Source of the DNA: a virus
Virus record (IMG/VR): IMGVR_UViG_3300036791_001907
Location: 32,001 to 96,000 of that record
Reading direction: 5' to 3' (one strand)
DNA length: 64,000 nucleotides
The translations under genes and the position numbers were made by a program. Shown here one piece after another: positions 1 through 64,000 of the stretch. Within the stretch, counting starts at the first letter, position 1; the number at the start of each line of letters is the position of its first letter. The notes under the pieces were generated by a model. That model saw only the letters and a list, made by a program, of their open reading frames with translations. It had not been told where the DNA came from and ran no database searches.

Positions 1-474
1 AGCAACGGTACCCTGCGGGTCTACGATGTCCTGGCGCTGCAAGGGGCCAGGCCCACCGGCGAGGTCCAGCTCGAACAGATCCTGTTCGATGCGGATGCCG
101 CCGGCATGCTCTGCACCGGGATCCAGAAGCTGGCCCAGCGGTTCGTCCTGGAGCTGCTCACCGAAAAGGGCTCCATGCGCTACCTGCCCAGCCGCGGCAC
201 CACGTTCATGACCCAGCTCCGCCAGGGTTACCTCCGTACCGAGACTGATGTCTTCATCGCGTTTAACCTTGCCCTGAACGATCTCGAGCTGAACCTGACC
301 GCGGAGGATGCGACCACGGACGCGCCCGACGAGCAGTACGCCAGCGCCACGCTCAATAGCGTGACGATCCTGGCCGGGACCGTGGTCCTGCACGTGACGC
401 TCATGAGCATGGCCGGCATCGCGCGCCAGGTGGTCATGCCGGTCTCGACCACACCGGGCATCGTCCCGAGCTAA
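1..474 (+). CDS. Baseplate wedge / gp25(W)-like protein, 5'-truncated by the window edge
   Basis: Frame 1 is open from base 1 to TAA at 474. 'TGIQKLAQRFVLELLTEKGS..Y.P.RGT.F' is typical of gp25-like proteins, and it lies directly upstream of the J-like gene. Confidence 0.65.
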   Translation, partial: SNGTLRVYDVLALQGARPTGEVQLEQILFDADAAGMLCTGIQKLAQRFVLELLTEKGSMRYLPSRGTTFMTQLRQGYLRTETDVFIAFNLALNDLELNLTAEDATTDAPDEQYASATLNSVTILAGTVVLHVTLMSMAGIARQVVMPVSTTPGIVPS

Positions 475-485
475 CGGAGACACCC

Positions 486-2147
486 ATGGCCGACATCCTC
501 GATGTGCTCGACCTGTCGACGATCGACCCCACGCTCGTGGACCTGGTGCACCAGCAGATCTCCGAGCGGATGGCGGAACAGTTCCCCGAGCTGGAGATCA
601 AACGGGGAGTTATTCATGATATCGTCCTGTATCTGATGTCGATCCTGGGTGCCGAGCAACGGACCCGGATGCAACTGATCTTGCAATCCAACAGCCTGCT
701 GTCGATCTCCCAGAACCCGGCGCTGAGCGACGACACCACCGTCGATCTGCTGCTCTCGAACTTCCGGATCACCCGCGAGCCCGGCGCGCCCGCCGCCGGT
801 ACGATCACCATCATTCTCAGCGCGCTGACACCGGTCGTGATCCCGGCGGCCGCCCTGTTCTCTTCCGGCACCATGACGTTCACGCCCGGCCAGGCCTACG
901 CGGCGCGGATCAACGCCGCCACGGCCACCACCGATACGGACCGCGTGCTCTACCCGCTGGGCGACGGCACTTACGCATTTTCAATACCGGTGACGGCCAC
1001 GGCGGCGGGTTCGGCCGGCATGCTCCGCCGCGGCGCCGGCCTGACGCCCCTGGACCCCATCCCCTACTTCGACCGGGCGTTCGCCGAGAGCGACTTCACG
1101 GGTGGTTTCGACCCGGAAACCAACCAGGACATGCTCAACCAGCTCCAGAGCGGCATGGCGGCCCAGGCGTGGTCGAACCGGGTCACGATCGACGCCTCGA
1201 TCCGCGCCATGCCCGAGTTCTCCCGCATCCTTCAGACCTCGATCATCGGCGCCGGCGATCCCGAGATGCTCCGCGACAAGCATACGGTGATGCCGATCGC
1301 CAACTTCGGCCGGGTCGATCTCTATGTTCGCACCCAGGCGCTGCCGGCGTCGCGCACCCTGACCTACACGGCCACCTTCATCCAGGCCACTTCCGGCGGC
1401 GGGATCTGGCAGTTCTCGGTCGCCTCGGCCGACGCCCCCAGCTTCTACGTGGTCGACCGGGTCGGGCCGCCGCTGGGGCCACAGGATGATGCGGGTTACG
1501 AGATCACCAGCGACATTCGCGGCGTGGATCTGAACTACCCCGGTTTCGTGCCCGACATCATGAACCCGCTGGAGGCGACCTATAGCCGCTATCAGGCGGC
1601 GACCGTCCAGTTCCTGGACACGGACACGCCGGTTACCGGCCTGGTTCCGAACCAGTCCACCGCGCAGTACTCCGTCTCGCTCCTGCTGATGCCCCTGATC
1701 GACGCGATCCAGGATACCGTCTCCGGCCGCTCCTTCGGCGCCCCGGCCGGGGACTGCCTGGTCAAGGCCCCGGTCCCCTGCTTCCTGACGCTCAGCTTCA
1801 ACATCAACAAGCGGGCCACCGTGATCGTCGATCAGCCGACCATCGATGGCATCAGTACGTCCGTGGCCAGTCTGGTCAACTCGCTGGGCTTCATCGGCCA
1901 GCTCTACGCCAGCCTGCTGGCCGAGACGATCCAGCAACAGCTGCCCGATGGCGCCTACCTCGGCGCCATCGATATGTTCGGAACCATCCGGCTGCCGGAC
2001 GGCACGATCCGGCGGATCCGCAGCCCGGAGGTCCTTGAAGTCCCTGATATCCCTGCGCTGATGGTCACCGCGCGCACGGTGATCTTTCTGCTCGACCCGC
2101 TCGACATCGGTATCTCCGTGATCGATGTGGACATGCCCGACATCTAA
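486..2147 (+). CDS. Baseplate J-like wedge protein
   Basis: 553 aa with RBS GGAG. Has 'NFRITREPGAPAAGTITI', 'TGGFDPETNQDML' and 'GRVDLYV' segments characteristic of baseplate J/gp6 proteins. Confidence 0.8.
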   Translation: MADILDVLDLSTIDPTLVDLVHQQISERMAEQFPELEIKRGVIHDIVLYLMSILGAEQRTRMQLILQSNSLLSISQNPALSDDTTVDLLLSNFRITREPGAPAAGTITIILSALTPVVIPAAALFSSGTMTFTPGQAYAARINAATATTDTDRVLYPLGDGTYAFSIPVTATAAGSAGMLRRGAGLTPLDPIPYFDRAFAESDFTGGFDPETNQDMLNQLQSGMAAQAWSNRVTIDASIRAMPEFSRILQTSIIGAGDPEMLRDKHTVMPIANFGRVDLYVRTQALPASRTLTYTATFIQATSGGGIWQFSVASADAPSFYVVDRVGPPLGPQDDAGYEITSDIRGVDLNYPGFVPDIMNPLEATYSRYQAATVQFLDTDTPVTGLVPNQSTAQYSVSLLLMPLIDAIQDTVSGRSFGAPAGDCLVKAPVPCFLTLSFNINKRATVIVDQPTIDGISTSVASLVNSLGFIGQLYASLLAETIQQQLPDGAYLGAIDMFGTIRLPDGTIRRIRSPEVLEVPDIPALMVTARTVIFLLDPLDIGISVIDVDMPDI

Positions 2148-2156
2148 GGAGGAGTC

Positions 2157-2642
2157 ATGACGACCGCCATTCTCCAGGGACATCGACAATGCGTTCGCGA
2201 CTTCATCGACACTGTGCTGGAGGCCCACTATAACCTGGGCGCAGCCCGGCCCACGCTGGCCGGCCTGGTCGCTTGTCTGACCGATGAGGAGATCACTGGC
2301 CCGTCGCGCGACGAGCCACTGGCTGTAGCGCCTGAGTTCCGTCAGCCCCATCCGACCGGCTGGCTCCGCCGCGACCACGGCAGCGCCGGCGTCTGGGCAC
2401 ATCTGCCGGACACGGGATGTTACCTGCACTTCCCGGATCGGTTCGCAGTCCGCTACAAGTTCGAGGTCAGCGGTGACTACGCGGCGCTGTCACTCCAGGC
2501 GGCGCCGCCGCTTCCGGGATTCGTGTTTTCGGAGAACTTCGTCGAGGTTCCGATCGGTCGGCTGATCATCGACGCGACGCTGATCACGATCCTCGTGCTC
2601 GATCATTCTCCGCATCAGGACGTTGAGATCCTCGTCTCATGA
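2157..2642 (+). CDS. Hypothetical protein
   Basis: Strong RBS (AAGGAGGAG); stop overlaps the next start. Confidence 0.6.
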   Translation: MTTAILQGHRQCVRDFIDTVLEAHYNLGAARPTLAGLVACLTDEEITGPSRDEPLAVAPEFRQPHPTGWLRRDHGSAGVWAHLPDTGCYLHFPDRFAVRYKFEVSGDYAALSLQAAPPLPGFVFSENFVEVPIGRLIIDATLITILVLDHSPHQDVEILVS

Positions 2643-4159
2643 CCTACGCCTACGTCGACAGCGATCTGCACAATGCCCGCAAGCTGCTCTCCTTCCTGGG
2701 CAGCTTCTGGGGCGACACGTACCAGGGAGTCGACCAGATCGTCGCGTACTGCGCCGATCTGGGCGAGGCCGGCTACCAGGCCAGCATCGACCTGTCGGAG
2801 GTGATCAACGCGGTCGGCCGCCATACCGTGCCGGTGTACCACACGGAGCAGTGGCAGGTTTATTACCTGCTCGGGTCCCAGAAGGGCATCGCCCCGGTCA
2901 GCTACGGCGCTCCGGGGGCCGGCAGCTTCGGCGGCAGCCTGGTCTACGGCTCCAGCGGCGGCGCGCCGGCCTACTCCTGGACCTGTCCGGTCACCACGGT
3001 CGACCTGATCTTCAACCGCATCTACGAGCCGTCCGCCACCTTGACGCGCGGCGTGGACTTCGACATCACCGCCGGCCGGCTGGTCTTCCGCGCTGACCCG
3101 TTCGCCGATCCGCGGTTCATCGCGCAGCCGGTCATCGACGATACCGGCCAGGAGGTCGACAGCCAGCTGGCGCTGTGGCTGTTCCGGCCGGCCATCGATC
3201 AGGAGTTCATCTGGACCCAGTTCGGCTACGTCATGGGTATCCGCCTGGCGTCGTCCCAGGACTACAAGGACCTGGTCAACGCGCTCCTGGATGCGATCGT
3301 CGGCTGCACGGCGGCCGATCAGCTGCTCGCCGCGCTGGCCGCCGTGACGGACTGTCCGCTGGCCCGCGGCAATGAAGTCGTCGAGGACATCGCCATCGTT
3401 GCCGATGAACTTCTGGTGATCACCGATGGCTGGGTTTACCGGTACTCGACGGCATGTACGGCCGTCGTTGCCATCGGTGATCAGCTCACCGCCGGCGACG
3501 CGCTCGTCGACACGGTCGAGACCCATTACCTGAACCACGGCACGGTGCCGGACTGGCTGGATGCGCTGTCGGTCGGGCACAACCTGCTGCTGGCCAGCTA
3601 CCTGTCGGACATCATCTTCAGCAACACCGAGACGCCCCTTGTTGTCGAGCTGAATGTTGACGGCTACACCAGGGTCAGCTGGGCCCTGGGCGGGTTCCCG
3701 GCCGACGTGACCGAGTTCTGGGACCAGGTCCACAGCCGCGGGGTGTCCAGCGGCACGACCCTGGCCCACCTGCTCGATGTCCGGACCAGTCCGGTCGGCG
3801 AGCCGACGGCGGCCAGTCTGCCGGCGACGATCAATCCGCTCGAGTTCCTGGCGGCCAACTACTTGCGGCACAACGCCCTGCTAGTCAGGATCAGGACCGG
3901 CGGCTTCGGCCCGGGAGCGCTGGGCCTGGAACAGCTCCGCCATCTGCGGCGGATCATACCACCCCATGAGCTGGTCCTGATCGTGATCGAGATGCCGGTC
4001 GTGTCGGACTCTGTTACAGTGGACCAGGTCGCTGAGGCCCTGCTATCCTACAGCGCCGCAGAGCCGCTCTATGAGGTCGCTGATCCGAGCCTCATCGGCG
4101 ACGGGCCAGCCACCGGGAGCGTGGTCCTGGGCACCTGTTACGCGAGGGCTGGTTCATGA
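2639..4159 (+). CDS. Putative baseplate wedge/tail structural protein
   Basis: 506 aa, ATGA-coupled in the baseplate operon. 'FIWTQFGYVMGI...YKDLVNALLDA' resembles gpI/gp7-like wedge proteins; function inferred from position. Confidence 0.55.
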   Translation: MTYAYVDSDLHNARKLLSFLGSFWGDTYQGVDQIVAYCADLGEAGYQASIDLSEVINAVGRHTVPVYHTEQWQVYYLLGSQKGIAPVSYGAPGAGSFGGSLVYGSSGGAPAYSWTCPVTTVDLIFNRIYEPSATLTRGVDFDITAGRLVFRADPFADPRFIAQPVIDDTGQEVDSQLALWLFRPAIDQEFIWTQFGYVMGIRLASSQDYKDLVNALLDAIVGCTAADQLLAALAAVTDCPLARGNEVVEDIAIVADELLVITDGWVYRYSTACTAVVAIGDQLTAGDALVDTVETHYLNHGTVPDWLDALSVGHNLLLASYLSDIIFSNTETPLVVELNVDGYTRVSWALGGFPADVTEFWDQVHSRGVSSGTTLAHLLDVRTSPVGEPTAASLPATINPLEFLAANYLRHNALLVRIRTGGFGPGALGLEQLRHLRRIIPPHELVLIVIEMPVVSDSVTVDQVAEALLSYSAAEPLYEVADPSLIGDGPATGSVVLGTCYARAGS

Positions 4160-4413
4160 TGACGACAACCGGCGCAGCCGGACCCGAGCGGCTCTTTCGC
4201 GAGACCAGGCCCGGCGATACCTTCCAGGCCATCTGGAAAGGGAAGCGCGGCGACTACATGACCCTGGACCTGGCCCGGGCCGCACCGGACAGCAACAAGC
4301 CATGGGACTACCGGGCGGCGGCTCATCTTGAGACTGGCGAGGTGGTCTGGTTCGCGGACACTCAGATGGTCGCCATGACCCAGATGAAGGCGGTTCCCCT
4401 GACGAACACCTAG
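4156..4413 (+). CDS. Hypothetical protein
   Basis: 85 aa ORF translationally coupled to the upstream gene. Confidence 0.5.
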   Translation: MMTTTGAAGPERLFRETRPGDTFQAIWKGKRGDYMTLDLARAAPDSNKPWDYRAAAHLETGEVVWFADTQMVAMTQMKAVPLTNT

Positions 4414-4429
4414 CAAGGACGCAACTTCC

Positions 4430-5020
4430 ATGGACGGACCCAGGGCTGGCGGCAAGCACATCGCCTTCCATGTCGACGACCGGACCAGGATCTGGACTCC
4501 GATCCAGCGCCTGCACACTCCGAACACGCTGCTCTACACCTGGGGCTACATCGTCGCGCGCTCGGTCGGGATGGGCGATCCGAACTACCGGGTCGCCTGG
4601 GCCTACCTCGAGTTCGAGAACAACTCCGGCACCATTTCCGTCCCATCGTTCAGCCGCGCCGATGGGCTCCAGTACTACATGGATCTGTCATCCAGCTCGG
4701 TCCGGGACTACCTCCGGGTGCCGATCCGGCCCTACCCCGAGATCGTCGTCGCCCCCGGCTTCGAGCAGTACCTGGACCCGAGTCAGGGCAACCAGTGCAT
4801 CTTCTACGCGCAGAGCGCAGGTGGTACCGGGGTGCATGGCCGGCCATTCTCGGATGGGGTGCAGTCCAAGGTCTTCGGGATCGCCCTGGCGGCCGGCCCG
4901 GCTCCCAATGATCCGTCGCAGGACGTGCTCTTCGCCCGCAGCTACTACGACCCGGCGAACCAGGTCCCCAAGGTGCCCTCGGGACAGATCGGCGTCCAGT
5001 ATCCAATGACCTTCGAGTGA
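4430..5020 (+). CDS. Putative tail/baseplate structural protein
   Basis: 196 aa with RBS, in the tail operon. Confidence 0.5.
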   Translation: MDGPRAGGKHIAFHVDDRTRIWTPIQRLHTPNTLLYTWGYIVARSVGMGDPNYRVAWAYLEFENNSGTISVPSFSRADGLQYYMDLSSSSVRDYLRVPIRPYPEIVVAPGFEQYLDPSQGNQCIFYAQSAGGTGVHGRPFSDGVQSKVFGIALAAGPAPNDPSQDVLFARSYYDPANQVPKVPSGQIGVQYPMTFE

Positions 5021-5038
5021 GCGCTCAGGGAGGAGCTG

Positions 5039-6853
5039 ATGCCCGGGACATGGATCAACCGCATCCAGCACGTCAACGACGGCGAGCCCGTCAGCGGCGC
5101 CGTCGACAGCCGGCCGACCCGCGGCCTCGAAGGCAACACCCAGTACCTCAAGGACCGGCTTGACTCCGCCGAGCTGGGCGAAGGGGTCTGCGCCTACGGT
5201 GAGACGGTCGAGGCCGCGGCGGCCGTCGGCATGCCCGTCTACCGCAACAGCGTCACGGCGCAGTACGAGCGGGCCTTCGCCGCCGTCGTGCCGGACCCGG
5301 CGACCGGTGTGCTCGTGCCGGCCCCGTCCTGCGACTGCGTGGGCATCATCATCTTCAAGTACAACGCCACCCTGGCCGACATCCTCCTGGGCGGCCAGCG
5401 GCAGGTCGATCTTTCGGCGGCCGTCGATCCCACGCTGCTCGTCGATGGCGTGGCGCTCCCGGGCCGGTATTACCTGTCCAGCGCCACGCCCGGCATGCTC
5501 GTCCAGCAGCGTCCCCCCGTCTCGGTCTCGGTGCTGGTCTACACCGATGACGGCCTGGCGATCGTCCAGCCGGTGCAGCGCGACTTCCTCGAAGACCACA
5601 TTCATTACAAGGTCCAGCTCTATGCGCAGCCGGCCGGAACCAATGTCATCAGCGCGGGCCGCCACTCGGTGGGTTCACCGGACCCGACCCTGCCGGGCTG
5701 GCTGCCGGCCGGCCACCCCAGCTTCAACGGCCGGGCGCCGACCGGCGCCGCGTTCGGTTACAACCTGGCGGCGCACCCGCAGCTCTCGCGGATCTTCCCG
5801 CCGATCCCCCCGTCGGGAGCGGTCGTCTACCTCGATCGCGGCGAGGACAGTACCGGCGGCAAGCTGGTCCCCATGGGTCCCGGCGGCCTGTGCTCAGTCG
5901 ACTCGTTCGGCATCTGGTGGATGAGCGACTGTCAGGATGATGCCCCCTGGCCTGTGAACTGGTCCGCCCCCATCAACGACCAGACCGGTAACGCATCCAG
6001 CGGCCCCGAATGCCCGCGGATCGTGGACTTCGTGATCACGCTGTCCTACACCATGATGGTCTTCACCACCGAGCGCACCTGTGTGACCAGCTTGCAGCCA
6101 GCCGAGGGCAGCCCGCTGGTGTTCACCGACTGCGACGGCGATCCCGCGACGACCGGCGATCTGCTGGCCGACATGGATCTCAGGTTCCTGGTCGGCCCCG
6201 GCCCGGTCACCGGCAGCCTGGTCTTCAAGGAGCTGGACGGCGCCACCTTCTATCAGGGCCTCGTGGTCGAGGGGCTGACGGCCGGCCCCGGCTGCGCGCT
6301 CTCCTCCACGAACCCGACGCCCCAACCCGGCGGCGGCACCCTCCATCAGGGGATCGTCCAGGTCGCGATCGACACGGCGCCCGCGGAGCAGGAATTGCCG
6401 GTCGACCTGATCCGGCTGGCGCAGACCGAGGAGCGGTTCTATCTCGAGATCCCCTACATCGGGTTTGACCCCGGGGTCTCGACCAGCCTGCGAATGCGTT
6501 TCTACGTCCCTCCCGACGGCCTGCCCGCCAGCCCCATGGTGGCGCTGCGGATGCAGCTCCTGGGCCGGTCCGCCGGCACGCTGCCGCAGCTCACCGTGAC
6601 CTACCGGATCCTGCCGCGGCCGCAGGTGGCGACCAACCTGCCGGACATGACCGCCGAGCAGGCCATGCAGATCGTCACCAACGTGCCGGTCGGGGCCAAC
6701 CAGTACATCGAGGTCCAGGGTACGGCGTTCTCCGTCAGCGCTGGCGACACGATCCTGGTCAACCTGGTGCGGAGCAACAACGACGGCTACACCGATGAGG
6801 TCGGGTTGCTCCGCCCGGTCGGCATCCTGACGGGCACGGGCCCGGGGAGCTGA
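5039..6853 (+). CDS. Putative tail fibre/baseplate-attached structural protein
   Basis: 604 aa, RBS GGAGG. N-terminal 'DGEPVSGAVDSRPTRGLEGNTQYLKDRL' resembles tail-fibre anchoring N-termini. Confidence 0.55.
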   Translation: MPGTWINRIQHVNDGEPVSGAVDSRPTRGLEGNTQYLKDRLDSAELGEGVCAYGETVEAAAAVGMPVYRNSVTAQYERAFAAVVPDPATGVLVPAPSCDCVGIIIFKYNATLADILLGGQRQVDLSAAVDPTLLVDGVALPGRYYLSSATPGMLVQQRPPVSVSVLVYTDDGLAIVQPVQRDFLEDHIHYKVQLYAQPAGTNVISAGRHSVGSPDPTLPGWLPAGHPSFNGRAPTGAAFGYNLAAHPQLSRIFPPIPPSGAVVYLDRGEDSTGGKLVPMGPGGLCSVDSFGIWWMSDCQDDAPWPVNWSAPINDQTGNASSGPECPRIVDFVITLSYTMMVFTTERTCVTSLQPAEGSPLVFTDCDGDPATTGDLLADMDLRFLVGPGPVTGSLVFKELDGATFYQGLVVEGLTAGPGCALSSTNPTPQPGGGTLHQGIVQVAIDTAPAEQELPVDLIRLAQTEERFYLEIPYIGFDPGVSTSLRMRFYVPPDGLPASPMVALRMQLLGRSAGTLPQLTVTYRILPRPQVATNLPDMTAEQAMQIVTNVPVGANQYIEVQGTAFSVSAGDTILVNLVRSNNDGYTDEVGLLRPVGILTGTGPGS

Positions 6854-6854
6854 C

Positions 6855-7802
6855 ATGCCGACCGGGATCTGGAACTTAGAGTTTTTGAACCACAACTCGC
6901 AGCGGTCCTACCCGCTGGCCGAGGATGCCACCAAGACGGACCTGACGGGCACGTTCACGCTGCCTGACGACTTCATCGTCGAGCTTTACTTCCCCATCAA
7001 CGCCGGCAACGACGTCGACGCCGACCTGTTCTTCATCGCCTCGATCGCGGTCTTCGCAACCGGTTTCAATATCTCTATTGGTTACAATGACGGTTCCGCA
7101 AACCCGCCCATCGTTGCCTCGGCGATCATCAGCCAGACCACCTTCACGCCCAACCTGTCCTACGCGCTGCCCGGCGTCGAGCCGTTCGACGACTCGGTGG
7201 GCAAGATCGTCATCGGCCGGCTCGACTCGATCAACCTCCAGCCCTCCGGCCAGTTCTTCTTCAGCTACGAGGGGGGCAAGCTTGATAGCGACGCCATCCG
7301 GCCCCAGATCCGCGGCATCCAGTCGATCCGCGTCCTCAACAATGGCGAACTCAGCGACCGCCTGACGGGGCATGTGATCCTCTCGGCGGGCACCAACTTC
7401 CAGATCTCGGTCACCCAGGTAGCCGGCCAGCCTGCCCAGATCCGCTTCGATGCCGTCGACGGCGCCGGCCTGACCGAGAGCTGCGACTGCGAAGGTACGA
7501 TCAGCGGGCCGATCATGACGATCAACGGCCTGGCACCTGATATCAATGGTAACTTCGCCCTGGTCGGCAACCAGTGCCTCGATATCGAGCCGATCTCGAA
7601 CGGTCTTCAGCTCACCGACACCTGCTCGACGCCCTGTTGCGGCTGCACCGAGCTGGAGCAGATCACCCAGGAACTCCAGATCATCGGCAGCGGCGCGGCG
7701 ACCGTCGACAACTTCGTCCAGCAGCTTGCCGTCCAGATGAATACTTTTAGTCAAGTGATATTGGGTTCGCGCTTGAACGATCAGGGGTGCATGCAGTCCT
7801 AG
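6855..7802 (+). CDS. Structural protein, paralog family member 1 (Cys-rich)
   Basis: N-terminal 'EFLNHNSQRSYPL', internal 'TINGLAPDINGNFAL', 'CSTPCCGC'. Confidence 0.55.
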   Translation: MPTGIWNLEFLNHNSQRSYPLAEDATKTDLTGTFTLPDDFIVELYFPINAGNDVDADLFFIASIAVFATGFNISIGYNDGSANPPIVASAIISQTTFTPNLSYALPGVEPFDDSVGKIVIGRLDSINLQPSGQFFFSYEGGKLDSDAIRPQIRGIQSIRVLNNGELSDRLTGHVILSAGTNFQISVTQVAGQPAQIRFDAVDGAGLTESCDCEGTISGPIMTINGLAPDINGNFALVGNQCLDIEPISNGLQLTDTCSTPCCGCTELEQITQELQIIGSGAATVDNFVQQLAVQMNTFSQVILGSRLNDQGCMQS

Positions 7803-7814
7803 AGGGCGACGCTG

Positions 7815-9152
7815 ATGTTGGTTCTCCCGACCGGCGGCATGGGTATCGGCGTCGAGGCCGAAGGGTCCAACTTTCCCTTCGTGGCTCCGAGCAGCGATAT
7901 CCAGGGTCTGCTTGCCGACCTCTGGGTGACGACCGATATCCCGTTCGCGCCGCCGCTGACCGTGACCCGGCTGGCGGGCTTCCAGGAAGCCTTCGATGGT
8001 TTGCCGTCGGCGGCCGGCATCACGATCACTGACGCCCAGAGCGCGACCGTCTTCGACTCGACCGGCGCGACCTACTGGTGGAAGGACTGGGGCGCCCGGC
8101 TGCGGATCCACGAGTGGCTCTTCGCGGGCTCGGTCTGCCGGGTCGTGCAGCACCGGGCCGTCCCCGCGGTCCGGGCGCCGTGGCCCGAGGAGATCGTGCC
8201 CGCCAGCGGCGTGCTCGACGAACGCACCTCGGAGCTGATGTCCCAGCGGCTGCTGGTCCTGAGCGAGGCGTCCAGCGGCGCGGCGGTCACGGGCGAGATC
8301 ACGCTGGCCGCCGGCTATAACATCGTGATCAGTGAAGCGCCCTATGCCGAGCCGCTGCGGAACACGACCATGCTGACCTTTAGCGCCATTCCCGGTAACG
8401 GTCTGGGCCGTGCCCCTGGTTGCCTGGCCCCCAGCAGCGCCATCCGCGCGATCAATGGCGTCAAGCCCGACGCACAGGGCAACTTCGCGCTCGCCGCCGG
8501 CCAGTGCTACTTTGTCCGGCAGCCGGTCAATGTCGTCGGCGCGCAGGGCGTGCCGATCGCGGCCACCCTGGACCTGGGCAACGACTGCGGGCCGTGCTGC
8601 GAATGCGACGACTTCGTCAATGTCCAGCAGGCCATCCTCAACATCGAAACACAGGTGCGGGGCACAGGGGCGCTGGCCGAGGCCACGCGTGATGAGATGA
8701 ACACGGGCATCGAACGATGGAACCAGCAGAAGGAATGTCGCGAAAGCCATGCGGTGTCGACGACGGCGGGCACCACGGCGCGGCTCTACGCCGACATCAA
8801 CATCCTGATCGGCAACCCGACGAACCAGTGCATGACCGAGCTCATGGTGAGCTTCACGGTCGTGACCCAGCCGGCGGGGCACTGGAGCGTGGTCCCGGGC
8901 ACGACCTACATCTCGGAGGCCAACTCGGCGGCGATGATCCCCTACCAGCTGGTCGGGCCCACTCCGAGCGGCGCCGCGGCCGCCCATCTCGACGCGATCA
9001 ATCCCGGATCCTCCGGCCGGGTGCGCACCCGGCTCGTCTGGGACTACCCGATGCCGCCGGGAACGATGCTCACCGTCACGGTGAAGGTCGACGGCCGGTC
9101 TGCCGGCAACCTGTTCCCGCAGTACGCCGCGTACACGACCATCATGACCTGA
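7815..9152 (+). CDS. Structural protein, paralog family member 2 (Cys-rich)
   Basis: 'AINGVKPDAQGNFAL' and 'CGPCCECDD' shared with neighbours. Confidence 0.55.
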   Translation: MLVLPTGGMGIGVEAEGSNFPFVAPSSDIQGLLADLWVTTDIPFAPPLTVTRLAGFQEAFDGLPSAAGITITDAQSATVFDSTGATYWWKDWGARLRIHEWLFAGSVCRVVQHRAVPAVRAPWPEEIVPASGVLDERTSELMSQRLLVLSEASSGAAVTGEITLAAGYNIVISEAPYAEPLRNTTMLTFSAIPGNGLGRAPGCLAPSSAIRAINGVKPDAQGNFALAAGQCYFVRQPVNVVGAQGVPIAATLDLGNDCGPCCECDDFVNVQQAILNIETQVRGTGALAEATRDEMNTGIERWNQQKECRESHAVSTTAGTTARLYADINILIGNPTNQCMTELMVSFTVVTQPAGHWSVVPGTTYISEANSAAMIPYQLVGPTPSGAAAAHLDAINPGSSGRVRTRLVWDYPMPPGTMLTVTVKVDGRSAGNLFPQYAAYTTIMT

Positions 9153-9164
9153 GCGAGGAATTCC

Positions 9165-10895
9165 GTGGGTGCCATCAGCCAGGACTGGTACGCCGGTAAC
9201 GCGACCCGCGCCTACCCGCTCGACGACGCCGCGACGGCGCGCGACGACGCTGGTCTGGAGCTGCCGCCACAGATCCTGGTCGACTGTCGCGTTCGCTTCC
9301 CGCTCGACCTGGGGCAATTCGCCTACCTGGGGGGCGTGACCGTCGGGCCTGCCATTGTGACCGCCATCTTGATGGCCGCCCCGGACTCAGTCCGGCCACC
9401 GGCGGACGTGCCCCCCTACGGCACGCCCCTCCAGCCCCTGGGGGCCGTCTCGCTGCCGCGGCCGGTCGTACCCAACCGCCATTACCCGATCCAGCCGCTG
9501 GCCGACGGCGTCGGCGGCTGGATCGTGTTCGGCCGCGGGATCGATGAGTTCTACTCGGGCCGGTTCTCGACGCCGGCCCAGTCGCTGCTCCTGCCCCGGG
9601 TCGCCTCGGCCTATCATCCCCTGCCCATTCCCACCCTGGGCAAGCTGGGGCTGGCCGATGCGCTGACCGGCGTGGTCCAGCTTCTGGGCGGCACCGATCT
9701 GGAGGTCGTGCAGGACCTGCGCACCATCAATGGCGCCGAGGTTAGCGCCGTCATCATGCGGTTGACCGACAGCCTGAACCGCAACGTCTACCAGTTCTAC
9801 ACGGGTCCCTGCGACGGCCGCCCCGAGAGCCAGAGCTGCGGCACGCCGGTGCTTGAGTCGATCAACTCGGTTTCCCCCGACTGCAATGGGAACCTGACCA
9901 TTGACTTCAGAGGTGTGGATATCTATCCGTTCGAGGGGGGCGGCGGCCTCGCCCTGGATCTGGCGCTGGGCCTGGCCGATGTCTGTACCGGGCAAGACTA
10001 CTTGCCCGATGACACCGGCAAGCTCCCCAGCGACTACACGGGCGACTGCGCGCCGCCCGAACCACCCGTATCACCCACACCCACACCCACACCAACGCCG
10101 CCATTGCCGAGCGGCTGCACGGCGCTGCCCTTCTACGACAGCTTCGATGAGCCGGTCCTGTCCAATGCCTGGGTCATCTCCAACGGCGCCTTCGGCTTCG
10201 AGGCCGATGACTCGCCGGGCGAGCCCTTCGGTCTGATGGCACCGGGCACGGGCGCGCCGCTGCCCGGCCATCCTCCTGGTATTCCGGGGCTGCCCCCCTT
10301 GCACCGGGCGCAGGCGATCGCAGCCCTGGGCGGCACCCCGATCAACCAGTGCTATTCCGCGACCAGCCAGTCGCAGCGCAACGTGGTGGCATGGGACTGC
10401 GACTATGACTACCGGACGACGGACCTGACCTGCCTGACCCATCTCAAGCTGATGCCCGGGCCCCAGATCAATGGCGGCATCGTGTTCAACTACAACGGGA
10501 GCGACTCTCGCTCGGGCGGCCGGCCGACCTACAACATCGCCTCGGTCAACCCGGTCAGCGGCTACCTGGAGATCGACGCCTACACCGGTTACTCCATGCT
10601 GCCGCTGGTCATCGGGTGGTCATTCGCCGCCTACAATATCCCGCTTCCCCGCGCCGGCGACTGGTACGCGCTCCAGATCCGCACCCGGCCCGCTCCGATC
10701 GCCGGCTGGGCCTCGCGGATGCTGATCGACCTGACGCTCAGCGGGGTCTCGGACCCGCATTTCCCGGTGATGAGCATCCCCAACCAGCCCATCGGCGGTA
10801 ACACCGCGTCCCCCGCGCCCAGCAAGTTTGGCCTCGGTGCATACAACGCCTACACCCGGTTCAGCTTCTTCTCCCTGGAGGTGACCCCGCCATGA
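9165..10895 (+). CDS. Structural protein, paralog family member 3, with PT linker and C-terminal beta-rich (lectin-like?) domain
   Basis: GTG start. 'DWYAGNATRAYPL', 'SINSVSPDCNGNLTI', PTPTPTPT linker at about 10072-10100. Confidence 0.55.
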   Translation: MGAISQDWYAGNATRAYPLDDAATARDDAGLELPPQILVDCRVRFPLDLGQFAYLGGVTVGPAIVTAILMAAPDSVRPPADVPPYGTPLQPLGAVSLPRPVVPNRHYPIQPLADGVGGWIVFGRGIDEFYSGRFSTPAQSLLLPRVASAYHPLPIPTLGKLGLADALTGVVQLLGGTDLEVVQDLRTINGAEVSAVIMRLTDSLNRNVYQFYTGPCDGRPESQSCGTPVLESINSVSPDCNGNLTIDFRGVDIYPFEGGGGLALDLALGLADVCTGQDYLPDDTGKLPSDYTGDCAPPEPPVSPTPTPTPTPPLPSGCTALPFYDSFDEPVLSNAWVISNGAFGFEADDSPGEPFGLMAPGTGAPLPGHPPGIPGLPPLHRAQAIAALGGTPINQCYSATSQSQRNVVAWDCDYDYRTTDLTCLTHLKLMPGPQINGGIVFNYNGSDSRSGGRPTYNIASVNPVSGYLEIDAYTGYSMLPLVIGWSFAAYNIPLPRAGDWYALQIRTRPAPIAGWASRMLIDLTLSGVSDPHFPVMSIPNQPIGGNTASPAPSKFGLGAYNAYTRFSFFSLEVTPP

Positions 10896-11653
10896 GGATC
10901 ACCTATCCGGAATTCCGCAGCGAGAACCTGGACTCGCGCTACCCGTTCGCCGACACGGCCACGCTCCTCTCCCGCGACAAGCTCGCCATCGATCCGGCGA
11001 TGCTCATCGACGCCGTGGTTTACCCCATTGGCGCCGCGGCGCGGCTCTACATTTCGACGATCGAGGTCTCGAACCGCCTGGTCACGATCTGGATCGGCGA
11101 CTCCACCCAGCCCCAGCTCGCGTCAGGGTCCTTTGACCCGCTGGCGCCGCTGGCCACGATCGTCCTGACGGATCCCTACGGCCGGCCGGCCGGCATGTTT
11201 GTCACTGATCCCATTCTTCTGGCCTCGGCCCAGGCGTGGCCGTCCGGCGCGCATACCTTCGATATCGGCAGCACCGAGTTCGCCGCCAGCTGCACGATCG
11301 CCACGCCGGAAGCCGGTGTCCGGGGTCTGATCACGGCGCAGGGCCCGCTGGCGGCCGGCGACGTCTGGCTGGTCGGCGAGGGGGGGATCATGATCAGCCT
11401 GGACGAGGATGGCTCGATCCGGGTCGACGTGGTGGGCGACCCGCTCTTCGCGCGCCGGCTCTGCACCCCGGTGAACCTGTTCGCCGCGCCCCGGTTCGTG
11501 CAGACGATCAATGGCGTGCCCCCCGGTCCCGACGGCGACTTCCAGATCGCCGTGGCGACCGCGAGCGCCGCCGATACGGTCCTGCGGATCATTCCCCAGC
11601 CCCCCGATACGCTGCGTATTGGCCTGGTGGGCCGGTCGGTCCAGGGAGGTTAG
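10892..11653 (+). CDS. Structural protein, paralog family member 4
   Basis: 'EFRSENLDSRYPF', 'TINGVPPGPDGDFQI'. Confidence 0.55.
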   Translation: MRITYPEFRSENLDSRYPFADTATLLSRDKLAIDPAMLIDAVVYPIGAAARLYISTIEVSNRLVTIWIGDSTQPQLASGSFDPLAPLATIVLTDPYGRPAGMFVTDPILLASAQAWPSGAHTFDIGSTEFAASCTIATPEAGVRGLITAQGPLAAGDVWLVGEGGIMISLDEDGSIRVDVVGDPLFARRLCTPVNLFAAPRFVQTINGVPPGPDGDFQIAVATASAADTVLRIIPQPPDTLRIGLVGRSVQGG

Positions 11654-11655
11654 CC

Positions 11656-12630
11656 ATGGCGCTGCCGGGGTTCTACAACGAGAACGAGGGACGGGCCTAC
11701 CCGCTGGTGCCCTTCTCCAGCGTGACGCTGGGCCCGGATGATCCCAGCCCGCCGGTCCGGATCTCACTCCCCCTGGATACCCTGATCGACTTCGGCTGCC
11801 TGGTCGGCCTCGACGCCGAGTTCGACGATGCCCGGCACGTCATCTACCTGCACGAGGTCAGGCGTACAGGCAGCCAGTTCGCATTCGACTTCCGCTCAAA
11901 TGCCCCAGGTCTCCTGGACTACGCACTCATATTCACCCGGGACGTGGCCGACGGCGAGTATGCGACCGGCTACGCCGAGGCCACACCGCTAACCGGCCCC
12001 ACGGACGCCCAGGGGCCGCTCTGGGAGGGTTTCCTGGTCACCGGGACCATGGACAGCCTCGATGTCGTGCTGCCCTGGGACGGGGCCTTGACGGCCTCCA
12101 CCGGTGCGCAGGTCGAACCGGCCCTCGTCCAGAACCTGGGTCTCAGCTACCTCCGGACGATCAACCTGGCCAACCAGGACCGCACGCATGCATTGCCACC
12201 CCCCGGCTGTCCCGGCGACACGACCACCGACGACTACGCCTACATCGTCAACGCCACCGGCCTGGCGGGCGACCTCCGGTTCAAGGAAGGCTACAACCTG
12301 TCGATCCGGCAGACGGCCCGGACCAACTCCCTGGCCTTCTCGGCGATCCAGGGCGCCGGCGCCGGCGCGCAGTGCGGGGAAGTGCCGCTCTATGCCGGCG
12401 AGCAGCCCCCCGCGGGCAGCACCCTGCTGACGGGCGGCCCATCCTGCGACGAGGTCGTGACCAGCGTCAACGGCCTGACAGCCAGTACGATCCAGCTGGT
12501 CCCCGATCTGGGCACGCAGATCATCCCGTCGCCCGATGACCCGAACACGTTGATCGTCGACTTCGACCGCAACAACATGACGGTCTGCGGTCCCATCGTG
12601 ACGATCGTCGAGGACCTGGGCGATGGCTGA
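11656..12630 (+). CDS. Structural protein, paralog family member 5
   Basis: Start moved to ATG 11656 after RBS GGAGG. '[13 protein letters not shown]', 'VTSVNG'. Confidence 0.55.
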
Positions 12631-13690
12631 TCTACCAGATCCCATCTTCGATCCCGCGAAGTGCCCGGTACCGCCCCTGGCGCCGGTCAGCACCGAGCCG
12701 TTCATCAACGACTGCACGGTGCCCGACGCGCCGGATCCGATCTTCGACTTCCCGCCGGTGATCGATATCCCGATCATCGGCCCCAGCGGTCTCCAGGGGA
12801 TGCTCGGCATTCAGGGTCCGTCCGGCCTGCAAGGTCCACAGGGACCACAGGGTCCGCAGGGACCACAGGGACCACAGGGCATCCAGGGGCCGCAGGGACT
12901 GCAAAGTCCCGAGGGACCCGCCGGTCCCATGGGACCGCAGGGTTTCCCCGGTCCCGAGGGACCAGAAGGGCCGGAGGGGCCAGAGGGTCCTGAAGGGCCA
13001 GAGGGTCCTGAAGGGCCAGAAGGGGCGGCGGGACCGGACGGATCGCCGGGACCGTCGGGACCACCAGGGGCGCAGGGGCAGCAGGGGCAGCAGGGCGCCA
13101 AGGGAGCGTCTGGGCCCCAGGGAACCCAGGGAAACAGTGGTAACCGAGGCCCGCAAGGGTTGCAGGGGAATACCGGCAACTCGGGCCCGCAGGGAACGCA
13201 GGGGAACCAGGGAAATACCGGGTCGACGGGGAACCAGGGCCCGCAGGGGAACAAGGGCCCGGACGGCTCCCAGGGGGACAAGTACGCCATCGTGCCCCTG
13301 CACGGCGGCAAGGATGACTACGTTGGCCTGTTCTGCGCCGAGATGCCCGAGTCGCGGTTCTTCGATCTCTACGACGTCAGCAACATCGATGAGGGAAGCC
13401 ACCTGGTCTGCCGGCTTGATCACCGGTTCATCGACGTCTGCGTGCCGGGCTCGATCGTGCCGGTCTCGGTGGCGCCCAACCGGCCCTGCCAGGTCGGCGT
13501 CGCGGTCAAGGACGGCGGCATCTGGATGGACATCGTCGCCAGTACGCACGGCGTGCCGACCCGCCTGACCGTGACCGTCTCGGGCATCCGCCGCGGCAAG
13601 AAGGGAGACCGGTTCCCGGCCTTCAAGGCCGATACGGCGCAGCGGAACCGGGCATTCTGGTCCCAGGCTTACGAGCCCGGAACGGACTAA
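12623..13690 (+). CDS. Collagen-like (Gly-X-Y) tail fibre/whisker protein
   Basis: Long GPQ/GPE/GNQ triplet run (about 12779-13279) between non-repetitive N- and C-terminal domains, at the end of the tail module. Confidence 0.85.
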
Positions 13691-13700
13691 ACATCCGCCT

Positions 13701-13713
13701 GAAAACCTGTCAT
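13701..13713 (+). promoter_or_regulatory. Repeated motif GAAAACCTGTCAT, copy 1 (putative phage promoter)
   Basis: Exact 13-mer also at 49946 and 59356, each at a gene boundary upstream of a + strand gene. Confidence 0.55.
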
Positions 13714-13779
13714 CTATGGTGAGGCCGTCCCTGGTGTGGGGCCGACCCGGTTCGCCGCCCCGATAAGGACTCTGATCCG

Positions 13780-14106
13780 ATGAAGAAGCCATCCAAGATG
13801 ATCGACCCCAAGGTGCTCAAGGTCGACATGCTGGAACTGCTCGCCAAGGCCAAGAAGAAGGGGCTGACGGTCGATGAGGCCGCCGCCCTGCTGCTCGGCC
13901 AGGAGACGTACGCGCACTACATCAAGGACAAGAAGTACGTCCATGAATGGGCCCAGTCGATGCTCCAGAAGCTCGCCAAGGAGCAGCTGGCCATCCTCAA
14001 GGACGACCGTTACGTCCTGGTGCCGACGCCGATCTTGCAGGACACGCCGCCGGCGCCGGAAGAGTATCTGCCGTCCGAGGTCGTCAAGCGCGGCAAGCAA
14101 AAGTGA
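13780..14106 (+). CDS. Hypothetical protein
   Basis: 108 aa, RBS AAGGA, phage-like codon usage. Confidence 0.65.
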   Translation: MKKPSKMIDPKVLKVDMLELLAKAKKKGLTVDEAAALLLGQETYAHYIKDKKYVHEWAQSMLQKLAKEQLAILKDDRYVLVPTPILQDTPPAPEEYLPSEVVKRGKQK

Positions 14107-14176
14107 TCGAAGGGTCGCCCCGCGTGGGGACGTCCGCTATGCTAGGCGGAACGCACTGGGGTCAGGAGGACACGCG

Positions 14177-14662
14177 ATGGCCACGACGTCTACGGTCCAG
14201 CAGTTCGGGGACGCCATGGTCGTCGCGGTCGGCGGCCTGTCGATCACGGTGTTGCCCACATTCCAGCAGGGGTATGTGCCCAACGTGGTCGACGGCTTCC
14301 GGTTTACCATCCAGATCACCGGCGCGACCCAGATGCCGACCAAGATCTTCCGCTACCGGCTGGTGCCAACCAAGATCCAGCCTGCGGTCAACCAGCCGCC
14401 TACTGCCATTGAGTACCTGGGCACGCTCGACGGCGTGTGCAGCCCAGCTGACCTGGAAGACTTCCCCGAGGACTGGCCAGTCCAGAATGCGAGACCACCA
14501 TGGTACCGGCTCGACTACGTCGACCTGATCGTCCGCAGCCGCTCGATCGCCGACCAGGCGTACCAGGCCATCCTGTTCGAGGTGCAATCGCTGGTCGATA
14601 CCCTCTACCTCATGAACCAGCAGGTCGCGGCGCCGCCGGTCACCATCACGCCGGGGGGTTGA
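14177..14662 (+). CDS. Hypothetical protein
   Basis: ATG 14177 after RBS AGGAGG. Confidence 0.65.
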   Translation: MATTSTVQQFGDAMVVAVGGLSITVLPTFQQGYVPNVVDGFRFTIQITGATQMPTKIFRYRLVPTKIQPAVNQPPTAIEYLGTLDGVCSPADLEDFPEDWPVQNARPPWYRLDYVDLIVRSRSIADQAYQAILFEVQSLVDTLYLMNQQVAAPPVTITPGG

Positions 14663-14664
14663 AC

Positions 14665-14985
14665 ATGCTGCCGGATCAGCCCCGCGGCCCCGCGCACAAC
14701 CTGGTCGTGATCGAGAACCATCTGATCGACTCGCTGGCGGCCAACGACATGTTCCGCCGCGAGTTCCCCTACCTGGCCGCGCTGGTGCGGCCCAAGACGG
14801 GCCAGGGCTGCCGCCGCTGCCCCAAGAAGCAGCGGGCCACCCTGGCCGAGTACCGCACGTTCAAGGATAACCTGGCGGCGCTCCAGCCCGAGGAGAAGAT
14901 CCGCTTCAAGCAGTTCCTGAACGCGAAGCAGGTCCGGGTCGTGCACGTCAACGCGGCCAACCGGATCACCAACCGGATCTTCTGA
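14665..14985 (+). CDS. Hypothetical protein (CxxC)
   Basis: ATG 14665 immediately after the previous stop; contains 'GCRRC'. Confidence 0.6.
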   Translation: MLPDQPRGPAHNLVVIENHLIDSLAANDMFRREFPYLAALVRPKTGQGCRRCPKKQRATLAEYRTFKDNLAALQPEEKIRFKQFLNAKQVRVVHVNAANRITNRIF

Positions 14986-15162
14986 TCCGGGATCATTGAT
15001 AGCAACCGATGAATGCGGCCTGAGGTGGGAAAACCCGCCCCAGGCCGCATGCGTTTTTCACCTAAACTTTGATCACTTTCCGGTCATATATCAGTGGACC
15101 AGCCTAGTGGCTGGATCTGCTGGCTTCATGTGAAGCCGGTGACGACAACAGGAGATCCGGCA

Positions 15163-15462
15163 ATGAAGGGACGTTTTCCGGATGTCAACCTGGCGGCCCA
15201 CTTCCTCGGCCTGGTGCCGCGGAACTCCCGTCGCCTCTGTGTTCACTGCGATGAGCTGGATGGGGAATGCCGCGTCTTGCTACCAAGAAGGCGCCGGCGT
15301 GACCTCGTCAAGCGGCTCTGCGCGCCGTGCGCGCGCCAGGTCCTGGGCTACGACCCGCTCGCGGTGACGGACAGCCAGGATGAGCTGGTGCTATGCGAAT
15401 ACATCGCGGTCTGCCTTCTCGACCGGCTCCCTGACCGGCGGACCGTGGCGTACCGCGCCTGA
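15163..15462 (+). CDS. Small Zn-finger protein
   Basis: RBS AGGAG; CxxC...CxxC. Confidence 0.5.
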   Translation: MKGRFPDVNLAAHFLGLVPRNSRRLCVHCDELDGECRVLLPRRRRRDLVKRLCAPCARQVLGYDPLAVTDSQDELVLCEYIAVCLLDRLPDRRTVAYRA

Positions 15463-15714
15463 GCGGCGCAGTGGGCCGGCCAATGATCCTCCATCTTCCG
15501 CCGCATGACGGGGAGGATCATCGACTATGGCCGGCCCATCCCAGTCACCTCGACCATCTGAGTCAGTCCCGTCCACGGGGGCTGCCGCTGGCTCCTTCTT
15601 CTTCCCTTTTGGTCGAGGTGGGGGAGAAGGCAGTCGCAGTAGGCGGCGGCCCCGTGTGTTTCTGACCTCGACCAACCTCGACCGTTTCGTTCTTTCACCT
15701 GGAGAATTCCTACC

Positions 15715-17193
15715 GTGGCTAAACGCCAACCCGCCTCGAAGTCCGTCAAGTCCACCAAGTCCACCAAGTCCACCAAGTCCATCAAGGCCAGCAGCAAGGC
15801 CTCCCGTAAACCCGCCCCGATATCGGCTCCGGAGCCGACCGTGGAGCAAACCCAGGCAGCCGCCCCGGCGCCTGGTGCAGAACCGATCGTGACGCCGGCA
15901 CCGGAACAGGCCACGGCGACGGAACAGGCCGTGGTGCCGGCCGTCACGTCGGTTGAGGAGCCGCCCGCGGATCCCGGCGACAGGCGCAATCTGCCGCGGC
16001 CGCGGTGGGCGCCCAGGCCACCGCTCAAGCGGCGGCCGCGGCCTGCCATGCGTGTGGCGCCAGCGCCCGCTCCGGCGCCGGCAGCGGCGCCGGCAGCGGC
16101 GCCGGCCGCCACGGCCGCCCCGATGTCGGCGGAGGCGGCCGGTGATAAGCTCGCGGAGGTGCTGGCTTCGGCCATGCCCGCCGAAGGCATCGCCTACGAG
16201 CCGGACAACGTGATCGAGGCCCCGTTCCAGGTGATCTCCGTCACGGACAATCCGGCTCCGTCCGCCCCGGGTCCGTTTGCCCGGGCTGGCATGGCCGGCA
16301 GGGCTGCGGCGGCGACGGCTCGGGTCGCGGCACAGCCGCAGGCGGCTCCGACAGCACAGCCGCAGGCAGCCGCGACGGCGCAGCCGCAGGCAGCTCCGAC
16401 AGCCCAGCCGCAGGCAGCCGCGACGGCGCAGCCGCAGGCGGCCCCGACCACGCCGCCGCCTGGCTTCTTCCAGTTCCGCGAGTCGCCCCTGGTCAAGGAC
16501 TTCGGGCCGATCTTCCGGTGGCTCTGGAGCGTCATCACGTGGATCGGAAAGGGCATCGCGAAGCTGGTGATCTGGCTCCGGGACAAGATCGCCACCAAGC
16601 TCCGAGCCACGGAGACGGGCCGGGCGATCGCCAGGCACCGGTACAGCATCGGGATCGCGGCGGCCGCCGTGGTCACGATGATCGCCGGGATCTGGGTGTA
16701 CCCGTGGCTCCAGATCAGCACACCCACGCTGGGCGTGCTGGCTCCCCGCGGCACGGTGGTCACGACGACCCCGTCCGGCCAGGTGGTCGTCACGAAGACC
16801 GCCGGGTCGGCCCGTCTGCCCTGGGCCGAGGTGCCTGGCCCTGGGTTCCGGCCGGACAGCCTGATCCAGGAACTGGTCGTGCGCCTCAATGGCGAGCGCG
16901 CGCCGGTGGCTCAGGTCGTCAGCGAGCTGGCCGCACAGGTCGGCAGCAACGGCTACATCGCCATGTGGGCCGAGGAGTGGCCCTGTGGCGCGGTCGACGT
17001 CCACCTGGAGGTCGAGCGCGACACAGCCCTGACGATGTTCCCCGGCATGGCGCAGATGCGTGACCAGGTCACGACCTGCTGCCGCGACGGAAGCGTCGCC
17101 GTGAAGGTCATCCATGACGGCCCCAAGCCGGCCGCCCCGTTGTCCTCGCCCGTAGTACCGGCCGCCCCCAGGGCGTTCCTGGTCAGCCAGTGA
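15715..17193 (+). CDS. Ala/Pro-rich membrane-anchored protein with internal tandem repeats
   Basis: KST repeats (9 nt) near 15748, AQPQAA(P/A)T x5 (24 nt) at about 16330-16450, hydrophobic segment 'IGIAAAAVVTMIAGIWVYPWL'. Confidence 0.65.
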   Translation: MAKRQPASKSVKSTKSTKSTKSIKASSKASRKPAPISAPEPTVEQTQAAAPAPGAEPIVTPAPEQATATEQAVVPAVTSVEEPPADPGDRRNLPRPRWAPRPPLKRRPRPAMRVAPAPAPAPAAAPAAAPAATAAPMSAEAAGDKLAEVLASAMPAEGIAYEPDNVIEAPFQVISVTDNPAPSAPGPFARAGMAGRAAAATARVAAQPQAAPTAQPQAAATAQPQAAPTAQPQAAATAQPQAAPTTPPPGFFQFRESPLVKDFGPIFRWLWSVITWIGKGIAKLVIWLRDKIATKLRATETGRAIARHRYSIGIAAAAVVTMIAGIWVYPWLQISTPTLGVLAPRGTVVTTTPSGQVVVTKTAGSARLPWAEVPGPGFRPDSLIQELVVRLNGERAPVAQVVSELAAQVGSNGYIAMWAEEWPCGAVDVHLEVERDTALTMFPGMAQMRDQVTTCCRDGSVAVKVIHDGPKPAAPLSSPVVPAAPRAFLVSQ

Positions 17194-17262
17194 TCCCAGT
17201 GACGGCGGCCGCACAGTGCGGCCGCCGTCTTGCTCTTCCCACCCTGACCAGGAGAGATCACC

Positions 17263-17616
17263 ATGATCCGCCGGTTCTTAACCAAGGCCGCCCTGATGGC
17301 GGGCTTTTGCGTCGTTTACTTGCTCGTTTACTCCGTTGCGATCAATGTATGGCCCGAGACTTACTGGTCTAACCCAGTCAAGCCTAAACCCACCTCGGTG
17401 TACATTGCCGGCTGTATCTTGTTTACCACTGTCTGGATCGCCTACACCAGCATCGTGAACACGATGATCCCGGGCATCGTGTTCCGGCATTTCCCCGAGG
17501 CGCGCTGGCTGGCCCCGGAAAAGATCGAAACCCGAACCGTGGCGCGGAGGACCATGCGATGGTCACCACGCCACGAGCCGGAACCAACGGATCTACCTGG
17601 TTCATCCCAGGTGTAG
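17263..17616 (+). CDS. Small two-TM membrane protein
   Basis: Two hydrophobic stretches; RBS AGGAG. Confidence 0.55.
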   Translation: MIRRFLTKAALMAGFCVVYLLVYSVAINVWPETYWSNPVKPKPTSVYIAGCILFTTVWIAYTSIVNTMIPGIVFRHFPEARWLAPEKIETRTVARRTMRWSPRHEPEPTDLPGSSQV

Positions 17617-17910
17617 TCCACGCCAGGGATCGGCAAACCATTGTCGCTACAACCGCTGCGGCGGTTCAAACCTCGATGCGTCGAGGTGCGGGGGACGAGT
17701 CCCCCAGGGGTACGATCGCAGACAGCTTCCCCAGCTGTCAACGATCGTATTCCCTGGGGACTCATTGCGCGCCGGCGCGCCGGCCTTTTGGTTTAGCTTT
17801 TGGCTTTAGCTATTGCCGCTCCGGCACATGCAATTGATCGCCGTGCGCCCGCCCTGTACGATGGCCGCGAGGTACCAGACAAGCTCGCAGGCCAGCGCAG
17901 GAGCAGCAAC

Positions 17911-18195
17911 ATGGGCGTCACGCTCGTCGATCAGCCGGAAGGGGGCAAGATCACCGTCAACGGGCCGAAGGCCATGGTGACCGTCGAGGCGGACACCTCG
18001 CGCGAGGTGAGCGACTCGGTCGCCCGGACCGCGGCGCTGAACGCAGCCCGTGGTTTTCTCACCCGGCCTGGCATCGCGGGTCAGAGTGGACCCTATCCCG
18101 TGGACGCGGACGGCAACCAGCTCGAGGACCTGACCAAGGGGCTCCCCGAGGGCTTCCGTTACCGTCAGGACTACACGATCCAGGAGGGCATGTGA
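17911..18195 (+). CDS. Hypothetical protein
   Basis: ATG 17911 after AGGAG; coupled to the next gene. Confidence 0.55.
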   Translation: MGVTLVDQPEGGKITVNGPKAMVTVEADTSREVSDSVARTAALNAARGFLTRPGIAGQSGPYPVDADGNQLEDLTKGLPEGFRYRQDYTIQEGM

Positions 18196-18752
18196 CTGGA
18201 AACCAGATCGAGATCCCGGCAATCCAGGCACCCAGCCTCACCGAGGCTGAGGTCCAGGCGCTCTTCCGGCTCATCATCCGGCGGCCGGCGCCGCGTCGGA
18301 ACGACGACAAGCTCACCACGGCCGAGGTGGTCCTCATCACCGCGACCAACCTCCTCAGAGGCAGTTACGGCTTCGACCTGGCATCCACGCTGGCGATCGT
18401 GAGCCGGCTCTGGCCCTGGCTCGAGGCCGACGACCAGCAGATCTTGATGTTCAATATTGTCGACCGCCGCTATGTCGGCTGGACCTGCCGGGAACACAGC
18501 ATCCTGATCGACGCGGTCACTGGCGACGAGGTGGCGCCGTCCCAGATACTATCCCGCGTACTGGAGTCGACCGCGTACAATCTCTACGAGATGCTCGACC
18601 GGCAGATGGCGCTGGTCCGCGGCGCGCGGACGTCGTTCTGGGAGGGAAAGGATGCCCCTTCGCAAACCCCATGTGGTACGGCGGCAGCAGACGGCGACGG
18701 CCTGGGAGAACCCCAAGTCGTTCGCGACGACCCTGGTGCACCTGTTCCATGA
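18192..18752 (+). CDS. Hypothetical protein
   Basis: 186 aa ORF in a + strand operon. Confidence 0.55.
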   Translation: MTGNQIEIPAIQAPSLTEAEVQALFRLIIRRPAPRRNDDKLTTAEVVLITATNLLRGSYGFDLASTLAIVSRLWPWLEADDQQILMFNIVDRRYVGWTCREHSILIDAVTGDEVAPSQILSRVLESTAYNLYEMLDRQMALVRGARTSFWEGKDAPSQTPCGTAAADGDGLGEPQVVRDDPGAPVP

Positions 18753-19419
18753 TGAGTATTTCGATCCCAGGGATCCGCCGGGAGAGAACTGCTACACCTG
18801 GCATCCCGGCACGATCCTGCTCGAGATCCGCGACGACTTCGGCGTCGAGCTGCCGCGCGCCAGCTTCGACCGGCTGATGGCGGGGATCCAGCTGGTCACG
18901 TCGGACGCCTTCTATAAGAACGCGCCGACGTTTGTCGACCTGTGCAACGTCCTGGCCGGGGGGCTGTATGACCCGGCGACATGGGACCCGGCCGACGCGA
19001 CGGAATGCGCCTGGGGGATCACCGAGGCCATGCTCCTGGCACCACCCGACGATGACGATGAGGAGCCATTCTCTGCGGAGATCCGCGGCTACTTGGGCGC
19101 AGTCCTGGACGAGGAGGGTATACTGGACCCACCCGACGTGCTCCGGATCGCGCTGCGGGACGGCGGGCTGAACCAGACCGCGCGGGTTCATTCCCAGTTC
19201 GACGATCCCGGGATCCGTGCGGCCATCACTGGAACCGAGGCTGCGAAGGTCAAGGAGATCAATGACCACGTCCGCTCAAACCTACGAATGCTGATCGGCC
19301 AGCTTGAAGCGCTTCACCTGGCGCACGGTGACGCCAGCGCGCTGGCAGGCAAACTCGCCCAGGCCATGGGCACGGAGGGATCGCAATGGTTCTCGTCGCC
19401 AAGCAGGAAAAGTACGTGA
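18652..19419 (+). CDS. Hypothetical protein
   Basis: 255 aa ORF with phage-like codon usage. Confidence 0.65.
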   Translation: MPLRKPHVVRRQQTATAWENPKSFATTLVHLFHDEYFDPRDPPGENCYTWHPGTILLEIRDDFGVELPRASFDRLMAGIQLVTSDAFYKNAPTFVDLCNVLAGGLYDPATWDPADATECAWGITEAMLLAPPDDDDEEPFSAEIRGYLGAVLDEEGILDPPDVLRIALRDGGLNQTARVHSQFDDPGIRAAITGTEAAKVKEINDHVRSNLRMLIGQLEALHLAHGDASALAGKLAQAMGTEGSQWFSSPSRKST

Positions 19420-19874
19420 TCATGAAGGGTGGCCTGTACGCCAACGTGGACCGCAAGTTCGGCGGCAAGCCCAAGGTATACACCACCCTGCGCGAGGCCC
19501 AGTACGACAACACCCACTATGCCGCGCTGCGAGCCGGCGTCATCGCGCCCTACACGGGCACGGAAGTGGCCCGGACCCCGGGCGTCGCCGCGACCACCAA
19601 GCCCCGATCGGGACCGGTGCCGCCGCCCCGGCCGGCGCGCGCCGCCGCCGGTATGGCCACCAGTGCGAAGACCGTCAAGCCCAGGGTTTCCGGTCCACCG
19701 CCTGGCACCACCAGACTCGCGCCGCCGTTGCCGTCGGGCAGACTGGTCCCACTGGGGCGCGCCGCTGCCGCCGCTCCTGTGGCCAAACCGGCGGACAAAC
19801 CGGCGGACAAGGGCAAGACCAGGAAAACGAAGACGGTCAAGGTCACGGCAACGAAGCGAACCACCAGCAAGTGA
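19386..19874 (+). CDS. Basic Lys/Ala/Pro-tailed protein (possible nucleoid-binding)
   Basis: Very basic low-complexity C-terminus; RBS GGAGG. Confidence 0.5.
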   Translation: MVLVAKQEKYVIMKGGLYANVDRKFGGKPKVYTTLREAQYDNTHYAALRAGVIAPYTGTEVARTPGVAATTKPRSGPVPPPRPARAAAGMATSAKTVKPRVSGPPPGTTRLAPPLPSGRLVPLGRAAAAAPVAKPADKPADKGKTRKTKTVKVTATKRTTSK

Positions 19875-19973
19875 CGGTGCAAGCGCTGGTCACTACGCCC
19901 GCTGCAACGGCACGCTCCGTAGCGGGCGTTTCCCTGCGCAGCTATTCTGTGGTAGGCCAAGCGAGGACCATCC

Positions 19974-21689
19974 ATGTCGATGATCAATCCGAACGTCAAG
20001 AAGCGAGTGCAGATCCTCTGGGGATCGAGTCAGACCATTGTCTCGGTGCGGACCGCCGAGGACGGCCGGTTCGTGCGCGACATCGAAACGATCATGAGCG
20101 AGACCGAACCCGAGTGCGTGCTCGTGGTCTGGGATCGGGCCCGCGGGTTCAACTGGAACCGCGTCGACAAGCACGGCTACATGCTGGAGTTCCCCTTTGG
20201 CAAGGGGGGTACCAACATCAAGGGCACCGACTTCACCAGCATGCTGGTGGCCCTGGAAACGATCGCCGTGCTGGACTCGACGAAGCTGAAGAGGGCGGTG
20301 TTCATCTTCCTGGACCCGCATGATGTCTTCGACGATCCGGTCGAGGGCCCCGCCTGCCGGCGGGTCGTCAAGACCATGGTCAATGAGCTTCAGCTCTCCC
20401 GGGCCAAGGACAAGGAGACCGGGGCTCCGGGCCATCGCCGCCAGGTGATCTTCGTCTCGCCGGGGCCGGTCCACCATGAGCTGCACGACTACGCCGTGCC
20501 CCTGGACTATCCCCGTCCCACCGAGCAGGAGCACGTGGACACGGTCGGCGTGGTCGAGAGCGGCACCGACGGCAAGAAGTGCCCGGAGGAGATCCGCCAG
20601 GCCCTGGCCGCCATCGGCGTCGGTCTGACCATGGTCCAGTTCGAGAACGCCGTGGCCGCGGCCACGCACGAGCACAAGGGCTTCTCGCCCGCGGTCCTGG
20701 ACTCGGTCGAGCGCAAGAAGGCCGATCTGATCGCCCAGCAGGGGTTCCTCACCTACGTGCCGTTCAGTGAGCTGCCCCATGAGGGTGACATCCGGGGGTT
20801 CGATGAGGTCCATGACTTCCTGGGCATGCAGGCCCAGTCCTACAAGAAGGCCGACCGGGGTCTTGATCGGCCCAAGGGCATTCTCCTGATGGGCGTGGCC
20901 GGGACCGGCAAGAGCCAGATGGGCAAGCTGGCGGCCCGGATCTTCTACACCCAGACCGGCAAGCGGTTCCCGGTCTACCTGCTCAACGTGCCGGCGCTCT
21001 TCGGCGGCATCGTCGGCCAGACCGAGGCCAACGTCCGCTGGGTCACCGAGACCCTGAGCGCGCAGGGCCACTACATGCTTGTCATCGACGAGCTGGAGAA
21101 GATGCTCGCGACCGGCGGCTACAACGGCGACAGCGGTGTCTCGCTCCGCGCCGTCGGGCAGATCCTCAACTGGCTGTCGGAGCGGGTCAGCAATCCGCTC
21201 GACCGGGGCTACATCATCGGCACCCTGAACACGATCGAGGGGATCCGCCCCGAGTTCTTCCGCCGCTTTGGCGCTGTCTTTGCCACCGATCTGCCCACGC
21301 CGGACGTCCGCCGGGAGATCATCGCCAGCCACTTCCAGCGCCGCGGGGTGGATCCCGGCAAGATCGTCGGCCTGAACGGCGCGCCCTTGACGGCGGCAGA
21401 CTGGGACGCCCTGATCACCGGCACCGAGAACTTCATCGGTTCCGAGCTGGAGGACGTGGTCGTCCAGTCCCGGGAGCTGGCCTCCTACAGCCGAGACACG
21501 GCGATCCCGGTCTTCGAGGAGATCGAGGAGACCGTGCGCAACCGGGCCCAGAACATCGTGGCCAAGACCCACAGCGACGAGGTCCAGGCCGTCCGCGAGT
21601 ACTGCCGGACGTCGGCCCGCCCGGTCCATGTGCAAAAGGCCCCGGTCCGGGGTGTGAAACGTTCACGGCAAGTTAATACAGGTGACTGA
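19974..21689 (+). CDS. AAA+ ATPase (Ycf46-like)
   Basis: 'PKGILLMGVAGTGKS' Walker A, 'LVIDELEK' Walker B, 'RPEFFRRF' SRH, 'FIGSELE' lid. Confidence 0.9.
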   Translation: MSMINPNVKKRVQILWGSSQTIVSVRTAEDGRFVRDIETIMSETEPECVLVVWDRARGFNWNRVDKHGYMLEFPFGKGGTNIKGTDFTSMLVALETIAVLDSTKLKRAVFIFLDPHDVFDDPVEGPACRRVVKTMVNELQLSRAKDKETGAPGHRRQVIFVSPGPVHHELHDYAVPLDYPRPTEQEHVDTVGVVESGTDGKKCPEEIRQALAAIGVGLTMVQFENAVAAATHEHKGFSPAVLDSVERKKADLIAQQGFLTYVPFSELPHEGDIRGFDEVHDFLGMQAQSYKKADRGLDRPKGILLMGVAGTGKSQMGKLAARIFYTQTGKRFPVYLLNVPALFGGIVGQTEANVRWVTETLSAQGHYMLVIDELEKMLATGGYNGDSGVSLRAVGQILNWLSERVSNPLDRGYIIGTLNTIEGIRPEFFRRFGAVFATDLPTPDVRREIIASHFQRRGVDPGKIVGLNGAPLTAADWDALITGTENFIGSELEDVVVQSRELASYSRDTAIPVFEEIEETVRNRAQNIVAKTHSDEVQAVREYCRTSARPVHVQKAPVRGVKRSRQVNTGD

Positions 21690-21690
21690 C

Positions 21691-21885
21691 ATGGCCAAGC
21701 AGATCGTCTTCACGATCGACCAGAACACCGGCGGCGTCACGATCGAGGCCTCGGGCTACAAGGGCCCCGAGTGCAAGGTCGCCACCGCCCCCTACGAGAA
21801 GCTCTTCGGCACCCCGGCGTCGGATACGCCCACCAAGGAGATGGGGATCAAGGCCACCGAGCAGGTGCGCCAGAGACAGGGGTGA
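21691..21885 (+). CDS. DUF2997-like small protein
   Basis: 'IVFTID..G.VTIEASGYKGPEC..AT..YEKLFG' pattern; usual partner of Ycf46-like ATPases. Confidence 0.7.
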   Translation: MAKQIVFTIDQNTGGVTIEASGYKGPECKVATAPYEKLFGTPASDTPTKEMGIKATEQVRQRQG

Positions 21886-21888
21886 GCC

Positions 21889-22236
21889 GTGGCTCAGGAA
21901 CTGGTTTTTAACATTGGCCCGGACGGGGTCGTGCGCTACATCCACAGCGACGAGGCAGTCCGCCTGGCGGCGGGCGCCCTCGGCCGTCCCGTCATCAACC
22001 GGGCCAGCCATGTCGAGTACGACAACGAACGAGGCGGCTGGACAGCCGACATGTCCCCCCTCGGAGCGCCCGTGATCCTCGGGCCGTACACCACCAGGGA
22101 AGAAGCCCTCGAGCGCGAGCATACATGGCTCGCCGCGTACATGCCGATGCTGCCCTGTGCGCAGTATCGCGCGGTCGACTACGGTACGCTGCCGGCCGGC
22201 AGACCGGGCGAACTTCCACCACGAGACTCGACATGA
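21889..22236 (+). CDS. Conserved hypothetical of the AAA/DUF2997 module
   Basis: 'RASHVE...W.ADMSP.G...LGP...R.EAL..E..WL' pattern, recalled from AAA/DUF2997 loci. Confidence 0.6.
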   Translation: MAQELVFNIGPDGVVRYIHSDEAVRLAAGALGRPVINRASHVEYDNERGGWTADMSPLGAPVILGPYTTREEALEREHTWLAAYMPMLPCAQYRAVDYGTLPAGRPGELPPRDST

Positions 22237-23258
22237 GCACGGTCATGGAACCCCAGAAGGAAGCCGTCCTGGCGGACGGCGTCAGCGTCCAGGACGTCAA
22301 GCTGGATACCGACATCTATTTGCTGGATATCGTCAAGCACCGCTGGTCCGGCGAGCACGTTCTCGACCCCAAGGCCCACGCCAAGGTCGAGGTCAAGGGG
22401 CAGGAGGTCAAGGACAAACTGGTCAAGAAAACCGTCTGTCTGATCCCCAAGTCCTTGAGCAGCGTGCTGACGCCCGGCTACGCGCAGGTGGACCACGTGC
22501 TCGCCCGGTTCACCACCAACTTCTCCGGCGCCCGGGCGCTCTCGGGGCCGGCGAAGGAGCAGTTCTTCACCGAGCTGAAGGCGGCCCGCGCCTTTCTGGC
22601 CGAATGCGTCGCCGAGTTCGTCGGCCGCTACCAGGCGGAGGTCATCGACTACAACCAGGCAGAGTGGGAACCCACGCTGGGTGCTGACTACGGCGTGGTC
22701 ATCGGCAAGCTGCTCACGGCCGTTGAGTATGTTGGCGAACGGTTTCGCTACAGCGTGCGCAACATCCGCCGGCTGGAGGCGCCCAGCGAGGAGTACAAGA
22801 AGATCGCGCGGCTGGACAAGGAGCTGCTCGCCGAGGTCCGCGCCAACAAGCGCGATGACTACGAGGCGGCCATGGACGAGCTGGTGGCCGGCCCCCGCAA
22901 GGTTCTGGCCGAGTCCCTGGACGGTCTGATCCAGCAGCTTCAGGACGGCAAGATCATCCAGCGGGCCTCGTTCAACGCCGTCCTGGACGCGATCGCGCTG
23001 AACCGCGCGTTCGCGGGCACCATCACCGACGCCAAGCTCCTGGCTACATCCCAGGCGCTGGAGCAGGCGATCGACAAGGCGATCGTCACCGCCGAGAACA
23101 ACAAGACCAGTTCCACGAGCTGGTCCGATCTGCTTTCGGCCCACAAGGGCGACCTGGAAAAGGCCATCGCACCGGTGGCCGAGGCCGCCAAGGACTCCGC
23201 CGCGGTGGAGCAGGTCCGTCGACGCCTGAATGCACGGGTCCGCCCGGTCGATGCGTAA
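22233..23258 (+). CDS. Helical hypothetical protein (DUF3150-like?) of the AAA module
   Basis: 341 aa from ATG 22233; family assignment is inferred from context. Confidence 0.5.
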   Translation: MSTVMEPQKEAVLADGVSVQDVKLDTDIYLLDIVKHRWSGEHVLDPKAHAKVEVKGQEVKDKLVKKTVCLIPKSLSSVLTPGYAQVDHVLARFTTNFSGARALSGPAKEQFFTELKAARAFLAECVAEFVGRYQAEVIDYNQAEWEPTLGADYGVVIGKLLTAVEYVGERFRYSVRNIRRLEAPSEEYKKIARLDKELLAEVRANKRDDYEAAMDELVAGPRKVLAESLDGLIQQLQDGKIIQRASFNAVLDAIALNRAFAGTITDAKLLATSQALEQAIDKAIVTAENNKTSSTSWSDLLSAHKGDLEKAIAPVAEAAKDSAAVEQVRRRLNARVRPVDA

Positions 23259-23278
23259 GCTGATGACGGAGCCGCGCC

Positions 23279-23920
23279 GTGGGCATCACGGTCAGCTACC
23301 TGGCGCCGGCCGCGGCCGGCGCCACCTTCGCCTACTCGGTTGAACGGCAAGCAGATGGCAAGTTCTTTGACTTTACCCTGAACACGTTCCGGCATTCCGC
23401 GCTGGTCCTGACAGCCGCACGCACCCGGCCACTGGTCCCGCGCGACGAATTCATGGACATGGCCGCCGAGTTCGCTCATGTCGAGGACGGCGCGACCTAC
23501 ATCATCCGCATCCATCGCACCGACAGGGTCACCCGGATCGTCGCTGCGCTGCCAGTGACCGTCTGGTTCGCCGGGGACCGGGTTACGACCGTCGAGGAGG
23601 GACAGCTCGTGGAGCCCAGCTACCGGGCGGGCAAGAAGTTCTTCGAGGGCCGGACGATCGAGGCCAAGTGGCGGCTCACGTTCTATGGCGATGATGGGTT
23701 CACCATCCATACCGCGACGCTCTGGGAAGATGCCACCAGTTCCTGCAACTGCCCGCGCTGGTGCCGGAAGATGCAGGGCCAGCGGCGCAGCTGTCCGCAC
23801 GCGGAGCGGGCGCTGACGCTCACCGCCAACGTCGACGAGACCGGCGCGCAGCCGGCGGTCCCCAGTGCGCCGCCGCCGCCCGTTCCACCCCGCCAGCGGT
23901 CCCGGCCCGTCGATACCTGA
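23279..23920 (+). CDS. SWIM zinc-finger protein 1
   Basis: 'SSCNCPRW...CPH' (CxC...CxH); start uncertain. Confidence 0.7.
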   Translation: MGITVSYLAPAAAGATFAYSVERQADGKFFDFTLNTFRHSALVLTAARTRPLVPRDEFMDMAAEFAHVEDGATYIIRIHRTDRVTRIVAALPVTVWFAGDRVTTVEEGQLVEPSYRAGKKFFEGRTIEAKWRLTFYGDDGFTIHTATLWEDATSSCNCPRWCRKMQGQRRSCPHAERALTLTANVDETGAQPAVPSAPPPPVPPRQRSRPVDT

Positions 23921-23943
23921 TGGCGGCCCGCAAGGAGAATCCA

Positions 23944-24261
23944 ATGACATTCCATGGCGGCCAAAAGTTCATCGGCAGCCTGGCGATCTCGGCCAGATAC
24001 CGCCTCACCTGCTTCGGCAGCGATGGGGTCACCATCTACACCGCGACCCTCTGGGCCGATGGTACCAGCTCCTGCAACTGCCCGGCGTGGCGGTTCGAGC
24101 GCAACGGCGTACGCAAATGTAAGCACGCCACCCGGGCTCTGAGTCTCACTGCCGACGTCGATGAGACCGGCGGACAGGCTCGTCCTACACCAGCCGCCGC
24201 GGAGGAACCGGTACAGGGAACCAACCCATTCCGGCGGCGCTCCCGACAGGTGGATACCTGA
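23944..24261 (+). CDS. SWIM zinc-finger protein 2 (tandem paralog)
   Basis: 'SSCNCPAW...CKH', RBS AAGGAG; colinear with the C-terminal half of the previous gene. Confidence 0.75.
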   Translation: MTFHGGQKFIGSLAISARYRLTCFGSDGVTIYTATLWADGTSSCNCPAWRFERNGVRKCKHATRALSLTADVDETGGQARPTPAAAEEPVQGTNPFRRRSRQVDT

Positions 24262-24488
24262 GATGTACCACGTCAAGTACCGCGACTTCTTCGGCAAGCT
24301 CGTCCTCTGTGCGGGCCGGTCCACATTCGAGGACGCGCAGTCCGAGGCCGAAGACCATGCCCACGCGGGCCAGCGCGAGGTGGCGATCCTCATCGACCTG
24401 GACACGGCCGACGTCAGCATGGAGGTGGCCGCGGCCCTCTCCCGTCGCCATTCCCTTCCGGGGACAGCCCGACCGGGCTGCCGCGACG

Positions 24489-25274
24489 ATGGCCGCACGC
24501 AGACGCAGGCCGCGACTCTTCGGTGACCCCCACATCGCCAAGCTGGGCGGGCTGATCTACCCGTTCTCGATCCCGGCCATCCGCACCTGCCCCGGCCGGA
24601 GCGGCTTCTGCGAGTCGATCTGCTATGCCGACGATGGGTTCTTCCTGATGGAGAGCGTGCGGCAGAAGCACATCGCCAACCTGAAGCGGACTCGCGAGCC
24701 CGAGTTCGTCGCTGACGCCGTGGCCGAGATCAAGTCCCGGTGCATGGGCGTCGTCCGCGTGCACATGGCCGGCGACTACTACACGGCCAAGTACGCCGGG
24801 AAGTGGGTGTCGATCGTCCGCCAGTGCCACCGGACCACCTTCCTCTGCTACACGCGAAGCTGGAAGGTCGATGCGATCCTGCCGGTCCTGGCCACGCTGG
24901 CGACCCTGAAGAACATGAACCTGTGGTTCTCCACGGACCACGAGATGCCCGATGCGCCTGCTATTCCTGGTGTGCGAATTGCCTACCTGCTGGCTGACGA
25001 CGAGGACCCGTCCCGGGTTCCCGCTGGGCAACATCTCGTCTTCCGTGACAATGAGCGCGTGCCCCTGAAACGAGCCAACGGCGTGCTCGTGTGTCCTTAC
25101 GAGCAGGGCATCAAGCGCCAGGTCAAGATCACGTGTTCCAATTGTCGGATCTGCTGGACCCCTGAGAGGAAGAAGCATCATGGCCAAGCAGCCACCGAAG
25201 AAGAAAACCGCCGCCCGCCGCGCGCCGCGCGCCGCCAAGCCCGTCCCGGCAACTCCGGCCGCTCCGGCCGCTGA
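24489..25274 (+). CDS. Phage gene product 88-like (radical-SAM-related) protein
   Basis: 'FSIPAIRTCPG...C...CYA', 'VRVHMAGDYY', 'YTRSW', terminal 'CxxCxxC'. Confidence 0.75.
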   Translation: MAARRRRPRLFGDPHIAKLGGLIYPFSIPAIRTCPGRSGFCESICYADDGFFLMESVRQKHIANLKRTREPEFVADAVAEIKSRCMGVVRVHMAGDYYTAKYAGKWVSIVRQCHRTTFLCYTRSWKVDAILPVLATLATLKNMNLWFSTDHEMPDAPAIPGVRIAYLLADDEDPSRVPAGQHLVFRDNERVPLKRANGVLVCPYEQGIKRQVKITCSNCRICWTPERKKHHGQAATEEENRRPPRAARRQARPGNSGRSGR

Positions 25275-25926
25275 GCCCGTCGTGGTCGACACCGGCACGG
25301 ACATCGTCGTTGCCGGGACCGAGCGCCCCAACACCCGGATCGTGCTCGATCTGGGGATCGACAACTTCGTCGCCGTCGGCGTGGTCCGCGCCGAGACCCG
25401 GCTGACCGCGCGGCTCGAGCAGCACGTCAGCGAGGCCCACCGCCTGGGCGTCGCGATCAGCGACCGGCTGGCCCAGCTCCACACGATCTACAAGGAGGTC
25501 AAACCGGATCCCCAGTTCGTGCGGGATTGCGAGGCTCTGGTCGAGGTGGCGGCGAAGGTTGGCATCAGGCTGTCGTTCGAGACGATCACGGGGGACTTCA
25601 ACCCGGACACCCTGAGGTATAACGTCGCCGTCCGGTTCCGCGGCGAGCTCACGACAAACCGGATCTACACCGTGGATGATAGGAATGCCGAGGCGCTCCG
25701 CGACGAGATCGCCGTGCTGCGAGTGCAGCAGAATGGGCAGACCCGGGAAGCCAAGGGCACCAAGGAGCGGCTCAACCCGGGACGGCTCGAGAAGCTGATG
25801 CGCGCCGGCATCGCCGAGAACGCGATGCGCGGCACCGAGGAAGGCGCCCAGACGCTCGAGGCCTGGCTCGCCTACATCGACGCGGCCGTCGACGGCCCCC
25901 TGCCTCGCCAGATCGGTGTCGACTGA
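25180..25926 (+). CDS. Hypothetical protein
   Basis: 248 aa, basic N-terminus, coiled-coil-like. Confidence 0.6.
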   Translation: MAKQPPKKKTAARRAPRAAKPVPATPAAPAAEPVVVDTGTDIVVAGTERPNTRIVLDLGIDNFVAVGVVRAETRLTARLEQHVSEAHRLGVAISDRLAQLHTIYKEVKPDPQFVRDCEALVEVAAKVGIRLSFETITGDFNPDTLRYNVAVRFRGELTTNRIYTVDDRNAEALRDEIAVLRVQQNGQTREAKGTKERLNPGRLEKLMRAGIAENAMRGTEEGAQTLEAWLAYIDAAVDGPLPRQIGVD

Positions 25927-26142
25927 CATGGGCGATATCGTCTACTTCCTGGTCCGATCCGGGCGGGGAACATGGATTGACCCGGATGGCTTTACCGATG
26001 TGATCAGCGGCGGCTGGCGCGTTCCCCGCCGGCACCAGGGAGACTGGCAGTCGGTCACCTGGAAGCGCCGCCGCTATCAGCTCTTCGGCGGTATCCGCAC
26101 GGGCTACTTCATCTGCACCAACAACCCACTTCGGAGGCGTAC

Positions 26143-26991
26143 ATGCCCAAAAAAGTGAAGGCGGCCGTTACGCCGCGTAACGCCGGACCAGTCGACATGG
26201 AGGCCATCCCATCGTTCCCACTGACCAGCAACCAGTCGCTGGACTACGTCCGGGCGGTCCACCGCCATGTCTTCGGTAACGACTCGTTCCTGGTCGTGCT
26301 CTACGGCGCCCTCAATGTGGGGGGTCTTATTGGCACGGAGCACAACGGGATCGCCGTGCTCTGGGAGAACCGTGGCAAGGTCGTGCTTCTGGGTCACTAC
26401 CGGGACAGGTCATACATGCAGCCGAGCAATTCCCAGCGCCAGGAATATGCGCGGATCTGCGTCCTGAAGGCGACCCAGTTCCGGTCGTTCATCAACAGCC
26501 ATCCGTTTGCGCAGTGCCAGGTCATGGTCGCCCGGCCTCAGCCGATCGTCCGGCCGAAGCTCCGGTTCAGAGCTGCCGACTTCACGGCGACCCCGTTTCA
26601 TTCGGCCCGGAGCAAGGTCGCATTCCTCAAGGCCCTGATCCAGTTCCTCTGCGACCACTGCGACCAGGATCAGTTCAGTCGGCAGCTCTACGATGGACTA
26701 TCCCAGCATCTGGGGCACATCGCCCATTACAACCGCGATGGGTTCTACGCCGAATGGTTCGTGGACCCGGCCGCACGGATCCGGTTCCTTGAGTACCATA
26801 CTCGTGTGCAGCTCTGGGGCGACTGGAGCGATGTTCGCAAGGCGCTCCAGCAGTGGATCGAAGGACCGGAGGGGCAGGCCGTGTCCGGGCACTGGCGGAA
26901 CGTGCTGGCGGCGGCGCGCGAGCAGGCCGAGCGGCGGGAGCTTGCCCGGCTCAAGGCCGTGTACGAACCCGCCAATGGGGAGGCACCATGA
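26143..26991 (+). CDS. Hypothetical protein
   Basis: 282 aa, RBS GGAGG; 'GHIAHYNRDGFYAEWF' recurs in mobile-element proteins. Confidence 0.6.
   Translation: MPKKVKAAVTPRNAGPVDMEAIPSFPLTSNQSLDYVRAVHRHVFGNDSFLVVLYGALNVGGLIGTEHNGIAVLWENRGKVVLLGHYRDRSYMQPSNSQRQEYARICVLKATQFRSFINSHPFAQCQVMVARPQPIVRPKLRFRAADFTATPFHSARSKVAFLKALIQFLCDHCDQDQFSRQLYDGLSQHLGHIAHYNRDGFYAEWFVDPAARIRFLEYHTRVQLWGDWSDVRKALQQWIEGPEGQAVSGHWRNVLAAAREQAERRELARLKAVYEPANGEAP
26166..26182. promoter_or_regulatory. 17-bp palindrome CGTTACGC-C-GCGTAACG (putative operator, copy 1)
   Basis: Perfect 8-1-8 inverted repeat; near-identical copies at 40221 and 55099. Confidence 0.55.
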
Positions 26992-28208
26992 GACGGAAGA
27001 GGCGGAGACGATACGACTACAGCCGCGACGAGAAAGCGTTGCCCAAGGCGGAGCCACTCACGGGCGAGATCATCGGGGCGAGGCGACTGGGCGTGCGGTT
27101 CCTGGAGGAGGGGATCATCGCGCTTGGGCACGTCGCCGAGCGGTGGCGGCTCACTGATGACATCGACGCCTTGCTGGCCCCCGATGACGAGTTCGTTGCC
27201 GGCAGCTCGTATCGCGAGATCAGGAAGGCCCTGGAAGCACGGCATCCCTCGCCGGTCCCTGGCGTGAGCCGGGTCGAGATCTGCAACGGCAGCGACATGA
27301 AGCTGCACGTCATGCCGTTCGCCGACTCGGTGATCGTCCAGGTCAGGAGGAACCCGCAGCACGTCCAGTACCGTTGGGGTGATAGTTACATCAAGACCTG
27401 GATCATCAATGCGATCGAGACCCTCACACGGCTCACCGCCGGGGGCGAGGACCTGCTGATCTCGCACGAGGCCGAGGAGATCATTCGTACCCGGGAGGAC
27501 TTCGAGGGATCGGACCTGGTCATCGCCCGCCGCGACAACTGGTACTCGATCGTCAAGTACCGGCCCAGCAAGGCCGCAGCACGGCGGCATACCAGGACCA
27601 CGATCAAGAAGAAGGATGAACACGCCAATGAACTGGTCGTGGCGGCCCGCGAGCTGCGCGGCGCCGCGATCGAAGCTTATGCTGCGCTCCGCGAGGAGCT
27701 GGACCGGTTCGGCGCCTGCGCCGTTCTGACCGAGATCAAGCCCCAGAGACACTATCACAGCGATGACGACACGAATTCGCTGGTCGGGGTCCGGTACATC
27801 CACGCGCTGCTGCCGATCCATGCGGCCCTCCTGGGCAAGCATGCCTATCGTTACAATCTCCTCTGGCAGGGGTTTCTCGACAAGGTCCGGGCCCGCCTCC
27901 AGGACCTCGACGATGTCACCTGGGGCAACTACGGGGACGTCAAGCCGTGGCTCGAGGCTGAGTGCCGACTCCGGAAGCTGCCGCCGACGGCGAAGATGCT
28001 CGCCGCGAAGGCTGCGGCCGAAGCCGAGGAACTGCGGAAGCTGACCTGCGCCCGCTGCGGCGACCCCGTGCCCAACATTCATCACCTGAGCTGGCCACCG
28101 ACCGGATGCCGGACCCGGTATCCACGGGAAGCCAGGCTCTGCGGCGCCTGCTGGCAGTTCGAGTACGAGACCATCGGTGTGGCGGAACCCGTGGCCGCGG
28201 ACGGCTGA
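26988..28208 (+). CDS. Hypothetical protein with C-terminal Zn finger
   Basis: ATG 26988 after GGAGG; CxxC...CxxC at the C-terminus. Confidence 0.6.
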   Translation: MRRKRRRRYDYSRDEKALPKAEPLTGEIIGARRLGVRFLEEGIIALGHVAERWRLTDDIDALLAPDDEFVAGSSYREIRKALEARHPSPVPGVSRVEICNGSDMKLHVMPFADSVIVQVRRNPQHVQYRWGDSYIKTWIINAIETLTRLTAGGEDLLISHEAEEIIRTREDFEGSDLVIARRDNWYSIVKYRPSKAAARRHTRTTIKKKDEHANELVVAARELRGAAIEAYAALREELDRFGACAVLTEIKPQRHYHSDDDTNSLVGVRYIHALLPIHAALLGKHAYRYNLLWQGFLDKVRARLQDLDDVTWGNYGDVKPWLEAECRLRKLPPTAKMLAAKAAAEAEELRKLTCARCGDPVPNIHHLSWPPTGCRTRYPREARLCGACWQFEYETIGVAEPVAADG

Positions 28209-28236
28209 TCCGTCTGGGAACTCCGGGAGGAACATC

Positions 28237-28785
28237 ATGGTCGGGAAAGCCTACGGACCACGGGGCATGATGAAGTCCCGCGAGGATGTGACCCAGGGAT
28301 GGGCCCAGGCCATCAAGGCCAACGTCCGGCCGCCTGAAGGCGGCGTGCTCACGGACGCGGCGGCCAGCGACTACGCCGATCAGTTCTGGAGGTCGCTGGA
28401 GCAGCGCCATGTGCCGATCAAGGAGATCATGGCGGTACCCGGCAGGGACGCTGTGGCATGGGTGCTGCTCGCCGCAGCTCCGGCTACAACCATTGAGATC
28501 GACGCGATGGCGATCGACGAACCCCCGGAATTCGAGGAGGACCATGTGAAGACGGCGCAGGGCAAACCCATCGATCTGGGGACGCGCGATGTGACGGTAT
28601 CGGTATACGCGCTCCTCAATGCCACGATCCGCGTCAAGGGCGATGACGGCGAGTATCATCCCGTGCCTGTCCAGGCCGAGCTCGAGATCCATCACGGGAG
28701 TCTGCGCCAGCTGGTCCAGAAGGCCAACACGAACATGTCGAAGAAGAGCAGCGACGGCGCGGTGACCGTTCGCATCCGCGGGTAA
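28237..28785 (+). CDS. Hypothetical protein
   Basis: ATG 28237 after GGAGG. Confidence 0.55.
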   Translation: MVGKAYGPRGMMKSREDVTQGWAQAIKANVRPPEGGVLTDAAASDYADQFWRSLEQRHVPIKEIMAVPGRDAVAWVLLAAAPATTIEIDAMAIDEPPEFEEDHVKTAQGKPIDLGTRDVTVSVYALLNATIRVKGDDGEYHPVPVQAELEIHHGSLRQLVQKANTNMSKKSSDGAVTVRIRG

Positions 28786-29289
28786 CCCAATGAAGGAGGA
28801 TGATGGGCATGTGGACGTCTTATCTTCAGCTCCGCGGCGCCGAGGCCCGTGCGGCCGGACGGTCCCGCGACGATCACCAGCTCGACAGCCAGGACGCGGC
28901 GCTGTGGCTGGAGGGCTACGATGCCATGAACCAGAGGATCACGTCGCTCCTCGGCGAGATCCGCAGGGGTTGGCTGGTCCCGCACGTCGTCTTCGTCCAG
29001 CGAGAGCGACCCAGCGTTCCCGTGGTGATCACTCCGATCCGAGGATTGTCCGAATGAACAAGCCCAAGTATCACCGCGGCCAGAAGTTCCGGATGGGCAG
29101 CGACGGCTCGCGGTTCGAGATCGAAAACGTGCGCGTGCTGGCACCCGATGATCGGATCGGCTACGAGCTGCGCGGCCTGGAGGAACCATTCCAGGGAATG
29201 GTTCTTCACCGCTTCGAGGCCGAGCTGGAACGCGACTTCGAGCTGGAGCCAGAACCACCAAAGGAGGACCCAGCGTAACGATGCAGCGA

Positions 29290-29689
29290 ACCGACGGCCA
29301 GCGGTATATCTGGCGGTGATGGCAGCGATGGGTATGTTGCGGCGGGCCGAGCTACGTCGTGGTAGGTCCGGCAGCTGCGGTTGGGTTCGTCATGGCGAGC
29401 CGAGCATGGGTATGCTCCGTCATGGCAGCCGAGGCATGGTTTGTTGGACCATGGCGAGATGAGCTTAGCCGAGCTTCGGCGAGGCAGCCGGGGTGTGGTT
29501 CGGCGGGCTGTGCGGCGCCACGCCAGGGTTGGGCAGCTCAGATCAGGTGTGGACAGCTCTGGCCGGCAGCGCCAGGTCATGGCAGCCGAGGATAGACCTG
29601 GCCAGCCACGCGGAGCCGTCGTGAGCCGGGGCAGCATTGGCTGGTCACGTCATGACACGGCCAGTCGAGCACGGCCATGTTATGTCAGC
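29290..29689 (+). ncRNA. Guide-RNA array 1: pseudoknot repeat plus 7 pentamer-coded units (VIPR-like)
   Basis: 33-nt repeat at 29290-29322, then units such as GGCA|GCTGC|GGTTG|GGTTC|GTCAT|GGCGA|GCCGA|GCATG|GGTAT|GCTCC|GTCAT|GGCA. Confidence 0.85.
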
Positions 29690-29706
29690 ATTGAAAGGAG
29701 GTGAAT

Positions 29707-29928
29707 GTGTCAAAGATAGTTCATTTGATCTATCATCGCGTCCCCAACGATCGGATCTCAGACATGAGCGAGGTCGTGGGGGTCGTGACCACGGGCTGGC
29801 AGGATGCCGATGCGATCGTGGATCAGCTCAACGCGCGGGACCCATCCGGATTCGGCTGGCAGCGCGACTACTGGAAAAAGGAGGTTGATGTCATCACCAA
29901 GGATGATGTTCCGCGTCGCACTCCATGA
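29707..29928 (+). CDS. Small hypothetical protein between arrays
   Basis: GTG start after AAGGAGG; the pentamer periodicity stops here. Confidence 0.55.
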   Translation: MSKIVHLIYHRVPNDRISDMSEVVGVVTTGWQDADAIVDQLNARDPSGFGWQRDYWKKEVDVITKDDVPRRTP

Positions 29929-29940
29929 CAGGAGACAGCG

Positions 29941-30207
29941 ATGATCTGTCCGGAATGCGGGCATTCCAACCCGGTGATCGCCGCCGAGTGTCTCAAGTGC
30001 CGGTGCCGGTTCCTGGAACACGGTTGTTTTTCCGAGCAGTATCAGCACCCGCTCGTCGGCAAGCGAATCCAGGTCAATACCAGGACCGGCTGCATGGCCG
30101 AAGGGGTCGTGGAGCGGGTGGTGTCTTCACGTTTCGGCCTGCTCGCCTGCCTGGAAGGCGAAAACGGCAGGGCCTGGGCCGTGAACCAATGCACGCCGGT
30201 CACCTGA
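29941..30207 (+). CDS. Small Zn-ribbon protein between arrays
   Basis: 'CPECG...CLKC'; RBS AGGAG. Confidence 0.6.
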   Translation: MICPECGHSNPVIAAECLKCRCRFLEHGCFSEQYQHPLVGKRIQVNTRTGCMAEGVVERVVSSRFGLLACLEGENGRAWAVNQCTPVT

Positions 30208-30219
30208 CCGGCGTCATGG

Positions 30220-30629
30220 ACCGATGGCCGGCGGTATATCCGGCGGTGGTGGCTAGCCCTGGCGACATCAGCAATGGTCGCGCGAGCACTGCCGTGGCGC
30301 GTTCAGGCAGTACAGGCGGGGTGATGCGGGCAACGGCAGGGCCGGGTCCGTCCGGCGATGTCATGCCACGGTATGGCAGCTCAGGTGAGTTCAGATCGGC
30401 CATGCGCGGGCTGGCTGCGGTGACCAGAGGTGGGTCGAGCCGTGGCGAGGCAGCGTAGCCATGGAAGGGTCGGGTCGGTTGAGCTGCGGCGAGCCCAGCT
30501 GACGCAGGGCTGGCCGCGGCAGCAAAGAACCGATGGCCAGCGGTATATCTGGCGGTGACGGGAAGCATCGGCAGCGACGGAATGGCAGGGCAAGTTGCGT
30601 CTTGTTCCGGCCAGCCAAGTCATGGCTGC
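30220..30629 (+). ncRNA. Guide-RNA arrays 2-3: two pseudoknot repeats, 5 units; the last unit matches the downstream RAMP gene
   Basis: Repeats at 30220-30252 and 30529-30561; GGCA-delimited pentamer tracts. Confidence 0.85.
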
Positions 30630-30754
30630 GTCGTATTGCCGATCACTACGAGGACGATCCGCCTGCGCGGTGGATCGGAACACGTACTGAACACCCTACA
30701 GTTGCAGGGCCGCGGGACGCGCGGCCCGTCTCACTGGCGACAAAGGATGATCCA

Positions 30755-31666
30755 ATGCCAGCCAAGAAAGGTCCGGCCAAGGGGACAGTCCCGGTCAACA
30801 TCCCCCAGCCACAGATCCTCGACTTCGGGATCGGACTCATCGGCGTGACGCCGACGATCTCGAACGCATTCCCGCAGAAGATCCGTGAGAAGCTCGTGGC
30901 TGATCACATGCACATGCCTGAGGCCCTCATCCCCCACGAGGCCAAGGACCCGTGCGCCAACTTCAGCGCGTGCATCCACTACGTCAAGTCCAAGGACGGT
31001 GGGGTCAACTTCGCCATGCCCGGCTCCTCGTTCAAGGGGGCCATGGTCGCGGCGTGCCGGATGACCAACAAGAAGTTGGACATGGCCAGTGCCAAGCAGT
31101 TCTTCCAGGTGATCCCGTTCCGGGTCCAGATGTACGGCGACGAGCCGATCATGTGCGAGCACCGGGTCCGCAACGACAACGGCGGCGTCGACATCCGGCA
31201 CCGGGCCATGTACTGCCGTTGGTCGGTGATCCTGCCGATCCGCTACCACGCGGGGTCGATCTCCAAGGAGTCCCTGATCTACCTGGCGGAGCTGGCCGGC
31301 TTCGGCTGTGGCATCGGTGACTGGCGGATCGCGGCGCCCAAGAGCCCCAACGGGCAGATGGGCGCCTTCCGCGTGGCCCGCGAGGGCGAGATCGTCGGCC
31401 CGGCGTACTCCAAGTGGTGCGCCAAGAACCCGTTCGACTGGGACGAGTTCGAGCAGTACGGCATCGTCCCGCCCGCGCGGGTCGAGTACTACCGCAAGGC
31501 CGCCGAGATGGTTCGCGGCCTGCCGCCCGAGCAGCGGGGCACGCCCAAGAAGGGCAAGAGCCGGAAGGCTGTGCCCACCGCTGCGGCCGCCGCGGCGATC
31601 ATCAACGGCGTCCAGCCCGTCGACGGCCTTGAGCCGCCCGATGACGGCTACGTGCCGCAGCAGTAA
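30755..31666 (+). CDS. vipr: Stand-alone RAMP/Cas7-like RRM protein; putative RNA-guided effector (Vipr-like)
   Basis: 303 aa from ATG 30755 (RBS AAAGGA). First strand 'IGLIGVTP', RAMP helix motif 'MPGSSFKGAM', C-terminal G-rich loop 'AGFGCGIGDWR...GQMGAFRV'. No other cas genes in the window; flanked by the arrays. Confidence 0.8.
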   Translation: MPAKKGPAKGTVPVNIPQPQILDFGIGLIGVTPTISNAFPQKIREKLVADHMHMPEALIPHEAKDPCANFSACIHYVKSKDGGVNFAMPGSSFKGAMVAACRMTNKKLDMASAKQFFQVIPFRVQMYGDEPIMCEHRVRNDNGGVDIRHRAMYCRWSVILPIRYHAGSISKESLIYLAELAGFGCGIGDWRIAAPKSPNGQMGAFRVAREGEIVGPAYSKWCAKNPFDWDEFEQYGIVPPARVEYYRKAAEMVRGLPPEQRGTPKKGKSRKAVPTAAAAAAIINGVQPVDGLEPPDDGYVPQQ

Positions 31667-31741
31667 CCACTTCGTGCAGGAGGACGACCGGGGGCCAGGA
31701 TGGCCCCATCTTTCCCGCAACCCTAGCAGCAAGGATCGAAC

Positions 31742-32275
31742 ATGCCATCGGGTGTCAAGAAGAAGTCATCAGCGCCGGCGCCGGCGCTCAAGTACGAGTT
31801 CCGGGCCTGCTTCCGGAGCCCGCTCGATCCCAACGTCGTCGCGGCGCGGCTCGAATGGCTCAGAACCAGACTGAGCCGGGACCCGGAGGGTCAGGACGTC
31901 CTGGAAGACGCCCGGCCCGTCGGCTCGCCGTTGCATGATCACTTCGACTGGAATGACTACGAGGCCGGCGAGAAGCATCGGCTCGGCCAGGCCACGGATC
32001 TGATCAACGCCATCCGGGTCACCGTTTACGTGGTGGCGAAGCCCAAGGGGCGGGTCAAGCAGCTGCTGCCGGCCTATGTCCGGCTGAAGAACCCCGCCGG
32101 TCGGCGCACCTTCGTCGCAGCGACCATCGCGACGGCAACGCCCCGGCGCGCAGAGACGCTGGCGGAGACCATCATTCGGTATGCACACATGGCGACTCGC
32201 GATCGCGCGCTCGGGCTCACCGAGCTGGATCCGCTGTTCGACGTGATTGATAAGTTGAAGAAGCGGTACGGCTGA
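31742..32275 (+). CDS. Accessory protein of the RAMP locus
   Basis: 177 aa; 'ARPVGSPLHDHFDWND.EAGEKHRL.QATDLINAI' is a phage hypothetical motif I recall next to such RAMP-like genes. Followed within 10 nt by a pseudoknot repeat. Confidence 0.7.
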   Translation: MPSGVKKKSSAPAPALKYEFRACFRSPLDPNVVAARLEWLRTRLSRDPEGQDVLEDARPVGSPLHDHFDWNDYEAGEKHRLGQATDLINAIRVTVYVVAKPKGRVKQLLPAYVRLKNPAGRRTFVAATIATATPRRAETLAETIIRYAHMATRDRALGLTELDPLFDVIDKLKKRYG

Positions 32276-32283
32276 TGCAGCAG

Positions 32284-33923
32284 ACCGACGGTCGGCGGTA
32301 TATCCGGTGGTGACGGGAAGGCGGCAGAGATCCGGCTTCGTTCGCTCCGGCGTGCGACGCTGGGGCCCGGCAGCCAAGGACCGGCGTGGCAAGCCGCGTT
32401 CTGGCTTGCAGCGTCTAGGTTCGGCCGCAGCGGAGGGCCAGGCCGGGGTAGTGTTCGGCTCCGCAGGTCGAGGCTTGTCCCGGTTCGGCAGCTCGGGTGC
32501 GTCGTGCTGCGAATAGGCATCGTGAGGCTGGCTTCGGCAGCGTCAGGCAGCGGCGGAGGGCCTTGTCCGGGTGTGGCATTCGGCGGCTTGGCGTGCCCAG
32601 GTGAGCCGAGGCCGTACAGGTTAGGCGGGATGCGCCCGGCACTGCAATGGCCTGCTCCGGCTGGCCGGGCAGTAAAGAACCGACGGCCAGCGGTATATCT
32701 GGCGGTGACGGCAGTTCAGGAGCGGATGGGACGGCCCAGGCAGGGCTTGTTACGGCCCGCCGGGACTCGTTTCGGCGCCGCCGTATTGGTCTGGCTTCAC
32801 ATGCCGTGGCGACGTGAGCCGCGGTCAGCACAGGAGCGGCAGCGATGGTTCGTCTAGTCTACACAAGGCAGGCCCAGGCAGCCGGAGGTATGCCCAGCAG
32901 GGCCATGGCCGTACAGGACAGCAGGGGTAGGTAAAGCACGGGCAAGCCGTGCCGGGTCCCGGCAGCGAAGCCGAGTTCCGGTGTGGTGCGCCGTGGTGGC
33001 GTCCGTCACGGCGGGCCATGTCGCGGCTAGTCAAGTCGCGGCAGCAAAAAACCTATGGCCACAGGTATATGTGGTGGTGATGGCAGGCAGGGCAAGCCCT
33101 GTCACGTCGCGGTGCGGCATGTCCCGGCAGCGTAGGCTTGGTCAGATACGCGAAGTCCTGGTACGCCGCGGCCGGCACAGGTTAGCTGCGGCCAGGCAGC
33201 ATAGGCTCGTCCCAGCAAAGGCAGGTCGCGACAGGGCTGGCCGCGGTTCGGCAGCATTGGCTGGGAAAGCCCAGCCCAGGTTCGCCGCGCCACGCAGGGC
33301 TTCGGCGGGGCGGGGCAGTCAAGGATCGGCATGGCGTGTCTAGCCACGGTCCGTCATGGCGAGTCGTGCTGCGGCAGCGGCGGAGAGCCGAGCCGTGGTG
33401 GCAACTGGTGGGCCAAGCTACGTTGTGGCGACGCCGGATAGGTATGGCATGCCCCGGACTGCCATGGCGAGTCATGGCGGGCCATGGCGAGCCGTGGCCG
33501 CGAAGGAGTGGCCGCCCGGCGTTCGTCCGGCGTTGGTTGGTCTAGGTAGGGACGCGTCAGCCGGGGCAGTCATGGTTTGGCGCGGCTTGCCTGGTCGTGC
33601 CACGGCAAGCGATGCCAGGGATGGGCAGCAAAAAACCCATGGTCACGGGTATATGTGACGGTGATGGTGCGGCAGCTCGGCCCTGCCATGATGGGGCATG
33701 TCGAGCCGCGGCCAGCAGCGCAATGGTAGCGCTGGTGTTCCCAAGCTTGGCCTGGGTAAGTCAAGCGCTGGCCAGCCGGGGCAGCGAAGGTGAGGCTAGA
33801 TCTATCGAGCCTAGCGCTGTCATGTGCTGGTGAGCCGGGGTGAGCCTCGGTACGGTATCGCCGCTCTGGCGGCGTTAGTCGTGACATCGAAAGCTGTGGT
33901 ATGCCGAGTCGAGGTCAGACAGC
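32284..33923 (+). ncRNA. Guide-RNA arrays 4-7: four pseudoknot repeats, about 24 units
   Basis: Repeats at 32284, 32679, 33051 and 33635; continuous 5-nt periodicity reset by 4-nt GGCA/GGCC/CGCC delimiters. Confidence 0.9.
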
Positions 33924-33936
33924 AGAGGAGGTGTGA

Positions 33937-34152
33937 ATGATCGGACCCAAGTGCGAGTGCCGAAAGCCGACCTTTCCGTCTGAAGACGAACAGTCCTGGC
34001 TGTGCATGAACCCGGAGTGTGCGGGCTTCCAGCAGGTCTACTGCGAGTTGACGCCGGCAGACCTGGCGCTCATCGCCAAGCTGAAGGCGCTGGCCAATGG
34101 CCACTGGCAGCGTGTTGCAAAAACCCGAAAACTCCGCGGTACCAGGAAGTGA
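33937..34152 (+). CDS. Small Zn-finger protein inserted in the array
   Basis: RBS GAGGAGG; 'CEC...CMNPEC'; lacks pentamer periodicity. Confidence 0.6.
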   Translation: MIGPKCECRKPTFPSEDEQSWLCMNPECAGFQQVYCELTPADLALIAKLKALANGHWQRVAKTRKLRGTRK

Positions 34153-34157
34153 TGAAC

Positions 34158-35835
34158 GGTTCGGCAGCCGCGGTGAGGTGCGACCGGGTTCGTCCAGCGA
34201 TGGCGGACCTTGGTGTGGCATCACAGCAGTAAACCTATGGCCACAGGTATAAGTGGCGGTGATGGAATGGCAGCATCGGACGGGCTCGGACGGGCCATGA
34301 CGGGCCGGGTTAGCTGTGCCGCGTCAAGGCAGTACTGGCTAGGTTTTTCAGGGCATGCTCTGGTGCGCCTGGTCACGGCCGTCTAGGTGAGGAGTCGCGT
34401 GCAGCGGCTTGCCACGGCCAGTTCTGTCGAGGCAAGCCGAGGCCGTCAAGGTGCGGCCAGGCAAGTAATGCAGGGATCGGGCTGGCTATGGTCCGGCCGC
34501 AATGGCAAGGTTAGTTGCGGCTGGTACCGGCGGGGCGAGCCCTGCTGTGGTATGGCCGTAACGGTAGTCCGCGGAGCGCCATGGACGGCCCCGCTCAGGC
34601 TGGCCAAGGTCGGCCGAGGCAGTCTTGCAAGGGATCGTCCAGCCTGGTTGTGCCATGGCCAGGCAGGGGAGCAGAGGTGTGTTCTGGCACCCTGTGATCT
34701 GGCCGGCCAAGTCACGGCAAGGCCGGGCAGCAGTAAACCCATGGTCGCGGGTATATGCGACGGTGATGGAAGGGCAGCCGTGGACAGCAGGGTTATGATG
34801 CGCTGCGCAAGGGCTGGTCCTGGCAGGCCAAGGATCGGCAGGAGAGCACAGGTCCGGTCTGCATAGTAGTGGCGAGACCTACCATGTCGAGCCGGGTTTC
34901 GGCAGCAATGCGAAGGTGAGCCTTGCCGGGGCGGCCGTAGCTGTGGCAGTGTAGTCGAGTCGTGGCAAGCCTAGTCCGGCATAGTTGGGCTCTGGTCCGG
35001 TCCGGCAGCAGAAGTGTGTCTTGGTCCGCCGCGTCGCGACGCGGTGGGATCCGGCAGTAATGGTGCGGCTAGTCATGGCGCCGCGAGCCGCGCTGTGTCA
35101 TGTCATGATCTGGCTAGGCCGGACAGCAAAAAACCGATGGCCAGCGGTATATCTGGTGGTGACGGGAAGCATCGGCAGCGACGGCAAGCCGTGGTGTGGT
35201 ATGCCCGGCTCCGCCAAGCTACGGCAGCAGTGGGCAGGCTGGGCAGGTTTTGCTCCGTCGTGTCGAGTGTTGGTAAGGCAGCCATGGTGTGGCCCGGCGC
35301 GTCATGTCGCGTCGTCCTTTGCGCCGGCATGGCGTGGCCGCTGTGGCAAGACACCCTTAGTCATGATGGGGCCGGGCGGGCACCTGTTTGCTGCGCCGAG
35401 TCGTGGCAGTGACGCAGTGGTGTGTTGTGCCCCGGCCTGCCCCGGCGAGTCCTGTCATCGTGGGCAGCGCTGAGGCAGCAAAAAACCCATGGCCACGGGT
35501 ATATGTGGCGGTGATGGACAGCCCCGCGCTGGCCGGCTTTGGTCAGCCATGCAGAGCTGCGGCAGCAGAGGTGAGGCGTGACCAGCACAGCCGGGGTACG
35601 GTTCGCTGTGCCCTGGTTAGGCAGGTGGGTCATGGTTCGCGATGGCGCGTTGAGCCTTGCCATGGTGAGGCAGCAATGGATCGGCGGGCTGTGGCACGGC
35701 AAGCCTGGGTCGGATCCGCTGCGGCAGCGGAGGTGCGGAACGCCATGGACCGGCAGGGTGGGCCAGGGTGGGCCGAGCCACGGCAGCACGGGTGTGCCGT
35801 GTCCGGCCTAGTCAAGGACGGATGAGCCGCGCACT
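34158..35835 (+). ncRNA. Guide-RNA arrays 8-11: four pseudoknot repeats, about 26 units
   Basis: Repeats at 34233, 34737, 35133 and 35485; same pentamer grammar; ends at a strong hairpin. Confidence 0.9.
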
Positions 35836-35840
35836 GTGGA

Positions 35841-35870
35841 AGGGGGCGTGGTCTTCGGGCCACGCCCCCT
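35841..35870. terminator. GC-rich hairpin with cUUCGg tetraloop closing the array
   Basis: AGGGGGCGTGGTC-TTCG-GGCCACGCCCCCT, between the + strand array and a convergent - strand gene; U-tract weak. Confidence 0.7.
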
Positions 35871-35872
35871 CC

Positions 35873-36079
35873 TTATACCTTCACGCCGGCGAGCAACTCG
35901 AAGACCCCGAATGCCTTACACAAAAAGATGATCAGAACCAGGGCCAGCAGACCATAAGCGAGGTGAATACACCACCGCGGGTAAGCCAGCCTCGATCCCA
36001 GCTGCTGATCGGCGAAGGCGACCAGCGCGCAGGCGATGATGAACGCCAGAACGGCCAGCAAAACGCCGAGCAAACTCAC
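35873..36079 (-). CDS. Small two-TM membrane protein
   Basis: 68 aa, two hydrophobic helices, coupled to the upstream - strand gene. Confidence 0.6.
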   Translation of the reverse strand: MSLLGVLLAVLAFIIACALVAFADQQLGSRLAYPRWCIHLAYGLLALVLIIFLCKAFGVFELLAGVKV

Positions 36080-37251
36080 GGTGCACCTCCCTGACGATGA
36101 GTCGCGGCCAGGGCCCGCAGATCCTCACGAGTGAACCCCGTCCGGACGCCAGCTTCCTTGACGAAGGGACGAATGGACCGATCCGCGCACAGTGTATCGA
36201 AGATCCGGGCATCGCCCAGTGGCAGCGTCGGAATGATCTCAGCCATCTTGGTCGCATCAACATGGATGCCATCGCTGTCGATGGCGTTGGCCAGCTCATC
36301 ACCCATGTAACTTCGCACGTCACGAATTCGCAACCGGCCCAGGTCATCGCGGTTGTAGACCGAGCCGCTGGTCGTCGAGACGTGCTGGTCGGCCAGCGCC
36401 GAGGCCACCTTCCGTGTGATCCTGAAAAGCAGGTCCTCGGCCCGCGGCACGGCGGCGGAATATTCACGAATGCGCAGCATCCGGTCGAGCTGATCGATGA
36501 CCTCGGCAGTCTTGATCAGCCGGTCAGGCGCGCGGGACTTGGCCGGATCCTTGGTGATCATGTCGGCCATCCTCTCCAGCTCGCCGGCGAGATCAGGATC
36601 CCGGGCGCGCGCGATCTTGGCGCGATCGCGAACCAGCTGCGCCGCCTCGCTTGCCGAGCAACCGCCGAAGCCGGCCATCCGTTCCAATGGTTCGTCCAGG
36701 CTGCCGAGCGCAGCCCCGTACCGGGCGGCCTTCTGGAGGATCGCCCGCGCCATCTTCAAACGGTCCGGGAAGGTGAACTCATCTCGCCATTTGTGGATGT
36801 ATTCGGCGGCGGCCTTGACCTCGAGCGCATTCCGCAGCGGCAGCTGCCGCTCATTCCCCTGGATCCAGGCAAAGTCCGAGTCAGGCAGCTTCGCCAGGTC
36901 ATCATGGGCCATCGCCGCGGCCTTCTCGCGCAGCGCATCGGCCTGGGACTCGATCCCCCAGAAGCGGGCGGCTTCCGTGAGCCGGCCCTCGATCTCCGCA
37001 GCCTCGCGCTGCGGCAGTCCGGCTTTCTTGTCGACGAAGAACGCTGCTGACAGCCATGTCGCAGCTTTTGTATGCATGGGATAGCGGCGGTGCCGCTGGT
37101 CGGCAAACAGATGCGGCAGGGTTGACTCTGGCCCACAGAGCTGTTCGACGCTAGCCTCTTTAACAAAGGCTGGTGCCTCGAAGAGCTGGACCAGTCGGTA
37201 TGTTTCCTGACCGCCAAGGTCGGTCGTCTGATCGAGGATCGGTTGTGGCAC
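36076..37251 (-). CDS. Hypothetical protein (possibly virion/head associated)
   Basis: GTG start at 37251 after GGAGG; helical, with 'VKEA/KTA' motifs; function not recognised. Confidence 0.6.
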   Translation of the reverse strand: MPQPILDQTTDLGGQETYRLVQLFEAPAFVKEASVEQLCGPESTLPHLFADQRHRRYPMHTKAATWLSAAFFVDKKAGLPQREAAEIEGRLTEAARFWGIESQADALREKAAAMAHDDLAKLPDSDFAWIQGNERQLPLRNALEVKAAAEYIHKWRDEFTFPDRLKMARAILQKAARYGAALGSLDEPLERMAGFGGCSASEAAQLVRDRAKIARARDPDLAGELERMADMITKDPAKSRAPDRLIKTAEVIDQLDRMLRIREYSAAVPRAEDLLFRITRKVASALADQHVSTTSGSVYNRDDLGRLRIRDVRSYMGDELANAIDSDGIHVDATKMAEIIPTLPLGDARIFDTLCADRSIRPFVKEAGVRTGFTREDLRALAATHRQGGAP

Positions 37252-39971
37252 AGCTTCCCTCCTTGAATGCGTTTCTGCCCTGGACGAGCGTCCTGCCGGT
37301 ACTCGGCGTGGAGGTCCACGGCGCGGCATTACCGGCCACGGTGCGCTGCCCATTGTGCCAGCGCCAGGCGCTTGGAGTCTACAAGGACCCTTCACGCCGT
37401 GGCGAGTGGTACCATTGTAGCGGTTGCAGCTTCGCGGGCGATGGGGTCGAGCTGACGGCGGCCGTCGGCACGATCTCGATCGGCAGCGCGATCCTCAAGC
37501 TGGCCGCGCGCGGATTGCCCATCCCACCCATCTTGCTGGAGCCTGAGCGGCTCGACGTCTACACCAAGCGGGTCGACGCCCAGCGGCAGGCACAGGTCTT
37601 CTGGGACGCCGCCCGCGCCTCGACGGCCGATACCGGCAACACCGGCCCGGCGCAGCGCAAGCTGGGCATTGCCCCCGGCGCCATGCATGCCCCGGAATGG
37701 CCGCGGCGGGGCGGCCGGTTCGTGGGCCATTGCCGCGTCCCCGAGATCGAGGCGCTGCTGCGGTCCTACGTGCTGAACTACCGGCGCAAGCAGGGCAAGC
37801 ACAACATTGGCGGCGTGGGTTGGAATCCCCTGTTCGTCGGTCCCGGCTGGCGCGATCTTCTGGTCATCGCCTATCAGGACGTGCTCGGCCGGATCTCGGG
37901 CTTCCTGCTGATCGGCCGCGAGGCGCGCTGGCCCGAGGACTTCGTCTTCGCTCCCGCCCGGCACCGCAGGGATGGCCGGGTGTGGACTACCGGCGTGACG
38001 ATGCTCGAGACGGCGCTGCCCCTGCATCGCGAGTTCGCCGACACGATCTTCGTGATCGATGATCCGGTGCTGGCCGTGCGGCTTCAGCTCCGCCATCTGG
38101 CGGCCTCGGATACGCCGCTGCCCGTGGCGGGCGCCTGGGGCAGGCCGGAGGCCAAGTCGATCTGGCCCTGCCTGCCGCGGCGGAACCTGGTCCACTGGTC
38201 GCCCGAGCCCGATGGCCGGCTGATCGCCCGCGCCCGGGCATCGGGCGGGCGGGTCGCCCTGACTCCGGCCGGGACGGCCGTTAGCGGGCACCTGGAGCGA
38301 TCCAGGCCGATCCAGGCCTTGCGGGGCATGCTGACCGCCGCGCGGCCCTGGGACGCGGCCCTGGAGGCCCTCCTGGCCAGGCTGGCGCCCGCCAAGGCCG
38401 AGGAGCTGGTGCTGGGACTGAAGCTCCAGCCCGATGAGACGGCGGGCTTCCTGCGGACCTGCGCCGACGATACCCGGGCGCGGCTGTCGGCCTTGCTCGC
38501 GGACGCGGGCAAGCCCCGGGGGGTGACCATCAGCGGCAAGACGGTCGTCGAGTCCGGCGGCGCCTGGCGGGTCGCCAAGAGTGGTGAGCTTGTCTGTGAC
38601 GCCGTCCTGAGGATCGCCCAGGTGATCCGCGCGGCCAACGGGGGCGTCTCCTACCGGGGCTCGATCGAGTACCGCGGCCAGTCACTCCCCTTCTGGGCTC
38701 CCGACACCGAGATCGAGAAGGATCCCCTGCGCTGGCTCCGGACCAAGGTGGGCCAGGCCGGACTGGGCGAGGTTCTCATTGGCAGTATTTACTGGTCCAA
38801 GCACCTGCTCACGATCGCCCAGCAGCTGGAACCGCCGCGGTCGGTTCGCGGTCTCGACGCTGTGGGCTGGGATGACGACCGCAACGCGTTTGCCCTGCCC
38901 CGGTTCCTGCTCCGCGGCAATGGCGACGTCGCAGTCCCGGACTATGTCGTGCCACCGGAGGCCGTATTGCCCGCCGCCGGCCTGGCGCCGCCCGAGGGGC
39001 TGGCGCCCGGCGCGCGGGTGGCCCTGGCCTGGGGCGACGAGGCCAACGAGCTGTTCTGGGCGGTGGCGACCTGCCTGCTCACCGATATTCTGGCGCCGGC
39101 CTTGGGGCTACAGCGGACGTCGACCGCCCTGGTCGGCGTGGGCGCCATCGCGGCGGGCCAGGCAACGGCGCGCGCCTTCGGCTGCCTGGAGGTACCCGTG
39201 GGCTATGACTCTGCGCAGCAGGTCGCCGCCGAGACCCGGCGGTTGCTGGGCGCTGGGCACCGCTGGCCGCTCCTGGCCCGCCGCCGCGACAACGAGACCA
39301 CCCGAACGATCCATGTCAAGAGTCTGAGCATGCTGCCGCCAGGGATGATCGCTGCGGTCGGCCAGTGGCCGGCTGCGGTGCTGTCGCTCTCCGGCGGCTG
39401 GCACGTGGTCACCTGCGACCACACCGTGAACACGGAGCGGATCCGCGAGCACGGCGCCGCGATCCTGACGAACTATCTCAAGGATCTCTGCGCGCGGCGG
39501 CTGAGCCTGGAGCCCGAGGGCAACCTGCTCGATGCGGTTCACGCCGACCTGGTCGCCTGGTACGGGCGGGCGCAGGCCACGCCGCGGCCGGTCGAACGGG
39601 CCCGCCAGCATCTCAGTGCCGATGATCCGGCGGCGCGCGGCGATCGGTTCGGCCGGATGGTGGCCCGGCTGATCGCCGCCGGCGATCTGCATCTGACCAC
39701 GCCGACCGCCAATGCCCAGCACGCCATCATTCTGCTCGGCAATGACCAGGTCCATATTCCCAAGTGGGAGTTCATCGAAGGCGTCGCGAAGAAGCGCACG
39801 CCTGTGCTGGACGTTGACGCGCTCTCCGCGCAGCTACGCACTTCGCAGGTTCTGCTCGCGGAGCGGGACCAGGACTACGTGGCCGGCTGGATCGTCTCGG
39901 AGCGCTGGCTGCGCCAGCGCATGGACGACCTCCGGCGTGAGGATCAACCCGGCGTCAGTCTTGTCAAGTAG
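37173..39971 (+). CDS. Large primase-like protein with N-terminal Zn finger
   Basis: 'CPLC...WYHCSGC..AGDGVEL' resembles the CHC2-type primase Zn finger; later 'LVIAYQD..GRISGF'. Start uncertain (GTG 37245 possible). Confidence 0.55.
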   Translation: MPRRAGPVGMFPDRQGRSSDRGSVVAQLPSLNAFLPWTSVLPVLGVEVHGAALPATVRCPLCQRQALGVYKDPSRRGEWYHCSGCSFAGDGVELTAAVGTISIGSAILKLAARGLPIPPILLEPERLDVYTKRVDAQRQAQVFWDAARASTADTGNTGPAQRKLGIAPGAMHAPEWPRRGGRFVGHCRVPEIEALLRSYVLNYRRKQGKHNIGGVGWNPLFVGPGWRDLLVIAYQDVLGRISGFLLIGREARWPEDFVFAPARHRRDGRVWTTGVTMLETALPLHREFADTIFVIDDPVLAVRLQLRHLAASDTPLPVAGAWGRPEAKSIWPCLPRRNLVHWSPEPDGRLIARARASGGRVALTPAGTAVSGHLERSRPIQALRGMLTAARPWDAALEALLARLAPAKAEELVLGLKLQPDETAGFLRTCADDTRARLSALLADAGKPRGVTISGKTVVESGGAWRVAKSGELVCDAVLRIAQVIRAANGGVSYRGSIEYRGQSLPFWAPDTEIEKDPLRWLRTKVGQAGLGEVLIGSIYWSKHLLTIAQQLEPPRSVRGLDAVGWDDDRNAFALPRFLLRGNGDVAVPDYVVPPEAVLPAAGLAPPEGLAPGARVALAWGDEANELFWAVATCLLTDILAPALGLQRTSTALVGVGAIAAGQATARAFGCLEVPVGYDSAQQVAAETRRLLGAGHRWPLLARRRDNETTRTIHVKSLSMLPPGMIAAVGQWPAAVLSLSGGWHVVTCDHTVNTERIREHGAAILTNYLKDLCARRLSLEPEGNLLDAVHADLVAWYGRAQATPRPVERARQHLSADDPAARGDRFGRMVARLIAAGDLHLTTPTANAQHAIILLGNDQVHIPKWEFIEGVAKKRTPVLDVDALSAQLRTSQVLLAERDQDYVAGWIVSERWLRQRMDDLRREDQPGVSLVK

Positions 39972-39982
39972 GAGGTTCCCTG

Positions 39983-40219
39983 ATGGCTGTCAGTGCACGT
40001 ACCACCAAGTTCACCGGCCCCCGCGCCGCGTCCGCCGACGATGACGACTACGACGATGGCAACATCGACATCGACGGCGACGAGGACGACCTCGATCTTG
40101 AGGATGCGGATGATGATCTTGACGACGAGGACGACGACAGCCTCGATGACGAGGACGAAGACGACGGCGACGATGACGTTGCCGATCCCGCCGAGGACCC
40201 CGCCGAGGAAGTGGTCTAG
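39983..40219 (+). CDS. Extremely acidic small protein (possible nucleic-acid mimic)
   Basis: 39 of 78 residues are D/E; RBS AGGAGG. Confidence 0.65.
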   Translation: MAVSARTTKFTGPRAASADDDDYDDGNIDIDGDEDDLDLEDADDDLDDEDDDSLDDEDEDDGDDDVADPAEDPAEEVV

Positions 40220-40220
40220 G

Positions 40221-40237
40221 CGTTACGCAGCATAACG
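40221..40237. promoter_or_regulatory. Palindrome CGTTACGC-A-GCATAACG (putative operator, copy 2)
   Basis: One mismatch to the perfect copies; intergenic. Confidence 0.5.
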
Positions 40238-40395
40238 AACTGGAGGCGAACCCATGTCGTGCAGACTCCGCTGACAGCACCTTGGCATCGGACTGCGTGA
40301 CATGATAGCTATCCGGGGGCGGTCTGCTGATCACAGGCCTTCCCCCCGGATAGCGCAACCCAATTCTGCCCGCGCGCTGGCTGTTGGCGCGGCCG

Positions 40396-42321
40396 TTATG
40401 GCGTGCTGAAGTAGCCGCGCTCGGCGCGCGCATCCTCGTCGGTCCAGCCGATCTCGGCGTTGCCGGCGGCGCGCACCTGCTCCGGCGTGAGCCGGTAGCC
40501 GGCGCCGGCGGCGAAGTTGGGCCAGGCGTCGTTGGCGTGCCAGAGGGTGGCGCAGCCCAGGTTCACGGCCTGGGCGAAGTCGTCGGTGAAGCCGGTGGCG
40601 CGCTTGATCAGGTAGATGTCACCTGCATGGGTGCCCGGTCGCTTCTCGTCGACTAAGGCCAGGAAGTCCTCGATCAGGCCCGCCACGCCGTCGTACTTGA
40701 AGAACCGGATCAGCTTCAGCTTGATCGACGAGGTCACGTAGATCAGGCTGCGGGTCTTGTCCAGCGAGTGCCGCGTCCGCTGGTGCTGGGGCGTGGCCGG
40801 GTGAAAGGTCATCAGCGAGTGCGTCGCCGACCGGACATACTGAATGGGCATGATCCGGGAGATCGGCACGCCGGCCTGGGTCAGGAATGTCTCCCTGAGA
40901 ATTCCCGCCCCGGTGTAGTCATGCGCAACGAGGTCGGGCTGGAACAGCTGGAAGTAGTGGAAGATCTCCTCGGCCTCATGAATGTGTTCGTGTGGGTTCA
41001 GAAGGCGGCGGCCCCAGAGCACGTCGATCCGGCCGTCGGTGCGCAGTCCGAGCAGGGCCACCACCGTGAACGACACGCCATCTTCACCGCCGCCGCCCCA
41101 GTCGATCCCCAGCACGGTCATCCGGTAGTTGCGCAGCCGCGCCATGACTTCCGGCCGCGGGTCCAGGGGGCGGTTCTCCCAGGGCAGCTCGGCCGCTTCC
41201 TGGAGGTCGGGCAAGGTGACCAGCTGGTTGCCCGTGGCCGACGACTCTCCCAGAACTTCATTGATAAACACATGCGGCGCCGTGTTGGCGGCGCCGTCGC
41301 GCTTCAGGAGCAGCTCGGCCCACTTCTTGCGCACCGCATAGTGCAGGGGCATGATCGGCTGGGGCACGTGCAGCCCCAGCCGCTCCCACCGCCGCTCCGG
41401 GTGGCGGTGCACCCAGCGGCCGTAGCGGGGATTGATCGGCTTCCGGCAGCGATGGCAGATGGTCCCCGGGCTGGCCTCGGAGATGTCGTCGTGCAGCGGA
41501 CCGAGCATTGCCTCCAGGTGGAACTCGAGGCTGGCGATGTTCCAGGCGCCGCAGCTGAAGCAGGGGGTGAACCACTCACCCCGGCTCGACCGCATCCATT
41601 CCCCGTGAATAAAGTTGTCCAGCGTCTTGGGGGTGCCGGTGACCTGGGTGATCCCGTACTCCTTCGAGGCCGACATGGTTTCCCGGATGATCGGGATATG
41701 ATCGGGGTCCATGTCCTGCGCTTCGTCGATCCCCACCTTCCCGGCCGGAATGCCGCGGACGCGGTCGACGTCCAGCAGTGCGAATGAGAAGAACATCCGG
41801 CTGCCGTTGTGGAACGTGCGCAGGAGCACGTTGCCGGTGGTCTCGGTGGAGACCCAGAGGTCACGGACCGGCGACTGCTTGATGAAGGCGCCTACATATT
41901 CCGTGGAGAACCGGCGGATCTGCTCGTAGCGGGGGGTCACAAACAGGGTCGAGAAGTGGGGGATCGCATTGGCCAGGGCCACGCCGTGGCTGGCCATCGA
42001 CGTCGACTTCGAGACCTGCCGCCCGGTGATCATCACCACATTGGTGGGCATCCGCACCCGGAAGAGCGGACTGAACGGGAAGTAGTCGTGGAGGCTGTAG
42101 GGCTTACCGTTCAGGTTGAACAGCAGCGGCAGGAGCGGCTCGAGCGTCTGGACCGAGCCCAGTTCGCAGAGCTTGCGGACCGAGATGATCCGGTCGACGT
42201 CCGAGATCGCGCGGCCTTCCTGCTCGGCCCGTTCCAGGTCGGCCAGGATCGCGCCGGTCTCCTTGAGCCGGCGCTCGGCGAGCAACTGATCCTTGCCTGG
42301 TGTCTTGAGCGCAACGGACAT
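40396..42321 (-). CDS. terL: Terminase large subunit (GpA-like)
   Basis: Walker A 'GRQVSKST', Walker B 'IDEAQD', 'GTPKT' coupling motif, CxxC...CxxC insert, nuclease 'LGIDWGGG', terminal 'DDFAQA'. Confidence 0.88.
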   Translation of the reverse strand: MSVALKTPGKDQLLAERRLKETGAILADLERAEQEGRAISDVDRIISVRKLCELGSVQTLEPLLPLLFNLNGKPYSLHDYFPFSPLFRVRMPTNVVMITGRQVSKSTSMASHGVALANAIPHFSTLFVTPRYEQIRRFSTEYVGAFIKQSPVRDLWVSTETTGNVLLRTFHNGSRMFFSFALLDVDRVRGIPAGKVGIDEAQDMDPDHIPIIRETMSASKEYGITQVTGTPKTLDNFIHGEWMRSSRGEWFTPCFSCGAWNIASLEFHLEAMLGPLHDDISEASPGTICHRCRKPINPRYGRWVHRHPERRWERLGLHVPQPIMPLHYAVRKKWAELLLKRDGAANTAPHVFINEVLGESSATGNQLVTLPDLQEAAELPWENRPLDPRPEVMARLRNYRMTVLGIDWGGGGEDGVSFTVVALLGLRTDGRIDVLWGRRLLNPHEHIHEAEEIFHYFQLFQPDLVAHDYTGAGILRETFLTQAGVPISRIMPIQYVRSATHSLMTFHPATPQHQRTRHSLDKTRSLIYVTSSIKLKLIRFFKYDGVAGLIEDFLALVDEKRPGTHAGDIYLIKRATGFTDDFAQAVNLGCATLWHANDAWPNFAAGAGYRLTPEQVRAAGNAEIGWTDEDARAERGYFSTP

Positions 42322-42424
42322 CGTGTTCCTCCATGAACGGCGCTGTGCGCCCGGAGCCACGGGTCCGATCCTACAATGGCGTGTGTGGCCAATACAATGT
42401 CAGCAACCAACTTAGGAGCGATCC

Positions 42425-42979
42425 ATGGAGCGACCCACACTCAAACGCGGCCTCGATCCGGCCGTCGTACTCTGGAACCCCAAGTACGTCCATAACCTGG
42501 CCGGCGCCATCCGGGCGGCCTCATGCTTCGGCGTTCCCCAGGTCTGGTGGACCGGCCGCCGGCTCGATGATGCGCTGTACTCGGTCGACCGGCTCCCCCG
42601 CGAGGAGCGGATGAAGGGTTATCGCGACGTCGCCTGGGGTCATACCTTCAGGCCGCTTGATCACTTCGACCGGGTAACCCCGGTGGCCGTGGAGAAGCGG
42701 GACCGGGCCGAATGTCTTACCGACTTCATCCACCCCGAGCGGGCCGTGTATCTTTTTGGCCCTGAGGACGGCTCGCTCCCCAAGGGACTGCTCCATGCCT
42801 GTCACCGCTTCGTCTGGATCCCCAGCGAGCAGTGCCTGAACCTGGCGGCCGCGGTCAATGTCGTCCTCTGTCACCGCCGGATCAGCCGCCAGCTTGCGGG
42901 TCTGGAGCCGCGGATCACCCTGGCCGAGACCCGCGGCTACGCCTCCACCATTGATGTCGCTGGCTGGGACGGCCGCTAG
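42425..42979 (+). CDS. SpoU/TrmH-family (SPOUT) RNA methyltransferase
   Basis: 'NPKYVHNLAGAIRAASCFG', 'YLFGPEDGSL', 'CLNLAAAVNVVL'. Confidence 0.9.
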   Translation: MERPTLKRGLDPAVVLWNPKYVHNLAGAIRAASCFGVPQVWWTGRRLDDALYSVDRLPREERMKGYRDVAWGHTFRPLDHFDRVTPVAVEKRDRAECLTDFIHPERAVYLFGPEDGSLPKGLLHACHRFVWIPSEQCLNLAAAVNVVLCHRRISRQLAGLEPRITLAETRGYASTIDVAGWDGR

Positions 42980-43462
42980 GCCGCCACCAAACCTGCGGGA
43001 GGATAGACGCAATGAAAACGGATCGACGGATGCTCCGCGGCGTGATCGAACGGGTCCGCGCCGCCGTGCCGAATGTGACCCGTGAGCGCCTGGCCGACAA
43101 GTTGCAGGAGCACTTCGATGCTGCCACCATTGCGGTCGAGCTGGACCTGGCCTTCGGCCCGCCCTGCGGACGGAAAGGGTGAGATCGCCTGTATGGCCAG
43201 CTGGCCGCCGGCGGTCTGCCGGGTTACATCGAATATCTCGAGGCAATTCGCCGGAGGACATGATGGCCAAGCCGAGGACCTACAAGGTCGCCGTCTACTG
43301 GCGCGACGACGAGCGGATCTGGCACCACCACGGCACCTGGGAGGGTGAGGCGAACAGTCCGGCCGACGCCAGGACGCGGGCGCTCAATGCGCTCGAGGAC
43401 GAGCGCATCGAAAGCTGGAAGGCCGAGATCATCGGCAGCAAACCAACCGGGAGTCCCAAGTC

Positions 43463-43804
43463 ATGAGTGAGGACAACATGGTCATCTTTGATCAGCGCAC
43501 CGGTACCGTGGTGGCCGATCCCCTGTGGGCCCCTTCGGTCCATGCCGGTCGTATTCTCCCCGACGGCCGCTGTCTACGGCTCATGGCGATGACCTACGGC
43601 AAGGTCCGGCTGACCCTCTCGGCGTCGCTGGACGCGTACGACTATCTCGACGGCTGGTGATACGACGGCATTCCCGCCGCGGTCGCGGCGCTCAACACCT
43701 GGGATCCGGCTGTGGATCCCGAGCCTTCAGGCTGGTACCGCAACCCCCTCTCGGGCCGCCGTCGGCCCGACGGCGACGCGTCCCGGGAATACGTGTGCTA
43801 CTAG
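43463..43804 (+). CDS. Small phage protein with in-frame TGA (43658-43660): candidate selenoprotein or nonsense pseudogene
   Basis: The frame continues after TGA as YDGIPAAVAALNTWDPAVDPEPSGWYRNPLSGRRRPDGD... to TAG at 43804; hairpin at 43675-43690. Confidence 0.6.
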
Positions 43805-43840
43805 GTGTCAGACATCGAAACCGAACCCGCGAGGTCAGCA

Positions 43841-44269
43841 ATGTCCAATACCGTGCGCACGACCATTTCGGTCCCACGGGCGCTCAAGGCACGGATGGAT
43901 GCCTATGAGCCGCCCATCAACTGGTCGGCGGTCGCCTGCCGCGCCTTCGAGGCGATCATCGGCATCGATGGTCCGCCCGGTTCCGATGCCGACATGACGA
44001 TCATCGAGCCGCATCCAGACGGCCATGGGGTTCGCCTGCTCGACCACGAGGATACGACTGAACTCCGGCGCAACATCGACGCTGGCCGGATCGTGGCGAT
44101 CTATGCCGGTGCCGTGGGCGACAACGTAGCTTTCGTACTCTGCACCAGTGCCGCATCGCTGCGCCAGTTCTTCGATGCTGCCATTGAAGCCGATTGCACT
44201 TACACGATCGAGGGTTGGAGCCGCGAGCCGTTGACTCTGAAGCCAGGCCAGCCCCACAATGACGCCTGA
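43841..44269 (+). CDS. Putative ribbon-helix-helix DNA-binding protein
   Basis: 'RTTISVPRALKARMD...INWSAVACRAFE'. Confidence 0.6.
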   Translation: MSNTVRTTISVPRALKARMDAYEPPINWSAVACRAFEAIIGIDGPPGSDADMTIIEPHPDGHGVRLLDHEDTTELRRNIDAGRIVAIYAGAVGDNVAFVLCTSAASLRQFFDAAIEADCTYTIEGWSREPLTLKPGQPHNDA

Positions 44270-44520
44270 CCGCGGAGACTGATCATGGGATACCCCACAA
44301 CGCGATCGGCAGCGCTGTACCTTGAACGGGTGGGGATCTTCCCCACCCTGAGGCAGCCGGTGCCGTCGGCCTCGCCGGACTTGAACCCGATCCATTCCTA
44401 CCCGCTCGTGCCGCCGCCCCATCCCTGGCCGTTCCTGATCCAGTACATCAATGGGTGTCCAGCGCCTGATCGTGGCCAGAGCGATATCTGGCCGTGGGGC
44501 GAGGCCGGCGAGCTGCCGCC

Positions 44521-44898
44521 ATGACCGGATCCGACCTGTTGCTCAACGTCGTGCTGCTCCCGCTGGCCACCGGAGCGGTCGTGGACATCTGGCTCAACGG
44601 CGCGCTCTTCGCCGGCTGGCGGGCCCGGATCGAGGCCCGGGAAAACAGGCTCTCCGAGTTCCTGGGCTGTAGCCTCTGCCTGAACTATCAGGTGCCCATC
44701 TGGCTCACGCTGGGCTGCTGGGCGCTGCCCATGTACGTCCCCCACTGGGCGGCGCTGGTTCTCCGTGGCATCCTGATCGCACTGGCCACAGGCCGGCTGG
44801 CGTGGCTGATCAACGCCTGGCTCGGCCCCGACTACGGCTACGACCGGGAGAGTCACGACCATGACGACGACGACGACGACGACGAAAAAGACGCTTGA
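44521..44898 (+). CDS. Membrane protein (DUF1360-like)
   Basis: TM segments with 'SEFLGCSLCLNYQV'. Confidence 0.55.
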   Translation: MTGSDLLLNVVLLPLATGAVVDIWLNGALFAGWRARIEARENRLSEFLGCSLCLNYQVPIWLTLGCWALPMYVPHWAALVLRGILIALATGRLAWLINAWLGPDYGYDRESHDHDDDDDDDEKDA

Positions 44899-45230
44899 CA
44901 TCGCGATCCGCGAGCGCGTCGAGGCCGAGGCCCGGGCGATCATGGCCGATCACCCCGAGGTCGAGGCCATCGGCGTGATGTTCCTGTCCAAGTACTTAAC
45001 CGGCATCCTGTCGGCCATGATCGTCAACGCCGACGGCAAGCCGCTCCGGCCCGATCAGAACGTGCGGCTCTTTGAAGTCTGGGTGCGGGTCGGGATGCAG
45101 CTGATGGCCAACAGCCAGCGCGACGTCCAGTTCCTCGACCAGATGCTCGCCGACTATGCCAGGAGGTTTGTCGATGCCAAGACGGCGGCGGAAGCGGGCC
45201 AGCAGCAACGGGCAGGACCGCCTGGAGCTG

Positions 45231-45827
45231 ATGGACAGCATCGAGACGCTGAGCCTTGATGAGATGGTGGCGGAGGCCGGCATCCCCGCGACCTGGGACG
45301 TCCTGATCGTCGGCGACGGCGCCGGCTGCTGGTGGGACCGGCCCTGCGGCTGGGGCTGCACCCTCTTTGATCATGCCCTGGGCCGCAGACGGGCCTTCTA
45401 CGGCGGCCTGTCGACCGGCTCGATCGCCATCGCCGAACTGATGCCGGCCGTGCACGCGATGCTCTGGTACGCCGAGTTCCACGGCCACGACCGCAAGCTT
45501 CAGCTGGGTCGCGGCACGCTCAACGTGCACGTGCTCACGGACAATGAGCCGACCGTCTGGCACTGGAAATGCCTGGCCGCAGGCGGTCAGCGCGCCCAGA
45601 AGCTGCGCCGGAAGCGGCCGCTCTGGAATATCATGCTCCAGCTCGAACGTGCCGGCTACAGTTTCCATTTCCACTGGACCGCGCGGCTGGCTGTGGGCCA
45701 GAACCAGCTCGCCGATGAAGTCGCCGGCAGGGCCCGCGACGCGATCGCCACATTCCAGCTGAAACCCCGTGACGGGGTCGCGCGCGATCTCGATAACGAG
45801 ATCTACAGGGTCAACCCAAGTACGTGA
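45231..45827 (+). CDS. Ribonuclease HI-like protein
   Basis: D-E-D-D set: 'IVGDGAG', 'IAELM', 'VLTDNE', 'FHW...NQLADEVA'. Start uncertain. Confidence 0.8.
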   Translation: MDSIETLSLDEMVAEAGIPATWDVLIVGDGAGCWWDRPCGWGCTLFDHALGRRRAFYGGLSTGSIAIAELMPAVHAMLWYAEFHGHDRKLQLGRGTLNVHVLTDNEPTVWHWKCLAAGGQRAQKLRRKRPLWNIMLQLERAGYSFHFHWTARLAVGQNQLADEVAGRARDAIATFQLKPRDGVARDLDNEIYRVNPST

Positions 45828-46147
45828 TGTTGCTAATGGTTATGGCATGATCGCCAGATCGCGGCGAGGCGCGGGTTGGCTCGGTCGCCCGTGCTCGCTA
45901 GGATGAAACCCGCACGACCGCCAGCGATCGGGGAAGGCAACCCAGTGGGCCACGCCGGCGGTTTCGTGTCACGGAGTCCCAGGTTTCGCACGGAGGTGTG
46001 ACCATGGTCGGGCGGCCCTCGCATGCCAGCGGTCCCGCGGGACCGGCAGATGCCGCCTGAACCGATGCACTTCACCAGCCGCTCCGCCGTGGAGCCGGCC
46101 CTGGAGAGACTCCGTTTTTTCTCCCGGCGATCCCGAGGAACCAGACG

Positions 46148-49870
<3,723 letters not shown>

Positions 49871-49945
49871 CACCGTGTCCAGCCCCGTTCCGGCCGTCGC
49901 CCCCATTCCGGGGCGCCGGCCCCGGCGCGCGCTAACGGGCCGGGC

Positions 49946-49969
49946 GAAAACCTGTCATATACCAGTGGA
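49946..49969 (+). promoter_or_regulatory. GAAAACCTGTCATATACCAGTGGA (motif copy 2, extended)
   Basis: 13-mer shared with 13701 and 59356; the 3' 16-mer is 15/16 identical to 15083-15098. Confidence 0.55.
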
Positions 49970-50016
49970 TAGCGTCCCGTACGGGGTCGTTGTCCGGTTT
50001 CGCATGGAGGTCAAGA

Positions 50017-53000
50017 TGAGCGAGCAACCAACCAAGGGCGTGCCCAACCTGCTGGTCCAGATCACAGGTGACACGGCACTCTACGAGGCCGACAGCGACA
50101 TGAACGTCGTCCTGATCAACTGGGACCGCCTGGCGGACGACGACACGACCAGGGGCACGCTGTGCGAGGTCTGGAAGGAGATCTGGACCCTGCCCGAAGC
50201 GATGCGGGAGGGCCCGCTGTGCGACCTGATCGACATGGTGGAAGAGCGGTTCCCGATCATGGCCGAGTTCTGCCCCGAATGGTGGGATAATGACTACGCG
50301 GTGCCGGCCGGCCCGCCGGTCCCATTCGATGCCACCGCGGCCATCCTCCGGATGGGTCCCGACGCGGTCGATAGCATGCAGGATAATGCCCTTCCTACGG
50401 ATCGCCTGGCTGATGATCTGCCGGCGCGACAAGCCCATGACGGGCCGTTCGAGGTCAAGGTCCGGCAGGCTGCGCTCGAGTTTCTTGCAGCCGACCTGAA
50501 TGAGGCCGCCGACAATGAGCGCTCCGGAACCGCCTGAACTGCCCGACGACTACGACGGCACGCTCTACCGGGTGGTCTTCGTCGAGGACGGCGAGCGCAC
50601 GATCGTGAACGTTCTGCTGCCAGGGCTGACCGCAGCCGTGAATGCCATGCGCCGCGCCATGATGGCGCTGCTGACGGCCCGGATCGGCCATCTCATCGGG
50701 CCCCAGACGCCCTACGAGGGCCAGGCGGATGTCTTCGGCAAACAGGTGCGGCTCTACCTGCCTGATGGTCCTGTGGACTTCCTGATCGAGGAGAGCGACG
50801 ACGATGCAATGGACCCCTGAGAAGCTCAAAGAACGGGTCGCGGCGCTGCCTGAGGACGTGCGGACCACGATCATCTGCGACGTCGCCTGGAGCTTCTTTG
50901 GCGATCTCGATGACGATGGCGAGGAGTACATCGACACCGGCCGCAGGCCCGACAGCCCGGACCTGACTGCGGCGGTCGACTATCTCCGCGAGGAGCTAAC
51001 CAAGATGCGATCCGAGGAGGCTAACAATGACGACGCAGTTTGATCCCCTGGGTTCCCACTACGCGATGCATGGCGGCGACGCCGGAACCATGGTGCCGCT
51101 CTCCCGGGTACTGATCGAGACGGCCTTTATCCTGATCCCCGACGTCACCCTTGAGGTGGCCGTCACAAAGCTCCTGACGCTGGCGCGCAAGCTCGACGTC
51201 CCGGTCGATGACGGCTGGCTGGAGAACTGGTGTCGGGAGCTGTGCACCGAGGTCTGGCAGATGACCGCCTGATCAAGGAGAACAATCCCATGTCCATCGA
51301 CCTGTACAGCTACCAGGCGTGCCTGGGCACGCTGGTGATCGACTGGGCCAACCGCACGTTCACGCTCGCGGGCATGGACGGCGACGGCGGCGAGGAGATG
51401 ACCGTCGCCGATGTCCAGGCAACCTTCGCGGCGCATGCCAACAACGACGACATCGAGGTCTCGGCGCTCGTCTTCTGGCCCGAGAACGAGCAGCTCTGCG
51501 CTCATGATGAAGGCAGCTTCGCCAACGAGCTGGAGCACGACCGCGAGATCAAGGGCGACGACGAGGAGGACGGATGCGAGACGTGAAGCTGCCCGACGGC
51601 ACTTGGGTCACGACCGCGCTGTTCGCCGGGGCGGCGACGGCGCAGGCGCAGTGCCCGGACGATACGTGCGCGTGGGAGGACAACGGCCCGATCATGGGCG
51701 AGGGGCCGGTGCCGGTCCAGCTCCAGCGGTGCCCCCGCTGCGGCTGGGTCCGCGGCCGCTACCTGGGCAACCCCCACCCCGAAGCTGGAAGCGACGAGCC
51801 ACTGGACTACAACCTGATCTGAACCACAGAAAGGCAGGAGCAAGGATATGGTGGAAGCCGACGACGCCGATGGGAAGCTACCCGACGTTGGTGGTGTGAT
51901 CGCTGACGGCAAGCACCACGGGACGTTCTGTGGCTCCTGCCGCACAGAGCTCAGTTCTTACGAGGTCCGTTAGGCGTACGGTTCAGACAGGGAGAATCTT
52001 GATGAGTAAGCTTTCGCAGAATGTCTGGATGGTCGACAACCTCAACCCCAATTCCCGGGATCCCGATGACGATGGAGCCGACGAGGGCTTCGATATCTCC
52101 GTGTACGACAGTCTGCTCGATGCCGACCAGGAGGCCAGGCGCATCGCCGGTTGCAGTCGATCGTCCCTGGCAACATCGGACTATCTGGTTTACCGCGGAC
52201 ACGATGGCGCGATCAGTGTCCTCGTTCACAGGGTTCCTCGCGAGGTGGCCAGTGCGCAGTGGCCCGAACTTGCGATCCCGACTGTCGACTATCCGGTGAC
52301 CGAGGAGGATCTCGCACTGATCAGGAAGCGTACCTGCAAACGCGTGCAGCGGCAGATCGCGGCCATCAACCTGCAAACCACCGCGATCGTGCAGCTGAGG
52401 GACAAGGTAATGGCACTGGCGGTACTGGCGATGCTGGCAGGAGAACCCGACCCGATCCGCCGTCCGCCCGTAAAAGGGGCTCGGGTTCAGTTCGCCTATC
52501 TCATTGCCCGCGGCCCGAACAAGGGACGGTTTGCCGCGGTGTTCAAGTGTCCGCAGCCCGGAGGATACCAGCTCGTCACTGGTCCCGAACGCTCATTCTC
52601 GGGTGGTTCGGGGCTGAAGCTGGACCATCGGACGGTCTATGGCAACTACACGACGCTGGCTGCGGCCATGGACGGTCTGGAGGCCCTGTTCGCCGATCAG
52701 CTCAGCGACCATCTCCGGCAGCTTCTGGCCACGGACTGCGCCACGCTCCGCTCCTGACCTTGAGGAGGATCCCAATGCCAGATCCTGAACTGCGCGCGGT
52801 CATCGTGCTGGGCAAGGATCACCTGAAGTGCCCTTACTGCGGCATCGCGGGGCTCGACAACTTTTACTACGTGGAAACCGCCTCGACCATGCGGGAGCTG
52901 ATCAGTCTGACGGATCAGTTGCTGCTGATCCGGTCGCATTACGCCGTGGCCGATGAGAGTACCGACAATCCCCGGCTGGGATGCAAGAGCTGCGACAAGG

Positions 53001-53313
53001 ACTGCGCGCTCCCGCCCGATCTCGAACTGGAATGGGAGTGATCATGGCCACGACCACCCTGGGACCGGACGGCCTGCTGGTCGAGGTGCGCGACGAAAGC
53101 GATGGCGACAACCGGGCGCCGCCCCGCACCTTCAAGGTGGCGCAGGATGCCTACGGCATCTTCGTCGAGGACGTTCAGAGCGGCCACCACGTGGTGCTGG
53201 AGATCTTCGATGGCCAGTTGAGCGCCCTGGTCTTCGACCGCGATCAGGAGGAGCCGGTGGTGAACCACAAGTTCACGCTCCCGCCCGCGGAAGACCAGCA
53301 CGGCGCCCCTTGA
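50017..53313 (+). other. Cluster of about 8 short co-oriented hypothetical ORFs (e.g. 50017-50537, 50500-50820, 50804-51043, 51027-51272, 52002-52757)
   Basis: Overlapping start/stop codons and RBSs; several acidic or CxxC-containing; no family recognised. Confidence 0.55.
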
Positions 53314-53318
53314 TGTGA

Positions 53319-53535
53319 TCCGATGGCCACCGGAATATGTGGCGGTGACGGCAGCGCAGGAGAGGACAGCCGTGGCAAGCCGAGCCCGCTCGCGGCAGGG
53401 CAGGCCAAGGCGGGCCTTGGCAGCAAAGGCGGGGCGTGGACGGACGCGTTATGCTAGGATGAGCCTCGCGCAGGCAGGACCGCCGAGGATGGTTGAGGCT
53501 TGATCTATCAGGGCACGCCCAGCCAAGTCAGGGCA
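53319..53535 (+). ncRNA. Orphan guide-RNA array 12: pseudoknot repeat plus 3 units
   Basis: TCCGATGGCCACCGGAATATGTGGCGGTGACGG, then GGCA|GCGCA|GGAGA|GGACA|GCCGT|GGCAA|GCCGA... Confidence 0.85.
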
Positions 53536-53681
53536 GGACGCCAGTCGTACTGGTCGGGACCCTACCGCCGGACCCGGCGGTGGGCCTGACACCCGGGGAT
53601 CCTGGGACACCTCTTGCCCCCAGGATCCCAGGTGGGCCGGTCTCTGGAACGAGACGTCGTTCCGGGGGCCGGTCCGTTTTC

Positions 53682-54635
53682 TTACGGGTCAAGCCACCCC
53701 CCTTCACTGCCGAAGGGATCGCGGGCGTGCATCAGTCCCAGGGCCAGCAGCTGATCGGGTCCGGTATAGCAGGTCGAATAGTCCGGGTGGAAGAAGGATC
53801 GGCTCGGAGTCTGCTCGAGCATCAGTTCCATGGAGCGGTATTCCCGGGCGTCGCCGAAGTGCTCGCCGCGGATGATCTCCTCCCGCGCCCGCGGCACCGC
53901 GTCATCAAAATGTTTGCAATGTAGGAGCGCTCCCCGCATTGGCGCCAACGTCACCGGGACCTTCAGGCCGTGCGCGCCGCAGTCGAACGCCTGGCCCGGC
54001 TGCCAGCGCACCAGCGGCAGCTTGCTGCCGGCCGGCGCGTCGCGGCCGAGCCCATCGAAGACGCGGGTCCGCGCGCCCCCCAGGATCATGCGGTGCGGAA
54101 ACGCCGGGATCGTGATCCAGCGATAGTGCTTGCGGTCGAAGAAGGGGGTTGCGGACAGGAACGGTTCGCCGCGAACATAGCCCACGCTGCCGAACGGCCG
54201 GTCGGAATAGCAGTCAGTGAGCACACAGAAGAGCGCACGGGCCTGGGCGCGGTCGAGTTCCCCGGTCAGGTCCTGGATCGGCTTGCCGGCGCTGCCGGGC
54301 CAGACCAGCAGCTCGTCGGCATCGGCGATCAAGACCCAGCATTCCGGACAGTGTGTGTTCAGGACCGGGTTGACCCAGTCCATGCCGAAGTGGGCGGGCC
54401 CGTAGCGGTCTTGGGTCTCGAACAGGCTGACGTCAGGCCGGTCCTCGAGAAACTCGTGGGTGCCGTCGCTGGAGCCATTGTCGATCAGCAGGAACCGATC
54501 GAACCCGAGCGCCCGATAATACATCAGGAAAAAGGGGAGGCGCAAGGTCTCGTTCCGGACCACGGAAACGACGACGTGATCGGTCGGCCGGATATCATCC
54601 GGCGGCCGTGTGGACGCGGCAAGTGTAACCGGCAT
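53682..54635 (-). CDS. Glycosyltransferase family 2 protein
   Basis: 'VVRNETLRLPFFLMYYRALGFDRFLLIDNGSSDGT', 'WVLIADADELL'. Confidence 0.88.
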   Translation of the reverse strand: MPVTLAASTRPPDDIRPTDHVVVSVVRNETLRLPFFLMYYRALGFDRFLLIDNGSSDGTHEFLEDRPDVSLFETQDRYGPAHFGMDWVNPVLNTHCPECWVLIADADELLVWPGSAGKPIQDLTGELDRAQARALFCVLTDCYSDRPFGSVGYVRGEPFLSATPFFDRKHYRWITIPAFPHRMILGGARTRVFDGLGRDAPAGSKLPLVRWQPGQAFDCGAHGLKVPVTLAPMRGALLHCKHFDDAVPRAREEIIRGEHFGDAREYRSMELMLEQTPSRSFFHPDYSTCYTGPDQLLALGLMHARDPFGSEGGWLDP

Positions 54636-55098
54636 GAAGGCCTCCCAGGTCCCGTTAGTGTTGCCCATCACGCACCAAGAGGAACGATGCCAGATGATCC
54701 ACGATCCCGCCAGACTCCGGTTCGCACTGAAGTGCCTCAAGCTGGCTCGCGATGAGATGAAGGCGCACGGCCGCACCTTCATGACGCCGCGCCAGAACCT
54801 GTTCGACATCGCCGTGCAGTACGGCGGCAACATCGCGCTGACCCGCCAGGAGATCATGGCCGCCGCCCGGATGTTAAGATCGCGGCACGCCGCTGCGGCC
54901 AGCAAACGAAAGTACCGATCGACCGGGACCGGCGCCGAGGGCCCGTTCGCCATCGAGGTCGAGGCCGTCAGCCCGGCCGATGCATTCGTTGAGGTGTCCC
55001 TGAACGTGCGCGGGGAGACGGCCGTCGACACGCTGTTGGATCTGGCCACCGGCCAGGATGTGCTCGACGACATCGACCCTGATGACCCTGTGCTTTAG

Positions 55099-55115
55099 CG
55101 TTACGCAGCGTAACG
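55099..55115. promoter_or_regulatory. Palindrome CGTTACGC-A-GCGTAACG (putative operator, copy 3)
   Basis: Perfect inverted repeat between a stop codon and the next RBS. Confidence 0.55.
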
Positions 55116-55950
55116 ACCCGGAGGCAACAATGCCCCTTTTCGACGTGACGGTCACAGTGACCCTGGCCGACGGCCACAGCTTCGAGGACGCCGAGATCGA
55201 CGCGCGCGACGATCTCGGCGACCACAACTACCACATCGAGGACACCTCACCACAGGCGGCCGAGGCGCTGGCGCTCGACCTGTTTCACGGCACGGTGGCG
55301 ATCGGCGCGCTCGAGGCCGTGGAGATCGACGTCAAGGTTCAGGAGGCGCGCCCGGGATCCCCGGAGACCTACCTCGACAGCGCGGCGGTCATCAAGACCA
55401 TCCGGGACCGGTGGCACCAAGACCGCGACCAGAACCTGGAGGAGCCATGATCGACAATGATGCGCGCACCAGGCGCTATGGTCTCAGCCTCGGCGACGAG
55501 GTCGACTTCCGCTGGAACGGCGCGCGGCTTCGAGGCACGGTGATACGGCTGACACTCACCAAGGCCGTGATCAAGACCGCAGCTGCTGACTCGAAGACAG
55601 TTCTCTATCGACAGGTCGAACAGTCGAACCGGTATCCCACCTGACGGGCTCCTCGACGGTGTGATGGGTCCGGAGGCGCCTCGAACAGGGAAGAAAAGCA
55701 AGAAAAAAGACCCTGTAAGGGAATGCCGGACGAAACTCGAAGATGGTGTAGGTGCAGCGGACGCCATCGAGGCGTAGCCAGGGCTTCGCCTGGCCGGCGT
55801 ATAGGTTGTTGGCGCCCCTAGTTGCGCATGGTGTCCAGGCGCGCGCTTATGTTACTCGTTCTTGGAAAGAGGGAGTCGCGGAGCGGCGACCCTTTCCAAG
55901 AATTTACTCCCTTCGGAGGAGTTACTAGCAAAAAGATATGGGCTAGGAAC

Positions 55951-55979
55951 TTGACACCCGAGCTTCCCATTTTTATACT
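55951..55979 (+). promoter_or_regulatory. Sigma70-type promoter
   Basis: TTGACA-17 nt-TATACT in an AT-rich intergenic region. Confidence 0.75.
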
Positions 55980-56151
55980 CTACAAGCTCAGGCGCCGCAA
56001 CAAGTTGCGCACACTTTGTCGAGTGTCCATGATCCATGTCCTTGATGGCATTATCAGCGCATAACTCAATATACAGCCTCGAGTTGCGTATGATTGCCGC
56101 AGAGGGTGTACTCCAGTGTGTATATCTTTCCGATGAACTTTCCACCCGCAA

Positions 56152-57333
56152 TTGAGGTTTTTCGCGCCCCGAGGAGGCCTTCTTTTGAGTGTTGAAAGTC
56201 TGGACGGCGAGTCCCCCCGCGATGGTTCGAGGTTCCGGAAGCCGCCCCACTGCGGCTACCGGGTCTCGGCGGTGCCGAAGCGCTATGTCGACCAGGTTCA
56301 GCTCTCTGCGGTGCTGCGGCCGGCCTACGGCCGGCTGGCGACCGAGGCCGACATCATCGACGCCACGGCCTGGGCGCTGTACCACTGGCGGCGCAGGGCC
56401 ACACAGCTGGCCTCGGCGGGCTGGGGGCCATTGGGGATCGTCGGCAGAAAGTCGCGGCTGCCGAACGCCATGAGCTGTCCGGTGGCGTTCGTCATGACCT
56501 ATGACGGCAAGGCGGGCCGCAGGCCCTGCAAGTTCCGGCAGATCTGTCCATTCTGTTGGGCGCGTGAAGTGCGGCGGCACTGGCTGAAGATCGATGCAGC
56601 CTTCTTCCCGGTTGTGACCAGGAAGCGCCGTGTCCGGGTGGTCGATACGGACTCAGATATGGCAAAGTCGAAGTCCTTTACACGTAGTGTAAAGGACGTC
56701 GAAACCGGCGTCAAGAGCCCCTATGATCTGGTGCGCCGGGTCTTTACTTTTCGGGTGCCAAGGAGCCTGGCATACCCTGTGGGCGGTGCGCGGATCGTGC
56801 TGGAAGATGATGTCGGCCGGATGCTGGATAAGGTGAAGGTCATCGCTGACGAATGTGATGGTCGAGTCCAGACGGTGAAACAGGTCGTCATCAAGCGTAG
56901 TGGTCTGCTTGCTTATCTGGATAGCCGGATCCGCGGTCGTCCTGACTCCCGGTTCCATCGCCTCCACGAGTGTCGCAAGCTGCTGGAGTCTGCCGGACCC
57001 GGCGGCGGTATGCTCGAGGTCGTTTCCTTTCGTCACGTCGACGATCCGGCCTATCCCTGTGAGGTCCAGGTTCACCAGCTGATCCTGGCTGCCGACGGCA
57101 CCAAGGTGCCCAAGCAGATGCACGAGCTGTCCGCGCCCGAGTCGCGGCGGCACATCGTCATCTCCAAGCCCGGCCGCCGCGTCGTGACGGCGGCGGTGGC
57201 GCGGGCTCTACGCTATCCCCAGGGCCTCATCGATCCCAAGGTGCCGATCGAGGACGTCATTGCCTATCTGGAGGCGCGGCGCGGCCGCCGCCTCGTCGCG
57301 AGTTTTGGTTGTTTTCGCAACCAGAAAACCTGA
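56152..57333 (+). CDS. Basic hypothetical protein with Cys cluster
   Basis: 'C...PCKFRQICPFCW'; start uncertain. Confidence 0.55.
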   Translation: MRFFAPRGGLLLSVESLDGESPRDGSRFRKPPHCGYRVSAVPKRYVDQVQLSAVLRPAYGRLATEADIIDATAWALYHWRRRATQLASAGWGPLGIVGRKSRLPNAMSCPVAFVMTYDGKAGRRPCKFRQICPFCWAREVRRHWLKIDAAFFPVVTRKRRVRVVDTDSDMAKSKSFTRSVKDVETGVKSPYDLVRRVFTFRVPRSLAYPVGGARIVLEDDVGRMLDKVKVIADECDGRVQTVKQVVIKRSGLLAYLDSRIRGRPDSRFHRLHECRKLLESAGPGGGMLEVVSFRHVDDPAYPCEVQVHQLILAADGTKVPKQMHELSAPESRRHIVISKPGRRVVTAAVARALRYPQGLIDPKVPIEDVIAYLEARRGRRLVASFGCFRNQKT

Positions 57334-57345
57334 GAGGAGGATCCC

Positions 57346-59357
57346 ATGTCTATCGGACCGTGGCGACCAGACCGTGGTACCAGGAGTGACAAACCCGCCG
57401 ACCACGGAACTCCCGCTGAGGAGACACCTCAGCAGCGAACCCGGAAGATCCTTGATATGCTGGCCCCGGACCAGACCTGCAACCGCTGCCAGAAGCCGGC
57501 CGCGCGCCATGAGATCACCCCGCTGGGGGCCGTGGTCTGTCTCGAGCTGCCCCGCTATGGCGGCCTGACGCCCTGGCACAGCCACGGCTTCATGACCAAG
57601 GACGGTCTGCATTACCTGTCGCTCATGGAGCAGATCGGCGCTCTGGCCGGAATGCTCGAAGAACGGGGCCTGGTCGAAGGTCACGATGTGATCCTGGAGC
57701 GGATCGTCGCGCTTCAGCTCTGGATGAACCTGCTCAGGCCGGGCGGCTCAATGGGCGCCGGGGCCGTGATCACGATCCCCCGGCCCCCGGAGCTGGGGTG
57801 ATGATCCTCGATGCCAGGCACATCGAAAACGCCAGAGGTTACACGATCCTGGATGCCGCGACCGGCCGTTGTCTTGACAAGGAGCACATCTTCTACGCCG
57901 ACAGCGATCTGGGGTTTTACAGGCGCTACCTCACGGACGAGCAGAACAACACGTACTGGTGGGACCGCCGCACCCGGCAGAAGGCCACGATGGATACTCC
58001 CGACCGGTTCCGGGAGGTCGCCTGGACGACCGTGCGGCGGTCGATCGCCATCTTCAAGAAGGAGTCCTCGTGATGGCTACACTGCCTGATCCGCCCAGGC
58101 TCTTCATGGCCGTCGTGCCGATGGTCCTGGGCGTCGACACGCTGGCCTGGGCGCCGATCACGCTGGCGGCCAGCCGTGCCGGCTGCTGGGACCACACCCT
58201 GGAGTGGGCCGGTGAGGCGCGCGACCGTGCCGCCATGTTCGATGATCTGTTCGCGCGCTGCCCACGCGGCGCGCCGTCGGCGATCACGCGGAGTCTGGGC
58301 CTGTGGGCCAGCTACAAACCCGAGGCGCCGCGGTCGGCGCGGATCGCCTGGCTCAAGCGACACGGCTGCCGCGTGGTGGCCGGTCAGTTCATCATCGAGA
58401 CAGGAGCAAACCATGAAGAAGTCTTACAGTCGTGAGCAGACCCTGGCGCTGCGTTCCACCAAGGTGCCAGCGCTCGCGGTCATCGAAAAGGCCGTTGGCA
58501 TGAAGGCCCGCGCCTGGCGGAACCGCTGTCATGAGGTTGCCTGTGCGATGCTCGAGAAGAAGTTGGTTGTGGGCGTCGAGCGCTATGGCCATTACTATGG
58601 TCCCGTGGCGCGGCGACATCCGCAGTATGACCGGCCGTTCCAGCGGCACGGCTGGATCGAGACCCCCCGCGGCCTGGTCATCGACCCCACGCGGTGGGCC
58701 TTCGAGCTGGTCGCGCCTTATGTGTATCATGGTCCCGGTGATGACTATGATGCCGGCGGCCAGCGCGCGCGGGCCTCACGGCTCGGGCCCTATCCGCCGC
58801 GATCGCCGGACGCGGAATTCATCTCGTTCGACGTTGACGGCGCGGCGCTATTACGGCTCCGCGAGCTGACCGGCGGCCAGGATGCCGACTTCAGTTTGGA
58901 TCAGATCTTTTGGTTGGCCAACTTGCCGCTGGAGCGCTGGGGCCGGCATGCGGCGGCGATCTACGCGGCGCTGGCCCAGGCCGGGCACAAGGCGGCGATC
59001 CCGATCGACCTGTGGCGGATGGCCATGGATCGGCCGGTAGCGTCACATTTACCATGAAAGGTTGCCATGGAGATCGGCGGCTACGACACGATCTACGAGA
59101 CAGCCGAGCCCACGCGGCTGCTGCTGGCCATCATGATCGCCCTGGGCTGGTCGGCGCCGGTCACCGAGTGGATCAATGACAGGGAGCTGTTCTTCTATCG
59201 CGACCAGGCGGCCAGGGACGCCTGGGATCGCGACGTCGGGCCCGACGAGACCATGGTCTACTTCATCGTCGATCCCGGCAGGCTCACCGTCGTCAGCGAC
59301 GAGGTGCTCACGGCCGCGATCCGGGTGCGGTTCCTGTCGTTTCTCGTCCCGTCGTGA
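57346..59357 (+). other. Five short hypothetical ORFs (57346-57801, 57798-58073, 58073-58435, 58413-59057, 59067-59357)
   Basis: Coupled ORFs with RBSs; no family recognised. Confidence 0.55.
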
Positions 59358-59386
59358 AAACCTGTCATTCAGCACAGGAGGGTTCC

Positions 59387-61195
59387 ATGCCAGCGCTCAA
59401 AGGCTTCGAGGTTCAGACTCATTCACTCGGCAAAGGCCGGGAGATCGACGTCCTCCACCATCCCGACCACAGCCTGTTTCTCTGGGTGCCGGCGCAGCAG
59501 GTCGCCGAGCACAGCAACTGGAGCCGGCGGCGCACCGGCGAACACAGCACCAGCGACATCGGCAAGGATCTCGACCCGATGTACCGGATGCGGGTGGAAG
59601 ATCCGCACAAGCTGTACTCACGGTCGCGAGTCAAGAGCACGACGCTCTTCAACGTCGAGGGCCTGATCCAGAAGACGTTCCACACGCGTAAGCAAGGTTA
59701 TCTGGAGTTCTGTCACGACTTCATCGCGCAGGTGCTGCCGGCGTACGAGGCGTTTGCCGCGCATTACGCCGAGCTGGTCTTGATCTGGCGCGACGCGATC
59801 GATGGCGCCGTCACGGGACAGTACCTCCGCGAGGACAGCTTCACGCAGGCGCTGGCGCTCTGCGCCGACCGCTGCGCGGTCCGGCCCGCTGCCAGGCCGA
59901 TCCTGATCCTCGGTACGCTGACCCTCGACGGGGTGCTCTCCAACTGGGCGAAGACCACGCTTGATCCCATCCCGGTCGCCAGCGCGGCGACGGTGCTCAC
60001 GTTCCCGGTGGCCCAGCTGCATGCAGCCAACAAACGCGCGCAGGCGTACTGGGACCAGCATTCCGACGGTCCGGCCATGACCTTTCATCTGGCACTCGCC
60101 TATCCGGACGGCGCGATCTCCCTGCCCGACGGCACACTGGTCGCCGGACCGAGCGTGGCGGCGGCCTCGGAGCCGCCACCCGAGACCGAACCGGCCGTCG
60201 ATCGCCCTCTGCCCGGGCTGCCTGCGGGCTTCAACGGGCATCCGTGCCCGACTTACGGATCGTACGAAGATCCTGAGTGGATCGGACTTTACGTCTGCGA
60301 CGCCCTGGGGATCGTCGACCATCACGATGCCCTGAGCCGAGTTCCCGCCGAGGAGAAGGGTAGGGTTATCGCCCCCACCCAAGTGTCCTCCCGTGGCCGC
60401 AAGACCCAGAGCTACGTCACGATCAAGGAGGCAGGCCTCTACCGTTTGATCAGCGAGAGCCACAAACCTGAGGCCGAAGCATTCAAGAACTGGCTTTATC
60501 GCGAGGTCTTGCCGGCGATCCGCCGCTACGGTTACTACGCGCAGCCAGGCGCGCAGCCTGGTCCCACGGCCGAGGAACTGCGCGCGGCCCTCCGCACGAT
60601 CGTCAGGGAGGAGCTGGCGGCGGCCGTCGGCAGGATCATCCCGACGCAGGTCGGCGCGGCCCAGGTGGCGGCGCTGGTCGAGCCCCTGGTCGCGGCCGCC
60701 GAGCGGCTGGCCGAGAGCAATGTCATTCACCAGCAACAGCTCACGCTCATGGGCCAGACGATCGAGCTGATCCTGCCCAGCAAGGAGCTGTTCCTGCCGG
60801 CCAAGGACTACGTCGAGATGGACGGTGTGGCCGATGCCCTGAAACGCGCGCCCCGGCTGGCGGCGCCGGCGCTCGAGATGGACCATTGCCCCGACTACGG
60901 CAAGGCGTCCCTGTTCATGAAGCGGCTCTGCCGCGCCGAGAACAAGAAGGTCGCCGCCAACGCCGTCGCGCGGATCATCGCCAGGGACGCCGGCCAGCCG
61001 CTGCCGCCCCTGTACATCCCCGAATTCCGGATGCGGAAGATCGAGCGCGAGCACGCCAAGGTGCTCATGTTCAACCCGGCCTGCTGGGCCTTCTGCAAGC
61101 AGACGTTCCTGCCTGCGGATACTCCGACCCTGCTCTTCCCCGGCCCGCGGGCCGAGGCGGCGCCGGGTGCTCGCGACCAGGCCGGTGAGGTCTGA
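59387..61195 (+). CDS. BRO-N domain antirepressor-like protein
   Basis: 'VCDALGI...IKEAGLYRLI..SHKPEAEAFKNWLYREVLPAIRRYGYY'. Confidence 0.85.
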   Translation: MPALKGFEVQTHSLGKGREIDVLHHPDHSLFLWVPAQQVAEHSNWSRRRTGEHSTSDIGKDLDPMYRMRVEDPHKLYSRSRVKSTTLFNVEGLIQKTFHTRKQGYLEFCHDFIAQVLPAYEAFAAHYAELVLIWRDAIDGAVTGQYLREDSFTQALALCADRCAVRPAARPILILGTLTLDGVLSNWAKTTLDPIPVASAATVLTFPVAQLHAANKRAQAYWDQHSDGPAMTFHLALAYPDGAISLPDGTLVAGPSVAAASEPPPETEPAVDRPLPGLPAGFNGHPCPTYGSYEDPEWIGLYVCDALGIVDHHDALSRVPAEEKGRVIAPTQVSSRGRKTQSYVTIKEAGLYRLISESHKPEAEAFKNWLYREVLPAIRRYGYYAQPGAQPGPTAEELRAALRTIVREELAAAVGRIIPTQVGAAQVAALVEPLVAAAERLAESNVIHQQQLTLMGQTIELILPSKELFLPAKDYVEMDGVADALKRAPRLAAPALEMDHCPDYGKASLFMKRLCRAENKKVAANAVARIIARDAGQPLPPLYIPEFRMRKIEREHAKVLMFNPACWAFCKQTFLPADTPTLLFPGPRAEAAPGARDQAGEV

Positions 61196-61210
61196 TCCGG
61201 GGAAGATCCC

Positions 61211-62002
61211 ATGACCAACTCGATGTTCGATCTTGTTGAGATCCCGTTCTACGGTGACTCGATCGAGGCTGCCCGCAACACCCAGGACGGCAGCTTCTAC
61301 GTCTCGATCCGCCGGGTCTGCGACAACCTCGGCATTGGTTTCAGTGCCCAGCTCGAGAAGCTCAAGGGCTACCACTGGGCAACTGTGGCGCTGATCGACA
61401 TGGTTGCGCAAGATGAGAAACGGCGGGAACTTGCGGTCTTGCCGCTGGCCCAGGTGCCGGGCTGGCTGACCCACATCAACCCTGACAAGGTCGGCGGTGG
61501 GGATGAGCTGGTCGAGAAGCTCAAACGGTACCAGGTCGAGGCCGTCGACGTGCTCTACAGGCACTTCATCGCAGCGCAGTCGGCGCCGCAGGACCCGATC
61601 GTGGCCTTGTCGCAGTCGGTGATCGCGACGCGGCAGGCCCAGCTGGCGATCGAGAGCCGCGTTGACGGCATCCAGGAGCAAGTCGGCAACATGGTCGAGC
61701 TGCAACGGGCGGCGCTCGGCACCTTCTTCAACGTCCCCCGCGCCACGGAGCCGCCGGCGCCGCTGACGACCAGGAAGAAGATCAGCATGATCGTGCGGAG
61801 CTTCATCGCGGCCCACAGCATCAACCCCGACGGCGACGAGTACAAGGATATGTTTAATAACATCTACTGGCAGTTCAAGTACCGGTACGGCTTCGACGCT
61901 ACCGTGCGGGCCAAGAACGCCGGGATCTCCAAGCTCGAAGCGATCGAGCGGGCGGGTCTGATCGAGGAACTCTACAAGCTGGTGTCTGAGCTGTGCTCGT
62001 AG
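61211..62002 (+). CDS. P22 antirepressor N-terminal domain protein
   Basis: 'IPFYGD...YVSIRRVCDNLGI...QLEKLK...LPL..VPGWL..INPDKV...KLKRYQ.EA.DVLY.HF'. Confidence 0.85.
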   Translation: MTNSMFDLVEIPFYGDSIEAARNTQDGSFYVSIRRVCDNLGIGFSAQLEKLKGYHWATVALIDMVAQDEKRRELAVLPLAQVPGWLTHINPDKVGGGDELVEKLKRYQVEAVDVLYRHFIAAQSAPQDPIVALSQSVIATRQAQLAIESRVDGIQEQVGNMVELQRAALGTFFNVPRATEPPAPLTTRKKISMIVRSFIAAHSINPDGDEYKDMFNNIYWQFKYRYGFDATVRAKNAGISKLEAIERAGLIEELYKLVSELCS

Positions 62003-62035
62003 GCGGGAACGCGTGGTTGAACCAGGAGGCGACAT

Positions 62036-63908
62036 GTGAGCAACCGATACAAGCTGGGGCTGAAGTGTCGCGACTGCGGCGCCTATCGCTATGCCAGCCG
62101 CCAGGAGCTGGGTCGGTCGGCGCGGGTGCGCTGCCTGCGGTGCGGCGGGCCCATGGAACTTTCCGGGGCTGGGGGCGAGAAGATGGCCGACTCCCAGGAC
62201 GTCGTCAACGAGCAGCGGCTCCGGTTCGAGCGGCTGCGGGAAGGGCACGAGTTCTGGCAAGGCCAGACGGCCCAGGAAGGCATGATGACGGCCCAGGACA
62301 AGCTCCGTGCCGAGCACGGCACGCCCGAGGAGTTCCAGAACGCGACGTGGGAAGAATATTACGACTGCAAGATCACGGCCGACGAGGCCGTGGCGGCGAT
62401 CACCCGGTATCGCAGGGCGTGGACCACTGCCGGTGACACGGCAAACCAGGACACATTGTGCGCCGATCACCATGATCAGGGATCTGGCAGCGATCGTGCT
62501 GACGACCATTCGACGCAGGAGAGCTGACGCCATGGCGATTGAGAAAAAACCGCAGCCACTTCAGGTGTTCGGCACGCCGGGGCCAGGCACGGCCCCGGTG
62601 ATCTTTCATGCCATGACCGCCTGCGACTGCGGCTGTGGCCGCCCCGCCCGGTTCCTGTTCTGCATCGGCCAGGATACGGTCGCGATCGCGGATCCGAAGG
62701 CGATCCGGGCGCTGATCACCGAAATGGAGGCGGGCTACGCACTACTCTGGGGACCCCAGGAGACTCGTGATGCCAACCCTGGCTGAACTCCGCACCAGGC
62801 ACGGCACGCTCGAGGAGTTCGAGCGTGCCGTCTGGGCGGCGCATGCGCAGCTCTTTGTAACCACTGACGAGGCTGTGGCGGGGATTGCCAAGTATCGCGC
62901 GGAATGGATCGCCGCCGGTGGGACCGTGCCGCAACCCTACGGGCCCCACATCGACGCGCTGTCGCTCGCGATCCTGTTTCATTTTCACTACGAGCGGCTC
63001 GCGCCCCAGTACGGTTACGAAACCCGGGAGGGGACGCGGAAGTTCGATCCCAACAGTCCCAACGGCAAGCTCATGGTTGCGACCTGCGGCGCGGTCCTGG
63101 ATGCGTTGTCCAGTTTGCCGTCGCCGGATCCAGAGGCCAAGGAGTCACACGATGCCGGATCATGATCTGCCGGCAGGATGGCACCCAGCCATTCCGGTCG
63201 ACTATCTGAACCCGGGCAGCAGGGTCGGCAAGGTCTATGCCGCGATCGCGGATGGCCCGCCGCTGCGGGTGCGGGAGCAGGCCTGGGGCTCGGACTCCGG
63301 CGATACCCAGATCGTCATCGAGCTGGAGAACTTCGTGGGCGTGGCCAGCAGCGAGCTGATCGACCAGCTCCGGTTACCGGAGCTGCGGGCGGAGCCCGTG
63401 CTCCGGCTGGCCTTGCACCCGACAGGGGCGCGCAAGCTCTGCCTGCACTTGCTCACGGCCCTGGCGGGCACCGGTGACCGGGTGGCCGGTCTGGCGCACG
63501 AGAAGACGATCGAGGCCATGAACGAGATCGGACGGCAAAGACAAGGAGATGTCGATGGATGAGGATCTGTTCAATGAGATCACGCGGCGGTCCAGGCGGG
63601 CCCATCAGGTGCGACCTGATGTGCCCGCCGAGGATATGCTCTTCACCATTGCGGGCGACGAGCGCGTCGAGACCATTCCGGAGGTCAATGCCTCCAAGGA
63701 GCCGTTGTTTTTCGTTTGCATGCGCACGGCGACACTGAAGGCCGCTGACGTGTTTCCCGGCTCAACGCGGGTTCATTGCAACCGCTGTCAGAGCGAGGTC
63801 TGGATCAGTCCGGCGACCAAGATGACCTATGACCGGATCCCCAAGGCCGAGATCGTTTGCGCCGACTGTTTGGGGCTCATGATCGCGGCCGAGGAGGACG
63901 CGTCGTGA
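62036..63908 (+). other. Five short hypothetical ORFs (62036-62527, 62532-62786, 62770-63165, 63152-63562, 63549-63908), several with Zn fingers
   Basis: Coupled ORFs; CxxC pairs. Confidence 0.55.
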
Positions 63909-64000
63909 GCCAGCGGCGACCGTTTACCTGTGCCATCTGCAAGGGCGACTTCACCACGGAGCGATCCCTGGAAGAAGTCCTTGCCGAAACCCGTGAGGTC

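What the first reader, a model, noticed from the sequence alone, without database searches (positions are those of the whole stretch)
29290..35870. Phage RAMP/Cas7-like protein embedded in arrays of about 65 pentamer-coded guide units: a non-CRISPR RNA-guided system
Seen: about 4 kb around the RAMP gene (30755-31666) and its partner (31742-32275) has strict 5-nt periodicity. Each pentamer is a G-biased triplet (mostly GGC/GGT/GCC/GCT/GTC) plus two free bases. Runs of 8-15 pentamers are separated by a 4-nt GGCA (sometimes GGCC/CGCC/GACA) that resets the phase. My hand count is about 62 units here plus 3 at 53.3 kb, grouped behind 33-nt structured repeats and closed by a UUCG hairpin. No cas1/2/3/5/6/10 is present in the window. 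Established: Cas7-type RAMPs polymerise along RNA at a fixed nucleotide step. Inference: one subunit binds each pentamer, holding the triplet and presenting NN for pairing. This fits my recollection of recently reported VIPR systems (RAMP plus GGY/NN RNAs), which I cannot verify here. The multi-guide polycistronic grammar and degenerate scaffold may be undescribed.
Basis: partly seen in the sequence, partly recalled or inferred. Interest (0 to 1): 0.98.

Follow-up and report, generated by a model that had tools for sequence, protein, structure and literature searches.

The report
Phage VIPR system with giant guide array
A 161-kb high-GC soil phage carries a genuine VIPR system, the CRISPR-related RNA-guided DNA silencer first described in 2026 preprints. 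It is unusually large (about 62-66 guide RNAs), and a few guides can be read: one matches the system's own protein gene and one spells a motif of bacterial anti-phage helicases.

Summary
Five non-coding blocks (29.3-29.7, 30.2-30.6, 32.3-33.9, 34.2-35.8 and 53.3-53.5 kb) have strict 5-nt periodicity (z 5.5-12.7 against dinucleotide shuffles). They parse into about 62-66 runs of 8-15 G-N-Y/NN pentamers separated by 4-nt GGCA-type slips.

The 303-aa protein (30755-31666) matches the solved SUSP1 Vipr protein by sequence, keeps its RNA-contacting G-loop residues, and its model resembles Cas7/Csm3. So the locus belongs to the published VIPR family. The GGCA-slip grammar fits the "staggered arrays" named in the first preprint, and I found it in two cultured actinophages.

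It is therefore a new member of a known kind, not a new system. This scan has already noted VIPR arrays on other DNA.

Features specific to this locus:
- Its size.
- Twelve copies of a covarying H-type pseudoknot, each followed by guide units.
- One guide that matches the phage's own vipr codons 34-43 at 9 of 10 dinucleotides.
- Two guides that spell helicase motifs exactly under the published one-base-skip rule. One of them matches DISARM, Dpd and BREX-type defence helicase genes.

Most targets, the host, RNA expression and the pseudoknot's role remain untested.

The parts
29290..29688 (+). Sub-array 1: pseudoknot (core 29290-29314), then 7 guide units
29701..29928 (+). Small ORF (about 75 aa) with a GGAGG ribosome-binding site, embedded between arrays; no family found
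29941..30207 (+). Small ORF (88 aa) with a weak zinc-ribbon match
   Evidence: PF13240, E 0.006, below cut-off
30220..30522 (+). Sub-array 2: pseudoknot (30220-30244), then 4 guide units
30529..30628 (+). Sub-array 3: pseudoknot (30529-30553), then a single guide (30574-30628) whose NN string matches vipr codons 34-43
30755..31666 (+). vipr: 303-aa RAMP protein, homologue of SUSP1 Vipr with a C-terminal extension
30854..30883 (+). Site inside vipr (TISNAFPQKI) matched 9 of 10 NN by guide 30574-30628; the only mismatch is the Ser codon (TCG in the gene, AG in the guide)
31742..32275 (+). vap candidate (177 aa), conserved partner of vipr; fold unknown
32284..33922 (+). Sub-arrays 4-7: pseudoknots at 32284, 32679, 33051 and 33635, with about 24-27 guide units, including the DEAH-box guide (32783-32842) and the SNF2 motif I guide (33377-33431)
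33937..34152 (+). Small ORF (71 aa, Cys-rich, with a GGAGG ribosome-binding site) embedded in the array
34167..35835 (+). One guide unit with no pseudoknot before it, then sub-arrays 8-11 (pseudoknots at 34233, 34737, 35133, 35485) with about 24-25 units
35838..35872 (+). Terminal GC-rich hairpin with a UUCG loop that closes the locus
53319..53536 (+). Remote satellite array: pseudoknot (53319-53343), then 3 guide units, followed by a hairpin

Best explanation
This is a VIPR (Viral Interference Programmable Repeat) system of a large high-GC soil phage or provirus. Shown here: the locus contains a Vipr RAMP gene, a conserved partner gene (vap), and about 62-66 guide units written as G-N-Y/NN pentamers on the + strand. 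Units are laid head to tail as a staggered array. Each typically ends in GGCAG, whose last G is also the first base of the next unit, giving a 4-nt phase slip. Inferred from the published SUSP1 work: the arrays are transcribed and cut or delimited at the GGCA|G junctions. One Vipr protomer binds each pentamer, sequesters G-N-Y and presents NN. The filament then binds double-stranded DNA that reads NN-x-NN-x (one base skipped, usually the codon wobble) and blocks transcription. Shown in silico for three guides: one matches vipr's own early codons at 9 of 10 NN, either as negative feedback or as a weapon against near-identical rival alleles. One spells SNF2 helicase motif I. One spells a DEAH box. 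The 12 H-type pseudoknots are always followed by units and follow the preceding gene in 4 of 5 gene-to-array transitions. They are most likely RNA punctuation for stability, processing or filament nucleation. That role is inferred, not shown.
For: Protein. phmmer finds the PDB chain 36pp_D, 'SUSP1 Vipr protein', E 7e-4. The alignment runs across the G-loop, so SUSP1 R138, C173, D177, W178 and R179 (the RNA contacts given) correspond to R150, C185, D189, W190 and R191 here. These residues are invariant in 10 relatives. The pairwise E-value against the SUSP1 ORF is 3e-9. The AF2 model (pLDDT 67) has Csm3/Cas7/gRAMP chains as nearly all of its listed Foldseek hits, most at probability 0.8-1.0. 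The protein matches phrog_4652 and 1721 representative clusters.

Partner gene. The vap candidate's only relative lies on the same 43-kb contig as a Vipr relative. It also shares a 52-aa core with the gene just after vipr in phage Donkeykong, E 1e-9.

RNA. Period 5 and the pentamer profile are shown. The slips are at GGCA and GGCAG is strongly strand-biased. The pseudoknot has 108 of 108 cells paired, 5 of 9 pairs with compensatory changes and G-U pairs only on the + strand.

Code. The vipr-matching guide scores 18/20 bases under a skip of 1, against 14/20 under skips of 0, 2 or 3, and 1 of 2000 shuffles reaches that score. The SNF2 guide has 5 exact matches in IMG/VR and more than 120 in GTDB genomes; all 125 checked are in frame as AD[ED]VGLGKTVE, with one AEEVGLGNTVE. 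The DEAH guide has 3 of 3 matches in frame as LLIVDEAHHA. NN composition fits codon positions 1-2 (GC 0.58/0.44 against 0.65/0.48; wobble 0.86), and 55 of 62 guides fit that frame best.

Context. Phage genes surround the locus. There is no Cas1, Cas2 or Cas6.
Against: There is no RNA evidence: only the source soil metagenome holds this DNA. Position 2 of the triplet is much more degenerate (G 47%) than the published GGY, although the residues that contact G2 in SUSP1 are conserved. Fifty-nine of 62 guides have no identified target. Two further guides that I read as possible protein motifs, and the vipr-type guide itself, gave no exact hit in IMG/VR. No contig or defence locus examined is hit by more than one guide. 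The pseudoknot does not sit as the published 3' tail does. The VIPR type could not be assigned. The vap fold is unknown (model pLDDT 36.6).
Confidence: 0.92

Rival explanations
1. The locus is a distinct, undescribed RAMP-based RNA-guided system that only resembles VIPR, with a different grammar, stoichiometry or target rule.
For: The scaffold is G-N-Y rather than GGY. The protein is 100 aa longer than SUSP1 Vipr. The vap is unrelated to SUSP1 vap1. Pseudoknots head the arrays rather than tailing each guide.
Against: There is direct sequence homology to Vipr, with the RNA-contact residues conserved. The one-base-skip rule is reproduced by three guides. The preprints already allow seven types, several vap families, staggered arrays and non-GGY repeats.
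Confidence: 0.04
2. The period-5 tracts act as DNA (protein-binding iterons or a structural repeat) or are odd coding sequence, and are not guide RNAs. Public records annotate the equivalent tracts of phage Donkeykong as protein genes.
For: Donkeykong gp47/gp48 CDS annotations overlie its pentamer array. Long ORFs can be drawn through high-GC DNA.
Against: A period of 5 with repeated 4-nt slips is incompatible with a reading frame, and real genes in the window show period 3. Strand asymmetry is strong (GGCAG 73 against 4). Pseudoknot covariation with G-U pairs points to an RNA. Guide NN strings spell foreign protein motifs exactly. The homologous SUSP1 tracts are experimentally shown to be RNAs.
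Confidence: 0.02
3. On target biology: the repertoire is aimed mainly at competing phages, satellites and rival VIPR systems, as published, and the SNF2 and DEAH matches are genes of rival mobile elements rather than host defence genes.
For: Published natural targets are satellites, prophages and other VIPRs. Both helicase guides have exact hits in viral contigs. One guide is tuned to a vipr allele. No DISARM neighbourhood is hit by a second guide.
Against: In Actinomycetota the exact SNF2 matches fall in full-length DrmD or DpdE genes, one of them next to DrmMI. None of the viral contigs is hit by a second guide either.
Confidence: 0.6

Closest known systems
VIPR systems with staggered vrRNA arrays (bioRxiv 10.64898/2026.04.26.720920, main text and fig. 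S18 legend); concrete examples found here in Mycobacterium phage Donkeykong (NC_051648) and Gordonia phage Pipp (MN234179)
   Same: A Vipr homologue (27-30% identity). Runs of about 10-13 pentamers, each ending in GGCAG with a 4-nt GGCA slip, which is a 1-nt overlap of successive guides. A related gene follows vipr. The host range is actinobacterial phages.
   Different: This locus has about 62-66 guides, against 4-6 in those two phages. It has a more degenerate triplet (G-N-Y against almost pure GGC). It has 12 pseudoknot elements that I did not see in the two cultured phages. It also has three small genes inside the array, a remote 3-guide array 17 kb away, and a Vipr that is 100 aa longer.
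Type II VIPR of Escherichia phage SUSP1 (KT454805; PDB 36pp; bioRxiv .720920, .720927 and 10.64898/2026.10.15.759431)
   Same: Homologous Vipr with the same G-loop contacts. Pentamer guides. The one-base-skip rule with the skip at the codon wobble. A compact H-type pseudoknot associated with the guides. vipr-targeting guides exist in that family.
   Different: SUSP1 has four separate vrRNAs, each of GGT-NN repeats directly followed by its own pseudoknot tail. Here one pseudoknot serves 1-10 staggered guides, is followed by guide units in all 12 copies, and has no sequence similarity to the SUSP1 tail. The vap genes are unrelated. In print, vipr-targeting guides are reported on phages that lack vipr, whereas here the carrier has vipr.
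Class 1 CRISPR-Cas effector backbone (Cas7/Csm3/Cmr4)
   Same: The RAMP fold is the best structural match, and the protein family polymerises along a guide RNA at a fixed step.
   Different: There is no cas1, cas2 or cas6 and no repeat-spacer array. The step is 5 nt with a non-contiguous code.

Membership tests
VIPR | Vipr protein: a RAMP homologous to the characterised SUSP1 Vipr | tested here: met
   PDB 36pp_D E 7e-4; pairwise E 3e-9 against the SUSP1 ORF; Foldseek hits almost all Csm3/Cas7/gRAMP
VIPR | G-loop and thumb residues that hold the GGY triplet (SUSP1 R138, C173, D177, W178, R179) | tested here: met
   They align with R150, C185, D189, W190 and R191, which are invariant in 10 relatives; residue roles are
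VIPR | Flanking non-coding tracts of 9-16 tandem pentamers, conserved triplet plus variable NN | tested here: met
   median 12 pentamers; the triplet is G-N-Y, a looser consensus than GGY (non-GGY variants are in print)
VIPR | Adjacent accessory gene (vap) | tested here: inconclusive
   A conserved partner gene is present, but it is unrelated to SUSP1 vap1, has no family with a known function and could not be modelled
VIPR | Target recognition by NN pairing with a one-base skip | tested here: met
   In silico only: the self-match appears only at a skip of 1; 125 of 125 and 3 of 3 exact matches are in frame with the skip at the wobble; NN composition
VIPR | vrRNAs are expressed and co-purify with Vipr; the complex represses transcription | not testable with these tools
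   Needs experiments
VIPR, staggered-array architecture | Successive guides overlap by 1 nt, so the end of one is the start of the next | tested here: met
   There are 41 four-nt slips, 31 of them at GGCA|G; the definition is from the fig. S18 legend
VIPR type II (SUSP1 clade) | Each vrRNA carries its own invariant 3' pseudoknot tail; the vap1 partner | tested here: not met
   There are 12 pseudoknots for about 62-66 guides, placed before the units; vap is unrelated to vap1
VIPR, hammerhead-interspersed arrays | Hammerhead ribozymes between guides | tested here: not met
   No Rfam family at the gathering score, or at E <= 1 apart from one chance miRNA hit
VIPR type I-VII assignment | Position in the published Vipr phylogeny | not testable with these tools
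   The tree and locus tables are not held
CRISPR-Cas | cas1-cas2 adaptation module, Cas6-type processing, repeat-spacer array | tested here: not met
   (controls positive)

The most novel reading that the evidence does not exclude
Part of this oversized repertoire may be RNA-guided counter-defence. On this reading, guides that spell the most conserved motifs of host immune genes let the phage silence host immunity, a target class that the three VIPR preprints I read do not mention. The example here is SNF2 motif I, which is exact in full-length DISARM drmD, Dpd dpdE and BREX brxH-type genes. In addition, the guide just upstream of vipr may feed back on vipr itself, with self and non-self told apart only by a TCG versus AGY serine codon. 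The pseudoknots may be a new punctuation element that allows arrays of more than 60 guides.
Probability: 0.2. Interest if true: 0.8.

Novelty: new member of a known kind. Interest (0 to 1): 0.45.

Why it matters
VIPR is a months-old field built mainly on an E. coli phage with four guides. A locus with 60 or more guides gives specialists a rich natural data set for learning what VIPR is used for. Three features stand out for that purpose: a covarying punctuation element, a guide that matches its own effector gene, and guides that read as universal helicase motifs, including those of DISARM, Dpd and BREX helicases. It also gives concrete, cheap experiments on processing rules, mismatch tolerance, self versus non-self discrimination and possible anti-defence use. 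It is not a new class of system.

Tried and rejected

- The search for related loci found no relative in the viral, metagenome or genome collections.
- Pattern scans for the pseudoknot and for the ISNAFPQK codons returned only chance hits. No comparative alignment of related arrays was therefore possible.
- There is no near-identical phage in INPHARED.

**Guide scans without exact hits**
- The vipr-type guide, the guide read as '..VYTP..' and the guide read as '..GKTA..' had no exact hit in IMG/VR.
- No guide other than the one used to find them hits the SNF2 loci, the viral contigs or four 40-kb actinobacterial DISARM-type neighbourhoods.

**Other negative or unusable results**
- The vap AF2 model was unusable (pLDDT 36.6). 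The atlas gave only unnamed viral clusters.
- No RNA holder is listed for this DNA; only the source soil metagenome holds it.
- A nested alternative to the pseudoknot was tested and rejected: its distinguishing pair fails in 7 of 12 copies.
- Reading the element's GGTATAT as a promoter is not supported by the sigma-70 scan and conflicts with the covariation.
- The host could not be identified (one search gave only distant, mixed hits).
Full report
**1.

The intergenic blocks at 29290-29700, 30200-30700, 32280-33930 and 34150-35830 show base identity of 0.36-0.40 at lag 5. Identity stays high at lags 10, 15 and 20. Coding controls and the two genes inside the locus show lag 3 instead.

Against 300 dinucleotide-preserving shuffles, the five blocks (including 53359-53536) give z = 7.5, 7.1, 12.2, 12.7 and 5.5. 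A scan of the whole 161,481-bp genome finds no other comparable block.

A Viterbi parse with an iteratively refined profile gives pentamers with these frequencies:
- Position 1: G 0.94.
- Position 2: G 0.47, C 0.32, T 0.16.
- Position 3: C 0.57, T 0.28.
- Positions 4-5: nearly free.

I count 62 runs with a median of 12 pentamers.

There are 41 four-nucleotide phase slips: 31 at GGCA, 7 at GGCC and 3 at CGCC. GGCAG occurs 73 times in the arrays (16.3 per kb) against 1.7 per kb elsewhere, and its reverse complement occurs 4 times. Because most runs end in GGCAG, the slip is equally well described as successive units sharing one G.

The closing hairpin with a UUCG loop is real (-32.1 kcal/mol, z -5.4).

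**2. What it is**

VIPR systems are in print. They consist of a small RAMP protein (Vipr), an accessory gene (vap) and vrRNAs of 9-16 pentamers. One protomer holds each GGY and presents NN. The complex binds dsDNA that reads NN-x, with one base skipped.

The 303-aa protein at 30755-31666 matches the PDB chain named 'SUSP1 Vipr protein' (36pp_D, E 7e-4). The aligned stretch covers the G-loop. The SUSP1 residues reported to contact G1, G2 and Y3 (R138, C173, D177, W178, R179) correspond to R150, C185, D189, W190 and R191. These are invariant among ten relatives.

I fetched the SUSP1 genome and located its locus. The pairwise E-value against that ORF is 3e-9.

An AF2 model (pLDDT 67) has Csm3, Cas7, Cmr and gRAMP chains as nearly all of its listed Foldseek matches, most at probability 0.8-1.0. 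E-values are only about 2e-3. The family is large, with 1721 representative clusters, and corresponds to phrog_4652.

The downstream 177-aa gene is a conserved partner:
- Its one relative lies on the same 43-kb contig as a Vipr relative.
- It shares a 52-aa core with the gene after vipr in Mycobacterium phage Donkeykong (E 1e-9).
- It is unrelated to SUSP1 vap1, and its fold remains unknown.

The surroundings are phage genes: baseplate, tail fibres, ribonucleotide reductase and an anti-repressor. There is no Cas1, Cas2 or Cas6, no CRISPR-type array and no Rfam family.

**3. The grammar is already described**

The fig. S18 legend of the first preprint defines staggered arrays in which vrRNAs derive from positions overlapping by 1 nt.

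I found the same grammar in two cultured actinophages that carry distant Vipr homologues. Donkeykong and Gordonia phage Pipp have runs of 10-13 GGC-NN pentamers ending in GGCAG, with 4-nt GGCA slips. In those records the arrays are annotated as protein genes.

Non-GGY scaffolds are also in print. This scan has noted several other staggered VIPR arrays on other DNA.

**4. The structured repeat**

The repeat is an H-type pseudoknot present in 12 copies. In alignment A2, stem 2 (columns 11-14 with 23-26) and stem 1 (columns 18-22 with 31-35) are paired in 108 of 108 cells. Five of nine pairs show compensatory changes. Slid controls pair at 28-48%. G-U pairs are tolerated only on the + strand, so the structure is RNA.

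A nested alternative fails at its distinguishing pair in 7 of 12 copies.

I derived the pairs from the sequences and tested them myself.

Placement differs from SUSP1, where each GGT-NN tract runs straight into its own pseudoknot tail. Here:
- All 12 pseudoknots are followed by units.
- Four sit 0-13 nt after the stop codon of an upstream gene.
- Eight follow a unit through an A-rich linker.
- The three array-to-gene transitions have no pseudoknot.
- One unit (34167-34221) follows a gene without a pseudoknot.

The pattern therefore favours a leader or punctuation role over a per-guide 3' cap, but sequence alone cannot decide.

**5. Does the published code apply here?**

I searched each guide's NN string as NN-x against the phage's own genome with shuffled controls. 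Sixty-one of 62 guides sit at the null level.

The exception is the single guide just upstream of vipr (30574-30628). It matches vipr codons 34-43 (TISNAFPQKI, 30854-30883) at 19 of 22 bases and 9 of 10 dinucleotides. For the ten-dinucleotide core:
- A skip of 1 gives 18/20, against 14/20 for skips of 0, 2 or 3.
- Only 1 of 2000 shuffles reaches 18 anywhere in the genome.
- The match is in frame, with the skip at the wobble position.

The one mismatched dinucleotide is the serine codon: TCG in the gene and AG in the guide, which is the other serine codon family. Thr34 and Ile43 are specific to this phage among its nine known relatives. The guide is therefore tuned to this allele or a near-identical one, not to the family consensus.

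By the preprints' threshold of at least 80% NN match, this counts as a self-target, which the first preprint did not find among its guides. The October 2026 preprint reports guides against the early codons of vipr, found on phages that lack vipr. It also reports that vrRNA-targeting guides score lower against their own locus.

The statistics above are mine.

**6. Two more guides can be read**

All 125 matches checked lie in long ORFs in that frame: 89 as ADEVGLGKTVE, 35 as ADDVGLGKTVE and 1 as AEEVGLGNTVE. Under uniform base composition, the chance expectation for 22 specified bases in that collection is below one match.

Guide 32783-32842, without its first dinucleotide, has three exact IMG/VR matches. 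All are in frame as LLIVDEAHHA in ResIII/DEAD-type helicase ORFs.

The phage itself has neither motif. Pooled NN composition (GC 0.58 and 0.44) resembles codon positions 1 and 2 of this genome (0.65 and 0.48), not the wobble position (0.86). Fifty-five of 62 guides fit that frame best, 36 in sense and 19 in antisense.

**7. What the SNF2 guide might hit**

I scored 55 complete ORFs carrying the exact match against PADLOC at E <= 1e-100. The listed model counts correspond to at most about 16 DISARM DrmD-type proteins, 4 BrxHI/HII-type and 2 DpdE-type.

In Streptomyces and Glycomyces the ORFs match DrmD models over their full length (1200-1345 bits). In two Acidimicrobiia they match DpdE (about 700 bits). 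In Streptomyces sp. Je 1-79 the next gene matches DrmMI at 1255 bits, so that locus looks like a DISARM operon.

The three VIPR preprints I searched do not mention host defence genes as targets of phage-borne VIPR.

The evidence is thin, however:
- The motif is generic to SNF2 proteins and also occurs in viral contigs.
- No second guide hits any of four 40-kb DISARM-type neighbourhoods or any of the viral contigs.

I therefore keep counter-defence as the novel case at about 0.2, not as the main reading.

**8. Verdict**

The system belongs to a published family, so it is a new member of a known kind.

It stands out for the following:
- About 62-66 guides, against four in SUSP1 and 4-6 in the two cultured actinophages checked.
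- The pseudoknot-punctuated organisation.
- The degenerate G-N-Y scaffold despite conserved G2-contact residues.
- A remote three-guide array at 53.3 kb.
- Three small genes inside the array.
- The guide that matches the phage's own vipr.

Still untested are RNA expression and processing, the role of the pseudoknot, the vap function, the host and the targets of 59 guides.

Noticed in passing
L155:3463-3808 (NC_051648.1 about 36889-37234): In Mycobacterium phage Donkeykong, a GGC-NN staggered pentamer array just upstream of the Vipr homologue (gp49) lies under CDS annotations gp47/gp48 ('hypothetical protein'). These are probably mis-annotated vrRNA arrays.
   Followed up: partly
L156:4575-4790 (MN234179.1 about 33099-33314): Gordonia phage Pipp has four staggered GGC-NN units directly after the Vipr homologue gp42. 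They overlap the annotated CDSs gp43/gp44.
   Followed up: partly
window 29701-29928, 29941-30207, 33937-34152: Three small ORFs sit inside the arrays; the first and third have GGAGG ribosome-binding sites. Two are Cys-rich and zinc-ribbon-like. No family was found. They could be further accessory genes of the system.
   Followed up: partly
window 30523-30578 and 35127-35182: Two pseudoknot copies share an almost identical 56-nt stretch, including the 21 nt after the knot (GGGAAGCATCGGCAGCGACGG). This suggests a recent duplication of a leader module.
   Followed up: no
window 30708-30730: A GC-rich hairpin (GGGCCGCG...CGCGGCCC) lies between the self-matching guide and the vipr start codon. It could terminate or attenuate read-through into vipr.
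   Followed up: no
window 33461-33498: Inside one guide unit, a 10-nt motif (GCCATGGCGA) repeats 3.8 times. That guide's NN string is therefore itself periodic and would fit a repetitive target.
   Followed up: no
whole genome G000: IMG/VR classes the 161-kb record as a provirus (CheckV completeness 78%). The protein database lists the same Vipr on a 227,700-bp contig, so host flanks that could name the host may exist outside what I could read.
   Followed up: no
alignment A4 (SNF2 ORFs from L032-L119): The SNF2 proteins whose motif I matches one guide have a motif II consensus of DLxVVDEAHHL. This is close to, but not the same as, the LLIVDEAHHA spelled by another guide, and that second guide does not hit these genes above chance.
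   Followed up: yes

What the first reader, a model, noticed from the sequence alone, without database searches (positions are those of the whole stretch)
29290..35517. Twelve copies of a 33-nt H-type pseudoknot with covariation in both stems
Seen: consensus ACCNAYGGYCRSNGGTATATSYGRYGGTGAYGG at 29290, 30220, 30529, 32284, 32679, 33051, 33635, 34233, 34737, 35133, 35485 and 53319. Stem 1 (nt 1-4/13-16) varies as ACCG/CGGT, ACCT/AGGT, ACCC/GGGT, TCCG/CGGA. Stem 2 (nt 8-12/21-25) varies as GCCAG/CTGGC, GCCGG/CCGGC, GCCAC/GTGGC, GTCAC/GTGAC, GTCGC/GCGAC, plus G-U variants. Every stem substitution keeps pairing, and the stems interleave, so the element acts single-stranded. Internal copies follow an A-rich linker (e.g. 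GGCAGCAAAAA). Inference: a loading/nucleation handle, processing signal or nuclease block heading each sub-array.
Basis: seen in the sequence. Interest (0 to 1): 0.9.

Follow-up and report, generated by a model that had tools for sequence, protein, structure and literature searches.

The report
Pseudoknot leader of phage VIPR guide arrays
The twelve 33-base elements are real, conserved RNA pseudoknots that head each block of guide RNAs in a phage VIPR system, a CRISPR-like silencing system first described in 2026. They sit at the opposite end of the guides from the one published pseudoknot, and one of them serves several guides.

Summary
The whole 161-kb phage genome holds exactly 12 copies, all on the + strand. 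All 108 stem positions pair, and 5 of 9 pairs show compensatory changes. Forty-one further copies from eight related metagenomic phage contigs keep the same two interleaved stems with new compensatory variants. A blind mutual-information scan ranks the predicted pairs first. G-C to G-U toggling points to a + strand RNA.

The context is a VIPR system, known from 2026 bioRxiv preprints. It has a Vipr (Cas7-like) gene at 30755-31666, whose only sequence match among solved structures is SUSP1 Vipr. It also has about 64 pentamer guide tracts in "staggered" arrays. Published VIPR guides (phage SUSP1) carry one pseudoknot each, at the 3' end. Here the pseudoknot lies at the 5' end of a multi-guide block. 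It abuts the downstream tract in register, is often followed by a 2-4 pentamer stub, and follows a 6-nt A-rich linker or a gene's stop codon.

I read it as this clade's structured leader and cap module, probably a Vipr loading or register signal and a 5' end protector. The function is inferred, and no RNA data exist. It is a new variant of a known kind, of moderate interest. This scan has met VIPR arrays and 3' pseudoknot tails before on other DNA, but not this 5' form.

The parts
29290..29322 (+). Pseudoknot copy 1. It is first in its cluster, 11 nt after the stop of ORF 28790-29278.
30220..30252 (+). Pseudoknot copy 2. It is first in its cluster, 12 nt after the stop of the Zn-ribbon ORF 29941-30207.
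30529..30561 (+). Pseudoknot copy 3, after GGCAG plus the linker CAAAGA. It heads the short tract just upstream of vipr.
32284..32316 (+). Pseudoknot copy 4. It is first in its cluster, 8 nt after the stop of the vap-like gene.
32679..32711 (+). Pseudoknot copy 5, after GGCAG plus the linker TAAAGA.
33051..33083 (+). Pseudoknot copy 6, with stem-1 variant ACCT/AGGT, after GGCAG plus CAAAAA.
33635..33667 (+). Pseudoknot copy 7, with stem 1 ACCC/GGGT and stem 2 GTCAC/GTGAC.
34233..34265 (+). Pseudoknot copy 8, with loop variant ATAA, after the linker CAGTAA.
34737..34769 (+). Pseudoknot copy 9, with stem 2 GTCGC/GCGAC.
35133..35165 (+). Pseudoknot copy 10. The sequence downstream of it matches that of copy 3 for at least 19 nt, so pseudoknot and stub look duplicated together.
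35485..35517 (+). Pseudoknot copy 11. It is followed directly by a full-length 11-pentamer tract.
53319..53351 (+). Pseudoknot copy 12, with stem 1 TCCG/CGGA. It heads a solo sub-array 18 kb from the main locus and starts directly after the stop of ORF 52953-53318.
30755..31666 (+). vipr gene. It encodes a 303-aa Cas7-like RAMP of a long-form clade.
   Evidence: A profile of 9 homologues hits only 'SUSP1 Vipr protein' (36pp_D) among solved structures, E = 1.2e-5. The fold model matches Csm3, Cas7-11 and Cmr4. It also matches phrog_4652.
31742..32275 (+). Conserved downstream partner gene (vap-like, 177 aa).
   Evidence: A 174-202 aa gene lies downstream of vipr, directly or after one small gene, in all related loci. 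It matches phrog_15946. The winged-helix resemblance is weak.
29323..29690 (+). Staggered pentamer guide tracts behind copy 1.
30253..30630 (+). Guide tracts behind copies 2 and 3.
32317..33930 (+). Guide tracts behind copies 4-7.
34153..35840 (+). Guide tracts behind copies 8-11. The first short tract, 34153-34226, has no pseudoknot of its own.
53352..53541 (+). Guide tracts of the solo sub-array behind copy 12.
35842..35869 (.). GC-rich hairpin that closes the main array, between convergent transcription units.
   Evidence: Read directly from the sequence.

Best explanation
The 33-nt element is a compact H-type RNA pseudoknot. Stem 1 has 4 bp, loop 1 has 3 nt, stem 2 has 5 bp, there is no junction nucleotide, and loop 3 has 4 nt. 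A conserved GG.G..GG flank follows. Together these form the leader module of each multi-guide block in a staggered-array VIPR locus. The arrays are co-transcribed with the flanking genes on the + strand. Each block reads: A-rich 6-nt linker (or a gene's stop), pseudoknot, then pentamers in register with it. Those pentamers are often a 2-4 pentamer stub ending in GGCAG. Then come 4-10 guide tracts of about 11 pentamers each, joined by -1 steps. I propose that it is this clade's counterpart of the 3' pseudoknot tail of SUSP1 guide RNAs. On this view it is a sequence- and shape-specific handle that fixes where and in which register Vipr protomers start to coat the RNA. It would also leave a structured, exonuclease-resistant 5' end once the block is cut free in the A-rich linker. 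Shown here: the fold, its RNA strand, its conservation, its 5' position and phase-lock, and the VIPR context. Inferred: Vipr binding, cleavage in the linker, and protection of the 5' end.
For: Structure:
- 49 copies from 7 sources give 99.8% paired cells, 6 of 9 pairs change on both sides, and 0 of 500 shuffles reach the score.
- The window alone gives 100% pairing.
- The four highest mutual-information column pairs of the 528 possible are 11-22, 12-21, 1-16 and 4-13.
- A search that uses only unpaired columns returns hits with either 2-5 or 8-9 pairs and nothing in between, so the pairing filter did not create the signal.
- Further variants flip pair 2-15 to G-C (L299, L301) or lengthen loop 3 to 7 nt (L298).

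RNA, + strand:
- Pair 8-25 is G-C in 26 copies and G-U in 23.
- All copies are on the + strand.

VIPR context:
- The Vipr homologue is supported.
- The arrays hold 64 tracts with a median of 11 pentamers and consensus G-B-Y-N-N. Of 73 phase shifts, 56 are -1. This matches the 'staggered arrays' and the 9-16 repeats of bioRxiv 10.64898/2026.04.26.720920.

5' position:
- 45 of 53 copies are followed by a strongly G-periodic tract locked to phase 0 or -1, while only 35 of 53 are preceded by one.
- First-in-cluster copies follow stop codons.
- The last blocks have no downstream copy.

Analogy to the published cap:
- SUSP1 tails are also H-type pseudoknots, with a 4-bp stem 1 and a 6-7-bp stem 2.
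- Cryo-EM shows the SUSP1 pseudoknot capping the Vipr filament (10.64898/2026.04.26.720927).
- The SUSP1 tail is treated as the determinant of Vipr complex formation (10.64898/2026.10.15.759431).
Against: There is no expression, end-mapping or binding data for this locus or its relatives. The published pseudoknot is at the other end of the guide and shares no sequence with this one, so homology is unproven. Only 12 pseudoknots serve about 64 tracts, so most guides must load and survive without a cap of their own. That weakens a simple cap-per-guide role. In 9 of 12 window copies the adjacent tract is a 2-4 pentamer stub, too short to be a guide by published lengths. The next Vipr clade outward (L302) has an array without this element, so it is not essential to staggered arrays in general.
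Confidence: 0.55

Rival explanations
1. It is a Vipr-independent punctuation and stability element. A host RNase cuts in the A-rich linker, and the pseudoknot only blocks 5'-end-dependent decay (RNase J or RNase E type) of the released block. It plays no part in loading Vipr.
For: A fixed 6-nt A-rich, unpaired linker precedes the internal copies. Other VIPR clades punctuate their arrays with hammerhead ribozymes, or with tRNA-like modules according to an earlier scan note. That shows processing modules are a recurrent theme. Most guides lack a pseudoknot, so loading does not need one.
Against: The conserved unpaired bases (A5, U18, A19, G26, G27, G32, G33) and the zero-spacer, in-phase junction with the pentamers suggest specific recognition together with the tract. 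A mere roadblock would not need them. First-in-cluster copies have no A-rich linker.
Confidence: 0.22
2. It is a 3' tail of the preceding block, as in SUSP1. It only appears to head blocks because the blocks are tandem.
For: The published VIPR pseudoknot is a 3' tail. In internal copies the distance to the upstream tract is also fixed, and 23 of the 35 periodic upstream tracts share one phase.
Against: In 18 of 53 copies no strongly periodic tract was detected upstream, and most of these follow coding sequence or stop codons. In L298 the upstream gene's stop codon lies inside the element. Every cluster's last block lacks a downstream copy. The element abuts the downstream tract with no spacer, but is separated from the upstream one by a non-periodic linker.
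Confidence: 0.08
3. The linker plus the pseudoknot is a small self-cleaving ribozyme of an undescribed class. It would release blocks, filling the role of the hammerheads found in other VIPR types.
For: Hammerhead-interspersed VIPR arrays exist. The element has invariant unpaired nucleotides and a pseudoknot, as small ribozymes do.
Against: No Rfam ribozyme family matches, even at E up to 5. At 33-39 nt it is smaller than any known self-cleaving class. First-in-cluster copies lack the linker, yet keep the element.
Confidence: 0.05
4. It is a DNA-level signal: a promoter with a TATAT box, a protein operator, or a recombination site that shuffles blocks.
For: It has an AT-rich core in a 65% GC genome. 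Copies 3 and 10 share their downstream sequence for at least 19 nt, which suggests block duplication.
Against: Compensatory changes in two interleaved stems, and the G-C to G-U toggles, have no meaning for duplex DNA. The core varies among relatives (TATAT, TATAC, GATAA, TCTAT), with only T18 and A19 fixed. No sigma-70-like promoter is found at any copy. If transcription started downstream of the element, RNA covariation would not be selected.
Confidence: 0.04
5. It is a recoding signal: a stimulator of -1 frameshifting (four copies create A AAA AAC with the linker) or of stop-codon readthrough after the upstream genes.
For: H-type pseudoknots are the classic stimulators of recoding. Four copies form a slippery heptamer, and four copies lie 0-12 nt after a stop codon.
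Against: The heptamer overlaps the pseudoknot itself, with no 5-9 nt spacer. It is absent from the other copies and from relatives whose linkers are CAACAA, CAATGA or CAACGA. The internal copies lie in non-coding pentamer arrays.
Confidence: 0.01

Closest known systems
3' pseudoknot tail of type II VIPR guide RNAs (Escherichia phage SUSP1; bioRxiv 10.64898/2026.04.26.720920 and 10.64898/2026.04.26.720927)
   Same: Both are compact H-type RNA pseudoknots with a 4-bp stem 1 and a 5-7-bp stem 2. In both, the stems covary while the loops are conserved. Both directly abut a GGY-NN-type pentamer tract of a Vipr-bound guide RNA. A sister clade here (L298) even has a 7-nt A-rich loop 3, like SUSP1.
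   Different: This element lies 5' of the tract, not 3'. There is one per block of about 4-10 staggered guides, not one per guide. It is often followed by a stub of 2-4 pentamers. It shares no sequence with the SUSP1 tail, its loop 3 is 4 nt against 7-9, and it has no junction nucleotides. It goes with a long (about 300 aa) Vipr, not the 202-aa SUSP1 protein.
Staggered vrRNA arrays of VIPR systems (fig. S18 of 10.64898/2026.04.26.720920)
   Same: Tracts of about 11 pentamers are joined by a one-base overlap (-1 register step) with no per-guide tail. The repeat is a degenerate NNNNG/YNNNG-type pentamer.
   Different: The searchable text of the four preprints that mention these guide RNAs describes no structured element heading blocks of a staggered array. 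The figures could not be seen.
Hammerhead-interspersed VIPR arrays, and the 5' and 3' repeat handles of CRISPR crRNAs
   Same: All are conserved structured modules that punctuate an array of variable guides and define the ends of the functional RNA.
   Different: No ribozyme signature was found. Unlike a CRISPR repeat, this element does not separate every guide.

Membership tests
VIPR system (Vipr protein plus vrRNA) | A Vipr protein: a stand-alone Cas7-like RAMP homologous to the described Vipr | tested here: met
   A profile of 9 homologues hits only 'SUSP1 Vipr protein' (36pp_D) in the PDB, E = 1.2e-5. The AF2 model has modest confidence (pLDDT 63) and matches Csm3, Cas7-11 and Cmr4 chains. 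In a profile search of protein-cluster representatives, 2816 matched at E up to 0.001; those listed below the long-form clade are mostly about 200-aa proteins.
VIPR system (Vipr protein plus vrRNA) | Non-coding tracts of 9-16 tandem pentamers with a conserved GGY-type part and variable NN | tested here: met
   There are 64 tracts with a median of 11 pentamers. The consensus is G (93%), B, Y (77%), N, N. Only 0.6% of random 50-nt background windows reach this G periodicity.
VIPR system (Vipr protein plus vrRNA) | A viral genome context with an adjacent accessory (vap) gene | tested here: met
   The genome is a 161-kb single contig with a terminase-like gene and a ribonucleotide reductase. A 174-202 aa gene lies downstream of vipr, directly or after one small gene, in every related locus. 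Its function is unknown.
VIPR system (Vipr protein plus vrRNA) | The guide RNAs are expressed and bound by Vipr | not testable with these tools
   No RNA run holds the sequence.
SUSP1-type vrRNA pseudoknot tail | An H-type pseudoknot supported by compensatory changes | tested here: met
SUSP1-type vrRNA pseudoknot tail | It lies immediately 3' of the pentamer tract, one per guide | tested here: not met
   It always lies 5' of a tract, and in 18 of 53 copies no periodic tract was detected upstream. There are 12 elements for about 64 tracts.
SUSP1-type vrRNA pseudoknot tail | Sequence similarity to the SUSP1 consensus tail | tested here: not met
   Reading the four SUSP1 tails side by side shows no shared sequence. 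Only the topology is shared.
Staggered vrRNA array | Adjacent guides overlap by one base (-1 register step), with no tail between guides | tested here: met
   Of 73 phase shifts, 56 are -1. Spacings between GGCAG motifs are 5n+4.
Known self-cleaving ribozymes and other Rfam families | A match to a curated covariance model | tested here: not met
   There is no match at gathering score across the window, and none at E up to 5 in 29200-35900 apart from two chance hits elsewhere.
-1 frameshift or readthrough stimulatory pseudoknot | A slippery heptamer or stop codon 5-9 nt upstream, with a continuing ORF | tested here: not met
   The heptamer occurs in only 4 of 12 copies and overlaps the pseudoknot. 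The internal copies lie in non-coding pentamer arrays.

The most novel reading that the evidence does not exclude
The pseudoknot plus its short conserved pentamer stub is the single nucleation site of a whole block. Vipr would load there and polymerise 5' to 3' across several guides, and each -1 step would break the filament into separate effector complexes. That would mean one loading signal for many guides, placed at the opposite end of the guide from the type II pseudoknot. It might be tied to the roughly 90-aa C-terminal extension that is peculiar to this Vipr clade.
Probability: 0.25. Interest if true: 0.65.

Novelty: new variant of a known kind. Interest (0 to 1): 0.45.

Why it matters
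VIPR is a very recent addition to RNA-guided systems. How its staggered, tail-less arrays are cut into guides and loaded with protein is not known; the preprint itself says this architecture was not confirmed by RNA sequencing. A conserved, covarying pseudoknot that heads each multi-guide block gives a concrete handle on that question. It marks where blocks begin. It predicts a processing site in the A-rich linker. It also offers a natural experiment on whether the pseudoknot cap works at either end of a Vipr filament. For engineering, a one-leader, many-guides layout could allow compact multiplexed arrays.

Tried and rejected
- **Rfam:** no family matched at gathering score or at a permissive E-value.
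- **Phage collection, DNA search:** nothing was found.
- **IMG/VR:** no relative of the protein was found, using either the single sequence or the alignment.
- **Motif pattern scans:** a strict pattern found nothing in IMG/VR. A degenerate pattern in IMG/VR, metagenome and genome contigs gave almost only single chance hits. Only L067 was genuine, and the other paired-looking hits have no pentamer array beside them.
- **Sequencing runs:** no RNA holder is listed. The one DNA holder is a soil metagenome that may be the source of the window.
- **Sigma-70 promoter scan:** no site lies at any copy.
- **Actinophage relatives:** Mycobacterium and Gordonia phage proteins at about 29% identity sit in tightly packed gene regions, with no obvious array in the flanks I fetched. 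I did not pursue them.
- **Alternative nested pairing:** RNAfold proposes positions 2-4 with 31-33, but pair 4-31 pairs in only 35 of 49 copies, against 49 of 49 for pair 4-13.
- **Recoding and DNA-level readings:** both rejected, as set out under the rival explanations.
- **VIPR type:** I could not assign one of types I-VII, because the classification data and figures are not available as text.

Full report
**Observation.** No match is expected by chance. The window lies in a single-contig genome of 161,481 bp and 65% GC. That genome holds no further copy, even with five mismatches allowed. The 12 copies are 12 different sequences. Every one of the 108 stem cells forms a standard pair. Five of the nine pairs change on both sides. 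No shuffle of 500 reaches the covariation score, and sliding the 3' partners by 1-3 columns drops pairing to 28-48%. The A-rich linker is also real. Eight internal copies follow a tract end (GGCAG or a near variant) plus exactly six unpaired, A-rich bases. The other four copies begin 0-12 nt after the stop codon of a gene.

**Independent support from other phages.**
- The 303-aa protein at 30755-31666 has metagenomic homologues at 44-60% identity.
- Their contigs (L001, L002/L003, L288-L292) and one metagenome contig found by pattern (L067) carry the same element 3-10 times each.
- In 49 copies from seven sources, 99.8% of cells pair and six of nine pairs show compensatory changes. Pair 11-22 takes all four Watson-Crick forms.
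- I checked that my pairing filter did not create this result. A search that uses only the unpaired columns returns hits with either 2-5 pairs or 8-9 pairs, and nothing in between.
- A blind mutual-information scan over all column pairs ranks 11-22, 12-21, 1-16 and 4-13 first.
- Two further clades add more variants. L299 and L301 keep the geometry but flip the otherwise invariant pair 2-15 to G-C. L298 keeps both stems with one junction base and a 7-nt A-rich third loop.
- Pair 8-25 is G-C in 26 copies and G-U in 23. Only + strand RNA tolerates that.
- The stems use separate nucleotides and interleave, with loops of 3, 0 and 4 nt across 5-bp and 4-bp helices. My own assessment is that an H-type pseudoknot is sterically plausible.

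**What surrounds it.**
- The non-coding stretches behind each copy are G-skewed and rich in GGCAG, at 11-16 per kb against about 2 elsewhere.
- Distances between successive GGCAG motifs are 5n+4.
- Segmentation gives 64 tracts with a median of 11 pentamers and consensus G-B-Y-N-N. Of 73 register changes, 56 are -1.
- In VIPR systems, a Cas7-like Vipr protein coats guide RNAs made of 9-16 GGY-NN pentamers and silences DNA through a gapped code. 'Staggered arrays' with one-base overlaps and NNNNG-type repeats are reported (bioRxiv 10.64898/2026.04.26.720920).
- A profile of the protein family hits one thing only among all solved structures, the SUSP1 Vipr protein (E = 1.2e-5).
- A modest AlphaFold model (pLDDT 63) matches Csm3, Cas7-11 and Cmr4.
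- So the locus is a VIPR system with a long-form Vipr, a conserved downstream partner gene and about 64 guides.

**Position of the element within that system.**
- In SUSP1 each guide ends in a 3' pseudoknot tail. That tail caps the Vipr filament in cryo-EM maps, and it is treated as the determinant of complex formation.
- I read the SUSP1 locus (KT454805, 27.5-29.5 kb, minus strand). Its four tails are H-type pseudoknots with a 4-bp stem 1, a 6-7-bp stem 2 and a 7-9-nt A-rich loop 3. They directly follow the last pentamer.
- The element here has the same topology but the opposite placement.
- Of 53 copies with enough flank, 45 are followed by a strongly periodic tract locked to the element's G27/G32, or one step off after an early junction. 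Only 35 are preceded by a tract.
- The rest mostly follow coding sequence. In L298 the upstream gene's stop codon lies inside the element.
- The last block of every cluster ends at a gene or a terminator-like hairpin, with no downstream copy.
- In 9 of 12 window copies the adjacent tract is only 2-4 pentamers long before the first GGCAG step. In the others it is a full tract of 11-13 pentamers.
- Because the first copies start within 0-12 nt of stop codons, and no promoter-like site is found, the arrays are most simply co-transcribed with the genes. They would then have to be processed.

**Mechanism.** My best reading (0.55) is that this is the clade's structured leader module. It would be recognised together with the first pentamers, set the start and register of Vipr coating, and leave a protected 5' end after a cut in the A-rich linker. 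The invariant unpaired bases and the zero-spacer, in-phase junction favour specific recognition. Against a simple per-guide cap stands the ratio of one pseudoknot to about five guides. The main rival (0.22) is a Vipr-independent processing and stability signal. The other rivals are much less likely, for reasons given in their entries:
- a 3' tail of the preceding block
- a new small ribozyme
- a DNA-level signal
- a recoding signal

**Distribution.**
- The element was found in every fetched relative that has flanking array sequence: the close homologues (L001, L002/L003, L288-L292) and the three nearest sister clusters (P0011-P0013, 324-417 aa).
- It was not found in the next clade outward, whose array follows vipr directly.
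- No cultured phage carries this clade. The host is unknown, and the source is a soil metagenome.

**Novelty.** VIPR, staggered arrays and a pseudoknot cap on guide RNAs are all published, so the finding is not categorically new. The searchable text of the four preprints that mention these guide RNAs describes no pseudoknot at the 5' end of a multi-guide staggered block. Their figures and supplements were not available. Earlier reports of this scan describe 3' pseudoknot tails and staggered arrays on other DNA, but not this combination. I rate it a new variant of a known kind, of moderate interest.

Noticed in passing
window 46148-49870 (+): A class II (B12-dependent) ribonucleotide reductase of 1240 aa is interrupted by an intein that carries an HNH endonuclease.
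   Followed up: no
window 53319-53541 (+): A solo sub-array (a pseudoknot plus about 4 tracts) lies 18 kb from the main VIPR locus. It starts directly after the stop of a 121-aa ORF and is followed by GC-rich hairpins. This suggests the pseudoknot-plus-tracts block is a portable module.
   Followed up: partly
window 30529-30587 and 35133-35191: Copies 3 and 10 share the same downstream sequence for at least 19 nt (the stub and the start of the next tract). The leader and stub seem to have been duplicated together.
   Followed up: no
window 29941-30207 and 33937-34152 (+): Two small Cys-rich (zinc-ribbon-like) ORFs of 88 and 71 aa are embedded between guide blocks. The first has a weak Pfam Zn_Ribbon_1 hit.
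   Followed up: no
window 30706-30728 (+): A strong GC hairpin lies between the short guide tract and the vipr ribosome-binding site. It could be an attenuator or a stabiliser of the vipr mRNA 5' end.
   Followed up: no
L298 805-845, 1516-1553 and 3966-4003: A sister clade (324-aa Vipr) has a variant leader with one junction base and a 7-nt A-rich loop 3, like the SUSP1 tails. Its array junction motif is GGCCGG. In the first copy the upstream gene's stop codon lies inside the pseudoknot.
   Followed up: partly
window 30860-30862, and 9-13 kb beyond the window's end: Earlier first-reader notes claim that one guide matches the vipr gene itself, and that a second RAMP-like gene and an IS110/Nop-like gene lie further along the genome. 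I checked neither claim.
   Followed up: no
window 16001-17000: This 1-kb bin has unusually high GC (0.736) and 7 GGCAG motifs, outside the VIPR locus.
   Followed up: no

Follow-up and report, generated by a model that had tools for sequence, protein, structure and literature searches.

A vrRNA guide that matches the early codons of its own vipr gene in nine of ten steps, in a phage VIPR locus

By its sequence, the locus described here is a VIPR system, which silences genes under the guidance of RNA, comprising a Vipr RAMP gene, a vap gene, staggered arrays of vrRNA units written in GNY-NN pentamers, and a pseudoknot. The window, by which we mean the whole stretch of DNA that was analysed (64,000 nucleotides, from a virus genome of 161 kb), holds the following features.

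29290-29687, 30220-30521 and 53319-53541: further vrRNA tracts
30529-30561, plus strand: H-type pseudoknot of 33 nt at the head of the single-guide cassette; the window has 12 copies of it
30555-30573, plus strand: leader, made of the last pentamer of the pseudoknot motif, two more pentamers and a 4-nt phase reset, GGCA
30574-30623, plus strand: vrRNA guide unit of ten GNY-NN pentamers (from sequence and register segmentation)
30624-30627, plus strand: terminal 4-nt GGCT, standing in place of the GGCA of other units and closing the last unit of the tract
30656-30727, plus strand: two GC-rich hairpins (30656-30676 and 30707-30727, from folding) between the guide and the vipr RBS
30755-31666, plus strand: vipr, 303 aa, a Cas7-like RAMP with the G-loop C-G-I-G-D-W-R
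30854-30882, plus strand: guide footprint in vipr, covering codons 34-43 (TISNAFPQKI), the N-terminal motif that is best conserved in this Vipr clade
30860-30862, plus strand: codon of Ser36, TCG in the gene against AG in the guide (NN3, pentamer GGCAG); the sole mismatch
31742-32275, plus strand: vap-like accessory gene, 177 aa
32284-35850, plus strand: main staggered vrRNA array, nine pseudoknot-led cassettes with about 45 units

The first-pass annotation, which was made from the letters alone, had called the gene at 30755 a RAMP gene, and this label is correct: the profile of its family (2806 representative clusters) matches PDB 36pp, "SUSP1 Vipr protein", over the G-loop (E=1.6e-5), and C-G-I-G-D-W-R at residues 185-191 corresponds to SUSP1 C173, T175, D177, W178 and R179. 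The predicted fold (model pLDDT 67) finds almost exclusively Csm3, Cas7 and Cas7-11 among its top 40 matches, with probabilities up to 1.0 and E-values of 2e-3 or weaker; Vipr proteins are minimal Cas7-like RAMPs with an RRM core, a G-loop and a thumb. The gene starts at ATG 30755, preceded by an RBS at 30742-47, and its N-terminus aligns with those of the homologues. A gene of 168-202 aa lies 3' of vipr in all homologous loci obtained, directly adjoining it in most of them; the vap-like protein of the window belongs to no Pfam family, and its sole match is phrog_15946, of unknown function. An identical Vipr protein is encoded on a second contig, SRR11833939. A blastn search of the locus against phage records gave no match, protein and alignment queries found no related loci in IMG/VR, and nothing relevant came from scanning the window for Rfam families, tRNAs and tandem repeats.

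Altogether the window contains 12 cassettes with roughly 50-65 units, mostly 9-15 pentamers long. Of the pentamers, 94% have G at position 1 and 78% a pyrimidine at position 3; at position 2 the shares are 42% G, 36% C and 17% T, while the bases at positions 4-5 are distributed almost uniformly. The VIPR paper allows a consensus related to GGY, and vrRNAs of 9-16 units of 5 nt. As predicted from the sequence, the units measure 5n-1 nt and are joined by GGCA followed by the G that opens the next unit, and this overlap of 1 nt fits the published staggered-array pattern (fig. S18 legend). The pseudoknot is well supported by its 12 copies, in which all 108 pair cells are paired and five of the nine pairs are compensatory (slid controls: 28-48% paired). 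Every run of units has it on the 5' side, and no copy follows the unit that ends a tract; the tail of SUSP1 is 3'.

With the published VIPR systems (bioRxiv 10.64898/2026.04.26.720920 and 10.64898/2026.04.26.720927) the locus thus shares a phage host, a small accessory gene downstream, a Cas7-like protein that retains the G-loop residues by which SUSP1 Vipr reads G1, G2 and Y3, pentamers with two hypervariable bases, the one-base overlap of units, a pseudoknot element, and a target read as NNx, where x is the wobble base. It differs from them in having a GNY consensus where theirs is strictly GGY, a pseudoknot in front of runs of about five units where theirs caps each vrRNA at its 3' end, 12 cassettes with some 50-65 units as against four vrRNAs in SUSP1, a Vipr of 303 aa that is extended at the C-terminus by about 90 aa, and a self-match of 0.90, whereas the preprints report none at or above 0.80, which is the authors' cut-off for calling a target.

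The guide at 30574-30623 keeps all ten pentamers in phase, each with G first, and its dinucleotides (pentamer positions 4 and 5) read AC AT AG AA GC TT CC CA AA AT. GGCA at 30570-30573 and GGCT at 30624-30627 bound it on either side, so that the unit is complete and its limits are not chosen arbitrarily. Position 3 is a pyrimidine in eight pentamers and a purine in the first two; the Y-pocket of SUSP1 would exclude a purine there. The pseudoknot that the first-pass annotation had placed directly upstream is indeed present at 30529-30561, intact and identical to the consensus, and separated from the guide by the two-pentamer leader at 30555-30573. This leader is identical to that of the cassette at 35133 (flank 35133-35177, by register segmentation), and the first pentamer of the guide is also common to the paralogous cassette at 35178. 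The two hairpins downstream, which lack a T tract, may in the folding model be a terminator or an insulator; a scan for promoter and terminator consensus around the cassette found no canonical terminator and is uninformative, and the stability of the minimum free energy fold of 30522-30760 is not significant (z = -1.7).

According to the published 1-nt skip rule, each pentamer offers two free bases and one target base, usually the wobble base, is skipped (10.64898/2026.04.26.720920), the Vipr protomers hiding the GNY triplet, presenting the NN pair and passing over one base of the target. Read in this way, the guide equals positions 1-2 of codons 34-43 of its own vipr (30854-30883) in nine of ten steps, that is, in 18/20 letters; the match is in frame, the skipped base is codon position 3, and 231 nt separate the end of the guide from the start of the target. 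The match of nine dinucleotides with every third base skipped, which was the core of the first-pass annotation, is therefore borne out, and so is its sole mismatch, AG against TC at Ser36, both of which can encode serine. The decoding rule behind it is correct as well: of the register and skip combinations compared, pentamer positions 4-5 with a 1-nt skip alone gives 18/20, and the 20 others give 13-16, a fit that at this locus rests on one guide. The rule is not new, however, and because it was already published, the internal validation of the code that had been claimed adds an in silico confirmation only, extending the rule to a distant clade with GNY-NN repeats, 5' pseudoknots and a staggered array of more than 50 units. 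The guide RNA has the same sense as the vipr mRNA, so that only the template DNA strand can pair with it; pairing with the mRNA itself is ruled out.

It could be argued that, when some 51-65 guides are compared with both strands of 161 kb, one of them will match a coding sequence by chance, without any biological meaning, and in fact at least one guide of a shuffled set of 51 reached 0.90 or more anywhere in the window in 10 of 1500 rounds (0.7%), and other guides of the window attain 0.80-0.83 by chance. We consider this explanation quite improbable. In a scan of all units against the whole 161-kb genome, which the first-pass annotation had proposed, this guide gave the best self-match of about 51, and none of 2000 shuffles of it reached 18 in the window, so that equally good matches are uncommon among shuffled guides. 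The match is non-random, as had been claimed; the figure given for chance, near 1e-5, was roughly tenfold too optimistic, a shuffled guide being expected to find about 3e-4 sites of at least 18/20 in the 161-kb genome. Scaled by simple arithmetic to the vipr CDS, this rate gives about 1e-4, over all guides, for a 10-NN guide that matches its own vipr at such quality, and shuffles and scaling together place the joint probability for such a guide at about 1e-5 to 1e-4. A family-wise shuffle against the vipr-vap operon reached 0.90 in 14 of 4000 rounds, a figure that is looser because it counts short guides of 7-9 NN, which attain 0.90 much more easily. Chance would moreover have to explain why the site lies, of all genes, in that of the system's effector, and there in the wobble register and on the most conserved motif, why the sole mismatch is compatible with synonymy, and why alternative registers and skip rules give background only.

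What is special about the mismatch is best seen in the homologues. The comparison of AGY and TCN codons in homologous RAMP genes, also suggested by the first-pass annotation, gave AGC at Ser36 in 5/9 and TCG in 4/9; on the tree, the ancestor of the ingroup had AGC, and the TCG of the window phage is derived (by parsimony). This codon has switched family three times among ten genes, the most of 13 conserved Ser/Leu/Arg columns; other conserved serines have switched too, once each. Since the branch of the window phage is long (0.65 substitutions per site), its switch of serine family may have been neutral. On the side of the guide, AG at NN3 is the only peptide-preserving option among the 150 possible single-NN mismatches. 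AG is also the rarest NN in the arrays (3.5%), and GGCAG in phase is avoided (7/574 pentamers), which argues that NN3 is specified by the target and not by composition; we reject, for the same reason, an origin of AG as an artefact of composition or of a boundary motif. Finally, the guide also matches the lineage-specific codons of T34 and I43, which no homologue shares; its target would accordingly be a close relative that has not been sampled, or a recent ancestor. The argument is weakened for T34, whose match may be inherited, NN1 (AC) lying in the pentamer shared with the cassette at 35178.

Two readings in which the guide acts, or has acted, on the phage's own gene have to be weighed here. 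Guide-like RNAs that lie beside effector genes and are partially complementary to their own operon are known from CRISPR-Cas, in the form of CreR-type regulators and of the long tracrRNA of Cas9; these RNAs repress through the effector itself and target promoters, and their partial pairing avoids cleavage. By analogy, the Vipr-guide complex would bind vipr codons 34-43 in spite of one unpaired NN and throttle vipr-vap as Vipr accumulates, a tuned negative autoregulation. The likeness lies in a guide that adjoins the effector gene and partially matches its own operon; here, in contrast, the site falls within the coding sequence, VIPR type II is not a nuclease system, and the arrangement is not conserved in relatives. 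In favour of such a circuit are the dedicated single-guide cassette directly upstream of the matched gene and on the same strand, the presence of one cassette at that position in three relatives as well (L001, L002 and L013), and an identity of 0.90, above the level of 0.80 at which the VIPR papers call targets; the mismatch tolerance of VIPR is unpublished, and repression by VIPR works on both strands and requires no PAM (10.64898/2026.04.26.720920). Autoregulation would nevertheless lead one to expect that the match between guide and own operon be conserved, or co-vary, in related loci, and this is not what is seen, the upstream guides of the relatives having no match to their own vipr. Furthermore, 150 mismatch variants were open to a tuned guide, yet the one observed is the only one that preserves the peptide, which looks like a change on the side of the protein-constrained gene, and the lack of self-matches at or above 0.80 in the published surveys suggests that self-targeting is normally selected against. 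We therefore regard autoregulation as rather unlikely.

Less likely still, in our opinion, is a relic: a guide once perfect on its own or an ancestral vipr, be it a former regulator or an acquired anti-vipr guide, from which the gene has drifted or escaped, leaving a cassette without function. It is true that TCG is derived from AGC on the tree, that the cassette closes its tract as the final unit, ends in GGCT instead of GGCA and begins with two pentamers whose third base is a purine, and that its counterpart in L001 is a stub of four pentamers. Against this, G is kept in register in all ten pentamers and Y at position 3 in eight, the pseudoknot is intact and consensus-identical, and 18/20 letters have stayed matched although, on so long a branch, one would expect a neutral guide to decay.

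We favour another possibility over tuned autoregulation, namely that the guide is kept as an anti-kin weapon linked to a recoded, resistant allele of the phage's own vipr, and we give this reading a probability of about 0.5. The VIPR code, guides that target vipr, and self-avoidance are already known from three 2026 bioRxiv preprints. In particular, the vrRNAs of VIPR-positive phages attack the VIPR loci of rivals, with self scores below rival scores, and vipr-targeting vrRNAs hit early vipr codons (10.64898/2026.10.15.759431); SUSP1-family phages have, besides these, vrRNAs that target vrRNAs. In the present case, the guide would specify the template strand of codons 34-43 in a vipr allele of its own lineage with an AGY Ser36, a sister allele whose existence we infer; expressed and loaded, as it presumably is, it would silence the vipr-vap operon of co-infecting close relatives by a transcriptional roadblock. 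The phage's own TCG would leave one whole protomer step unpaired, hence the match of 18/20 letters, and this linked allele, 231 nt downstream, would lower self-silencing, provided that a single unpaired NN suffices to protect the phage's own gene. As the self identity of 0.90 is above the target cut-off of 0.80, self-silencing may well occur.

Like the vipr-targeting guides of the SUSP1 family (10.64898/2026.10.15.759431), this one addresses early vipr codons in wobble alignment, and the role proposed for those guides is the same, a kin-directed attack on a competitor's VIPR with a self score meant to be lower than that of the rival. Unlike here, their carriers are VIPR-null and have no self copy to protect, whereas our guide lies in a VIPR-positive phage, 231 nt from its own near-target, and self and non-self would differ by one synonymous swap of serine codon family, the rival allele being hypothetical. 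A VIPR-positive phage with a guide 0.90 identical to its own vipr is new with respect to the preprints, in which no self-match reaches 0.80; so would be a self and a target that differ, as far as the sequences indicate, solely in the codon of one conserved serine, TCG against AGY, together with the codon history of Ser36 described above (AGC in 5/9 homologues, TCG derived here, three family switches in ten genes) and the apparent lack of own-vipr matches among the upstream guides of relatives.

The preprints hold the wobble-skipping code to be inescapable by synonymous mutation, and report no self-targeting guides. VIPR reads only codon positions 1-2, so that switches between the codon families of Ser (and of Leu and Arg) are the only synonymous escape. 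The locus bears on both points: it shows the one loophole of such a code, the six-fold degenerate serine, which nature appears to have used here at a conserved position of the very gene that encodes the effector, and it is a natural case where self and target may differ by a single step of the guide. More tentatively, the guide and the recoded codon could form a linked pair of weapon and immunity for kin discrimination, which would disarm the VIPR of sister phages with an AGY Ser36 and spare the phage's own TCG; if this were true, the three switches of Ser36 among ten homologues would be the trace of an arms race. Such a pair may be compared to poison-antidote systems (bacteriocin and immunity, toxin and antitoxin), in which an anti-kin weapon is inherited with a closely linked resistant target allele, with the difference that the putative immunity would here be a synonymous recoding of the target gene and not a separate gene. 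The pair of TCG and AGC alleles makes several points testable: how many NN mismatches are tolerated, whether a system is regulated by its own guides, and the linked inheritance of guide and target.

The search for a rival target bears directly on this. An attack on an AGY-Ser homologue with self-escape, one of the two explanations of the first-pass annotation, is favoured by the AGC in 5/9 homologues, the derived TCG, the peptide-preserving AG and the non-matching guides of relatives, but searches of IMG/VR, of JGI metagenome contigs and of GTDB genomes yielded no rival allele with all ten NN. The exact 10-NN pattern occurs in no viral sequence, four times in metagenomes and once in a genome, always as a low-GC chance site in a stop-containing frame that is not vipr, and the 16 matches to an 8-NN core pattern in IMG/VR are all low-GC chance sites. 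Among the sampled homologues the best match of the guide to a foreign vipr is 17/20 (L012), followed by 16/20 (L001 and L004), as against 18/20 for self, so that no vipr of this sample outscores the phage's own, although the anti-kin reading would expect a rival to do so. For the other guides of the window, no targets were found in the searches made: two other long guides, used as exact patterns, gave no match in IMG/VR, and all window guides except the present one gave four matches on nine related loci, which is the level of shuffled guides (mean 1.3).

The relatives themselves offer a last comparison. One cassette is kept upstream of vipr in L001 (the four-pentamer stub), L002 and L013, and none in L004 and L014. 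In L002 and L013 the single guide upstream scores no better than background, 0.58-0.69, on their own and other vipr loci. In no relative does a guide match the resident vipr at 0.80 or above, and a scan over the full length of three loci gave no self-match of 0.85 or more. When the guides of relatives were compared with the ten vipr genes, one notable match emerged: a guide of L002 matches the vipr of its close kin L013 in 20/24 letters and its own in 14/24, in the same region of early codons, possibly a second anti-kin case in a relative.

The locus belongs to VIPR (Viral Interference Programmable Repeat), an already known system in which a phage encodes a minimal RAMP protein (Vipr) and an accessory vap gene (2026 bioRxiv preprints 10.64898/2026.04.26.720920, 10.64898/2026.04.26.720927 and 10.64898/2026.10.15.759431). 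According to these preprints, VIPR vrRNAs are made of GGY/NN pentamers or "a related consensus", neighbouring vrRNAs of some types overlap by 1 nt ("staggered arrays"), and a pseudoknot element is included; double-stranded DNA is read, each NN pairing and one target base (mostly the codon wobble base) being skipped, and targeting leads to transcriptional silencing. What is novel within VIPR is a VIPR-positive phage with a guide beside its own near-target, the full match being missed only by a serine codon-family swap.

About 5 kb of the window (bases 32001-96000 of a 161,481-bp virus record, 65% GC) is non-coding with a + strand G at every fifth base, in four tracts; no other periodic-G tract was found in the 161,481-bp genome.

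29290-29687, + strand, vrRNA tract, periodic G every fifth base
30220-30627, + strand, vrRNA tract, periodic G every fifth base
32284-35850, + strand, vrRNA tract, periodic G every fifth base
53319-53541, + strand, vrRNA tract, periodic G every fifth base
29290, 30220, 30529, 32284, 32679, 33051, 33635, 34233, 34737, 35133, 35485 and 53319, twelve copies of a pseudoknot element, 33 nt each

Register-tracking segmentation of the tracts yields units 5n-1 nt in length with GGCA at each unit end, the next G being the start of the following unit. Position 1 of the pentamers is G in 94%, position 2 is G, C or T, pyrimidines make up 78% at position 3, and base usage at positions 4-5 is nearly uniform. 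Each of the twelve cassettes opens with the 33-nt element, whose two interleaved helices are paired in 108/108 cells with compensatory changes at five of nine pairs. It always lies 5' of a run of units (about five per pseudoknot on average) and is absent after the final unit of every tract, in contrast to SUSP1, where every vrRNA carries its pseudoknot as a 3' cap. The three-to-four-unit cassette at 53319-53541 lies 17 kb from the main locus, and its guides have no match of at least 0.8 in the genome.

Two genes sit between the tracts, vipr (303 aa, 30755-31666) and a vap-like gene (177 aa, 31742-32275). A profile of the window Vipr and nine homologues matches PDB 36pp ("SUSP1 Vipr protein"), the residues by which SUSP1 Vipr recognises G1, G2 and Y3 are retained in the G-loop, and the predicted fold resembles Csm3/Cas7 proteins. 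A second contig codes for an identical protein. Exhaustive profile search yielded 2806 representative clusters, in which lengths of about 200-250 aa prevail and the 300-aa form makes up a small subclade. The C-terminal extension of this clade (about 90 aa, 31387-31666, residues ~212-303), missing from most of the shorter members, has a low-confidence predicted structure and, at its end, a conserved G-Y-x-P-Q-E-like tail.

The first-pass annotation had claimed that a guide matches the system's own RAMP gene with a Ser codon as the one mismatch, and comparison of dinucleotides with codons bears this out. Unit 30574-30623, a complete ten-pentamer unit and the sole full guide of the cassette opened by the pseudoknot at 30529, carries as its dinucleotides positions 1-2 of vipr codons 34-43 (30854-30883, TISNAFPQKI), except at NN3, which is AG in the guide and faces TCG in vipr. 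Guide and gene lie on the same strand, so that template DNA, not the mRNA, would be the pairing partner of the RNA.

This match is not due to chance by several tests, and we regard a coincidence as the least probable of the explanations considered. A scan of all units against the whole genome, as had been proposed, makes this guide the top self-match of about 51, the runners-up (0.80-0.83) being short GC-rich guides. Equally good matches are not common with shuffled guides: the best matches of 2000 shuffles of this guide score 13-15, with 17 reached in 3/2000 and 18 in none, and about 3e-4 sites of at least 18/20 are expected per shuffled guide in the genome. When the whole guide set is shuffled, 10 of 1500 rounds contain a window match of 0.90 or more, and 14 of 4000 contain one within the vipr-vap operon, the latter figure being dominated by guides of 7-9 NN. 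For a 10-NN guide to hit its own effector gene at this quality the figure is about 1e-4 over all guides (an arithmetic scaling of the ~3e-4 genome rate to the vipr CDS, not a separate simulation), and the wobble register pushes it lower still. When pentamer positions, skip length and orientation are varied in 21 combinations, the published rule alone yields the match.

The mismatch itself is informative. TISNAFPQKI contains neither Leu nor Arg, so that AG at the Ser codon is the only peptide-preserving choice among 150 possible single-NN mismatches. No guide dinucleotide is rarer than AG in the window arrays (3.5%), and only 7 of 574 pentamers there are in-phase GGCAG, a mimic of the unit boundary; this would fit GGCAG serving to mark boundaries or processing sites and hence being kept out of guides. 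Taken together, these three points make the AG look specified by a target encoding TISNAFPQKI with an AGY serine. Both codon families do occur among nine homologous vipr genes compared at DNA level at the aligned conserved serine: AGC in five (L001, L004, L012, L014, L015) and TCG in four (L002, L013, L016, L017). Parsimony on a maximum-likelihood tree places AGC at the ingroup ancestor and makes the TCG of the window a derived state. Three family changes are counted at this codon, more than at any other of 13 conserved Ser/Leu/Arg columns (the other two conserved serine columns scored show one each), which is suggestive in a small sample.

On the homologues the guide scores 17/20 for L012, 16/20 for L001 and L004, and 13-15 for TCG-bearing or more divergent genes. 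It also fits T34 and I43, codons unique to the window's vipr, which points to vipr of the phage's own lineage as the intended target, be it that of a close relative not yet sampled or of a recent ancestor; the agreement at T34 may, however, be inherited, since the guide shares its first pentamer with a paralogous cassette at 35178. In the IMG/VR, JGI metagenome-contig and GTDB genome records searched, which exclude those nearest to the window's genome, no vipr allele fits all ten NN; all perfect and core-pattern matches were chance sites in unrelated low-GC DNA.

We think, with a probability of roughly one half, that the guide is a weapon against kin, carried by a phage that has recoded its own vipr. 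The October 2026 preprint (10.64898/2026.10.15.759431) describes VIPR-null phages with guides against early vipr codons, VIPR-positive phages with guides against vrRNAs, and self scores below rival scores; with a target-side, protein-constrained mismatch, these findings favour an anti-kin guide. The guide would be aimed at kin vipr, the recoding would protect the carrier, and the 231-nt linkage would keep guide and resistant allele together. A 12-NN guide of L002 (L002:9922-9981) may be a second case: it scores 20/24 on vipr of its close kin L013 (L013:3246-3280, vipr nt 84-118), against 14/24 at the equivalent position in its own vipr. A score of 20 is attained by one shuffle in 5000, and the site on L013 vipr lies in the same early-codon region, adjoining the ISNAF motif; this is only suggestive, since the footprint is not wobble-aligned and 159 guides were tested.

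Functional autoregulation, in which the guide would silence its own vipr, seems to us rather unlikely as the main explanation, though not mutually exclusive with a weapon against kin. The VIPR authors call targets at 0.80 and report no self-matches at or above it (10.64898/2026.04.26.720920), and the self score here (0.90) exceeds that level; as the 2026 VIPR preprints contain no measurement of mismatch tolerance, some binding to the phage's own gene, hence some autoregulation, is quite possible. A conserved circuit is not supported. L001, L002 and L013 retain a single cassette, opened by a pseudoknot, between vipr and its upstream neighbour, and L004 and L014 do not; where relatives have guides at this position, these score at background on their own vipr. 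On their own vipr genes all guides of relatives stay below 0.80, and the three related loci scanned in full contain no self-match of 0.85 or more. That the guide is a mere relic we find less probable again.

Two small ORFs lie between vrRNA cassettes, 29941-30207 (88 aa) and 33937-34152 (71 aa), each with its own RBS and paired Cys-x-x-Cys motifs of zinc-ribbon-like type; the only Pfam match of the former is a sub-threshold Zn_Ribbon_1, and the latter breaks the main array, whose 5-nt periodicity is lost at 33858-34166. At 12836-13214, tandem repeats of 9 and 27 nt are of the kind that encodes collagen-like Gly-X-Y segments, probably within a tail-fibre gene. Finally, distant Vipr homologues (~30% identity, E ~1e-13) occur in 32 actinophage records of Mycobacterium and Gordonia phages (e.g. 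NC_051648.1:37427-37960), all annotated only as hypothetical proteins, and these phages may carry unrecognised VIPR.

What the first reader, a model, noticed from the sequence alone, without database searches (positions are those of the whole stretch)
32546..35835. The NN dinucleotides decode as codon positions 1+2 of conserved protein motifs: a wobble-skipping recognition code
Seen: concatenating only the last two bases of each pentamer and reading each pair as a codon with a free third base yields protein-like strings, several of them canonical motifs: ADEVGLGKTVE, IVDEAHHA, AGFRVIAFVHDE, VYTP(I/M)EVA, ADAVIILYR, DEVHHG....Y. Some positions are two-fold ambiguous (D/E, H/Q, K/N, F/L, I/M) and were resolved by me. 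Inference: targets are read as NN-x-NN-x, so the guide ignores synonymous third-position changes and one guide can hit a whole gene family. All recognisable reads are sense-strand. If the array is transcribed with its + strand neighbours, guides pair with template-strand DNA rather than mRNA.
Basis: partly seen in the sequence, partly recalled or inferred. Interest (0 to 1): 0.97.

Follow-up and report, generated by a model that had tools for sequence, protein, structure and literature searches.

The report
Phage VIPR guide-RNA array, already described

Summary
Window 29.3-35.85 kb of a 161-kb, 65% GC phage contig holds at least 59 tracts of xyNNG pentamers. The fifth base is G in 94%. The tracts are separated by GCAG or GCCG and by 11 covarying hairpins.

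Two guides match real genes exactly:
- The SNF2 motif I guide hits 5 viral contigs. These carry 4 gene lineages with 27-37% protein identity.
- The DEAH-box guide hits 3 viral contigs.
- All 8 hits are in frame with the skipped base on codon position 3.
- A shuffled control and a gap-2 control each gave 0 hits.

The other four strings gave no convincing target.

Three 2026 bioRxiv preprints describe VIPR: a Cas7-like Vipr protein, GGY/NN vrRNAs, a "1-nt skip rule" that falls on wobble positions, dsDNA targeting, and staggered arrays.

This locus is a new member of a known kind. Three points deserve mention:
- The guide repertoire is large.
- Some guides sit on universal helicase motifs.
- One guide matches 9 of 10 dinucleotides in its own vipr gene.

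The parts
29312..29690 (+). First vrRNA tract. It holds 6 guides of 9-11 pentamers separated by GCAG, and follows the tail hairpin at about 29290-29325.
29701..30207 (+). Two small ORFs with Shine-Dalgarno sites embedded between tracts: 29701-29928, and 29941-30207 (88 aa, weak zinc-ribbon match).
30240..30625 (+). Second vrRNA tract (4 guides), a tail hairpin at about 30520-30565, then a guide at 30575-30624 whose NN string matches its own vipr gene.
30755..31666 (+). vipr gene, 303 aa, a RAMP/Cas7-like protein with the invariant G-loop GFGCGIGDWR.
31742..32275 (+). Conserved accessory gene, 177 aa, in the vap position. It is syntenic in two related phages and has no recognisable fold.
32318..33900 (+). 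Third vrRNA tract with about 24 guides. These include the DEAH-box guide (32779-32838) and the SNF2 motif I guide (33378-33432). Tail hairpins lie near 32297, 32692, 33064 and 33648.
33937..34152 (+). Small ORF (71 aa, Cys-rich) with a Shine-Dalgarno site, interrupting the array.
34160..35836 (+). Fourth vrRNA tract with about 25 guides. Tail hairpins lie near 34246, 34750, 35146 and 35498.
35840..35872 (.). GC-rich inverted repeat that closes the array. It lies between the array and the minus-strand gene downstream.
   Evidence: read directly; the consensus scan did not call it

Best explanation
This is a phage-encoded VIPR (Viral Interference Programmable Repeat) locus.

Proposed mechanism:
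- The + strand is transcribed into vrRNAs made of GGY-like/NN pentamers.
- Copies of the Cas7-like Vipr protein (30755-31666) polymerise along the RNA, one protomer per pentamer. They bury the three scaffold bases and present each NN dinucleotide.
- The presented dinucleotides pair with double-stranded DNA while skipping every third target base. In coding DNA this lines up with codon positions 1+2, so synonymous wobble changes are ignored.
- Binding silences transcription of the target.

Features of this locus:
- The guides are packed as a 'staggered' array. Units of 8-21 pentamers each start with GGCAG or GGCCG, and that first G is the last G of the previous unit.
- Blocks of about 5-8 units end in a conserved hairpin tail.
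- At least two guides sit on catalytic motifs of SF2 helicases, so each can match many unrelated competitor genes.

Shown here: the repeat anatomy, the RAMP fold and G-loop residues, tail covariation and strand, in-frame exact matches, and the controls.

Inferred from the preprints, not tested on this locus: filament formation, DNA binding, silencing and RNA processing.
For: Anatomy:
- 59 guides and 641 pentamers, with position 5 G in 94% and position 2 Y in 79%.
- GCAG (41) or GCCG (10) delimiters give units of length 4 mod 5.

Protein:
- The AlphaFold model has pLDDT 67 and pTM 0.67.
- The invariant segment C185-G-I-G-D189-W190-R191 corresponds to the published SUSP1 Vipr G-loop contacts C173, T175, D177, W178, R179, which hold G1, G2 and Y3.

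Tail and strand:
- The 5-bp stem is 100% paired in 26 copies from three phages.
- Four of its pairs show compensatory changes, and 0 of 500 shuffles reach the observed score.
- Its G·U pairs are only valid on the + strand.

Code:
- Exact 1-nt-gapped hits number 5 and 3, and all 8 are in frame in SNF2-rel_dom or ResIII/DEAD ORFs.
- The shuffled control gave 0 and the gap-2 control gave 0.
- NN composition best fits codon positions 1+2.
- One guide matches its own vipr gene at 9 of 10 dinucleotides in frame, and 0 of 3000 shuffles reach 9.

Family:
- Two related metagenomic phages have the same vipr / accessory gene / array synteny with different NN strings.
- Mycobacterium phage Donkeykong has a Vipr homologue (30% identity, E 6e-14) directly downstream of a GGC-NN array.

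Literature.
Against: - No expression, processing or binding data exist for this locus.
- Only 2 of 6 guides tested for exact matches found convincing targets.
- No genome was found on which several guides converge, so the natural targets remain unknown.
- The second scaffold base is G in only 41% of pentamers, against the published GGY.
- The protein is 303 aa rather than about 20 kDa.
- There is one tail per block of guides, not one per guide as in SUSP1.
- The Foldseek E-values are weak (1.8e-3 at best).
Confidence: 0.9

Rival explanations
1. The locus is a VIPR-type array, but the protein-motif readings are largely over-reading. Most NN strings have specific, non-motif targets in one competitor element, and the helicase motifs are incidental.
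For: - Four of six quoted strings gave no exact hit.
- The 10-dinucleotide core of 'AGFRVIAFVHDE' only hit Omp28-like proteins reading LRVIAFVQDD, with the 4 flanking dinucleotides unmatched. That is about the chance expectation.
- Most of the 59 decoded strings resemble no motif I could name.
- Published VIPRs usually converge on one satellite or prophage.
Against: - The two helicase guides match over their whole length. One matches 11 of 11 dinucleotides, the other 10 to 11 of 12. They do so in several unrelated lineages, while the controls gave 0.
- Related phages also carry guides that read like conserved motifs, and one carries paired variants of a single motif.
Confidence: 0.3
2. The guides act on RNA (mRNA or another transcript) rather than on double-stranded DNA.
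For: The closest solved structural relatives of the protein are RNA-targeting type III/VII Cas7 subunits.
Against: - The validated guides have the same sense as the mRNA, so they cannot pair with it.
- NN composition is mostly sense-like.
- Published biochemistry and cryo-EM show dsDNA binding on either strand.
Confidence: 0.04
3. The pentamers are not guides at all. They would be a protein-binding scaffold or decoy RNA, or an unusually decoded coding region, and the motif strings are coincidence.
For: No direct functional data exist for this locus. Satellite 'solo vrRNAs' that act by redirecting VIPR are known.
Against: - TAG and TGG 'codons' occur as often as any other, so NNG is not translated.
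- The exact in-frame hits and the empty controls argue against coincidence.
- A Vipr homologue with the G-loop residues lies inside the array.
Confidence: 0.02

Closest known systems
VIPR systems (Vipr + vrRNA), bioRxiv 10.64898/2026.04.26.720920, 10.64898/2026.04.26.720927 and 10.64898/2026.10.15.759431
   Same: - Phage-encoded.
- A lone RAMP/Cas7-like protein with a G-loop DWR.
- Tandem pentamers with a fixed three-base scaffold and a hypervariable NN.
- Guides of 9-16 repeats, a structured conserved tail and an adjacent accessory gene.
- Targets read as NNx, with x on the wobble base.
- No cas genes and no CRISPR array.
   Different: - The scaffold is G-[G/C/T]-Y rather than GGY.
- The protein is 303 aa with a disordered C-terminal third.
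- There are about 59 guides, against four in SUSP1.
- There is one tail per block of 5-8 guides.
- Some guides sit on superfamily-wide helicase motifs rather than on one satellite or prophage.
- One guide matches its own vipr at 9 of 10 dinucleotides, whereas the paper found no self-hit at 80% or more.
'Staggered' vrRNA arrays of VIPR (fig. S18 of the first preprint)
   Same: Successive units overlap by exactly 1 nt. Here the last G of one unit is the first G of the next GGCAG/GGCCG, which gives unit lengths of 4 mod 5.
   Different: I could read only the figure legend. I could not check whether GGCAG punctuation, the GCCG variant and the interspersed hairpins are the same as in their example.
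Mycobacterium phage Donkeykong (Cheoctovirus) gp48-gp49 and related Mycobacterium/Gordonia phages
   Same: A Vipr homologue with 30% identity over residues 26-207 (E 6e-14). It lies directly downstream of a GGC-NN pentamer array with GGCAG punctuation.
   Different: - The array is short (about 390 nt) and is annotated as a protein (gp48).
- The phage is a 59-kb temperate phage.
- It has no ACC...GGTATAT...GGT hairpin tail.
Class 1 CRISPR effector backbones (Cas7/Csm3/Cmr4 on crRNA)
   Same: - Same fold.
- One protomer per RNA repeat unit.
- A thumb that breaks pairing periodically.
   Different: - The period is 6 nt, with 5 paired and 1 flipped.
- The spacer is contiguous.
- Spacers are acquired by Cas1-Cas2.
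- The systems are cellular rather than viral.

Membership tests
VIPR | G-loop residues that hold the scaffold bases (SUSP1 C173, T175, D177, W178, R179). | tested here: met
   Invariant G182-F-G-C185-G-I-G-D189-W190-R191 across 10 homologues, compared with the text. The correspondence is by motif, not by a structural superposition on SUSP1 Vipr.
VIPR | vrRNA of tandem pentamers with a conserved GGY (or related consensus) alternating with a hypervariable NN, 9-16 repeats. | tested here: met
   59 guides of 8-21 pentamers. G1 is 94% G, the second scaffold base is G 41% / C 37% / T 17%, and Y is 79%. The NN strings of three related phages share almost nothing. The paper allows related consensus repeats.
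VIPR | 1-nt skip rule: NN strings match targets as NNx, mostly in coding DNA with x on the wobble base. | tested here: met
   - 8 exact hits for 2 guides, all in frame.
- Shuffled control 0 and gap-2 control 0.
- A 9 of 10 in-frame match to its own vipr gene, which 0 of 3000 shuffles reach.
- Composition fits codon positions 1+2.
- Four other guides had no exact hit.
VIPR | Conserved structured tail capping the repeat tract. | tested here: met
   A hairpin with 4 covarying pairs, 100% paired in 26 copies. The arrangement differs, with one tail per block of guides. The pseudoknot claimed by other notes was not tested.
VIPR | Minimal two-gene locus (vipr + vap), viral, with no cas genes or CRISPR array. 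| tested here: met
   - The contig is a virus record.
- The locus genes have PHROG hits, and the gene at 40396-42360 is a distant terminase large-subunit homologue.
- A conserved 177-189-aa gene follows vipr in three phages.
- Whether that gene belongs to vap1-6 could not be tested. It has no Pfam hit and no fold match.
VIPR | vrRNAs are expressed, processed and bound by Vipr, and the complex binds dsDNA and silences. | not testable with these tools
No wet-lab data exist.
VIPR type I-VII assignment | Position in the authors' Vipr phylogeny, plus vap family and array architecture. | not tested
Only the 'staggered' architecture could be matched.
CRISPR-Cas | Direct repeats alternating with contiguous spacers, plus cas1/cas2 or other cas genes. 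| tested here: not met
   No such repeats were found by Tandem Repeats Finder or by reading. None of the ten ORFs scanned in and around the locus has a cas Pfam family.

The most novel reading that the evidence does not exclude
This phage has pushed the wobble-skipping code to its limit. A share of its roughly 59 guides are aimed at near-universal catalytic motifs (SNF2 Walker A, DEAH box). One guide could then silence unrelated SF2 helicase genes across competitors of any GC content, and possibly host defence helicases. In addition, a guide matching its own vipr with a Ser TCG/AGY swap would serve either as autoregulation or as a weapon against near-identical phages that spares the phage itself.
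Probability: 0.2. Interest if true: 0.6.

Novelty: new member of a known kind. Interest (0 to 1): 0.35.

Why it matters
The code itself, however, has been published and structurally explained since April 2026.

What this locus adds:
- An uncultured 161-kb high-GC phage carries one of the larger vrRNA repertoires.
- Single guides perfectly match helicase genes that share under 40% identity, on contigs of 47-71% GC. This extends the published escape-proofing idea from one satellite family to whole protein superfamilies.
- A near-perfect match to its own vipr gene is a case the first paper did not see.
- A mycobacteriophage gene annotated as a protein is in fact a vrRNA array.

Tried and rejected
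- **Rfam.** The gathering-threshold scan of the whole window gave no family.
- **Pentamer as 2 nt plus a real NNG codon.** I rejected this because TAG is as frequent as other NN+G combinations.
- **Targets in the phage's own genome.** The own genome (161 kb) shows no excess of matches at any gap from 0 to 3 over shuffles, apart from the single vipr match.
- **Cross-targeting between the three related phages.** None was found at 80% or more.
- **Tail hairpin pattern in viral contigs.** 0 hits.
- **Exact scans for four further guides.** 0 hits.
- **'AGFRVIAFVHDE' as a PolA motif C.** Only a 10-dinucleotide core matched, in Omp28-like proteins and with unmatched flanks, so I treat it as chance.
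- **Convergence of other guides on the eight hit contigs.** None was seen, but only partial contigs were held.
- **This Vipr clade in 185,579 prokaryote genomes.** No relative was found.
- **Fold of the accessory protein.** The search found nothing.
- **Sigma-70 promoter and terminator scan.** It was uninformative. The tail looks terminator-like on the minus strand, but its G·U pairs fit only the + strand.
- **Host.** The terminase gene has only distant cultured relatives, so the host is unknown.
Full report
**What is in the sequence**

The region has a strong 5-nt periodicity, with identity 0.36 at lags 5, 10 and 15 against about 0.25 elsewhere. It is confined to 61.3-67.9 kb of a single 161,481-bp, 65% GC contig, which the tools treat as a virus record.

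Read in register, the tracts are pentamers xyNNG. Over 641 pentamers the fifth base is G in 94% and the second is a pyrimidine in 79%. The first is G 41%, C 37%, T 17%. The two middle bases are close to even.

Pentamers are grouped into units of 8-21. The 4-mer GCAG (41 cases) or GCCG (10 cases) separates them. Successive units therefore overlap by one G, and unit length is 4 mod 5.

Eleven copies of a roughly 45-nt element (..ACC-N-AYG-stem-NGGTATAT-stem-GGTGAYGG) divide the array into blocks of about 5-8 units.

The array runs from about 29,312 to 35,836, further upstream than the finding's coordinates. Several things interrupt it: two genes at 30755-31666 and 31742-32275, and three small ORFs with good Shine-Dalgarno sites.

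**Check of the quoted strings**

All six strings are present when NN is read as codon positions 1+2.

I first asked whether NN plus the fixed G could be a true codon. It cannot, because TAG is as frequent as other NN+G combinations.

**Is it more than chance?**

I converted guides to NNx patterns and scanned public collections for exact matches.

| Guide or control | Collection | Exact hits | Notes |
|---|---|---|---|
| SNF2 motif I guide, 22 specified bases | viral contigs | 5 contigs | 4 gene lineages, 27-37% protein identity, contig GC 47-71%, third codon bases nearly all different |
| DEAH guide, 20 specified bases | viral contigs | 3 contigs | lineages 32-48% identical; one matches 11 of 12 dinucleotides |
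| Motif I guide, dinucleotides shuffled | viral contigs | 0 | control |
| Motif I guide, gap of 2 | viral contigs | 0 | control |

All eight hits are in frame, with the skipped base on codon position 3. They lie in ORFs of 370-962 aa that Pfam calls SNF2-related or ResIII/DEAD helicases.

An unbiased check supports the same reading. The composition of all 641 NN fits "sense strand, codon positions 1+2" better than the other five frame/strand models trained on this phage's own genes. The same holds for the guides of two related phages.

The picture has limits. Four further guides gave no exact hit. The 10-dinucleotide core of "AGFRVIAFVHDE" matched only Omp28-like proteins reading LRVIAFVQDD, with unmatched flanks, and I regard that as chance. 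So two of the six readings are validated. The rest are unproven.

**What it is**

A literature search found that this system is published. The relevant papers are:
- A cryo-EM companion paper (10.64898/2026.04.26.720927).
- A phage-satellite competition study (10.64898/2026.10.15.759431).

They describe VIPR as follows:
- A small phage-encoded RAMP protein, Vipr, polymerises on vrRNAs made of 9-16 YNNGG repeats.
- It hides the GGY bases and presents the NN dinucleotides.
- The NN dinucleotides pair with dsDNA under a "1-nt skip rule".
- The skipped base overwhelmingly falls on the wobble position.
- The authors argue that this blocks escape by synonymous mutation. They show invariant read positions across 119 satellite recombinases.
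- They also describe "staggered arrays" in which vrRNAs overlap by 1 nt, and vrRNAs that target rival vipr genes.

**Membership tests on this locus**

*The tail.* The tail hairpin is fully paired in 26 copies from three phages, with four covarying pairs. Its G·U pairs are legitimate only on the + strand. This fixes the direction of transcription, and so the "sense" reading of the guides.

*The accessory gene.* A conserved 177-189-aa gene follows vipr in three phages, but its fold is unrecognised.

*Relatives.* Related phages keep the scaffold, delimiters and tail but carry almost entirely different NN strings. Cultured relatives exist. Mycobacterium phage Donkeykong gp49 is 30% identical, and the "gene" gp48 directly upstream of it is a GGC-NN array.

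**How it most likely works here**

Transcription of the + strand gives long precursors. These are cut at or near the GGCAG/GGCCG junctions. Each unit is coated by Vipr and binds matching DNA on the strand complementary to its NN string. For sense-like guides that is the template strand, which blocks transcription.

The anatomy, fold, strand and matches are shown here. Processing, filament formation and silencing are inferred from the preprints.

**What differs from the described systems**

- The scaffold is looser (G-B-Y).
- The protein is larger.
- There are about 59 guides.
- There is one tail per block of guides.
- Some guides sit on catalytic motifs shared by whole helicase superfamilies.

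The phage itself encodes no GLGKT or VDEAHH helicase. It shows no self-match at 80% or more, with one exception. The guide at 30575-30624 reads T-I-S-N-A-F-P-Q-K-I, exactly the peptide of its own Vipr at codons 34-43. It matches 9 of 10 dinucleotides in frame, and the single mismatch is a Ser AG/TCG swap. None of 3000 shuffles reaches that score. The match is not conserved in the two relatives.

**Verdict**

It is, however, a rediscovery of a code published in 2026. The locus is a new, unusually large member of the VIPR family with staggered architecture. Its natural targets and host remain unknown.

Noticed in passing
window 30575-30624 versus 30854-30883: A guide just upstream of vipr matches codons 34-43 of its own vipr gene (TISNAFPQKI) at 9 of 10 dinucleotides, in frame and on the sense strand. 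The one mismatch is the Ser codon family (guide AG, gene TCG). None of 3000 shuffles reaches 9. The match is not conserved in the two related phages.
   Followed up: yes
L017:2444-2830 (Mycobacterium phage Donkeykong NC_051648.1, gp48): A CDS annotated 'hypothetical protein' is a GGC-NN pentamer array with GGCAG punctuation. It lies directly upstream of the Vipr homologue gp49, so it is probably a mis-annotated vrRNA array.
   Followed up: partly
window 29701-29928, 29941-30207, 33937-34152: Three small ORFs with strong Shine-Dalgarno sites lie inside the array. Two are Cys-rich and zinc-ribbon-like (CPxC...CxxC). Their function is unknown, and Pfam gives only a weak match.
   Followed up: partly
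window 32423, 32610, 32907, 33432, 34377-34554, 35117, 35336: About one unit in six is separated by GCCG instead of GCAG. In the two relatives almost all delimiters are GCAG.
   Followed up: partly
L011:13108-13162 and L011:13779-13833: A related phage carries two guides that differ at 2 of 11 dinucleotides ([HQ][DE]F[RK]T[LV]V[IM]DTL), as if they cover two variants of one target motif. L009 and L011 also share a 7-dinucleotide core (Y-R-[DE]-[IM]-[HQ]-[IM]-T).
   Followed up: no
window 33635-33659 and 35485-35509, minus strand: On the minus strand two tail copies score as intrinsic terminators (hairpin plus T-run). The A-run is not present in all copies, and the G·U pairs favour the + strand.
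   Followed up: partly
window 35840-35872: A GC-rich perfect inverted repeat (GGGGGCGTGG...CCACGCCCCC) closes the array, ahead of the converging minus-strand genes.
   Followed up: no
Genome contigs: This Vipr clade has no relative in 185,579 prokaryote species genomes. Its homologues are all on metagenomic contigs, the longest 43 and 212 kb, and more distantly in actinobacteriophages. The host of this phage is unknown.
   Followed up: partly

Follow-up and report, generated by a model that had tools for sequence, protein, structure and literature searches.

Which gene is a phage guide RNA aimed at when its dinucleotides spell out the codons of the Walker A motif (motif I) of the SNF2 helicases? 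This question is raised by nucleotides 33377–33431 of the window, the 64,000-nt stretch of DNA analysed here, which corresponds to bases 32001–96000 of a 161,481-bp IMG/VR record labelled as a provirus. The relevant framework is VIPR, a gene-silencing system that resembles CRISPR and was first reported in 2026. In this system, phage-borne Vipr RAMP proteins act with vrRNAs built from 9–16 GGY/NN repeats. Successive NN pairs leave one base of the DNA unread, usually at the codon wobble position, and the vrRNAs of "staggered" arrays overlap by 1 nt (bioRxiv 10.64898/2026.04.26.720920, fig. S18 for the staggered arrays). At the structural level, each Vipr protomer sequesters a GGY triplet and uses its thumb to push aside a single base of the target, with an R-loop triplex as the result (10.64898/2026.04.26.720927).

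The phage and its Vipr homologue

A plus-strand gene at 30755..31666 encodes a RAMP/Cas7-like effector of 303 aa that is a distant homologue of Vipr. The sole PDB sequence match of its product is 36pp_D, annotated as "SUSP1 Vipr protein" (phmmer E = 7e-4 over 45 residues, including the CG(I/V)GDWR loop). An AF2 model of the protein, which has moderate confidence (pLDDT 63), finds its best folds among the Csm3, Cas7 and Cmr4 RAMPs, with low TM-scores of 0.25–0.45. Downstream on the same strand lies a candidate vap (vipr-accessory) gene of 177 aa (31742..32275, from a GC3 gene call), for which a Pfam search returned no family match. Nine vipr homologues share 40–60% identity. In all three that were looked up, the order of the neighbouring genes is conserved and a gene of 178–189 aa occupies the candidate vap position, and arrays are found in both of the homologues whose DNA was readable. 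The guide sets are wholly different between this phage and these two syntenic relatives. A single-sequence search with the locus found no relatives.

The record is labelled as a provirus. Despite this label, it may come from a large phage that is free and not integrated, as suggested by a 227.7-kb contig that carries an identical vipr protein, a 211.7-kb contig that carries one of the relatives, and a gene layout in which nearly all genes lie on the same strand. The terminase large subunit (40.4–42.4 kb) is less than 30% identical to that of any cultured phage, and a blastn comparison of the array with cultured phages gave no match. Rfam and tRNA scans of the 64-kb window likewise returned nothing.

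Array architecture

Between 32.3 and 35.8 kb, the sequence has a strong period of five (power of 4–5.6 vs a window median of 0.7, or 6–8x), a weak period of three, and no GC3-supported ORFs. A phase-tracking HMM (Viterbi parse) resolves 60 units over three tracts: a downstream staggered vrRNA array on the plus strand (32277..35837, ~48 parsed units) and two shorter upstream arrays (29319–29687 and 30250–30627). Each unit consists of n pentamers of the form G-N-Y plus NN followed by a 4-mer, for a length of 5n+4. The closing 4-mer is ggcA, ggcC or cgcC in nearly all 60 units and shifts the register by one base. Based on this period-5 GNY-NN array, the Vipr homologue, the modelled RAMP fold and the published code, the locus is assigned as a VIPR system in a large uncultured phage.

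The units are grouped into blocks of 4–8, which are separated by a conserved element of ~41–46 nt. This element (repeat family D1) occurs five times in the stretch searched, its copies show compensatory changes in the stems, and the HMM parse places further copies upstream and downstream. The guide of interest is the fifth unit of an eight-unit block (33085..33627, plus strand) that has the element at both ends. The upstream copy (33044..33084, +) is an A-run followed by a hairpin/pseudoknot with covarying stems, and the copy 3′ of the block (33628..33673, +) is a candidate 3′ tail or pseudoknot cap. The element is present at block ends only, and none follows the guide at 33377–33431, a distribution that agrees with an array of the staggered form.

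Two units depart from this regular layout. The units at 33130–33253 and 33674–33783 contain 24 and 21 pentamers, respectively, and lack the usual one-base register shift; the former also has internal ggcAG pentamers and may represent two or three guides fused in phase, or a guide that extends beyond the published 9–16 repeats. Two small plus-strand ORFs lie between guide blocks. The first, at 33937–34152, encodes 71 aa with Cys pairs behind a strong AGGAGG ribosome-binding site, and the second, at 29941–30207, encodes 88 aa with a weak match to Zn_Ribbon_1 (E = 0.006). Both products could be small zinc-ribbon proteins with an accessory role in the VIPR system.

A guide that decodes to SNF2 motif I

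In the HMM phase parse, the guide comprises eleven G-N-Y plus NN pentamers on the plus strand (33377..33431). It is preceded by a GGCA junction (33373..33376), which ends the previous guide and, as the joint of a staggered array, offsets the pentamers by one base, and is closed by a terminal cgcC junction (33432..33435), with the next guide beginning at 33436. The pentamers read gcgGC ggaGA gccGA gccGT ggtGG caaCT ggtGG gccAA gctAC gttGT ggcGA and give the NN string GC GA GA GT GG CT GG AA AC GT GA; this string and its coordinates are exactly as claimed in an earlier sequence-only reading of this DNA. Within the triplets, G is the first base in 10 of 11 and a pyrimidine the third base in 8 of 11; caa departs from G-N-Y, and gcg and gga have no third-position pyrimidine. 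With a 1-nt skip, the NN pairs decode to A-[DE]-[DE]-V-G-L-G-[KN]-T-V-[DE]. The decoding rule assumed in that reading corresponds to the published 1-nt-skip code of VIPR (bioRxiv 10.64898/2026.04.26.720920).

The 22 specified bases of the guide were searched as an NNx pattern in viral, species-genome and metagenome collections. Exact matches number five in 2.9 million viral contigs and at least 120 in the species-genome collection; a further 70 exact matches in metagenomes come from a scan with a combined two-guide pattern, which had no match in the viral collection. Every one of the 195 exact matches listed lies in frame, on the coding strand, at the SNF2 motif I sequence (L/I)AD(D/E)VGLGKTVE. 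By comparison, about 0.07 chance matches are expected in 596 Gb over both strands (by arithmetic, assuming equal base frequencies), and the observed score was never reached by 500 shuffles of the NN order scored at the same loci. In an alignment of the 125 matching ORFs listed, A..VGLG.TVE is invariant, and DE.H and further helicase motifs lie downstream of it. PF00176 was found on one viral or genomic locus (L001), and NCBIfam SNF2 families on the rest of those tested. Since every listed exact match is motif I of an SNF2 gene, the earlier identification of this motif was right, and we regard the decode as secure.

Self-targeting by this guide is ruled out. The 161-kb phage record holds no exact match to the guide (17/22 at best) and no SNF2 (PF00176) domain, which places the target outside the phage. 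Elsewhere in the arrays, the guide at 30577–30627 matches the phage's own vipr gene (30854–30882) at 18/20 positions; none of the other 59 guides has a notable near-match to the phage itself.

Matches in drmD of DISARM

DrmD of DISARM (NCBIfam NF038317) accounts for 28 of the 125 viral and genomic exact matches listed, and among these listed matches, 28 of the 29 ORFs with the motif context PRxNLLIADDVGLGKTVE fit NF038317 at E ≤ 1e-60. All seven ORFs that were scored singly exceed the curated cut-off of this family. One of the seven is on a viral contig, where drmD adjoins genes for a WYL regulator and a serine (prophage) integrase. The matching drmD opens an operon of drmD, a large methylase gene, drmA and drmB in the genomes of Sphingomonas zeae and Rubellimicrobium aerolatum, and drmA (NF038325) and drmB (NF038324) were identified as its neighbours in both species. 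Similarly, on metagenome contig L156, drmD comes first in a drmD-drmMI...drmA operon. The motif I site lies 0.4–0.9 kb into the first gene in the drmD operons examined.

The loci retrieved from metagenomes with the combined pattern are almost uniform, as 69 of the 70 belong to an alphaproteobacterial DrmD clade. The guide sequence is also the common form of the motif in homologues that were not chosen by motif: among the best 120 homologues of one DrmD, 73% have ADDVGLGKTVE and 23% have an Ile variant of motif I that is a single base away from the guide.

Other guides of the array

A second guide fits the same family. This guide (32783..32841, +) decodes to [FL]L[FL][IM]V-DEAHH-A, corresponding to helicase motif II, and fits motif II of DrmD. 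Within the 125 loci, which were chosen by the first guide only, eight SNF2 ORFs match it in frame at motif II with scores of 18–19/22; seven of the eight are alphaproteobacterial DrmD, with the match 106 or 107 codons after motif I. Shuffles of the second guide gave 0.16 matches of at least 18, compared to the eight observed, and the maximum score of 19 has P = 0.008, a significance that is lost on correction for 59 guides. Among the 70 combined-pattern metagenome loci, nine match the second guide at 20/22. Neither the viral nor the metagenome collection contains an exact match to it. When 401 alphaproteobacterial genomes were searched with up to two mismatches, one match was obtained at 20/22, at the Walker B motif of a TniB-like AAA ATPase (L129, G178:C142:3878-3909; segment LLLIIDEAQHA, with a GIGKT Walker A motif). 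Guides with a motif II decode are thus ambiguous between ATPase families.

A possible third match to DrmD is weak. The guide at 33863..33918 (+) agrees at 17/22 positions with the conserved segment LGSVGQVIEDR, with p = 0.06 before multiple-test correction, which is not significant. Targeting of DISARM as a whole by the array was not found: in three genomes and the 70 metagenome loci, no guide reaches 80% on drmMI or drmA, or on drmB where the scanned stretch included it.

Several further observations concern individual guides. The guide at 35673–35726 has a 17/20 match (ISGVSKWRPI) close to the beginning of an RmrA/CapP-like gene, at L156 3838–3867 (−) and at L201 9765–9794 (+). This gene sits in the DISARM operon that best fits both helicase guides, and the number of matches is within chance. 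The "methylase-like" guide at 33318–33372, which neighbours the motif I guide, has a YTP decode; it was considered as a guide against DrmMI and rejected, with no DrmMI match found, and it has no exact match in the viral collection. A similar decode is seen in the array of a relative (L136 11922–11985), where a guide reads V-Y-T-P-[DE]-[DE]-L-G-A-A-V-[DE], which resembles the YTP motif of N6-adenine methyltransferases.

Proposed silencing of a defence helicase gene

The best explanation of the unit, to which we assign a probability of about 0.5, is that it is a VIPR guide that silences the gene of a defence SNF2 helicase, above all drmD of DISARM. In its favour are a known system and code, a securely decoded motif, the rarity of the exact site in sampled genomes, the presence of DrmD among the matches listed, and the fit of the second guide at 18–20/22. 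The sequence-only reading had proposed a helicase gene of a host defence island or mobile element as the target. With 28 of the 125 listed matches in DISARM DrmD, and seven DrmD_b-like and three DpdE proteins besides, such a target is plausible; it is not established, as most matches are other SNF2 genes and the second guide is not specific to DrmD.

The steps of Vipr action proposed here follow the published mechanism, and the defence target is suggested by the exact matches. About eleven Vipr protomers would coat the 59-nt unit, hiding the GNY triplets and presenting the NN pairs. The resulting filament would anneal to the template strand across the motif I codons, skipping every wobble base, and formation of an R-loop triplex would block transcription of the motif-bearing gene. 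The positions read would be those that an invariant catalytic motif holds constant, so the target could not escape the guide through synonymous changes. The natural target would be the SNF2 helicase gene of a defence system, carried either by the host or by a co-resident mobile element, with drmD of class 1 DISARM in the alphaproteobacterial clade as the leading candidate. As the site lies within the first gene of the operons examined, a block in drmD would probably be polar on the downstream methylase gene and drmA, and on drmB as well in two genomes.

A wider proposal is offered more tentatively, and we consider it somewhat less than an even bet. The phage could use VIPR as an anti-defence weapon, with guides directed at the invariant codons for Walker A and Walker B in the SNF2 helicases of defence systems. 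A single guide might then silence DISARM, and possibly DrmD_b-type systems and Dpd, across many strains with no synonymous escape. Counting against a defence target, silencing of a defence operon may come too late in a lytic infection, when the proteins have already been made. The tail-less position of the guide within its block and the departure of caa from GNY were also counted against it.

Alternative targets

In an alternative that we consider unlikely, the guide works in the manner proposed but is naturally aimed at an SNF2 helicase gene without a defence role, carried by a rival phage, a satellite or another mobile element. This would agree with the natural VIPR targets described in the texts of the three preprints, target tables aside, which are mostly rival mobile elements, namely satellites, prophages, viral sequences and other VIPR loci (10.64898/2026.04.26.720920, 10.64898/2026.04.26.720927, 10.64898/2026.10.15.759431). 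It would also account for the five exact matches on IMG/VR viral contigs, and the guide that nearly matches the phage's own vipr suggests that rival-directed guides are present. However, the other 59 guides do not converge on these five viral loci above the level of shuffles, and one of the five is itself the DrmD locus beside the WYL regulator and prophage integrase.

The matches outside DrmD bear on a different possibility, which appears quite unlikely, that the guide targets a housekeeping or other non-defence SNF2 gene of the host (RapA-related or YwqA-like) and so alters host transcription or DNA metabolism. Approximately 70% of the exact matches listed are SNF2 genes without a defence assignment, either RapA-related or unclassified. 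At E ≤ 1e-100, 53 other listed matches comprise 13 RapA-related, seven DrmD_b-like and three DpdE proteins, the remainder being unclassified, so that at least 13 exact matches fit the RapA model at this threshold. Sorting the listed matches by motif context gives 19 RapA-like, 24 YwqA-like and 45 further unclassified SNF2 proteins. The matches listed are all SNF2 and extend clearly beyond rapA, so the outcome that the sequence-only reading had named as refuting its defence part did not occur. The sole RapA-like match that was scored singly (L027) scores 357 bits, short of the cut-off of 576, and is not an equivalog. Furthermore, RapA of Escherichia coli has Ile where the guide requires Val. 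The exact site was found in none of 150 other sampled alphaproteobacterial genomes, though SNF2 domains are near-universal (present in 14 of 14 control genomes). Finally, motif II of the RapA-like and YwqA-like families matches the second guide at no more than 17/22, with the exception of one locus (L100) at 18/22.

It is very unlikely that the unit is no working guide at all, but a decayed or unprocessed stretch of array or a decoy, with a motif match that is left over from the past or lacks a target today: unit 33377–33435 lacks a tail of its own, has the off-consensus caa and the two triplets gcg and gga, is missing from the arrays of both readable relatives, and belongs to a staggered type of array for which no RNA sequencing is reported, the published data covering ribozyme-interspersed and single-vrRNA systems (10.64898/2026.04.26.720920), yet a perfect 22/22 match that is in frame with all skips at wobble positions would not survive drift, and the unit length (5n+4) and junctions are as regular as those of neighbouring units.

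Comparison with known systems

Silencing of a defence SNF2 helicase gene by a phage guide would extend what has been reported for VIPR. The system, its code and the use of guides against active-site codons have all been published before; a target in SNF2 or DISARM has not. The main texts of the VIPR preprints and one supplementary text, target tables aside, make no mention of SNF2, a helicase target or DISARM. If the guide does silence drmD, then phages also turn RNA-guided silencing on host immune genes, and the gapped code would address a protein motif rather than a single allele. The prediction, which involves a 32-bp site, a small effector gene and a 59-nt guide, is concrete enough for a direct test. 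Such a test would have some discriminating power, since the site is common in DrmD but seldom occurs in the genomes that were sampled.

The locus shares with published staggered VIPR systems a lone Vipr RAMP gene with an accessory gene, pentamer repeats (11 per guide here), wobble skips, abutting guides with a 1-nt register shift, and a conserved pseudoknot-like element. It differs from them in the size of the array, which is very large here at ~60 units in three tracts. Its Vipr protein is only distantly similar to that of SUSP1 (E = 7e-4 over 45 residues) and is longer, at 303 aa compared to 202. SUSP1 vrRNAs carry a tail (10.64898/2026.04.26.720920); the tail element here appears once per 4–8 guides, in contrast to once per guide in the published systems.

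The closest parallel for the target site is SUSP1 vrRNA4. It targets the codons for the active site in the recombinase of a satellite, a choice argued to block mutational escape (10.64898/2026.10.15.759431). Both footprints fall on catalytic-motif codons with a wobble skip, such that escape would require a non-synonymous change in the catalytic core. In contrast to the recombinase of a specific satellite, which was demonstrated experimentally as the target of vrRNA4, the target here is predicted, is the Walker A motif of the whole SNF2 superfamily, and possibly belongs to a host defence operon.

A broader comparison can be made with the CRISPR system of phage ICP1, a phage-carried RNA-guided system that is aimed at the Vibrio PLE, an element that limits phage growth. 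As in ICP1, the phage described here carries an RNA-guided system, and its guides would be turned against an element that restricts the growth of phages. CRISPR spacers are contiguous stretches that come from a single target, and the DNA is cut. In contrast, the guide at 33377–33431 is a gapped code read at protein-determining positions, and its expected outcome is silencing rather than cutting.
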